A program made the position numbers and the translations under genes. The notes under the pieces were generated by a model. That model was not told the DNA's origin and searched no databases. It saw nothing but the letters and a program-made list of their open reading frames with translations. From contig LT649344.1 in the NCBI GenBank assembly GCA_900128395.1, positions 1-35,210 of the forward strand: a stretch of DNA of 35,210 bases. Reading direction: 5' to 3'. How positions within the stretch are numbered: position 1 is the first letter of the stretch; every line of letters begins with the position of its first letter. Source of the stretch: Stramenopiles sp. TOSAG23-2. Taxonomy: Eukaryota. Positions 1 through 35,210 of the stretch are shown here, piece by piece.

Positions 1-264
1 TGTTAATCCGGAAGTCGGTAGGAAAATATCATATATTGAAGTATAATCATTTGTAATCTAAATCACACAATAAAATATTACCTTAATTTAGTTCAATTTA
101 GAGGTTTTTGATGCAAAATTTCTTTTTGAAAATTTCAATGAAAGCGACAATTCGACAATTCTACAATAAATTAAGGTAATATTTTATTGTGTGATTTAGA
201 TTTAGACTACAAATGATTATACTTCAATATATGATATTTTCCTACCGACTTCCGGATTAACAGG
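1..264. mobile_element. Fold-back element / MITE, left end cut off by the window edge
   Basis: 1-90 is the reverse complement of 167-262 apart from a ~6-bp indel (TTTAGA duplication), around a 76-bp spacer. The right arm continues ...TAACAGG then TA (265-266), compatible with a TA target site. No ORF. Confidence 0.7.
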
Positions 265-399
265 TACACAGGACTGGTTATTGACAATGAACAAATAACC
301 AGTGCTGTGTAGGCGCACCACTTTTATGGATAATGAACCCGATTATTAGGAACATCTGGTGCCACCACACAGTAGTCGTCATTAGTGAAGCTATAAATA

Positions 400-611
400 A
401 TAAAACTCAAATATAGAAGAATAAATAACGACATATCATCATATTAGAACAAGAGATGCAATACATACATACATACCTGCATAAAAGAAACAGGTACAAC
501 ATTATATAAAACTCAAATATAGAAGAATAAATAACGACATATCATCATATTAGAACAAGAGATGCAATACATACATACATACCTGCATAAAAGAAACAGG
601 TACAACATTAT
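400..611 (+). repeat. 106-bp perfect tandem duplication
   Basis: 400-505 repeated at 506-611. Confidence 0.9.
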
Positions 612-726
612 TATATTGTACATTGTACACAAAATTTTTCTACTACCATTTCTGTATTGTTTTATAACGTATTAAAGTTTATTAATTTTGAAACAGAAAA
701 AGTAATAGATCTATACACACTAACAA

Positions 727-1350
727 ATGTCTGATCCAATGCATATTTGTAACTCTATGATGAGTCACTCTTATACAAACGCTGTACATAATTTACCACA
801 ATATTTTCAATATTCCAAAGGACATGCACATGCTAAACATGCCAGTGCCTCTTTGCCACCGCAGCAGCGGCAAGACCAGCAATATTTTAAACCGGTATCA
901 CCATCACGAAATAAACCTAGCTCTTTGAATACGCAATTGTACACCGCTGAAAATTTTATGAAGATTAGTTCTCCTCGCCGTGGCTGCTATATATACAATT
1001 CAAATAATGAAATATCTACTGCTAATAATAGTGAAAGCGAAACAAAGGAACCAAACGGTGACATGGAAGTGGATGATACAAACTCCAGTACAAATCTGTT
1101 AACAGTTACGGTTCAACAAAATTTTTGCCATAATAATTATAAGTCACAGCAACAGCGTGTTACAAAACGAAAACAATTTCATGATGAAAATAGTAATTTA
1201 TTTGTCGAAGAATATCCAAACCTGAAAAAACGACAAAGAAGGTTAGTCGTACCAAACTTTGGAAATAATTATAATGATCAAACAAATCATGTTCATATTA
1301 CTGACACTGCCAGAAATAATAACATAATGCAATTGGGTGTATTTAACTAA
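727..1350 (+). CDS. Hypothetical low-complexity N/Q/S-rich protein (207 aa) with basic NLS-like motifs
   Basis: ATG after ACAA; 207-codon ORF in AT-rich DNA; KRKQF and KKRQRR motifs. No family recognised. Confidence 0.6.
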   Translation: MSDPMHICNSMMSHSYTNAVHNLPQYFQYSKGHAHAKHASASLPPQQRQDQQYFKPVSPSRNKPSSLNTQLYTAENFMKISSPRRGCYIYNSNNEISTANNSESETKEPNGDMEVDDTNSSTNLLTVTVQQNFCHNNYKSQQQRVTKRKQFHDENSNLFVEEYPNLKKRQRRLVVPNFGNNYNDQTNHVHITDTARNNNIMQLGVFN

Positions 1351-1360
1351 AAAATTGCGC

Positions 1361-1574
1361 GCTGCGAACGTTATAAATTCTAATAATGATATCATGTGAT
1401 CTATCATATCATATGCATATGCATACGAATAATATTTTTTTCTTTTTTCCCTTATCACACACCTTTGGCTGCGAACGTTATAAATTCTAATAATGATATC
1501 ATGTGATCTATCATATCATATGCATATGCATACGAATAATATTTTTTTCTTTTTTCCCTTATCACACACCTTTG
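1361..1574 (+). repeat. 107-bp perfect tandem duplication
   Basis: 1361-1467 repeated at 1468-1574. Confidence 0.9.
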
Positions 1575-1625
1575 AACAATACACGGTTTTCAATTGATGC
1601 ATATAAAATATAATGTGTTAATTGC

Positions 1626-1815
1626 ATCTATTTACCTCCACCAATGTTTTTATATCTTAAAATTATTGGCACACTCTGTGGATTTCAATTGAACTCTATC
1701 GCAATGTTACGATTCATTGTCCATCTTTCAGTTTTAGTGAGATAGATTTGTCTCAGTTATTGTATTCTTTCTGGAGAATAGGAATTATCATGTGAGTAAA
1801 TTAAAAAATAAGTTT
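1626..1815 (+). repeat. Dispersed tail-to-tail spacer repeat, copy A (with an internal insert)
   Basis: ATCTATTTACCTCCA head and GTGAGATAGATT...TCAGTTATTGTATTCTT...TAGGAATTATCATGTGAGTAAATTAAAAAATAA tail, shared with copies at 12.7, 13.0, 19.4 and 26.6-26.95 kb. Confidence 0.8.
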
Positions 1816-1900
1816 ATTATGCATTAATTAATACCTTAATATCATATTATATATATAAGCACATAACTATGCATACTCTCAATATGGTAAATTTTCCCAT

Positions 1901-4237
1901 TTATTCAGCCCATGCACCTCGCATTTGAAAATGTGACATAACACCATAATGAAAATATGTAGAATTGCTTTTTTTAATTGCAGTCAGATTTGTATCTAAT
2001 GCCAGTCGCAACGGTTTCTCCAATCCATCATTTGGATCATTTGACCAAACACATGGTGGTAAGCCAACAACATAACCGTTTTCATTCATTACTTCATCAC
2101 CACCATTGCCATAAATAGGTGTTACCAAACAAATGGATTGCCCTGTATCAGCATTGATTAGTTCCATTGAAAGGCATGATGGTGCATGGCAGTGACCACT
2201 GACATGAATCAAATCAATTTCTTGGGATTGTGGGAAGGATGGATAAGATGGCGCGCACATCCATTTACTACGATCACCTTTGCAGTCACTAATAGTATCT
2301 TTGACTTGAAAATTTGATATCAATGTATGTACGCATTCGCGTGGATCTGTCCCTGGAATACATTGTGGAATATCATATTCACCATGATTGAATTCAACTT
2401 CGCGGAACATGAAAAAAACATTTTTTGTAGCAGCAGGGTCAGACACAACAATTGGAGCCTCTTCGTAATAGAACCTAAATTTCAAATAAAATTCATCAAC
2501 TTTAGCGGGCAAGTTTTGATTTGCATCGAGTAAATGTACATGGTGGTGGCAACATGTCATTCCACCCCTGTATGTCCTAATGTCACAACTAGGATTTTGT
2601 TGCTCAATCAAGTTTGGGTTAAAACAATCTGAGGTCCATGGCAACCCGTTAATACTGCCTCCTTCATGTTCACTTTCACATAAGCAGACCGGGGCTCCTA
2701 CTTCAACCAGCATTAATGCAGATCCTCCACGGGTATTTCCGTGGTATGCAAATGTTGGAGTGCTACCAATAGCAGCTATAAGATTCAAAGCAGATGCACC
2801 AACCTTAAATGCATAATGCTCAGAATCAGATCCCACTAAAGGACGTTGAATCGTAACCGTGCGCATCTCGCCTTTTACTACATCTGAAATGATATCAAAG
2901 TTCTTAGATGAAGGCAAAATTTTACCAGGTGCATGATTTGCTAAACGTCTTTCTGTAATGATTGCCTTCTTGCCTTTTGAAGATGGGGGTTGAACAACAA
3001 TTGTATATGGTGTATCGGCCATAGCTTTTGCATCAAAACCAACACCAAACCAAACGTCTGACGGGCCAGTAAGCACTATCGTTGCATTCTTTGTTCTTTC
3101 ATTCAAATCTAATGAAACGTTGACATACTTTGAACCTGGGCCAAAAAAATTGGAACCTAATACAATACTCTCGTGTCCAGTACTTCTCGTTGGACGTCCG
3201 GACTTATCACCACACTGTGCTGTAGATGAAGTATCATTGTTATAATAAACTTCATAACCTTTCGGAGTACCAATTACATAACATCCCAAAGGTTCAGTAG
3301 CATCTGTGACACTATTATTTCCAAGTACGTCAAAACCGCTACTGGCATAAATCAACGAAGATGCTGTGAAGCATTCTTCTGCACCCTTAATCAACGTAGA
3401 TGCTGCGCAAATTCCTTGTGTTCGTGGAGTATGACCAGTAAATACCTTCCTCACGCGAGTTGTGCATGGACATTCAAGCAACCCAGAATATTCAGCACCT
3501 TCAGGTGCTCGTGAACCTTTGCTAATCCATCCTGGCATTTCTCCACCTTTTGGTAATGGTCCACCTCTCTTGCCCCAATTGGGTGTGTCTGGATTGTTCG
3601 TATTGATCATCATAAAATTTGGGGAGAAAGATGTTGGAGATTCCAAATATTGCGCATACCCTTTAGGCATCCATTTAAACGTTCTTCTATGTTCGTTTCC
3701 ATTCCCTTCAACAAACATTTGCATTACCGGTACTATGCTATCAGGATCTGCACCAGGCAGGGTTTGGGCTTGCCATTGAGGGGCGTGTCTATGAGCCATA
3801 ATATCTCGTTCATCTAAATATGTTTGTCGACCAACGAATGCCATTTTCGACTCGTTACCAAGCAGTGAAACCGCATAATGGTGGTTGTATTGCTCATAGC
3901 AAGGCACGGAAGCATATTTGCCTGAAGTTTGATTAATACGAACTACATCGGCTTCATAACCGACGAAACCTACAGTTTTACCAGCATATTTTTCAACAAA
4001 TTCTGCTGGTAGTGGGACTGGATCTTGCTGTGTCCAAAAAACTTCAGAATAAGTCGTTCTTATTGGATGTGACAGTAACTCGATAAACTTTCCTCTATGT
4101 GGTGGTGCAAGCTTTCCGTTTGCAAGCAAATATGGAAATTTTTTATTCATAGGTACAATATTCGCATACGCAAAAGCATATTTTAAATAGCTAGTTGAAA
4201 GGCCAATAAAGATGGCGAAGATAAAGAAGTATTTCAT
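1901..4237 (-). CDS. Secreted SURNod19-like / copper type II monooxygenase-like protein with an inserted DOMON domain (778 aa)
   Basis: Hydrophobic N-terminal signal peptide. SURNod19-like motifs YNHHY, GGMTCCH, FYLKFRFYY, EYDIPQC, GHCH, ICLVTPIYG, NENGYVVG and HYGVM. DOMON signature TIVLTGPSDVWFGVGF..AM and LIAAIG..FAYH at ~aa 370-510. Confidence 0.75.
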   Translation of the reverse strand: MKYFFIFAIFIGLSTSYLKYAFAYANIVPMNKKFPYLLANGKLAPPHRGKFIELLSHPIRTTYSEVFWTQQDPVPLPAEFVEKYAGKTVGFVGYEADVVRINQTSGKYASVPCYEQYNHHYAVSLLGNESKMAFVGRQTYLDERDIMAHRHAPQWQAQTLPGADPDSIVPVMQMFVEGNGNEHRRTFKWMPKGYAQYLESPTSFSPNFMMINTNNPDTPNWGKRGGPLPKGGEMPGWISKGSRAPEGAEYSGLLECPCTTRVRKVFTGHTPRTQGICAASTLIKGAEECFTASSLIYASSGFDVLGNNSVTDATEPLGCYVIGTPKGYEVYYNNDTSSTAQCGDKSGRPTRSTGHESIVLGSNFFGPGSKYVNVSLDLNERTKNATIVLTGPSDVWFGVGFDAKAMADTPYTIVVQPPSSKGKKAIITERRLANHAPGKILPSSKNFDIISDVVKGEMRTVTIQRPLVGSDSEHYAFKVGASALNLIAAIGSTPTFAYHGNTRGGSALMLVEVGAPVCLCESEHEGGSINGLPWTSDCFNPNLIEQQNPSCDIRTYRGGMTCCHHHVHLLDANQNLPAKVDEFYLKFRFYYEEAPIVVSDPAATKNVFFMFREVEFNHGEYDIPQCIPGTDPRECVHTLISNFQVKDTISDCKGDRSKWMCAPSYPSFPQSQEIDLIHVSGHCHAPSCLSMELINADTGQSICLVTPIYGNGGDEVMNENGYVVGLPPCVWSNDPNDGLEKPLRLALDTNLTAIKKSNSTYFHYGVMSHFQMRGAWAE

Positions 4238-4724
4238 GGCAATAAGAACTTTAATATATATATACGTGTATGATAATGCTCTTGATGATAATAGGCGATA
4301 ATGTAAATGTATACAATTTGAATCTATCTCACTTGTCTATCCATCAATTATTATCTAATATATTATACTGCATGTGCATGTACATACTCTAGGTATTATA
4401 AAACAGCAATTAGTGCATTATTACTATCCTAACAACTATATATATATTTTTAATTAATAATAATAAATATTTTCCATCATGCACTCTATTATTATTATTT
4501 GAATAATATAAATAATACCAGGTATCATATTAAATATGTAGGAGGTAATAGTACCGGTACCTTAATATGCACTCCAGCACTCTCCACCTGGTGGTAATGT
4601 ATTATAAATGGCACCGCGGTAGTTAGTTAATAATAGCACTATGTACAATATAGTTCAATATCGCCACCACTCCAGCACTGTAAAAAAGAAGAAGAAGAGA
4701 CAAATAATAATAATAATACAAATA

Positions 4725-4927
4725 CTTTTCGATGAAGTCCGGCCACCCCACCACACCCCCCCCACACACCACACGAAAAAAAATTCACAAAATAATGGTC
4801 GAAATGGTGAAATGGTGAAATGCCGCGAAAATTCCGGCCACCCCACCACACCCCCCCCACACACCACACGAAAAAAAATTCACAAAATAATGGTCGAAAT
4901 GGTGAAATGGTGAAATGCCGCGAAAAT
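4725..4927 (+). repeat. Left TIR (4725-4822) plus a 95-bp tandem duplication of its inner part
   Basis: Reverse complement of 8718-8815. 4738-4832 is repeated at 4833-4927. Contains a C-rich tract and GAAATGGT sub-repeats. Confidence 0.9.
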
Positions 4928-5154
4928 GATGATGCATAACAACATAAAAGAAAATCAAAATTCAATACTATATACGTATAAAATATATAAAATATATATA
5001 TCATATATAGTATAAACATATCTAGATAGAAAGATAATATATATAGATACTATACATACATATATACATACAGATACCATTTATTGCACATATACATATA
5101 TACGAACAATCATTACATTGAAAACTATACGTCTACAACTTGAGTTTCCCAATA

Positions 5155-7110
5155 ATGTCGACGAACAACGATATCGAAGTGACAGATGAACGAGCATTAT
5201 CATATTTCAAAAACGTGCAGATTTCCAAATTAACCGCGGATATGTTTAACAACATGAAGAAAAAGAAGAAGAAAATTTTACGTAAATTCATACTTGCTCT
5301 ATTCCCATCGATTAAAGATTTAAAATTATTAATATGCGACCTTTTTGATAAACGAGAGACTCAGTTAGACGGTTTAGCCAACGAAGAAGCGGCAGCACGC
5401 TATATTTTATCCAATGTAACCAGTTATAAAAAATTTTTAAAATATTTAAGAATACGTGATACTGTCAAAGATAAATCTGACGAAGAGAGTGATAGCGATG
5501 ATTCATTATCCAGTGGCGATAGTATGCTTGAAGGTTTTGAAGATGATGATGATGATGAGGTAGAATTTCTCGGTACTGCTTCAAATCAATCGGAAAATAA
5601 TAACGATACGAACAAACGTAAAAGCAGCGGTTCTAGTTCATCGTCTTCTTCAAGGTCGTCTAAAAAACCAAAAGTAGAAAAGAAAACTGTATCATTTAAT
5701 GTCACAGTTCATAATCCAGTAAGCTATGAATCATCAAAAACAGGCGAATCGACACTAAAATCAACTAAGATCAATAAAGAAGATAAACCCGTCGGACCAT
5801 TTGGACCCTATGAAAACGTTGATGAGATTGATCTTAATGAAATTTTGTTGGCATTAGATGCGGCATTAAAAGCTCACACTTCAGAATCTATTAAAATTGG
5901 TGCACAAGGAAAGATCTTTTACTATAGGGATAAGAAAACAGGATTCTTGGAATTGGATACAGATGTATTGAAAGCAATGTTAAAAAAATTATTTAATAAA
6001 GCAAAAGATAATGATGGAAAAGTTGGACTTTTCTTACCATTAGCTTTTTCACAATGTAAAGATAACGCGTCTGACGATATAATGTCGAAAGAAGAGATTG
6101 AAACTGCAATTGAGATCCAAAAGTTGAAAAAGACAAAGGTAACAGTAAAAATTGTACCACCGATTGTTTTTAAAAAAAAAACAAACTCATCTACACTTCA
6201 ACGAGTTGTTGATCGTCGATATTTAGTACGTATTACAGAAGTATCCCTCCATGATATTAACGCAAAGTATTTGAGTAAGGAAATTGATGCTGTTGTTGAA
6301 CGGGGAGAATATGAATTACAAGATAACAATTCCTTGGATATGGACAGCAATGATAGTAGCGAGGATGATAGTAGTGAACCTGTACATCAAATTTATTATA
6401 TTATTGTTTTTACAAATGATCAAACACGAAGTTATGTCTTGAATTTTGATGATGGTGAAAGTGATTATGAAAGAATGACAAGATTATTACAAATTGCAGA
6501 AAAGAAAAACATGACATTGATTGTAACATACTTCGACCCGACTCCACCGAAAAGTAAGAATCAACTCACCAACGATTATAATAAAATGTGCAGAAAAGAA
6601 TTACTTGAAGCATTTAATAATCCCAACAGTCAGTTATATAAATCTTTTAATGAAAAAGCGCTTGGATTGATCAGTCAGTTTACATCAATTAAACATAAAG
6701 GAAGATTGCAAAATATTTTAAATGGTGATTTCACAGAACTCAATAATGCCATTCCTTGGGGAACTGTTGGTCTTAAATATTGTCCTGGACCAAAAACGGG
6801 GCAATATGAACATGATGAAAATCCACCAAAGTATGTCCCACCAAGTGACAGTGACAAAAAGAAGGGTGCTAGTTCAAGTGCTTATGAACAACCGGTCTAC
6901 AATATCAACATTGGTTCATTGGATAGTTCAAATAACAATAACAATAACAATAATAATATGGAAGACACTATTCAAAAATTGCTTGAAAAAATTGACAACT
7001 TGGAAGAAAGGATCGACTCTCCTGGAGTTTCTGATCGTTCAAAAGCAACATATGGAAAATTGAAAGACAAATACGAAACTGAATTGGAAAAGTTAGTTAA
7101 TGATCTTTAG
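5155..7110 (+). CDS. Transposon-borne accessory protein of unknown function (651 aa)
   Basis: Uninterrupted ORF wholly between the TIRs; first ATG is 5155 (the ORF track starts at TTG 5140). Acidic tract, basic NLS-like motifs, two internally similar segments and a C-terminal coiled coil. Confidence 0.85.
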   Translation: MSTNNDIEVTDERALSYFKNVQISKLTADMFNNMKKKKKKILRKFILALFPSIKDLKLLICDLFDKRETQLDGLANEEAAARYILSNVTSYKKFLKYLRIRDTVKDKSDEESDSDDSLSSGDSMLEGFEDDDDDEVEFLGTASNQSENNNDTNKRKSSGSSSSSSSRSSKKPKVEKKTVSFNVTVHNPVSYESSKTGESTLKSTKINKEDKPVGPFGPYENVDEIDLNEILLALDAALKAHTSESIKIGAQGKIFYYRDKKTGFLELDTDVLKAMLKKLFNKAKDNDGKVGLFLPLAFSQCKDNASDDIMSKEEIETAIEIQKLKKTKVTVKIVPPIVFKKKTNSSTLQRVVDRRYLVRITEVSLHDINAKYLSKEIDAVVERGEYELQDNNSLDMDSNDSSEDDSSEPVHQIYYIIVFTNDQTRSYVLNFDDGESDYERMTRLLQIAEKKNMTLIVTYFDPTPPKSKNQLTNDYNKMCRKELLEAFNNPNSQLYKSFNEKALGLISQFTSIKHKGRLQNILNGDFTELNNAIPWGTVGLKYCPGPKTGQYEHDENPPKYVPPSDSDKKKGASSSAYEQPVYNINIGSLDSSNNNNNNNNNMEDTIQKLLEKIDNLEERIDSPGVSDRSKATYGKLKDKYETELEKLVNDL

Positions 7111-7398
7111 ACTTTATAAATCTTGATGATATTTGTATTTTTCTAATAATATATATATTATAATATATTTGTAAAAATATTTATGATATGATATAATAAA
7201 AAACAAACAAAACAAAACATGCAACGCCAATAATATTATATTTTTAGGAGTAACGATAAATGATACATACAAAAGTATGATATGATATTATCTAGATTTT
7301 ATTACACACAATATGTAAAAAATAAAAATATAATAAAATACACTACGTACGTAATATATTTTTAATTTACGTATATAATTTATTGTTTTAATTTTAAC

Positions 7399-8532
7399 TC
7401 ATGATAATTCCAATGCTCTTGAAATACCACGTCCAATTCCAATTGCAATATCAAGCCATATTTTTCTTTTCGATGATTCTATTTCGTCCTCTTCTGATGG
7501 AATATAAAATGTTCCTTTGAAACAATGATTAAAGATATTAATTAACTTAGGTCTTGTTACTTGTGCCATTGCTGTATAATATAATTGCGTTTCACTAGTG
7601 GTAAATCGCTTGTATCGTCTCATACCAGCTTTATATATTCTAAATCCATATTCTATAGGATTGATATGTGGGCAATATCTGGCTGTGAAGATTACAATTG
7701 CACCAACACTTTCAACTCTTTCTTGGATATAATTTTGGTCATGCACAGGTGCATTATCTATAATCAACACTGAATTTCTTTCACCTTGTAGAAAATTCCC
7801 CATAACAGGAAGCAAAATATTGTCCAAATAGAAACTAAATGTATCCATATCGACAGTTTCCACTTGCCGATCAATTTGATAACATGCTTCGTGTATAAAA
7901 CCATCCAAATTCATAGCCGCAATCAAGGTAAAACGTTCATCCTTCCGTATAAATCTTCTAATAATTGACGCATCTGATCCTTTTTTGCACCAACCTCTAC
8001 GTCTACGACATGCTTTTTCATCTTTAGCTGTTTCATCAACAAAGATAAATGTTTCTGGGTCTAAATACTTAATTCGCTCCAGAAAGTTCGCCATTTCCAC
8101 TTCGCACCGTTCTTTTGCTTTCCTTTTTAAAAATCGTAATGACAACCCACTACGGCGTAGGTATTTACTAATAGTGGAGGTATGAATTTTCGGTAAACCT
8201 ATACGTCGCATTTCGTCTTGTAGTTCATCCAAGTATAGTTCAGGTTCTCGTAATGCTAAATCATGTAACATTTTTTCTTCTGTTGGAGTTAGTGACCGTT
8301 TTCCAGATTTTCTTTTCCCTGCTTTTTTTCTCGTCACAGCAGGTACTTCGCCATATAGTTTGTAATGTTTTAACCAATCTTGAACAGTGCCACGTTTTAT
8401 CTCGTATGGACATCCGTTTAACACGCCCTTTCTATCACAACGTTGTCTTTGAGATAAATGTAGATTGTCAAAATACCATCGTAAATATTCTAATTGAACA
8501 CGTTCACCGTATTGTTTCTTGCCTTCTGGCAT
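7399..8532 (-). CDS. IS630/Tc1-family DD34E transposase (377 aa)
   Basis: HTH region (PELYLDELQ...IHTSTISKYLRR). Catalytic motifs FIFVDET, LIIDNAPVH and YCPHINPIE, with 34 residues between the second D and the E. Confidence 0.95.
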   Translation of the reverse strand: MPEGKKQYGERVQLEYLRWYFDNLHLSQRQRCDRKGVLNGCPYEIKRGTVQDWLKHYKLYGEVPAVTRKKAGKRKSGKRSLTPTEEKMLHDLALREPELYLDELQDEMRRIGLPKIHTSTISKYLRRSGLSLRFLKRKAKERCEVEMANFLERIKYLDPETFIFVDETAKDEKACRRRRGWCKKGSDASIIRRFIRKDERFTLIAAMNLDGFIHEACYQIDRQVETVDMDTFSFYLDNILLPVMGNFLQGERNSVLIIDNAPVHDQNYIQERVESVGAIVIFTARYCPHINPIEYGFRIYKAGMRRYKRFTTSETQLYYTAMAQVTRPKLINIFNHCFKGTFYIPSEEDEIESSKRKIWLDIAIGIGRGISRALELS

Positions 8533-8717
8533 ATTATAGTGAATATATATATATATGTAAGATGTATCGAATATGTATATGATGTATGTATATCTAATAT
8601 ATATATATATATGTATTGTGTATTATGTATTGTGTATATCGTCTGTATATATCTCTAATATTTTAATATAAATAAATAGTACATCATATTTCATATTTTC
8701 ATTGCTATTTTCGACGA

Positions 8718-8968
8718 CATTTCACCATTTCACCATTTCGACCATTATTTTGTGAATTTTTTTTCGTGTGGTGTGTGGGGGGGGTGTGGTGGGGTGGCCG
8801 GACTTCATCGAAAAGTATTCATATAATCCAATAATAGTAGGCACGTAGTGTGGGATAATAATAATACGTGTGGTGTGTGGGGGGGGTGTGGTGGGGTGGC
8901 CGGACTTCATCGAAAAGTATTCATATAATCCAATAATAGTAGGCACGTAGTGTGGGATAATAATAATA
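8718..8968 (-). repeat. Right TIR (8718-8815) plus a 102-bp tandem duplication spanning the TIR end and flank
   Basis: Reverse complement of 4725-4822. 8765-8866 is repeated at 8867-8968. Confidence 0.9.
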
Positions 8969-9250
8969 AATAATCATCCTCTATTTATTATAAAAAAATG
9001 CCATACGGCGAGGGCCCTACATTTGTTTTTTAAGGGGTGTGAGTTAGGATGAGGTGATTTTTGTATTAGCTGCAATTCTGGCCGGGCTGGCAATGTTTGT
9101 AAAGTCAATAAATTTAGCACAATTTCACTAATATTTAGAAATGAGTGCTAAAATCGTAAATAGCGGAAGGCTACCATTGCTGTACTATAATTCATTTTTT
9201 ATACTGTTGGTTTTAACATTTCACCCTATGTGACATTTTTCAATTTTAAG

Positions 9251-10220
9251 ACCTGCTGTATACCTACTATTTTATGGTGATTTGTGACATATAACACCTG
9301 CTGTGTACCTGGGAAAATTCGGAGAAATATCGCCTGCTGTGTACCTGGGAAAATTCGCAGAAATATCGTCTGCTGTGTACCTGAGAGAAATCGAAATATC
9401 CAATTCGTAGACCCTGCTGTGTCCATGTAATATTAAGGTATATCCGAATTAAAGTTACAGACTCCCAATTAGTACGTCCCTCTCCACCTCCACTAGTCAT
9501 ATAGATAGGTCAAGTTTAATACTTTAACAGTATTATTATTTATACTAGAAACAATTTAAACCACTTTATGTTAATAATCCTTAAAATGAGGACCCTTGTG
9601 ACGTAACAACTAATGTAGGGGATATTTAAATATATATAATATTCCCTGCCCTGATGTGTGTGTATAGGGGTATTAACGAAGCAAGATAACAAAGAAGAGA
9701 CTTGGAAGAAATAAATATTTAAGGAAATTAGTAATAAAATAAATATAGTATAAAAAGTATAAATTATTATATTAGACTCTGTAGCTTTAAATCTATATAT
9801 GTATAAAATATATAACTGTGTGTATACACATCAAAGGGTGGATAAAGATTATTAGAATTAAAACACTAGTCTAAGCATATAGGAAAAGTGATTTTAAGTA
9901 TAAAAGTCTGACATGTACCACCTGTGTGTATGGTAGAGGAATTAGAATTAAAAAACTAGTCTAAGCATATAGGAAAAGTGGTTTTAAGTATAAAAGTCTG
10001 ACATGTACCACCTGTGTGTATGGTAGAGGAATGTCATTTTAATACTATGGATACAGCAGGTATTTTGTACATGAATATAGACACAGCAGGTCTTTTGTAC
10101 ATGAATATAGACACAGCAGGTCTTTTGTACATGAATATAGACACAGCAGGTATTTTGTACAGTCCCTGCTATGTACGGCGTAGAGAATTCCGCTGTCATT
10201 AACAGGTAAATAGCAGGTAA
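9251..10220. repeat. Oppositely oriented arrays of a CCTGCTGTGT motif (possible non-autonomous DNA transposon)
   Basis: Five + copies at 9251-9426, three of them in 36-bp units from 9297. Four - copies (ACACAGCAGG) in 30-bp units at 10051-10161. A 90-bp tandem duplication with 2 mismatches lies between them (9851-10032). Confidence 0.6.
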
Positions 10221-10382
10221 AGCGTGACAAATTTGTGGTGATTTCAGTGCTGTGTTGCTGCTGTTAGTAAAGTGGAAAACATATTTTATTGACAATGAGA
10301 ATTTTGTACAGTCCATTTATTGACAATGAAAATCAATTTTTTCACCTTAAATTTTTCCTTGTTTAACGACATTACGACATTT

Positions 10383-10589
10383 CCATCGTTTTTACATAAA
10401 TTCAGGGCAGGGGTCCTTGCCTTTCACGGCACTTGGCACTATTATTTATTTGCCGGTGGTCCACTTCGTACTTATTATATACTAAATACAATAATATACC
10501 TATCAAATATACAATGGTTGTGGTATATTGGCCATCGTTTTTACATAAATTCAGGGCAGGGGTCCTTGCCTTTCACGGCACTTGGCACT
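10383..10589 (+). repeat. 58-bp direct repeat pair
   Basis: 10383-10440 is identical to 10532-10589. Confidence 0.85.
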
Positions 10590-10735
10590 TTAAATATATA
10601 CGTCATATAATAATAATAATAATAATGCAATAATCAATAGAAATATGTTAAATAAGAACATATTGTAGATGTTAAGATAGTATAAATTACGATCAACAGA
10701 ATATCATATAACATACAATAACCATTATTATTATT

Positions 10736-12514
10736 ATGGGAAATAAACAAAATGGCCCAACAACTTCTATCGACTTATCAAACGGGAATTTAGGTATTAA
10801 TAATAGTAACGAAAATGTTGGTAATCGCCAAAGAACCATTTCCGGTGGATTACAACGGCGATTGTCAAATGCACAAGGTCGTCCTGTATTTAACATGAAA
10901 ATCATCGTTCGCGGTCTGCGTGGCACTGGTAAATCAGCGTTACTGAGACGGTTACGAAACAAGCCTTTTGAAACGGAATACATCCCAACGCCTGAAATTG
11001 ATGTTGTCAATGTATCGTGGTCGTACAAAGCAACTGATGAATTAATTAAACTTGAGGCCTGGGAAATAGTTGATAAGGCTATTGTTGACAGGAAGGACTT
11101 GTACAGTCCACCGCCGCCATCGAAAGATGGTGATTCCATGATGACACGTATTAGACGCTCAGTGACGTCACCGACATCATCGTGGGAATCGACAAAAACT
11201 CAAACCGGTAGTCATCGCGTAGGTGCCCTTGATGCAAGTATGATTGACGTCTATAAATCAACGTCTGCAGTTGTCTTTCTGGTAGATCCACGGAAGCCGG
11301 AAACTTTAGATTATGCCGTACAGGAAGTGCCAAAAGTACCCAATGAAGTGATGTGTGTTGTTTTAATTAACTTCAAGGATATGGTGCATAATCAACCGAC
11401 CCTTGTAAAAATTCATCCATCTGATTTGCAGCGATTGGCATATGCTGCACAACATTTAGATATTGTAGTTTTTGAATGCTGTTTAAAAGATTGTTATGGG
11501 TTGAAAACGTTGCATAATTATTTAAATCTTCCATTTTTAGCTTTGAAAGAAAAAGCAATTGCAGAAAAATTGAAGCGAGCACAGGAAGAGCGTATATTTG
11601 CAAAAGAAGAAATTAATACATACATACAGGAAAGTAATTATATTAATCATTTGGATTATTTAAATGCTACCAGCCCAAAATTAAGTGCAACGCAAAAATT
11701 GCAACAAAACTTAGCAACACAAGACCATTATAACAATAATAAAGATCAAAACAATAATCAGCAAGTACAAATGCCTACTAAATTTAATTTAAATGCAAAT
11801 ATGGATGGTCTTGAAAAAAATATAGACTTAAATGTTGATGATATAGCAGCCATGGATGCATTTTTTGCTGAAAATGGTGATGAGTTAAATAATTTGGATG
11901 ATTTTTTTGGTGAGAAAAGTGCAATTATTAAACCAACACCTGTCATTCCAACTAATCGCAATAACATTCAAAATAACAATGATGATAATATTACTGACAT
12001 GGCTGACAACAAGATCGACCAAAATAATTTAGATGTAAAAAATCCTTTCTTGGATGAGGATGAAGATGGCAAATTTCCAACCATTGGTATCAGTATTAAT
12101 GATAAGATTGATATCCATGATATCAATTCCCCATCATTTAAAGGCGATGATAAAGAGGAAATGCAAGAAGTGGAGGAAATTCAAGATGGGTTACTGATGA
12201 CTGAAAACTTTAATGAAAATGATTGTAAAAATGAATTAGGTAATAATTTGTCTGAGGCAGCGAAAACTGTTATTTTAAATGCGTCAAAGTTCCAGGATGA
12301 TTTTGTTGATTCGGATGGTAGTAGGGAAGATGGCAATGAAAATGATGTTGTTGATGAAAAGAAGAAAAAGAAAGATAAAAAGAAAAAGAAAGAAAAGAAA
12401 TTTAAGAAAGACAAAGGTAAAAAATTAAAAAAAGAAAAGAAAAGAAAGAAGAAAAAAGCAAAGAAAAAAGGTAATACTTCGTCTGAGTCAGATTATGATA
12501 ATGACGATTTGTAG
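10736..12514 (+). CDS. RABL6: Rab-like protein 6 (RABL6/PARF) GTPase (592 aa)
   Basis: NMKIIVRGLRGTGKS P-loop, EYIPTPEI, WSYKATDELIKLEAWEIVDK, LDASMIDVYK and YGLKTLHNYLNLPFL match RABL6; Lys-rich C-terminal tail. Confidence 0.9.
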   Translation: MGNKQNGPTTSIDLSNGNLGINNSNENVGNRQRTISGGLQRRLSNAQGRPVFNMKIIVRGLRGTGKSALLRRLRNKPFETEYIPTPEIDVVNVSWSYKATDELIKLEAWEIVDKAIVDRKDLYSPPPPSKDGDSMMTRIRRSVTSPTSSWESTKTQTGSHRVGALDASMIDVYKSTSAVVFLVDPRKPETLDYAVQEVPKVPNEVMCVVLINFKDMVHNQPTLVKIHPSDLQRLAYAAQHLDIVVFECCLKDCYGLKTLHNYLNLPFLALKEKAIAEKLKRAQEERIFAKEEINTYIQESNYINHLDYLNATSPKLSATQKLQQNLATQDHYNNNKDQNNNQQVQMPTKFNLNANMDGLEKNIDLNVDDIAAMDAFFAENGDELNNLDDFFGEKSAIIKPTPVIPTNRNNIQNNNDDNITDMADNKIDQNNLDVKNPFLDEDEDGKFPTIGISINDKIDIHDINSPSFKGDDKEEMQEVEEIQDGLLMTENFNENDCKNELGNNLSEAAKTVILNASKFQDDFVDSDGSREDGNENDVVDEKKKKKDKKKKKEKKFKKDKGKKLKKEKKRKKKKAKKKGNTSSESDYDNDDL

Positions 12515-12707
12515 TTAACTATCACAGATGATCGCTATGTAAAATAATAGAGATATACAAATCGCGACTATTAAAACTTGCGCTTATCATAATCGTTTCG
12601 CTTTAAAATGTACATTGGGCGAGGCTGGCCGATGACTTGTATCCTGTAAAATTTATTCCCCATCTTCCTAAGAGGTACCTTTTTTATATCAACTGACAAT
12701 TCTGGAG

Positions 12708-13095
12708 GTTGATACGATCTATTTACCTCCATTAATATTTTCTTTAATGAGTAGTATTGACACGCTATAGTATATAAGAGATAAATTATTGCCTCAGTTA
12801 CATGATTCTTTTGAAGAGTACGAAGAAGAGTAGGAAATATCATTTGAGAAAGTATAATTTTAAAAAAATTTAAATTAAAAAATATCATATCATACGTCGT
12901 ACGATCGTAATATTTAAATATATTTATAGTTTACAGTTTACGTATAAAAGTGACCAATCAATCATCCGTTTCGCTCAACATTGCTGATTACCAAATTTGC
13001 GTATGAAAAAATCAGATCAACGGCGTTATGGATGCTAGTAGGAATTATCATGTGAGTAAATTAAACAATAAATTTATGCGTAAATTAAATTATAT
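12708..13095 (+). repeat. Dispersed tail-to-tail spacer repeat, copies B (12708-12870) and C (13037-13095, partial)
   Basis: GTTGATACGATCTATTTACCTCCATT...GCCTCAGTTA...TTCTTTTGAAGAGTA...TAGGAAATATCA, and AGTAGGAATTATCATGTGAGTAAATTAAA...TTATGCGTAAATTAAATTATAT. Confidence 0.8.
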
Positions 13096-13168
13096 TTTTT
13101 CTACTCCCATGACAATTTCCTAATCTCAAAAGAATACAGAAGTGCCTGAGCAGATATTGTAAAACTTT

Positions 13169-15070
13169 TTAAAACTTTCTTGTATTACCTTTTTTCGCTT
13201 CTGTTATTGTGAAAGTAAACCTTTGCCTTTCTTCTACACCCGCAGTCCTCAAATATTTTTGTCTTAAATCAATATTTGACATACTATGTTTCAACTCTTT
13301 CCTTGATGCACGAATATCAGAATTGCATGATCGAACTTTAAATTTATATTTCGCTTTTAAATCTTTCATTATTTCACGCATTTCAGTGACACGCGCTGCT
13401 GCTGTTGGTAATCTATATGATTTACGTGGTGGACCAGAGCGCTTAAGGGATAAAGGGCTAGTATGCCCATGGGATGTAGTACTTTTCTTCATTTTTTTTG
13501 ATGTTTTATAAGTCTTACCAATTAAGAATTGTTCAACCAACGGGCTTACACCAGAATTAGCTGCGCTGGATGCACTTTTCTGCAAATTACCTGCAGGTAT
13601 CCATAATGCTTGACCGGAGAAAAGTAACGATGCCTGTGGGCCTTTTGCCTTTGTTTTCGATTTGCTTGTGTTAAACATGCTTAGAATTTTGCTATTATTG
13701 CCTTTCACTTTTGTTGCACCTTCATCATCATCGTCCTCGCTATCTCCCTTTCTTTTTATTATTAAAACCTCCCCAAACAATGTTGAACTCATTAAATTGG
13801 CTGATTCAGGCAATAAATCCATACCAGTTAACAAAGATGACATGTATTGAAAAGTATCTAATTTGAAAGTAGTTTGCGTTGCATCATACATATTTCTAGA
13901 TCCAGGACAATGATAATAAAATGCCATTCCGACAGCATATGAAATTGCGTAAATATAATATTTAAAAAAAATGGCTTTGTGTGTCTCCTTTGTCACTGAA
14001 TCCATTAACTGTACATATAATGCTGCTAAACTATCTGTTATTTCGTGTAAAACATCACCACTATTGTTTTGAAAATATTTACAGTGAGTAGCCCAATAAC
14101 ATTGTTCAAAAACTCTAATAGACGGTTCTGATGGGAGATATTTGTGTAAAATTGTCTCTGCGTATGCACCCTCTTGTAAATCAATCGTATGGGCTGTATA
14201 CATTAAAGTAGAGAGCGAATCCAACGAAAACGGCGCGCCACCATCCATTGTATAAAATTCATCATGTCCAGTAGCAACGGAACGTGTTGAATATCTATCA
14301 GCTAATGCTTGTAATTTTTTTCTAGCATCTCTGGCATGCGCAGCTCTTTTTCTAGCTCTAGCTTTGATAGCCTTTTCTTTTTCGTCTATTTTGTCTTGTC
14401 TTAATTTAGCCAGTTTTACCATTTGATCTAATGTTTGCTTGTTTCTAAATTTATTAGCAGCAGATTTAAAACTTAGCTTATTTTTACTTTTTGATAATCT
14501 GTCTATTGCAGATACTTTTTTTACACCTGATTTTCTTCGTTCCATTATTTCCTTCCGCTTTTTCGCCTCGCGTTTTGCCTTTAGTTTTGCCTCCATCTCT
14601 GCACTACCCCTGGTGCCTTTGAAATGAGTTCTTAAGTCGTACATATCTGTCCCTTTTTTGACGTCAGTTGAAATAGGATCTTGACCGCCGTTCAAACGTT
14701 TTGCTAGTTGTTCTAACGAATCTACTTTAGCTAATAAGTTCCTTCTAGTTTTTTTAGACATTCCAGGCCCTTTATGATCTGACATTTTTAAATATTTGTA
14801 CGCCAAGTCTAAGACGTTATAATCTGTGCTTATATCATCTTTTAAAACACTTTGAATTCTATTGGTTGTCATTTTGAAATCATCTATCTTTGCAATCATT
14901 AATTTAGTCATTTCAGCTGATAATTCTTCTTTCGCGTCTATGCTATCAGGCTGTGCTTGTGACATTAACGCTTTCATAGAGTCGTCTATGTGAACTAATG
15001 CTGTCAATCCTTCTTTTGGTCCTTTTCTGATAGAACCGACACCCAGTGTTGATATTAATGATTCCGACAT
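13169..15070 (-). CDS. FAM227-family (FWWh domain) protein (633 aa)
   Basis: FEQCYWATHCKYFQ, LAALYVQLM, FFKYYIYAISYAVGMAF..PGSR..FK..LLTG and GVSPLVEQFL resemble the FAM227/FWWh core; coiled-coil N-terminus. Confidence 0.7.
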   Translation of the reverse strand: MSESLISTLGVGSIRKGPKEGLTALVHIDDSMKALMSQAQPDSIDAKEELSAEMTKLMIAKIDDFKMTTNRIQSVLKDDISTDYNVLDLAYKYLKMSDHKGPGMSKKTRRNLLAKVDSLEQLAKRLNGGQDPISTDVKKGTDMYDLRTHFKGTRGSAEMEAKLKAKREAKKRKEIMERRKSGVKKVSAIDRLSKSKNKLSFKSAANKFRNKQTLDQMVKLAKLRQDKIDEKEKAIKARARKRAAHARDARKKLQALADRYSTRSVATGHDEFYTMDGGAPFSLDSLSTLMYTAHTIDLQEGAYAETILHKYLPSEPSIRVFEQCYWATHCKYFQNNSGDVLHEITDSLAALYVQLMDSVTKETHKAIFFKYYIYAISYAVGMAFYYHCPGSRNMYDATQTTFKLDTFQYMSSLLTGMDLLPESANLMSSTLFGEVLIIKRKGDSEDDDDEGATKVKGNNSKILSMFNTSKSKTKAKGPQASLLFSGQALWIPAGNLQKSASSAANSGVSPLVEQFLIGKTYKTSKKMKKSTTSHGHTSPLSLKRSGPPRKSYRLPTAAARVTEMREIMKDLKAKYKFKVRSCNSDIRASRKELKHSMSNIDLRQKYLRTAGVEERQRFTFTITEAKKGNTRKF

Positions 15071-16103
15071 TGTTAAGTAGTAATGTCTTTCTGTGCCTTT
15101 AAAAAATGTGTCTTAACTTTTTGACTAATAGTTATATTATGTAATGGATTCAAAGACCTTGCAGTAATATATTATTCTACCATTATGTAAAATAATAATA
15201 AAAATGTATATGGCACTATGCCAGTATGTAGAAAGTAATAATGCTTATTATTATGAAAGGGTTATTGCTGTTATTATTGTAGACTATCCTATAATACTAT
15301 AATATTAGCTTACTTAATAGTACTGTTCGGAATAATAAGGCCTGTGTTGCTGGTGTGATAATTATTTAGATATATACTCTCCGCGACAAAAGAAACGCTA
15401 CTCAAGTACAATTTGGAAAAATCCTAAATCTAAATAACAGTAACAAAAATATATGCATTAGTTTACATAATTAGTAAGATGATATCTAATTATGGTCATT
15501 TTCCGTACATTCATTATACTGTATCATTTTAATTTAGAATTTAGATCATCCAAACGGATACTTCCCTTCTCCTTATACGTAGAGTACAGTATCAGCTACA
15601 TGTATATCTAGATCTAAAGTCCTTAAGGACATAGTACTATTATACGCTTCGGTCGTATTATTAGAGAAACAAGATAGAAACACACTCAGGGCAGGGAATA
15701 AAATAAATACCACAGTATTAATAATAGCACAATATAGCTATAGCCATGGCTAGCTAGCTGGCTAGCTCTAGCCAGCTATAATATTGCGCCAGCTACTGTA
15801 GCTGCCTATTATAATAGCTAATATTAATTATAATAGTGCAATACCTGCGCTGGTAAAAAATATAATAAATATTTTATTATTGCACTACCTGGTATTATTA
15901 TTGCAGCGCTATTATTATTATTTATTATTATTATTATACAGTATTATTATTATTATTTATTTGTTGATATTATTATTTTATATTATTGTATAAACAACAA
16001 TATTATACAACATATGCATTTTCAACTTCATATTTGAAGCTGTTTAGTGCATCTCAATAAAATTAGATATTGTACATAAAACAAAATCTTGGTATTTTTT
16101 CTT

Positions 16104-19082
16104 ATGGAACGGCTCCCTACTCCAACCGATGATTTCTATTTTCCAAAAGAACATCAAGAGGACTTTGTAGAAACGGCGCATTCGTATATAATTGATAAAA
16201 ACAACAACTACGTTAACCACTTTATTGATCAAACAGGGCCTACCTTATTTGGTAGAACTCGAGCGAGACACTATGTAAAAAAAGAGTTGACACGAATATA
16301 CTCCAAAGAAACTGATAGGGTTCCGAAAGCTGTTCAAACAATAACTTCGCCTATCAAAAGCTCGGCCCGTATAACAGCAGCTACTTGGGAGCGTGAAAAT
16401 AATGAAGAAGAACGTGACGGGGGACAATGGATATTTGATCCTTTTATAGAAAGGGAAAAAAAAAATGCTAAACTCTATCCAGCATCTCGTGATGATATTT
16501 TATTATTAACAAAATCATATGATTCTATGTTAATTCGATGGGCGAAACAATTACCAAGACCACCCGGGGAAATGTTACGCACTGCGCTAAACACAGCTAG
16601 TGTACAAACATTTTTGGAAGTGTTACAGCCGGAACTAAGAATGACCCAAAGTATAGAGCGAGAGCTGTTAGATCAAATTACTGTCGTGTGCTTTGAAAGA
16701 GGCGATTTAGCTGGTAGGTTATACCGTCGATATAGACGATATGTTAAAGGATTGATACGCCTGGCAAAAAATATACAAATAGAACGGGCCCGCGTTCAAG
16801 AATTTATACCACAGGTAAGAGAAAATAGAAAAATTCTAATGAATGCGGTTGATGAGTTAGAGTCACAAGCAAAAAAGGCAATCGAAACAGATGAACTATT
16901 AGATTGGTCAACTTTTGAAAATTTATGCAAAATATTAGCAACAAATGGTGGTGATATGGAGTTACCAACATTGCGGCGTTTGGAAAAATGCGTTGTTGCT
17001 TTACAGACCGGTAGAAACCAACAACGTGATCTGTATGTATTAGAAAGAGAAAAATTATTAAACTTAGAGAGGAAAATTGATGAAGAGCGCATTAAAACAG
17101 TTGAACAAACAAAGCTAATGACAAAAAAAGTTATAGCATTAGAACATCAAGATTCCGTTACATCATCAATCAGGGAAAATAGAATTCAATTAGCCGTACA
17201 AGATGCCTATCAGCGTGCAAATAGTATAGCACAAGCTACCATTGATAGGCTAGAACAAGACAAAGCTAGATTGAATATGGCCGTGTTAATGGCAAGAAAA
17301 CAGATGGCACAATATAAATTTGAGAATGATAAGGAAAGCTGGGATTTCACTGTTCAGTGTACGCCTGAAATTATGCTTGTTGAGATTGCGGAGGCAAAAC
17401 GAGCTGCAAAAGAGGGGAAAAAAGGAAAGAAAAAAGATAAGAAAAAAAATGATGATGGCAGTAAACGAAAAAGAAATAAGAAGAAAAAAGGCGACGTGGT
17501 TGCCAACGAAGAGCTCCAGAAAGCGCTAAAAATGGTAAATGAACAAAACATAAAAATAAAAGAACTAGAAAAATTAGAAGCAGAAAAGGATCAACGCATA
17601 GAGAAATTAGAAGCCAATTTGAAAGCGTTTCAAGAAAACGCTTCCGTAGTTAGTGTAATGAAAGTAGTCGAAACAAGCGATGGTGGAGAAAGTTCTAATG
17701 CACAAATACAAATGCAACAACAGCAAAGCAAATATCAACAACAAGATCCTCCGTCTAGACCAGATACCCCAACAAATATGGAAGATGCAGAAACCCAATA
17801 TGACGAAGAAGATTTAAAGTTAGCGTCGAAAAAGAAAAAGAAAAAAGTCGAGACAAAAAAGCGACGCCCAAGACGAAAAAAAGGTGGCGTAGTTGGCAAA
17901 TCGGCTGATTTAGCGCCAATTGAACCAGATCCAGCCGCCGATATACGGTGGGCATCCCGTTGGTTCTCATTTATACTAAGCCAAGCATGTCATCCATCTC
18001 CGATAGGTCTTCAGAAAAAAGAGTTATTCCAAGATTTTGCTCGTCGCATCGTTATGGTCAGAGCAGGTACTCAAGCATTCGGTGATTTGATATTAGGGCA
18101 TCTTGCTGCAATAGCGAAGGAGCACAGTGTAAATAGTTCAAGAATGAATCATTTACAGCTGCTGCTAGGTATGAAAAGCTTTCCTCGCGTTGATGATGGA
18201 AGTGTAGATATAGGTGAAGATACATTAGCTACGGAGTGGTGTCTAATTGTTTGTAATTTAATTTCACGTTTACATTTTGGAGATGAGAAGCCCATGTTAC
18301 CGTATGCTGAACATGCTGCAGTGCCCGTGTCTCATGCAATAAAAATTGTTCAGGAAGTGATGAAGCGCGCACAAATATCAAACCAAGCTGTAGATGCCGT
18401 AAAATCAGAGTTAACTGCTACCGCAGAACTGTCTGCCCATCACCAAGTAGAATATGATGTTATATTAGATGCGGTAAAACGAGAATGGTTGCAACAATTT
18501 GGTAGACGTAATATGCAAAATGCAGCACGTTACAATATGGCAATAAAAGAAATTAATGTCTTCAAAACATCTGAAGCTATTGATATGTTACATCGCCAAG
18601 ATAGTAAACAAAGTAAAGAAGATGCTTTCCAAACATACATGAAAGCTATGAATTTGATCAGGAAACCGAGTTCCATCGCTTCTACGAAATCAAATGTAAC
18701 TAGAAGCCCGCAGGTAGATGTGCGTGTGTTCATATCAGCTGTGTTAAGGGCAAAATGGCTATTAACAGATGCAGAACCAAGATGGTTAGAATTACCTGTA
18801 GATCCATTAAAATCAGACGAGGATGATCTGTTCTTAATAAGTGAAACATGGAATGCAATTAAACGTAAAATGACAAACGTTATGGCTAAGTGTGAAGATC
18901 AAGGTACACTGCGAAAATTAGCTGTTCGCATGAGAATAGAATTAGCCGATGCATTGCATAATGCCAAACACCCCGACGAGGATGAAATCGTTGATGAGGA
19001 TATGAAAAATGATGATAATGAAAGAATGTGGGACCTACTATGTGAAATTGGTTCTGTTGTAGTGAATCAAGCTAAAGTGTGA
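16104..19082 (+). CDS. Axonemal dynein light chain domain-containing coiled-coil protein (AXDND1-like, 992 aa)
   Basis: PASRDDILLL and ELLDQITVVCFERGDLAGRLYRRY resemble the Ax_dynein_light motif ELIRQV...C.ERG.LL; long coiled coils. First ATG is 16104. Confidence 0.65.
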   Translation: MERLPTPTDDFYFPKEHQEDFVETAHSYIIDKNNNYVNHFIDQTGPTLFGRTRARHYVKKELTRIYSKETDRVPKAVQTITSPIKSSARITAATWERENNEEERDGGQWIFDPFIEREKKNAKLYPASRDDILLLTKSYDSMLIRWAKQLPRPPGEMLRTALNTASVQTFLEVLQPELRMTQSIERELLDQITVVCFERGDLAGRLYRRYRRYVKGLIRLAKNIQIERARVQEFIPQVRENRKILMNAVDELESQAKKAIETDELLDWSTFENLCKILATNGGDMELPTLRRLEKCVVALQTGRNQQRDLYVLEREKLLNLERKIDEERIKTVEQTKLMTKKVIALEHQDSVTSSIRENRIQLAVQDAYQRANSIAQATIDRLEQDKARLNMAVLMARKQMAQYKFENDKESWDFTVQCTPEIMLVEIAEAKRAAKEGKKGKKKDKKKNDDGSKRKRNKKKKGDVVANEELQKALKMVNEQNIKIKELEKLEAEKDQRIEKLEANLKAFQENASVVSVMKVVETSDGGESSNAQIQMQQQQSKYQQQDPPSRPDTPTNMEDAETQYDEEDLKLASKKKKKKVETKKRRPRRKKGGVVGKSADLAPIEPDPAADIRWASRWFSFILSQACHPSPIGLQKKELFQDFARRIVMVRAGTQAFGDLILGHLAAIAKEHSVNSSRMNHLQLLLGMKSFPRVDDGSVDIGEDTLATEWCLIVCNLISRLHFGDEKPMLPYAEHAAVPVSHAIKIVQEVMKRAQISNQAVDAVKSELTATAELSAHHQVEYDVILDAVKREWLQQFGRRNMQNAARYNMAIKEINVFKTSEAIDMLHRQDSKQSKEDAFQTYMKAMNLIRKPSSIASTKSNVTRSPQVDVRVFISAVLRAKWLLTDAEPRWLELPVDPLKSDEDDLFLISETWNAIKRKMTNVMAKCEDQGTLRKLAVRMRIELADALHNAKHPDEDEIVDEDMKNDDNERMWDLLCEIGSVVVNQAKV

Positions 19083-19396
19083 AATATATATTTTTGATAT
19101 ATGACCCGGTTTATCTGAGAGAGAGCTTTTCTGGCCCAAAATGGACAAAATAAATAGACAAATTTGTACATGCACACGAATGAATATATACAAATTTTCA
19201 CACGAATATACCACATGTATATCATATGCTTATAGTACGCTTCGTATGCATAATAATTATGCTATGCATATCATATATATGCATATATGATATCTTATAT
19301 ATATATATATATATACGAAAACCATATAATTGTACCCTGGTACAATTTATTCTCCGCCTTCCTATGATGCCCATTTTCCATCAGCTATTATGAGTA

Positions 19397-19550
19397 GTTG
19401 ATACTATCTATTTACCTTCATTGGTATTTTCGATTATGAGAATATCAACACACTTGTGTGAGATAGATTATTTCAGTTATTGTATTCTTTTGAAGAGTAG
19501 GAATTATCATGAGTAAATTAAAAATAAATTATGCGTAAATTAAATTATAT
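19397..19550 (+). repeat. Dispersed tail-to-tail spacer repeat, copy D (most complete)
   Basis: GTTGATACTATCTATTTACCTTCATTGG...ACACACTTGTGTGAGATAGATTATTTCAGTTATTGTATTCTTTTGAAGAGTAGGAATTATCATGAGTAAATTAAAAATAAATTATGCGTAAATTAAATTATAT. Confidence 0.85.
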
Positions 19551-19738
19551 ACGAAAACCATCAATATATGATACTCGTATATAATTTTCTCTTATACTCT
19601 CATACGAAGGTATATTATACGTATATAAATAAATACGTTAAATTATAATTATATCATACTCTTTCGTGTTAATATATGATACGCGCGTATTTTAAAATCA
19701 TTTTTTTTTAATATATTTCTACTCGTAAATTAAAGTAA

Positions 19739-20042
19739 TATTTCTACTCGTGATTAGACCTATCATACTCTCAAATATGATACGCGCATTTTAATGGAGC
19801 GAAATTGCTCAAAAATCTCTGAGCGCTGTTTTTTAAAAATAATAGAAGCTGGAGAAATGATATTTCTACTCGTGATTAGACCTATCATACTCTCAAATAT
19901 GATACGCGCATTTTAATTTTTTATTTCTACTCGTGATTAGACCTATCATACTCTCAAAGGCACATAGTTTTTCTAAATGGAGCGAAATTGCTCAAAAATC
20001 TCTGAGCGCTGTTTTTTAAAAATAATAGAAGCTGGAGAAATG
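19739..20042 (+). repeat. Interleaved short duplications at a gene 3' end
   Basis: TATTTCTACTCGTGATTAGACCTATCATACTCTCAAA occurs 3 times (19739, 19861, 19922). 19793-19859 duplicates 19976-20042. Confidence 0.85.
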
Positions 20043-20807
20043 TTAAATACGCCTTGCATTTGCACAATGCGGCTAATAACTGTCTTTTTTTTCAGTGGTG
20101 TAAATACTTGCTTTTCTTCTTTACCGAAAATTACAGTTTCAGGATTTGTAGAAAAATATGAAAAATAGGCTTCTTCTTCATCAATATTTTTTGAGACTTC
20201 GGTTAGATCAATTGTTTCATCAATCTTAAGGTTCGTAATTATTGTTGGTGAAGATGTATTTTTGTCATCAGTTGTTCCCATGTTTAATTGCATCTCTTCT
20301 TCGCTGGTTTTGCTCTTCGTTTTATAGTTGGCATGTCTATAGCTTTGTCTAGATGTATAGTGCTGTTTTTGAGTACTATTATTAGTGTTATTTTCAATGC
20401 CTTTTCCGCTGTTATCATTGTAGTTATGAGAACTTCGTCTATGTGTCTTTTTTACATATTTTTTTCTTTTGTAAGTATCATTATATTTGCTGTTTTTGAG
20501 TACTATTATTAGTGTTATTTTCAATGCCTTTTCCGCTGTTATCATTGTAGTTATGAGAACTTCGTCTATGTGTCTTTTTTACATATTTTTTTCTTTTGTA
20601 AGTATCATTATATTTTTTTATACTGCTTAAGTTATCATGGTAGTTAATTTGGTTTGTGTTTTCATCGTTTGCACTGTCATTGCCGTTATATCCGGTCGTA
20701 TCATCTTTCTCGTTGCCGTTGCGCCGATGTTTACTATATCTTTTATAATGCCGATAACGGTGACGAGATGGTCTACTGTTATGTTTCCTTGAAACGCCTA
20801 ATACCAT
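19973..20807 (-). CDS. Hypothetical basic low-complexity protein (~235 aa), split in this sequence by a 127-bp duplication
   Basis: ORFs 20481-20807 and 19973-20545 share sequence because 20361-20487 is repeated at 20488-20614. Removing one copy gives a single 708-nt ORF. Confidence 0.6.
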
Positions 20808-21359
20808 AATAAATTGAAGTGTGTTTAATATTACAAAAGTTTCTTAAAAAGTAAGGAATATCTTGATTATGAATATGTTGATATATTTATATTTCCATAT
20901 GCTTTGTTTCTAATTTCTTTTCTTCTCTTTCTTTTAGAAAGATAGATAATAGCGGGCGTCAATAAATATGCAAAAAAAATATTAATTTATCGATATCCAG
21001 ATCATTATGCACATGCTAATGCATGCATGCACATATCACCTTTTGATCACATGGTTGCACACTGGCACACCAGGCACACATCAGCCAGGTGGACAGCTGC
21101 ACAGCCGGCTGGCCCTGTGGCTGGACACATCAGCTGGACAGAGGTACAACAGCAAATCATGGGGAAACGTCTCCCTCAAAATGATGCCGCGCAAAACGCT
21201 CATAAAAAAACAAAACACACAGCAGAGCGCAAAGAATGCCGGAATGCGGAATGCGAATCGAAGAATAATAAAATATATAGAAATCACGTAATAATCTCGT
21301 GCTATAAGATTTAATTTTTTTTTTTTTTTTTACTATTTACACACACACTTTCGTATATA

Positions 21360-21605
21360 TATATAGTACATTATGATGTGATGCATATTTTACACAAATA
21401 TTCACCCTCTTCTCCTGTTACTTTGCCATACTATCATTAAAAACTTTTCTAATTTCATTAATAACTTTAACTTCAATATTGCTATATAGTACATTATGAT
21501 GTGATGCATATTTTACACAAATATTCACCCTCTTCTCCTGTTACTTTGCCATACTATCATTAAAAACTTTTCTAATTTCATTAATAACTTTAACTTCAAT
21601 ATTGC
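21360..21605 (+). repeat. 123-bp tandem duplication covering the LRRC45 3' end
   Basis: 21360-21482 repeated at 21483-21605. Confidence 0.9.
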
Positions 21606-23613
21606 CGACATGTTCATTACGCTTATTGGTTAGATTTGTTATATCACTTTCTTTTTGTTTCAACATTCCTTCTAATTCTGTTATACGTTCAATTTTTGTA
21701 TTTATAATATCTAATTGAGTTTTTCTTTCTAATCCATTTTTATGGTTTATTTCTTCTATATCTTTTTTCCCTTTTTCACTAGTTTCGTTTAATCTTCGGT
21801 TCAAATTTTCCTTATCAGTATACAGCTCTTGTATATTTTTTTCCAACATATCAATTTTTTCTAAGAAGTTTCTTTCCTTTTCCATCGCATCATATAACAG
21901 AGTTTTATTTTGCTTACCATTATCCATCTCCTCTGTCAAAGCTTCCTGTAAATTAGCCAATTGCTCTGCTGCTCGTCCTTGGCCATCAGCAAAACGCTTG
22001 GAATCTTCGCTATTTTTATTTTGCAACCTTTCATGGGCTACTTCAACGGCTTTTAATTGAGCTTCCAATTGCTCAAGTGTTGATTTTGTTTTTGCTTCAA
22101 CTTCTTCCCTGATTCTAATTTGCATTAACTCTAACTCTTTTTGATGTTGTAATCGCTCATTCATATAATTAGTAGTCGCTTCTTGCAGCTTCTTGTTTAA
22201 ATTATCATGCATTTCTGCCATTTTTTTGCGGCGGTCTTCAGCATGTGCACGGCCATCCTCTGCAATTTTTAATTGTATGCGCATCGCTTCCCGTTCATCA
22301 CTACGTGCAGCTTTCACGGCTTTTTCTTTACTTTCTTCAACAGCTAATAATACGCTTTGATTTTTACTAATTTCAGCATGTAGTTCTTCTAATTGCTTTT
22401 CCAACGATTCACGTACAGTTTGATTACGAGCAATTTCAGCATTTGCGTCTTTTAAATTATTTTCAGCGTGTCGTGCAGCTTCTCGCAGCTCAACGGTGTT
22501 TTTTTTTGAATTTAACTCATAATTCGTAATCGTTTCTTTTTCTTTTCTTAACTGTTCTTCCGCGTCTTTTAATTTTTCACTAATCAATTTAATGTGTCCT
22601 TCATATTTTTCTATCGTATCTTTATGCTCAATTTTCTCTTTCTCTAAAGAGCTAACCATTTTTTCTAAATGACTTTTACATCTTGTATGCGCTCGTACCT
22701 CTGTATCGTATTTTGTTCCGATCTCCCTTGTTTCTGCCCTAGAGATCCTCAAACGATCCTCCAATGTTCGTATGCATAATATTGCACCTTGTAAGCTATG
22801 TGGAACCGCCATTTCAATTTCACGCCTTTCTTGTGATAATGATTGGTTGTAAGAACGTTGCTGTAATTTATTAGTCTTTACCACATTCTTAGTATCAACT
22901 TTTTCTTCCATCGTGATATCTAGTTTATTTTCAGCAGATAGCACATTTTGGTCATCTTCAGAAGTTATGCTTTTATCATCTTCTTCATTTTCAGAAACTT
23001 TATTACTATCATTTAAGCGATTTCTTGACAGGGCATTATGAATTTTACTGAGAGACTCTTCTGTTGCTCCATTACCACTTATTTCTAAATTCAACAAAGT
23101 TTTATTATCGTCTAACGCCGATGCTAAAGCTCTTGAACCAGAGGTTCCCATTCCATTCCATCTAAGATCAACGCGCAATAACGACGTGTTTGTCCGCAAT
23201 GCACTTGCTATGGAAACAGCACCATCTGAACCTATACGATTGTTCCTTAAATCTAAATTATTTAAACTTTTATGACGTGAAATAGCATTAGATAGCGCTC
23301 GTATACCATCTGGAAAGACACCGCAGCTATTCCATTCCATGGACAAAGTACGCAAATTATCAGTCTCGTTAATTGCGTTCGCTATAAGTACAACTGCGTC
23401 TCCCCGCAATTGGTTACCACGCAAATCCAAAGATGTCAATTTTTTATTTTTACGTATATGTTGTGCTAAAATTCGAACGTCTTTTATTGATAAACAACAG
23501 TCAGCCAAGACAACAGAATCTGAGCCTGCTTTTTCCAACGCTTTCAGTGTTTGTTCAACACGTACTCCACTACCTCTCAATTTCGTTGTAGTTGAAGTTG
23601 ATAATACCGACAT
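21541..23613 (-). CDS. LRRC45: Leucine-rich repeat-containing protein 45 (centriolar LRR plus coiled coil, 690 aa)
   Basis: RI-type LRRs in the LRRC45 order (LDLRGNQL, LSMEWNS, LDLRNNRI, VDLRWNGMG, LEISGN), followed by a ~400-aa coiled coil. Confidence 0.8.
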   Translation of the reverse strand: MSVLSTSTTTKLRGSGVRVEQTLKALEKAGSDSVVLADCCLSIKDVRILAQHIRKNKKLTSLDLRGNQLRGDAVVLIANAINETDNLRTLSMEWNSCGVFPDGIRALSNAISRHKSLNNLDLRNNRIGSDGAVSIASALRTNTSLLRVDLRWNGMGTSGSRALASALDDNKTLLNLEISGNGATEESLSKIHNALSRNRLNDSNKVSENEEDDKSITSEDDQNVLSAENKLDITMEEKVDTKNVVKTNKLQQRSYNQSLSQERREIEMAVPHSLQGAILCIRTLEDRLRISRAETREIGTKYDTEVRAHTRCKSHLEKMVSSLEKEKIEHKDTIEKYEGHIKLISEKLKDAEEQLRKEKETITNYELNSKKNTVELREAARHAENNLKDANAEIARNQTVRESLEKQLEELHAEISKNQSVLLAVEESKEKAVKAARSDEREAMRIQLKIAEDGRAHAEDRRKKMAEMHDNLNKKLQEATTNYMNERLQHQKELELMQIRIREEVEAKTKSTLEQLEAQLKAVEVAHERLQNKNSEDSKRFADGQGRAAEQLANLQEALTEEMDNGKQNKTLLYDAMEKERNFLEKIDMLEKNIQELYTDKENLNRRLNETSEKGKKDIEEINHKNGLERKTQLDIINTKIERITELEGMLKQKESDITNLTNKRNEHVGNIEVKVINEIRKVFNDSMAK

Positions 23614-24423
23614 GATCCTCCTGTTTCTATAAATATCCGTATTTACCTTCCTTTTTCTTTTGCTTTAAAGATGGAAGCAAATTGTTATTACGTATAATCA
23701 CTTAATTTTGAAAAATAGTTTGTATGCATTTGTAACATTATAATGTTGTTATTTAATATTTAAATATATAATTCCAAATAATAATTTCAATAATAAATAA
23801 TAATTGCAGCACAACAATTATAATAATATAATAAGCTACCACCAGGTTTAGGTGGTAGCCCCAATGCCCCAATACAACGCAGGTTAAGGTATACTGTAGT
23901 ATGGCATAACCAACGTTCAGAAAAAAATAATTTTTTCGTCTCTAGTGTCGCACCTTCACTTGCTGTCGTCTATTATTATACTAAAGTAAATAGAGCCTAG
24001 CTGTAAGGCTAGTCTACCGTCTGTCGTCTCCTATATGATGTGGGCTGGCCCAGCTGGTGGGCTGTGGTGGGCAACATAAACAGCAGACTTCTTTTTTCCT
24101 ATTGGATGTATTCCAGTATTCCAGCAGTAGTATTATATCTCGAATAGTAGAGTAGCAGCACAGTATTAATAATAGTAATAAGTAAAATTGTGTATAATAA
24201 ATAATAATTGCTTTTACTACTTTAACTTTACTTTAACTTTAACATTAACAGTTAATAAATGTATTCATACATAATTGTAAAAGCTATAATTATTGTGTTG
24301 TTAAGTCTAAAATTAGCATCTGTCTGTCGCTTCAGCCAGTTGGTTTTTTTCATAGCAGTATAAACAATTTAATATAAGCTAAAAATATATTTAACAGCAA
24401 TTTAAGAAGACGAAGATTGAAGC

Positions 24424-26391
24424 ATGTCATCTGATGAAAACTACTCAGAGGACGATTTCGAAGATGATTTTGAGGATTTAACGGAAACTGGAACACCAGC
24501 TAACGCTGACGAACTAGAGGAGACTGCGGAGGATATGCTAGAGGACAGCAATCAATTAAATGATGCAACTACAAAGAATGAAAATGTTGTGCACGTATGT
24601 GCTGATGGTGGTGGGGAAATCACGTCTACCGTTGTTCAGCAACCAACAGACCCACTACAATTGACTACTGTAACCAAATCACCGATGTCAAGGCAAAAAC
24701 GATGGTCCGACGTATGTAACGCTTCTAATAATGATAAAAATGATATTAATAATGCCTCTATACCGAAAATAAGTATTCCACCGCCATTACCAAAAAATAA
24801 TGATAATACAAGTCTAGCTATAAAAGAGCATAGAAAAAAAATTGAAAGTGAAAACAAGAAAAAGCGTAACAAACTCAAGAGTACCTATGAAAAAAATGTA
24901 AAAAATAAAGTCGATCATGTTGTAAAGTTACAGATAACGCCGCGAACGGCAAGCGAGAACTACAGAATGCCATATGCTAATAATCTTAAGAAAAACCAGA
25001 AGAAAAAAGTTAACAGTATTATAAAGAATCAAGTGCACAATCAAAAAAAAAATAAACATAGCAATATAAATGATACATCTACACAAAGCCCATCGATAGA
25101 AAGAGAGAAACAAAGACATTTAAAAAAAATATCTAAAGTGGCTGAAAAAAAGAGAAAAGAAAAACGCAAGAAACAACGCAAGAAATTGATTGATAGAATC
25201 AAAAATAGAAACAGATTAAATCACCCCTCTTCATATGGCCGCGGTAATAATAAATCGCGGAACGGATCAGTATCATTAAATGCATTTTTAGCAATGAAAG
25301 CTTCCCCTTCTTTACCAACATTTAATTTGCCGAAACACCAAGTTAAAAAGAACAATATTGCAACATATGCATCAGCGGTTCCTAGTCCAATTAGGGCCAA
25401 GACAATGCCTAGTCCATCTATAATGACTGCTATTCCAAATGCAGTATGGCAAATCCATGCAAAATTAAACAAAAAAGAGTTGCATTTAAAGGCAAAAGAG
25501 AGGGCTTTGCAAGCATGTGAAGATGCGTTGGTTGCTAGGGAAAAAGCTATTACAATACGCGAAAATGCAATTGAACAAAAAATTTTAAATTTGGGTCTTC
25601 ATGAATATGATCCTGAAAATATTGATTCTAATGCGCAGTCGTCTAAAAACAGCTATAATTTTGGAAATAAACAGAAAGTGAAAGGTAATTTATTACCATC
25701 ATTTGCGTCAAACACAAGATGCCCAAGAAGTTTAGGTATCGATGACAATGAAAGTACAGACGTTAAAAATGAATGTATTAGCAGTGATGATGATACAGAT
25801 ACAACTAATGCCCATATTAATGAAAAAAATGATTATATTGAGACAGAACCGTGTGAAAACAATACAAAAAACATGGAACCGGAATCAATGTCGTCTCAAT
25901 TATTGAATTTATTTAAAGGCGCAACAAAGGCGAAAAAAGACAATGGTAGAAATGATTGTCAAGAATGGTGTGATACAGTCGATAAAACTGCATATTTCAA
26001 GAAAAATGATAATAATCTGGGATACTTATCAAATAACAACGATCCAACGACACCTTCAACACCATACGATAACAACGTTGTTATTGGCGATGACGATGAT
26101 TCTCTAGAAAGGATACAAACAAATGATGGTGGTACTGATCGGGTAAATAATAGTGAAAATATAATTCCACCTAACGGTTTTCTACCGTCATTAAACAAAA
26201 AAAAACATACCATAGAAAAAAGAAAAAAACTGAAAAAACTTTGTAGAAGCAAAAAAATCACTAATAGAAACGGGCTCAAAGGTTCTGCTACCAATATTTC
26301 TCCAAAGTATTATCATAACAGAAGTAATAACCGGAAAATATATAGTGGATTGTATAGTGTAGCTCGACCATCAATAAGTAAATTTCTATGA
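24424..26391 (+). CDS. Hypothetical low-complexity protein with a short coiled coil (655 aa)
   Basis: Long ORF; acidic N-terminus (YSEDDFEDDFED), K/N-rich body and coiled-coil segment LNKKELHLKAKERAL... Confidence 0.75.
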   Translation: MSSDENYSEDDFEDDFEDLTETGTPANADELEETAEDMLEDSNQLNDATTKNENVVHVCADGGGEITSTVVQQPTDPLQLTTVTKSPMSRQKRWSDVCNASNNDKNDINNASIPKISIPPPLPKNNDNTSLAIKEHRKKIESENKKKRNKLKSTYEKNVKNKVDHVVKLQITPRTASENYRMPYANNLKKNQKKKVNSIIKNQVHNQKKNKHSNINDTSTQSPSIEREKQRHLKKISKVAEKKRKEKRKKQRKKLIDRIKNRNRLNHPSSYGRGNNKSRNGSVSLNAFLAMKASPSLPTFNLPKHQVKKNNIATYASAVPSPIRAKTMPSPSIMTAIPNAVWQIHAKLNKKELHLKAKERALQACEDALVAREKAITIRENAIEQKILNLGLHEYDPENIDSNAQSSKNSYNFGNKQKVKGNLLPSFASNTRCPRSLGIDDNESTDVKNECISSDDDTDTTNAHINEKNDYIETEPCENNTKNMEPESMSSQLLNLFKGATKAKKDNGRNDCQEWCDTVDKTAYFKKNDNNLGYLSNNNDPTTPSTPYDNNVVIGDDDDSLERIQTNDGGTDRVNNSENIIPPNGFLPSLNKKKHTIEKRKKLKKLCRSKKITNRNGLKGSATNISPKYYHNRSNNRKIYSGLYSVARPSISKFL

Positions 26392-26607
26392 TATGACATA
26401 CTATATTAAACTAAATTATATTTTTTATTAATTATATGTGTTTTTCTCTTTTACTCATTAAATATTATAAATAATATAGTGGATTGTATAGTGTAGCTCG
26501 ACCATCAATAAGTAAATTTCTATGATATGACATACTATATTAAACTAAATTATATTTTTTATTAATTATATGTGTTTTTCTCTTTTACTCATTAAATATT
26601 ATAAATA
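26340..26607 (+). repeat. 134-bp tandem duplication covering the stop codon of the upstream CDS
   Basis: 26340-26473 repeated at 26474-26607. Confidence 0.9.
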
Positions 26608-26640
26608 TTTTAATATAATATATGATATAATTAATAAAGT

Positions 26641-26951
26641 TTACGCATAAGTTACGACTCGTACGTATTTTTTAATTTACTCAATAATAATTCCTACTCT
26701 TCAAAAGAATATACAATAATTGTAATTAATCTACGAGTATCTCACACTAGTGTGTTGATATACCCGTAAATATTAATTTAATTAATATGTGCATAAACTT
26801 ATTTATTAATTTACTCATGATAATTCCTACTCTCCAGAAAGAATACAATAACTGAATATCTATTTGCCTCCATTGGTTTTCTCTTTTACGAGGGTGTTGA
26901 CACACTAGTGTGAGATAGATTATTGCCTTCAGTTATGATACATTATTCTTT
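26641..26951. repeat. Cluster of tail-to-tail spacer repeat copies E (26641-26761, -), F (26791-26863, -) and G (26857-26951, +)
   Basis: Two reverse-complement copies (TAATTTACTCA..TAATTCCTACTCT..AAAGAATA) and one forward copy (ATCTATTTGCCTCCATTGG...CACACTAGTGTGAGATAGATTATTGCCTTCAGTTA). Confidence 0.8.
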
Positions 26952-27012
26952 TGGGTCTAGTACTTCGTACGAACGTGATATGAGATATATTAAAATATAA
27001 TATATACAATCC

Positions 27013-28734
27013 TTACGTGCCACCGAATCCCGGATTTCTAATAATTTTTTCTCCTTGGCCATCCAGTCTCCAGGCAACAATTTCCCCATAATCATCAACA
27101 GACCATGCATGGCAATTTGGTTCCACAACAATATCATTCACAGTCCCAGAACAACCATCTAAAGATTTCAATATCTCGCCATATGAACTATCCCATATTA
27201 TCATCTTATTATCCTTCATACCAGTAACTAAAGGGCCATTGTTGTACGGGCCGAAGCTTATGGATACAATTTCTGAATTTGTTGGTTTAAAATCCAACCG
27301 TTTTTCTGGAACTTTACCTTTTTTTGCCCGTACAAACCACTTCTGTATGCAATATTCGTCTCGCTTATTTTGCCCAGCAATAAACATAAATGGTGGGAAA
27401 TGTGGTCTCATGCCACGTTTCTTATTTTTATCTTTATCATTGCCATTGGTACTGCCACGCTTGCTTGATCTTCTACCACCATTTTCTTTGGGTGCTTCTA
27501 ACTTATGATGACCATGACTTGGTGCATACCAACTTGCTCCAACATCTGGTGTTTGACCCAATAATATATGGCTAACTGTTCTCATGTTAGGTAAAATAAT
27601 ATTTTTATGCAATATGTCTATCCTATTTTCTTTCACGAACCATATACGTATGGACAATAATCCAGATTTTTCCCTACCAGCAGAATATAAATGTACAGAA
27701 TCGGCACCACAAACGCATTTTAAATATTCAATTGCTTGTTCAGATTCATGAGCTAATTTTTGTAATTTCATTTCGTTAAAGTTGGGCGATGCGTAATTAG
27801 ATGCACCTTTAAATCCTCTGTTTTTTTTTCTATTCCGAGATACCCGACGCCATTCAATATCATGCCAATTTTCCCAATAAAATCCACGTATTGTACCTGC
27901 ATTATCCCCTATAAACATATATTGCCTCAATGTTGTGAATGCGGTAATCTCCGTTGGATGTTCAATTTCTAACACTTCTCGTAATTCTCTTTTAGCATGT
28001 AAAACATTGCTATTACTCTTGCTATTTTCATTCCCCTCGCTATTGTTGGTGTCTCGTCGACTTGTCGGAGATGCCCCCATAACATCTTGATATGTCCTTG
28101 GTTTTGGAAATATTTGCCACACTTTTATGCCGTAAGTCATAGTGCCTTTTTCCAACCCTTGGCCAAAGGAATTAAGCACAAAGTTTTTTAAATACGATAG
28201 TGTACTAGCTAAATATCGCGGTTGGGAGCTATCTAAAAATTCGATTGAATTGACAAAAATTATCTTACTAGTTGAAGCTTCGACTTTTCCACCATGACCG
28301 TCTGTCGCGCGTCCAATTTCGGTTAATGATGGGCAATGTACTGCCACTTCTAACTTTGGTGTGGCAGCACCGAAATTTTTACGCTGCTTCATATTATTAT
28401 TAATTCCTCCCATATTATTTTTCCCGTTTAATAGACCACGGTCCGCCCGGTGCAGTTCCCAAACATTGATTTCATACTTTTGCAACAAGCCTTCTCCTAC
28501 TTCATGTAAAGTTGCAATTAGCTTTTTTGTTGAACTCAAACCTAATAATTTACCACCTGGAGCGTATGCTCTTGACAATGCTATAATTTCTTCCCATTCC
28601 GTATAGGCAACTTTAATAGCTCGACCTGGACGTCGCAATTTACTAACAACATATGTAGATTCGAAATCGTTCAAGTCGTAATCATAATCTGAGCGACGTT
28701 GGTTACAACAAGCAGTGGCTCCAACGTTTCCCAT
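27013..28734 (-). CDS. WD40-like repeat protein with a predicted N-terminal acylation motif (573 aa)
   Basis: WD-like units ITAF..MFIGDNAGTIRGFYW, LYSAG..IRIW, LVTGMKDNKMIIWD and WSVDDYGEIVAW; starts MGNVGATACC. Confidence 0.7.
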   Translation of the reverse strand: MGNVGATACCNQRRSDYDYDLNDFESTYVVSKLRRPGRAIKVAYTEWEEIIALSRAYAPGGKLLGLSSTKKLIATLHEVGEGLLQKYEINVWELHRADRGLLNGKNNMGGINNNMKQRKNFGAATPKLEVAVHCPSLTEIGRATDGHGGKVEASTSKIIFVNSIEFLDSSQPRYLASTLSYLKNFVLNSFGQGLEKGTMTYGIKVWQIFPKPRTYQDVMGASPTSRRDTNNSEGNENSKSNSNVLHAKRELREVLEIEHPTEITAFTTLRQYMFIGDNAGTIRGFYWENWHDIEWRRVSRNRKKNRGFKGASNYASPNFNEMKLQKLAHESEQAIEYLKCVCGADSVHLYSAGREKSGLLSIRIWFVKENRIDILHKNIILPNMRTVSHILLGQTPDVGASWYAPSHGHHKLEAPKENGGRRSSKRGSTNGNDKDKNKKRGMRPHFPPFMFIAGQNKRDEYCIQKWFVRAKKGKVPEKRLDFKPTNSEIVSISFGPYNNGPLVTGMKDNKMIIWDSSYGEILKSLDGCSGTVNDIVVEPNCHAWSVDDYGEIVAWRLDGQGEKIIRNPGFGGT

Positions 28735-29436
28735 GCCTGGATAAAAATGAAATTATAACTTTTATCTATTGAAGCCACTGTACTTGCAATTATCAAACCT
28801 CACCTTTATGATGATTATTTTAAAATGAATAATAAAATATAATTAGACTAGACTATATATATATAGATTAATTTCATTATTATACTATTATTATATTTCT
28901 AAATAATAATAATAATAATAATATATATAATTAATAATAAAAAATAATAATATAATAATATAATAATATATATAATAATACCAGGAGGAGGAGGATAATA
29001 AGGAGAGAATAGAAGAATATTGCTGGATTGGTGCATTGCCTGGATTGCCAGATTGCAACAATTGATGAAATAAGGATCCATTCAAGATTTGATATAGGGC
29101 CATTTAAAATAGAGCAAGCCTGGCCCGCTGGCCAGCGCAGCTATACTGTAAACAAAGAATGCTAAATTACAGTTCTTCTTATTTGCCCCTTAAATAATTA
29201 TTAGAAAAATTAATAATTAAATACCAGCAGGACTGTTGCGACTAGCTAGAGCTAGCTGGCTAGCTACTAGTCCAGACTACATTTTTTTTTTTTTATTTAC
29301 CATTAATTTCGAATTAATATTTAGTAGTACTCGAATTACATCATGCATGTGGTGTGGATGGATACGATATAATAATACGATGCAAACATTGTCATACGCA
29401 TTACGAAATTGTAGAAATATATAGCGTGCAACAACA

Positions 29437-30130
29437 ATGGCAAAAACCAATAGAAGTAAGCTTCAAACATGTAAAGCTTGTCGATATGGAAAATGTCAAA
29501 AACAATAGAAGTAAGCTTCAAACATGTAAAGCTTGTCGATATGGAAAATGTCAAGAAAATGATAAATTTTGTAGTCAATGTGGAAACAATCTGAGTAATA
29601 GTAAGGAGAGGAAAAAGAGGAAATGTAATTATAAAATGAAGATATCAGATTTCAATAATGGTGTGCTGATAATATGTATTGTCTTTGGATTTTGTATATT
29701 AAATACGTTCTCGCAAGTTAATGCGCATGAACATAGGGGTCATAATCATCATCATCATAAACATGATGAAGATGTATGTGCTAATAGCGATGACCCCGCA
29801 GCTTGTAATGAAAAACAATATGGAGAAAATGCTAATTTATTCCACAAAGTTGGAAAAGTTTTCAATGCAGAAAAACGACGACAACGACGTGAAAACCACA
29901 ACACTGCAGATGCTGTTGAAAATGGGCCGAAAGAAATATCATTATATTGCCCCTCAGATCCACAAGTGCGTATTGTTGATTTGGATGAAGCAGAACGTGA
30001 TCGAGATATTTGCTTAGTATTAAATATAGCTGCACCTGATATCAATTCCAGACTAGTAATATTTTGTAACTCTGAGAGTGGTAGTGAATTTACTAATGCA
30101 AGAAATTCAACAGAGTCGGAAGATACTTGA
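29437..30130 (+). CDS. Zinc-ribbon + transmembrane + His-rich protein (~212 aa); 5' end disturbed by a 55-bp duplication
   Basis: CKAC-x10-CSQC, hydrophobic GVLIICIVFGFCIL and HEHRGHNHHHHKH. ATG 29437 comes into frame if one copy of 29448-29502 is removed. Alternative in-frame ATGs are at 29486 and 29636. Confidence 0.6.
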
Positions 30131-30275
30131 AAAAAAATCATCTCCGTAATCATATATACTCGTATTATATCATTACGTAGGTTTCAAGCCATTCCGTATT
30201 CTTATTAAAAATTAATACATTCAGTAATATGTACCACGTACATTGATCTGCCAGCTTCATATATATATCTAATAT

Positions 30276-32063
30276 TTATGGAAGTTCAATGTATTTTTGG
30301 ATACCGTCAATTAATTTTTTATTTTCATCAGCAAATTTAACAGGATTCGCACGGAAAATATTGCACTTGGTTCTCGTTTCATCGTTATATGTCTCCGTCT
30401 TCATTTGTAAGGTGATTTCCATTTGTTTAAACAATATACGTTCAAAAGTATTTCGAAATTCAATCGGGTCATTTTGTTCCATTTTTTTCAAATCATTTGC
30501 GGACAAACCATTGAATATTGGCAATGCTTTATCGCCAAATGCAGTGCACCATTGGGCACCAGTATGGTCAGCAACTTGCATATACACCAAGTAACGCCAG
30601 ACTGGCTCATCATATTCTTTGTCTTCTTGCTCATTACGCCATTTTCCACCTTCATAGCCGGGCTCGATTAATTTCTTCATTGAGACAGGATCGCTTGGAT
30701 AACACCATCTTTCTTTTTTCAAAAAAGTAAGGTATGCTTTCGTGTTGATATATGTTGGTTTCATCCCACCTTTTCCATCATCAACACTGCCCATATTCTC
30801 GACTTTGATTGTGTTCACTGTTTTGCGCCATTCCAATCCAGTGCGATCGGTCGAACCGCTGCGTCCTTCGGATAGTTGAGCGAAAGTTTGTGTAGATCCT
30901 TGCGATTCCCACCACGCTTTTAAATTTGTTGCCTCTGGTAAATCCGAGTTTAACATCATTACTGTACTGTCGTAAGTGCTAAGACTTCGACCACCATAAT
31001 CACCAAGTCTTGTACCTTTGAAAAGCACGGTTGGATTGTTTGCAAAAGTGTCCGGGGAAATTTCAGCTTTCTTTCCCCATAAAGTAACATTGATTGAGCT
31101 GCCCGAATCATCGACAACAGTTAATTCGCGTTTCTTCAATTCTTTCCCAGCTTTTGACGTCAATTCTTTGACTCCACCATCAGTAGTGACAACACCGCAA
31201 ATATCAACTAAACCAGCAGTTTCTGGATTAATATTTGCTAAATTTGAAATTTTTGTAATTTTGTAAACTAAGCTACGAATTTGTTGATCTTCGAAAGGGC
31301 CTTCAATTTGCACGTCCATGCCAAAGGTAATTTCATATTCACTTTTACAGTTGTTGTATTTTGGATTACCAATTTTCAAACGACCATTTTGAAATGTATA
31401 TACTTTACCTTTTTCTAAACGAGTATAATATGCATCGACTGCTTCTTTAAAAAAAGTACAACGAATGTCGTCACCACTTGAATCTACAAGCTCCATGCTG
31501 AACAATTTGCCTTGCCCACGCGCATTGCTCCACTCTTTAATTGGTGCCTTGTTTGCAACGCGCGCTTTCAGTTTCCAACGGTTTTGGTATGGATTCAATG
31601 CCATGATTGGGGTGTAGCCAACATCCGGTGCACGCGCCATTGGTCGACTTGATGTACTTTGCGGTGCACCTGGATTATAACCACTACCTTGATTTGGCAT
31701 AGGTGCTTGTGCAGTGTTTGCTTTCTCAATCGGAATGGGGTCGCCAATCTTGTCTGCTTGCGGGATAGAAATGTCCATCTTTAAAATGATAACGATTTTG
31801 CGTACTCCTACCTTATTACATATATACTCATTTAGTTTTACAATGGCATTTTTTTGTAATTTATTTTCCTCGACTAAACTGTTTAGTTGTGTAGTAAGCA
31901 TAGATTGTGCATAAAAACGTCCATCGCTAATAATTACACGGTAACGATCTGCGCCTGTTCCAGCAATTTTGCGTATATCGATGACTTGTACAGTCGGATG
32001 AAATACTGTTGAATCTTTTGTTTCATTGATCAAATCAACTACAGAGCCTTGTGTCAACGACAT
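30276..32063 (-). CDS. RPA1: Replication protein A 70 kDa subunit (595 aa)
   Basis: N-domain RYRVIISDG, DBD-A LNPYQNRWKLKARV..GKLFS, DBD-B VDICGVV..NVTLWG..GGRSLS and DBD-C ADHTGAQWCTAF..ETYNDETR. Confidence 0.97.
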   Translation of the reverse strand: MSLTQGSVVDLINETKDSTVFHPTVQVIDIRKIAGTGADRYRVIISDGRFYAQSMLTTQLNSLVEENKLQKNAIVKLNEYICNKVGVRKIVIILKMDISIPQADKIGDPIPIEKANTAQAPMPNQGSGYNPGAPQSTSSRPMARAPDVGYTPIMALNPYQNRWKLKARVANKAPIKEWSNARGQGKLFSMELVDSSGDDIRCTFFKEAVDAYYTRLEKGKVYTFQNGRLKIGNPKYNNCKSEYEITFGMDVQIEGPFEDQQIRSLVYKITKISNLANINPETAGLVDICGVVTTDGGVKELTSKAGKELKKRELTVVDDSGSSINVTLWGKKAEISPDTFANNPTVLFKGTRLGDYGGRSLSTYDSTVMMLNSDLPEATNLKAWWESQGSTQTFAQLSEGRSGSTDRTGLEWRKTVNTIKVENMGSVDDGKGGMKPTYINTKAYLTFLKKERWCYPSDPVSMKKLIEPGYEGGKWRNEQEDKEYDEPVWRYLVYMQVADHTGAQWCTAFGDKALPIFNGLSANDLKKMEQNDPIEFRNTFERILFKQMEITLQMKTETYNDETRTKCNIFRANPVKFADENKKLIDGIQKYIELP

Positions 32064-32761
32064 TGTACTATTCTAACAAAAAAAGAGTGAGAAGGAGAGT
32101 TCAATTTTTTTTAGTGTAAAAGTTAACAAACAAAATACGAAAATAGATGTTGTTGTGTATGAATGCGTATTTAATTTATTGTATATATATGTATGTATGT
32201 ATATATATATAAATAAATAAAACAATTTGCGTATGTTTTTTCTTTTTGAATTTCTTGATTTCGTTTTTCGATATGTTTCAATTATGATGATAATATACAG
32301 CAGCATATATGACATTCAATATTATATACAACAATATGTATGTGTATAGATATATAATATAAATATATATCGATATATGTATGTATATTCTATCTCTTCT
32401 ATAGTGCTATATCTATATGTTCCCCTGGTATAATAATAGCACAATAATAATAATGGCTCTCATCCGCCTCCTGATGCTGGCCTTGGATTTTCAGTCTATA
32501 ACACTACTAGGTAGCTCCTATTAAATTTTAAAAATCAGTCTAAAAATCACAACCTCATGAAATATGGCACCAAGTATAAATATTTATAGTCTATATGAGT
32601 TGAAACCACATTTTTCCCTATGATAATTTCTCAATGTGGTCTAGTACAACTATCTATAGAGTTGATGAAATCATCCTATATCTAAAATGTTCTTCCATCA
32701 AAAATCATAAATAAAAATCCCCAAAAACCAGGCAAAACTACCTTTTCCCTCAATCAAACAA

Positions 32762-32776
32762 TTTGAATTTCGCGGG
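32762..32776 (-). promoter_or_regulatory. Candidate E2F/CDE-CHR (DREAM-type) cell-cycle element in the RPA1-RPA2 bidirectional spacer
   Basis: TTTGAATTTCGCGGG (reverse: CCCGCG-AAA-TTCAAA) combines an E2F-like TTTCGCGG with an adjacent CHR-like TTYRAA. It lies near the middle of the spacer. Confidence 0.5.
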
Positions 32777-33359
32777 CTTTCTTTTCAAAAACTTTATTAT
32801 ACTATAGTAATAGCATTGTAAAAGATTAATTCCTGTATCTGTGTATACGATTTAATGTACTCGATTCACCTGTGACATCCTATCTCACTAGTGAACTGAT
32901 AACTTTCTCCTTTAACTTTATTTAGCATTTCGGAACAATATTTTGATAGGAAGTATACCATCTTTTACAGTATCCTGTAGTATGGAATTGATGTAGACAC
33001 CGAGATAGAGCTATATGGTAGCTAGCCCAAACCATAGCTGCTGGCCCCCTCGTAGAACTAAAACCTGAGAAGATGATGATATATGTATGATATGATGTAT
33101 TATTATTATTTTATTAGTGCAATAATAAATAATAATAAATAAATACATCATCTTTTCTGTAGTACATCATACAAATAATAGACGTATACGTGTACTGTAG
33201 AAGAAAAAGAAGAGGCACATTTAGATAGATAGATATTACATACATACATATATACATACATATACACAGAAACGAAAAGATTCTAGTAATTGCTAATTAT
33301 TGAGATCATATTGATTGATCAGAAAGAAGAAGAAGAAACACACACACATATATATAACA

Positions 33360-34325
33360 ATGGATGATTATGGTGGTGGTTACGGCGGCGGTGGTAGTTA
33401 TGGTGGCGGGTATGGTGGTGGATACGATGCAAACGCAAATCAAGGTCAACAAAATGCATATGGTGGAGGACAACAAAACAATGGATATGGTGGTGGCGGC
33501 GGGAGAGGAGGTGGATTTGTATCACCGCAAGGATCTAATGCTAATTCATCGCAACAAGGTAAACGTGAGGAAGTAACCGCACGCACAGTCACGTTGCGTC
33601 AAGTTAAAAACAGTAAAAAATCCGATTCTAGCGACAAGTTTCAAATAGACGGTCAAGATGTTAACCAAGTTGTTTTTGTTGGTTTGGTTTTATCAAAGGA
33701 AGATAAAAGTACACATCAAATGTTTGAGATCGAAGATGGCACCGGTAGAATGAAAGTTAAAAAATGGAATAATCGCGATGACGATGGATCCGAACAATCC
33801 GAGGCTCAAAATCCTGATGCCGTAGGTGCATGGATGATACGCGAGGGCGATTATGTTTGTGTTCAAGCGCAACTAAAAGATTTTGATGGTACAAAACAAA
33901 TTAATGCACACGGTATACGTCCAATACGTGGTGATTTCAATGAGGTTATGCATTATCAACTTCAAGCTATTTACGAACATTTATATTTTACCAAAGGTCC
34001 TTTGCCAGATCCAAAAAATCCAAATGCAAGTACCGGTGTGGGTAACTTAAATGCTATGAAAAACGGTGTCAGCGGTTTAGGTAGTCGCGGACCAGCAGTA
34101 ACAGCAAATAATAATTCTGGTGTAACAGAGAAAATTGTAGAAATTATTCGTAAATCAAATGATGGGAGTGGCGAAGGTGTATCGATCAATACGATACAAA
34201 ATGAATTATCCAAAACAGGATTTGATGTTAAAACTTTGCGTCGCGTTGTTGCTGACATGTGTGATGATGGTTTATTATATTCAACTGTTGATGATGATCA
34301 TTTTGAAACTACTACAGCTGATTAA
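33360..34325 (+). CDS. RPA2: Replication protein A 32 kDa subunit (321 aa)
   Basis: G/Y-rich N-terminus with GGGFVSPQ, OB fold (FQIDGQDVNQVVFVG, IEDGTG, DFNEVMHYQLQAIYEHL) and winged helix (EGVSI...DGLLYSTVDDDHF). ATG at 33360. Confidence 0.95.
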   Translation: MDDYGGGYGGGGSYGGGYGGGYDANANQGQQNAYGGGQQNNGYGGGGGRGGGFVSPQGSNANSSQQGKREEVTARTVTLRQVKNSKKSDSSDKFQIDGQDVNQVVFVGLVLSKEDKSTHQMFEIEDGTGRMKVKKWNNRDDDGSEQSEAQNPDAVGAWMIREGDYVCVQAQLKDFDGTKQINAHGIRPIRGDFNEVMHYQLQAIYEHLYFTKGPLPDPKNPNASTGVGNLNAMKNGVSGLGSRGPAVTANNNSGVTEKIVEIIRKSNDGSGEGVSINTIQNELSKTGFDVKTLRRVVADMCDDGLLYSTVDDDHFETTTAD

Positions 34326-35106
34326 AACGGAATCGAAGAAGATATATAATATATATGACATCATATCACATCATACATATTATATCGATATGTCATTATA
34401 TATATATATATATATATATTTATATAATATATGAGTAAGAGAAAAGTATATATATAACTTAGATTTCAACCATCAATATATATATATATATGATATGATA
34501 TGTTGCCATATACACACAAAGGGAAATAGGGAGGGAGAAATGCACCGAGGAGGGGTGGGGTGGGGCATGTTTGCTGTTTTTAAAAACATTAAAAATTAAT
34601 ACACAATATTTTTTCGTGGTGTGTAATTGTGATATCATAAAAATACAACATGTGTAACACGCGTATGGTATGAGATACTCGTATGATTTATATATATATA
34701 TGTATCATTTTAGTATTACGATACACTCTCAAAAATAAAATAAAACTCTTTAAAATACATATATATATCGAGATATATTTACGAAGAGTATCATATATAT
34801 ATATTTCTCGCGATTGAGTATTGAGCATATATTACTTTAACACGAGAAGTGTAAAAATATTATAACTTAGATTTTAACCATCATTTATATAAAATGCACT
34901 TTACTTTCAACTTTCAAGCCGTATATATAGCTAATACATTTAGTTTATTTATGTACGCGCTTCATACCGAGTAGCTACCTCAAGAATGAGGAACTTCATA
35001 CCCCATCAGTACATTTTTTTCTACATCATGCGTAGTCGTTGATTTTGTACGAGGTCGTAATAATGATTTATCTCTTCTTTCTTCTTCACCACATCATGTT
35101 CATTTG

Positions 35107-35208
35107 TTAATCAGCATCTTTAGGAGTAGTCTTCTTCTCTTTTTGTTCATCGTTTTTTTTCTTTTTCATGACATTTTTACTGCTCTCTTCATCGTTATTA
35201 TTATTATT
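35107..35208 (-). CDS. 3' end of a gene continuing beyond the window
   Basis: Open frame NNNNNDEESSKNVMKKKKNDEQKEKKTTPKDAD* with the N/K-rich composition of neighbouring proteins. Confidence 0.5.
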   Translation of the reverse strand, partial: NNNNNDEESSKNVMKKKKNDEQKEKKTTPKDAD

Positions 35209-35210
35209 GT

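Follow-up and report, generated by a model that had tools for sequence, protein, structure and literature searches.

A two-gene IS630/Tc1-type DD34E transposon of a stramenopile with a probable accessory gene of predicted PB1-like fold

The window analysed here, the whole 35,210-nt stretch of contig LT649344.1 (GCA_900128395.1, Stramenopiles sp. TOSAG23-2, a marine single-celled eukaryote), harbors a real, intact IS630/Tc1-type DD34E transposon of ~4.0 kb, with ~104-bp TIRs and a TA duplication. It contains two genes that read inward from the TIRs: a transposase and, on the opposite strand, the uninterrupted ORF2 of 651 aa, both as described in the initial annotation (Table 1). ORF2 is quite probably an inherited, non-catalytic accessory gene, and comparison of related loci shows that it is not a recent capture. 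The element is probably autonomous, TA-targeting, of the cut-and-paste type and recently active; the earlier description of it as young fits the identity of its TIRs and the presence, in another assembly, of a nearly identical copy with 375/377 transposase residues the same, although no empty site came to light.

Table 1. Features of the transposon (window positions) and regions of ORF2 (residues)
Feature	Position	Strand	Remarks
Left TA target-site duplication	4717..4718	.	TA at the same offset at 5/5 distinct family ends
TIR on the ORF2 side, begins CAAATACTTTTCG	4719..4825	+	4721 to 4822 identical to right arm
95-nt tandem duplication, copy 2, within left arm	4833..4927	+	one of eight such in the window; probable assembly artefact
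ORF2, 651 aa	5155..7110	+	uninterrupted
AT-rich spacer separating both stop codons	7111..7398	.	
IS630/Tc1-type transposase, 377 aa	7399..8532	-	HTH and DD34E (D166, D259, E294)
TIR on the transposase side; minus strand begins TGAATACTTTTCG	8715..8821	-	
Right TA target-site duplication	8822..8823	.	
102-nt tandem duplication, copy 2 (outer TIR, TA and flank)	8867..8968	+	probable assembly artefact
ORF2 basic helical N-terminus with Lys run	residues 1-107		
ORF2 acidic/Ser linker	residues 108-178		
ORF2 probable beta-grasp 1	residues 179-299		
ORF2 PB1-like beta-grasp 2	residues 327-461		low-confidence model
ORF2 conserved helical domain	residues about 468-565		
ORF2 C-terminal helical hairpin	residues 600-650		

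Complementarity between the inverted arms (4713-4825 and 8715-8827) is 96%; they include the 98-bp match reported initially, an exact one from 4725 to 4822, with 4823 as the first inner mismatch. All five distinct family ends in the genome consist of TA, then CAAATA or TGAATA, then the 98-bp TIR, and the flanks beyond are unrelated. Because TA plus a hexamer recurs at every one of these ends, the true ends are placed 6 bp beyond 4725 and 8815, at 4719 and 8821; the TIRs and TA duplication of the first proposal are retained and its boundaries are replaced. The two outermost bases of the element are not inverted copies of each other. A duplication of CA within a TACATA target would explain the five family ends as well as TA followed by two mismatched bases does, but three related elements in the same genome have plain TA flanks, and TA is preferred for this reason. 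A longer inverted arm of ~280 bp, whose score past the TIR was equalled in 23/200 shuffles, was rejected. Both ends also include a stretch repeated in tandem, of 95 nt from 4738 at the left and of 102 nt from 8765 at the right. The two are probably assembly artefacts and are among eight near-exact tandem duplications of 90-134 nt in the window.

The transposase matches the Pfam families DDE_3 (E 4.8e-16) and HTH_32. Its residues D166, D259 and E294 are invariant in 15/15 aligned relatives and, with a D259-to-E294 gap of 34, define it as DD34E, as first thought; 65 of 72 motif matches are D34E and none is D37E. The DDE_3-type triad, N-terminal HTH, TIRs and TA duplication place the element in the ITm superfamily, for which RepeatMasker uses the subgroup names ISRm11, Ant1 and Sagan.

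The pairing of transposase and partner gene recurs in relatives. Within the same genome, a convergent partner ORF is present at 4/4 DDE_3 loci, and a second element carries a divergent ORF2 paralogue. Metagenomes gave 80 loci, 39 of them with at least 1.5 kb downstream; a convergent frame of at least 250 aa occurs in 33 of these 39 and a same-strand frame in 4 (upstream, 3/11 and 0/11, respectively). After clustering at 90% transposase identity, the convergent frame is found in 25 of 30 non-redundant clusters and the same-strand frame in 3. In one of the 25 convergent positives (L108), the frame is probably that of a host gene, next to what is left of an ORF2, and the five clusters without a 250-aa partner comprise one degraded copy, one frame of 206 aa, one YqaJ-like gene instead and two in which nothing was found. 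Where a TIR pair is present, the convergent ORF lies inside it at 14/17 loci, and in two related elements the start codons of both genes fall within the TIRs at the same offset. Full-length ORF2 relatives with DNA context all adjoin related transposases (C4814, L051, L052). The assembly holds one full copy of ORF2, its other matches being short fragments; the genome yielded no full-length host copy standing alone, and no partner ORF2 resembles a named host gene at the curated cut-off. The two-component family suggested in the initial annotation is thereby borne out by homologues inside TIRs beside this transposase clade, and the single-copy host gene set against it there did not turn up in this genome. 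Viral contigs gave one weak locus. GTDB gave 21 distant loci; among the 16 with enough flank, a count that leaves out L134 as a fungal-type locus, 8 have a convergent and 6 a same-strand ORF, with no ORF2-profile match, as expected from gene-dense DNA.

In a FastTree tree, which holds the fetched loci only, the families of ORF2 follow the clades of the transposase. The dN/dS comparison proposed at the outset gave values of 0.18-0.82 for related ORF2 pairs, the window's own ORF2 not being among them; the ratio is below 1 in 7/7 comparisons (transposase, 0.08-0.21), and by this measure ORF2 is under purifying selection in the related pairs. Its dN is 1.2-29 times that of the transposase. Over the first 150 residues of ORF2, 119/149 are identical in the copy whose transposase is 375/377-identical. 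ORF2 GC3 resembles that of host genes. Six RNA runs contain 0.05-0.11 of the words, which is no evidence on expression.

Nothing in Pfam matches ORF2 below E 0.02, and the PB1 profile (PF00564) does not match it at E 0.1. A Pfam search found no tyrosine recombinase in ORF2, and the element has just two long ORFs; for a RuvC/TnpB-type nuclease there is neither a Pfam nor a PDB sequence match, and the model consists of beta-grasp and helical parts. No DNA-binding fold was identified in ORF2. A word-index search gave no match and, with alignment, two same-family fragments only; a HMMER search of representatives gave 7 matches, none of them named. Comparison with PDB by sequence and with BFVD by fold gave nothing significant, and an Atlas search with the ORF2 homologue P0006 returned no usable match.

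The structural model of ORF2, built on an alignment of 8 sequences, has a mean pLDDT of 54 and a pTM of 0.33. In this low-confidence model, residues 327-463 match PB1 entries at ranks 1-12 (top match Z 8.6, rmsd 2.4, 80 aligned), and an unbiased search gave PB1 for this region at Z 8.2, rmsd 2.5 and 85 aligned, Z 6-8 being near the stated background of the structure-search tool. The best matches are PB1 domains from host signalling and autophagy proteins; in sequence, ORF2 is 8-15% identical to true PB1 domains. The model suggests one PB1-like beta-grasp at residues 327-461, named PB1-like rather than PB1 because the fold matches but the Pfam profile does not. The other beta-grasp (179-299) is probable, as judged from secondary-structure order only; it has no structural match of its own and no profile similarity to the PB1-like one. 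Foldseek with ORF2-family models found no match reaching E 0.001.

The helical domain of ORF2 is common to two other, marine ORF2 families (HHalign probability 77-92). A fungal partner is modelled as a beta-grasp, a Cys/His motif and a SAM-like domain; its strand/helix order is the same as in ORF2, with matches to PB1 (Z 6.1, rmsd 3.1, 86 aligned) and, at its SAM-like end, Z 6.5, rmsd 2.4 and 62 aligned, and the Atlas clusters closest to it are unnamed families of Ascomycota and Basidiomycota. Partner L124 has weak Pfam matches to PB1 (E 0.03, under the cut-off) and to SHOCT (E 2.6e-5). PB1 and SAM domains are capable of head-to-tail polymerisation. Neither the families from fungi nor the SHOCT family of three members nor the C6173 partner could be tied to ORF2 by profile comparison, so that a single eukaryote-wide origin is unsupported; 5/91 ORF2 family pairs fall below E 1e-3, versus 1/91 reversed controls. 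A complex prediction of the transposase with ORF2 residues 175-651, alignments unused, gave no answer (score 0.00) and is evidence neither way.

In the reading that we prefer, two inward-reading genes would be the normal form of a eukaryotic IS630-like DD34E lineage. The transposase would bind the TIRs, excise the element and insert it at TA, the anatomy being observed and the chemistry taken from established ITm knowledge. The ORF2 product, non-catalytic and nuclear, would oligomerise or dock on partners via its PB1-like beta-grasps and C-terminal helical module, and its conserved helical domain may work on the DNA or chromatin of the element itself, sustaining expression and mobility in a VANC-like manner. 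Targeting, regulation and anti-silencing, the roles put forward in the initial annotation, are conceivable, but the PB1-like fold speaks more for a non-catalytic scaffold; the VANC-like anti-silencing role specifically, which is drawn by analogy, is possible though somewhat short of probable. Near-constant linkage, clade-wise co-inheritance and the interaction fold of PB1 would also suit a direct transpososome cofactor, which would bind the transposase or the TIRs and bridge the ends or steer insertion; the Myb protein of PIF/Harbinger is a precedent, and the equal start-codon offsets within the TIRs point to co-expression from twin promoters. This is nevertheless rather unlikely, given that ORF2 changes much faster than the transposase, as over its first 150 residues, and that one-gene ITm elements are established to transpose alone.

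A host-facing decoy or suppressor, whose PB1-like domains would sequester PB1 proteins or RNA-silencing factors of the host, or polymerise together with them, and so protect transposon products, is unlikely: a general suppressor need not remain within each element, the basic N-terminus speaks for a nuclear location, and identity to true PB1 domains is low, even though ORF2 evolves fast and unevenly, PB1 domains of host signalling and autophagy proteins are its best matches in structure, and convergent transcription could yield double-stranded RNA needing suppression. The partners could instead be unrelated cargo acquired several times, the layout alone converging through an inward promoter in each TIR. 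Profile comparison fails to connect most ORF2 families, and one clade member has the YqaJ-like gene instead; however, two independently modelled partners have a beta-grasp with equal strand/helix order, marine families have the helical domain in common and no partner resembles a named host gene, which makes this quite unlikely. A recent capture of ORF2 from the host, as a single-copy gene without any part in transposition, is very improbable, since its full-length relatives adjoin related transposases, the remaining genome matches are short fragments and another element of the genome holds a divergent paralogue, against which stand the one full copy in the assembly and the host-like GC3.

ITm elements are textbook one-gene DNA transposons, although Fanzor-carrying mariners have a RuvC/TnpB-type nuclease as second gene, and in L31 (DD37E) of bivalves and cnidarians an ORF2 is integral to most full-length elements. 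The window element is DD34E, with a spacing of 34 and not 37 residues. Possible kinship with the L31 ORF2 is the main risk to novelty. The HTH, DDE_3, DD34E, TIRs and TA of the window element are common to ITm DD34E elements of the IS630-like side; these mostly have one gene, whereas elements of the window lineage as a rule have a second gene that exceeds the transposase in size, and the outermost two bases are asymmetric.

ITm elements usually have one gene (bioRxiv 10.1101/2025.11.06.686975, in part). In Paramecium, the ITm members Tennessee, Anchois, DDE1-3 and Sardine (~3-3.6 kb, TA ends) all share an ORF2 of unknown function beside the DDE gene (PMC5405496, in part). That ORF2 is about 200-260 aa in two supplement sequences, against 651 here, and has no motif in common with the window ORF2 in a by-eye comparison of two sequences only; most ciliate members of this type are D32E and some add a tyrosine recombinase, whereas the window element is DD34E without one (PMC5405496, in part). 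Tec1/Tec2 and TBE combine a DD34E ITm transposase with extra ORFs, one of which, in Tec, is on the other strand; however, Tec has three ORFs and a tyrosine recombinase, where the window element has two ORFs and none was found, and TBE has three ORFs, a zinc-finger protein and telomeric ends, all absent from the window element (PMC7325037, in part). Dici1 and Dici2 of Diutina catenulata resemble it in size (~4 kb), DD34E, TA duplication and extra CDSs, but have three CDSs, a 143-146-aa orphan, a relic transposase and a transposase of 473-477 aa as opposed to 377 aa, and the part of the source cited describes no PB1-like partner (bioRxiv 10.1101/2025.11.06.686975). VANC of VANDAL (Mutator-like) is an anti-silencing accessory protein that evolves with its own element (PMC5735166, in part); as an element-encoded accessory protein it is a functional model for ORF2, but it belongs to another superfamily, and anti-silencing is established for VANC and proposed only for ORF2.

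Because multi-ORF ITm elements are in print (Paramecium ORF2 plus DDE, Tec, TBE, Dici), a layout with two genes is in itself no novelty, and the claim of a possibly undescribed family is weakened to that extent. It survives for the PB1-like partner, of which literature searches outside Repbase/Dfam found no description, nor is one given in the cited parts of PMC11544213, PMC9977792, PMC12477816 and bioRxiv 2022.03.07.483234. What may be new is a PB1-like, fast-evolving partner; a second ORF in ITm elements was known already.

In its widest form, which is doubtful, the hypothesis would be that a widespread eukaryotic IS630-like DD34E lineage is natively two-component and that its ORF2s are one ancient family, each combining a PB1-like beta-grasp with a small domain that reads DNA or chromatin and with an oligomerisation module that can be swapped (a SAM-like domain, SHOCT or a helical hairpin), and coating the element as a polymer against silencing or for transpososome assembly in an arms race with the host. 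If this ancient two-component reading is true, it would be the first dedicated ITm accessory-factor system outside ciliates. Should ORF2 act against silencing or guide insertion, it would be relevant to transposon tools. ORF2 families could also account for a class of orphan 'hypothetical proteins', such as the unnamed fungal Atlas clusters. Across a broad lineage, the second gene is the rule, kept by selection and fast-evolving. With a fold hypothesis now at hand for it, the standing question of what ORF2s do in multi-gene ITm elements becomes testable.

The element is a TA-flanked transposon with terminal inverted repeats (TIRs). It encodes an intact DD34E transposase, and its second gene is inherited and under selection. 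The initial annotation had proposed 98-bp TIRs, and their arms do match exactly; all 15 aligned sequences share the DD34E triad of the 377-aa transposase (D166, D259, E294), and the 651-aa frame of ORF2, the gene convergent to it, is likewise confirmed as intact. This TIR anatomy stands, but the real ends lie 6 bp further out than first drawn. The terminal 22-mer occurs six times in the genome, one of them a tandem copy, and at all five distinct ends TA is followed by CAAATA or TGAATA and then the TIR, with flanks that differ beyond; the limits are therefore moved to these outer ends, where the outermost two bases are mismatched between arms. Each arm also holds a tandem duplication of ~100 nt, taken as a probable artefact because the window has eight such near-exact duplications, several at gene ends. 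These probably arose in assembly, and other findings in this genome may carry the same artefact. Without the left-arm duplication the element measures 4008 bp; the ENA contig given for two ORF2-family fragments (P0001 and P0002) and a transposase (P0012) is 4026 bp.

Features of the element, its surroundings and related loci
Feature	Sequence	Position	Strand	Remark
Element	window	4719-8821
Transposase, 377 aa	window	8532-7399	-	matches DDE_3 and HTH_32
ORF2, 651 aa	window	5155-7110	+	uninterrupted frame, no Pfam annotation
Tandem duplications, 90-134 nt	window	400, 1361, 4738, 8765, 9851, 20361, 21360, 26340		near-exact
RPA1-like and RPA2-like genes	window	30276-34325		head-to-head
Short dispersed intergenic repeats	window	1617-1792, 12708, 19397-19524, 26803-26892		direct and inverted
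Inverted repeat, 64 nt	window	1-262		contig start
Derivative, 1.8 kb	L031 (contig C8523)	146-1952		same TIRs, no ORF of 60 aa
ORF2 piece, 135 bp	L034 (contig C622)	5785-5919		identical to middle of ORF2
YqaJ-like exonuclease gene	L117	4438-5022		also in L118

Contig C720 of a eukaryotic assembly (32.8 Mb, 9146 contigs) makes up the window, whose other ORFs include ordinary eukaryotic genes (RPA subunits, an LRR protein, a Roc/Ras-like GTPase). Near-identical DNA, sharing at least half of the sampled words, occurs in five marine runs from three studies, besides two possible source runs; the host may be a marine protist. The short dispersed repeats are possibly remnants of another small element, and the inverted repeat at the contig start is possibly a fold-back artefact.

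The assembly contains one full copy; two further family ends, on C728 and C1380, lie where the contig breaks, and the derivative, with its non-coding interior, likely moved in trans. No empty site was seen for the family copies in this assembly; recent activity is likely. The ORF2 piece on C622, embedded in unrelated sequence, may be a chimera or a footprint. Six further families of the lineage occur in the same genome (L044 on C4814, L045 on C4946, L046 on C6173, L037 on C5137, L047 on C1522 and L048 on C759), three of them internally deleted or truncated; that on C5137 is a deletion form of a full element in L051. On C742 (L157), a short ORF of HNH-like appearance shares its reading frame with a 109-bp fragment from the 3′ part of the C4814 partner.

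ORF2 belongs to the transposon family. All four DDE_3 loci of the genome, the window element included, have a convergent partner gene. On C4814 the transposase is 49% identical and the partner (656 aa, within the TIRs) is homologous to ORF2; on C6173 the partner runs off the contig end after at least 514 aa and has no profile link to ORF2; and on C4946 it is 5′-deleted and 76% identical to the C-terminal part of a frame of 535 aa found in L092. The metagenome scan used the best 80 of 341 confirmed stretches, of which 41 had less than 1.5 kb downstream and 39 were counted, a partner being a stop-to-stop frame of at least 250 aa. Within this sample, such a frame is convergent in 33 of 39 loci and same-strand in 4 of 39, upstream controls giving 3/11 and 0/11; after clustering at 90% the counts are 25/30 and 3/30. 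Among the same best 80 of 341, the partner lies between the TIRs in 14 of the 17 loci having both. The five negative clusters comprise a degraded partner (L107), a 206-aa frame (L072), the YqaJ-like gene (L117/L118), and two in which no partner was found (L055, L116). At L117 and L118, a 5.4-kb DD34E element of the same clade has the exonuclease gene in place of a recognisable ORF2. One positive cluster, L108, is probably a host gene beside an ORF2 remnant, its frame being presumably of host origin from its sequence type. ORF2 families fall on transposase clades in a FastTree tree, a correspondence read without a formal test of agreement. The TIRs of L054 and L067 contain the first codons of both genes at equal offsets, so that transposase and partner start with the same residues. 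A fungal-type transposase with an ORF2 also occurs at L134, on a contig assigned to a bacterial MAG, and is probably a contamination.

The dN/dS comparison suggested in the initial annotation was made between related loci, the window ORF2 having no DNA-level relative close enough. Six locus pairs gave seven ORF2 values (Nei-Gojobori, without significance test), all below 1: 0.18, 0.21, 0.49, 0.82, 0.52, 0.35 and 0.62, with 0.08-0.21 for the transposase. The comparison giving 0.82 involves the truncated copy, and neutral evolution would fit it. The dN of ORF2 is 1.2 to 29 times that of the transposase. At the protein level, P0002 matches the window ORF2 at 271 of 279 positions and the transposase is identical at 375 of 377, while the first 150 residues of ORF2 share 119 of 149 with P0001. 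This suggests, from sequence, a fast-evolving or recombining N-terminus; a chimeric assembly might also account for the difference.

HMMER finds only seven relatives of ORF2, two of them distant and full-length, and the AlphaFold2 model, built from an 8-sequence alignment, is weak (pLDDT 54). It contains two strand-strand-helix-strand-strand-helix-strand units (179-299 and 328-458); a helical domain follows, and a hairpin closes the C-terminus. In an unbiased search the second unit matches PB1 domains best (Z 8.2, rmsd 2.5, 85 aligned), and on a second look they fill ranks 1-12 (Z 8.6, rmsd 2.4, 80 aligned), although Foldseek gave nothing with an E-value as low as 0.001. The first unit has no structural match of its own. 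The helical domain (~470-565) aligns with two other metagenome ORF2 families (probability 77-92, against 0.1-0.3 for reversed controls). The fungal partner L125, closest in the Atlas to clusters of unnamed proteins from Ascomycota and Basidiomycota, gives a better model (pLDDT 67), a beta-grasp with the same strand and helix order as ORF2, modestly PB1-like (Z 6.1), with a SAM-like end of similarly modest score (Z 6.5); of 10 aligned sequences, 9 keep its Cys/Cys/His motif. A third partner family has weak Pfam matches to PB1 and SHOCT. A common architecture is visible, but profile comparison finds no link among the three groups, and a single origin is only inferred.

ITm elements transpose by cut-and-paste, and this transposon would move in the same way. 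PB1 and SAM domains polymerise. Because its recognisable parts are interaction folds, ORF2 would be non-catalytic and act through assembly. Its role is tentatively placed as an element-specific, VANC-like pro-expression or anti-silencing factor, since ORF2, though kept within each element, evolves much more quickly than the transposase does. A cofactor of the transpososome appears rather unlikely, and a decoy for host proteins still less probable.

L31 elements carry an ORF2 as well; they are DD37E, whereas the window element is DD34E. Tec and TBE (PMC7325037) and Dici (bioRxiv 10.1101/2025.11.06.686975) are multi-ORF ITm elements, and 13 of 13 ITm elements of Paramecium have a common ORF2 of unknown function (PMC5405496). 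The suggestion of a possibly undescribed two-component family is accordingly narrowed: two-ORF precedents are in print, and neither a PB1-like partner nor this lineage-wide pairing turned up in the mostly open-access literature searched. The family-level pairing of transposase and partner is solid and testable; the element most likely belongs to an ITm lineage that as a rule carries an accessory gene, PB1-like in fold, beside its transposase.
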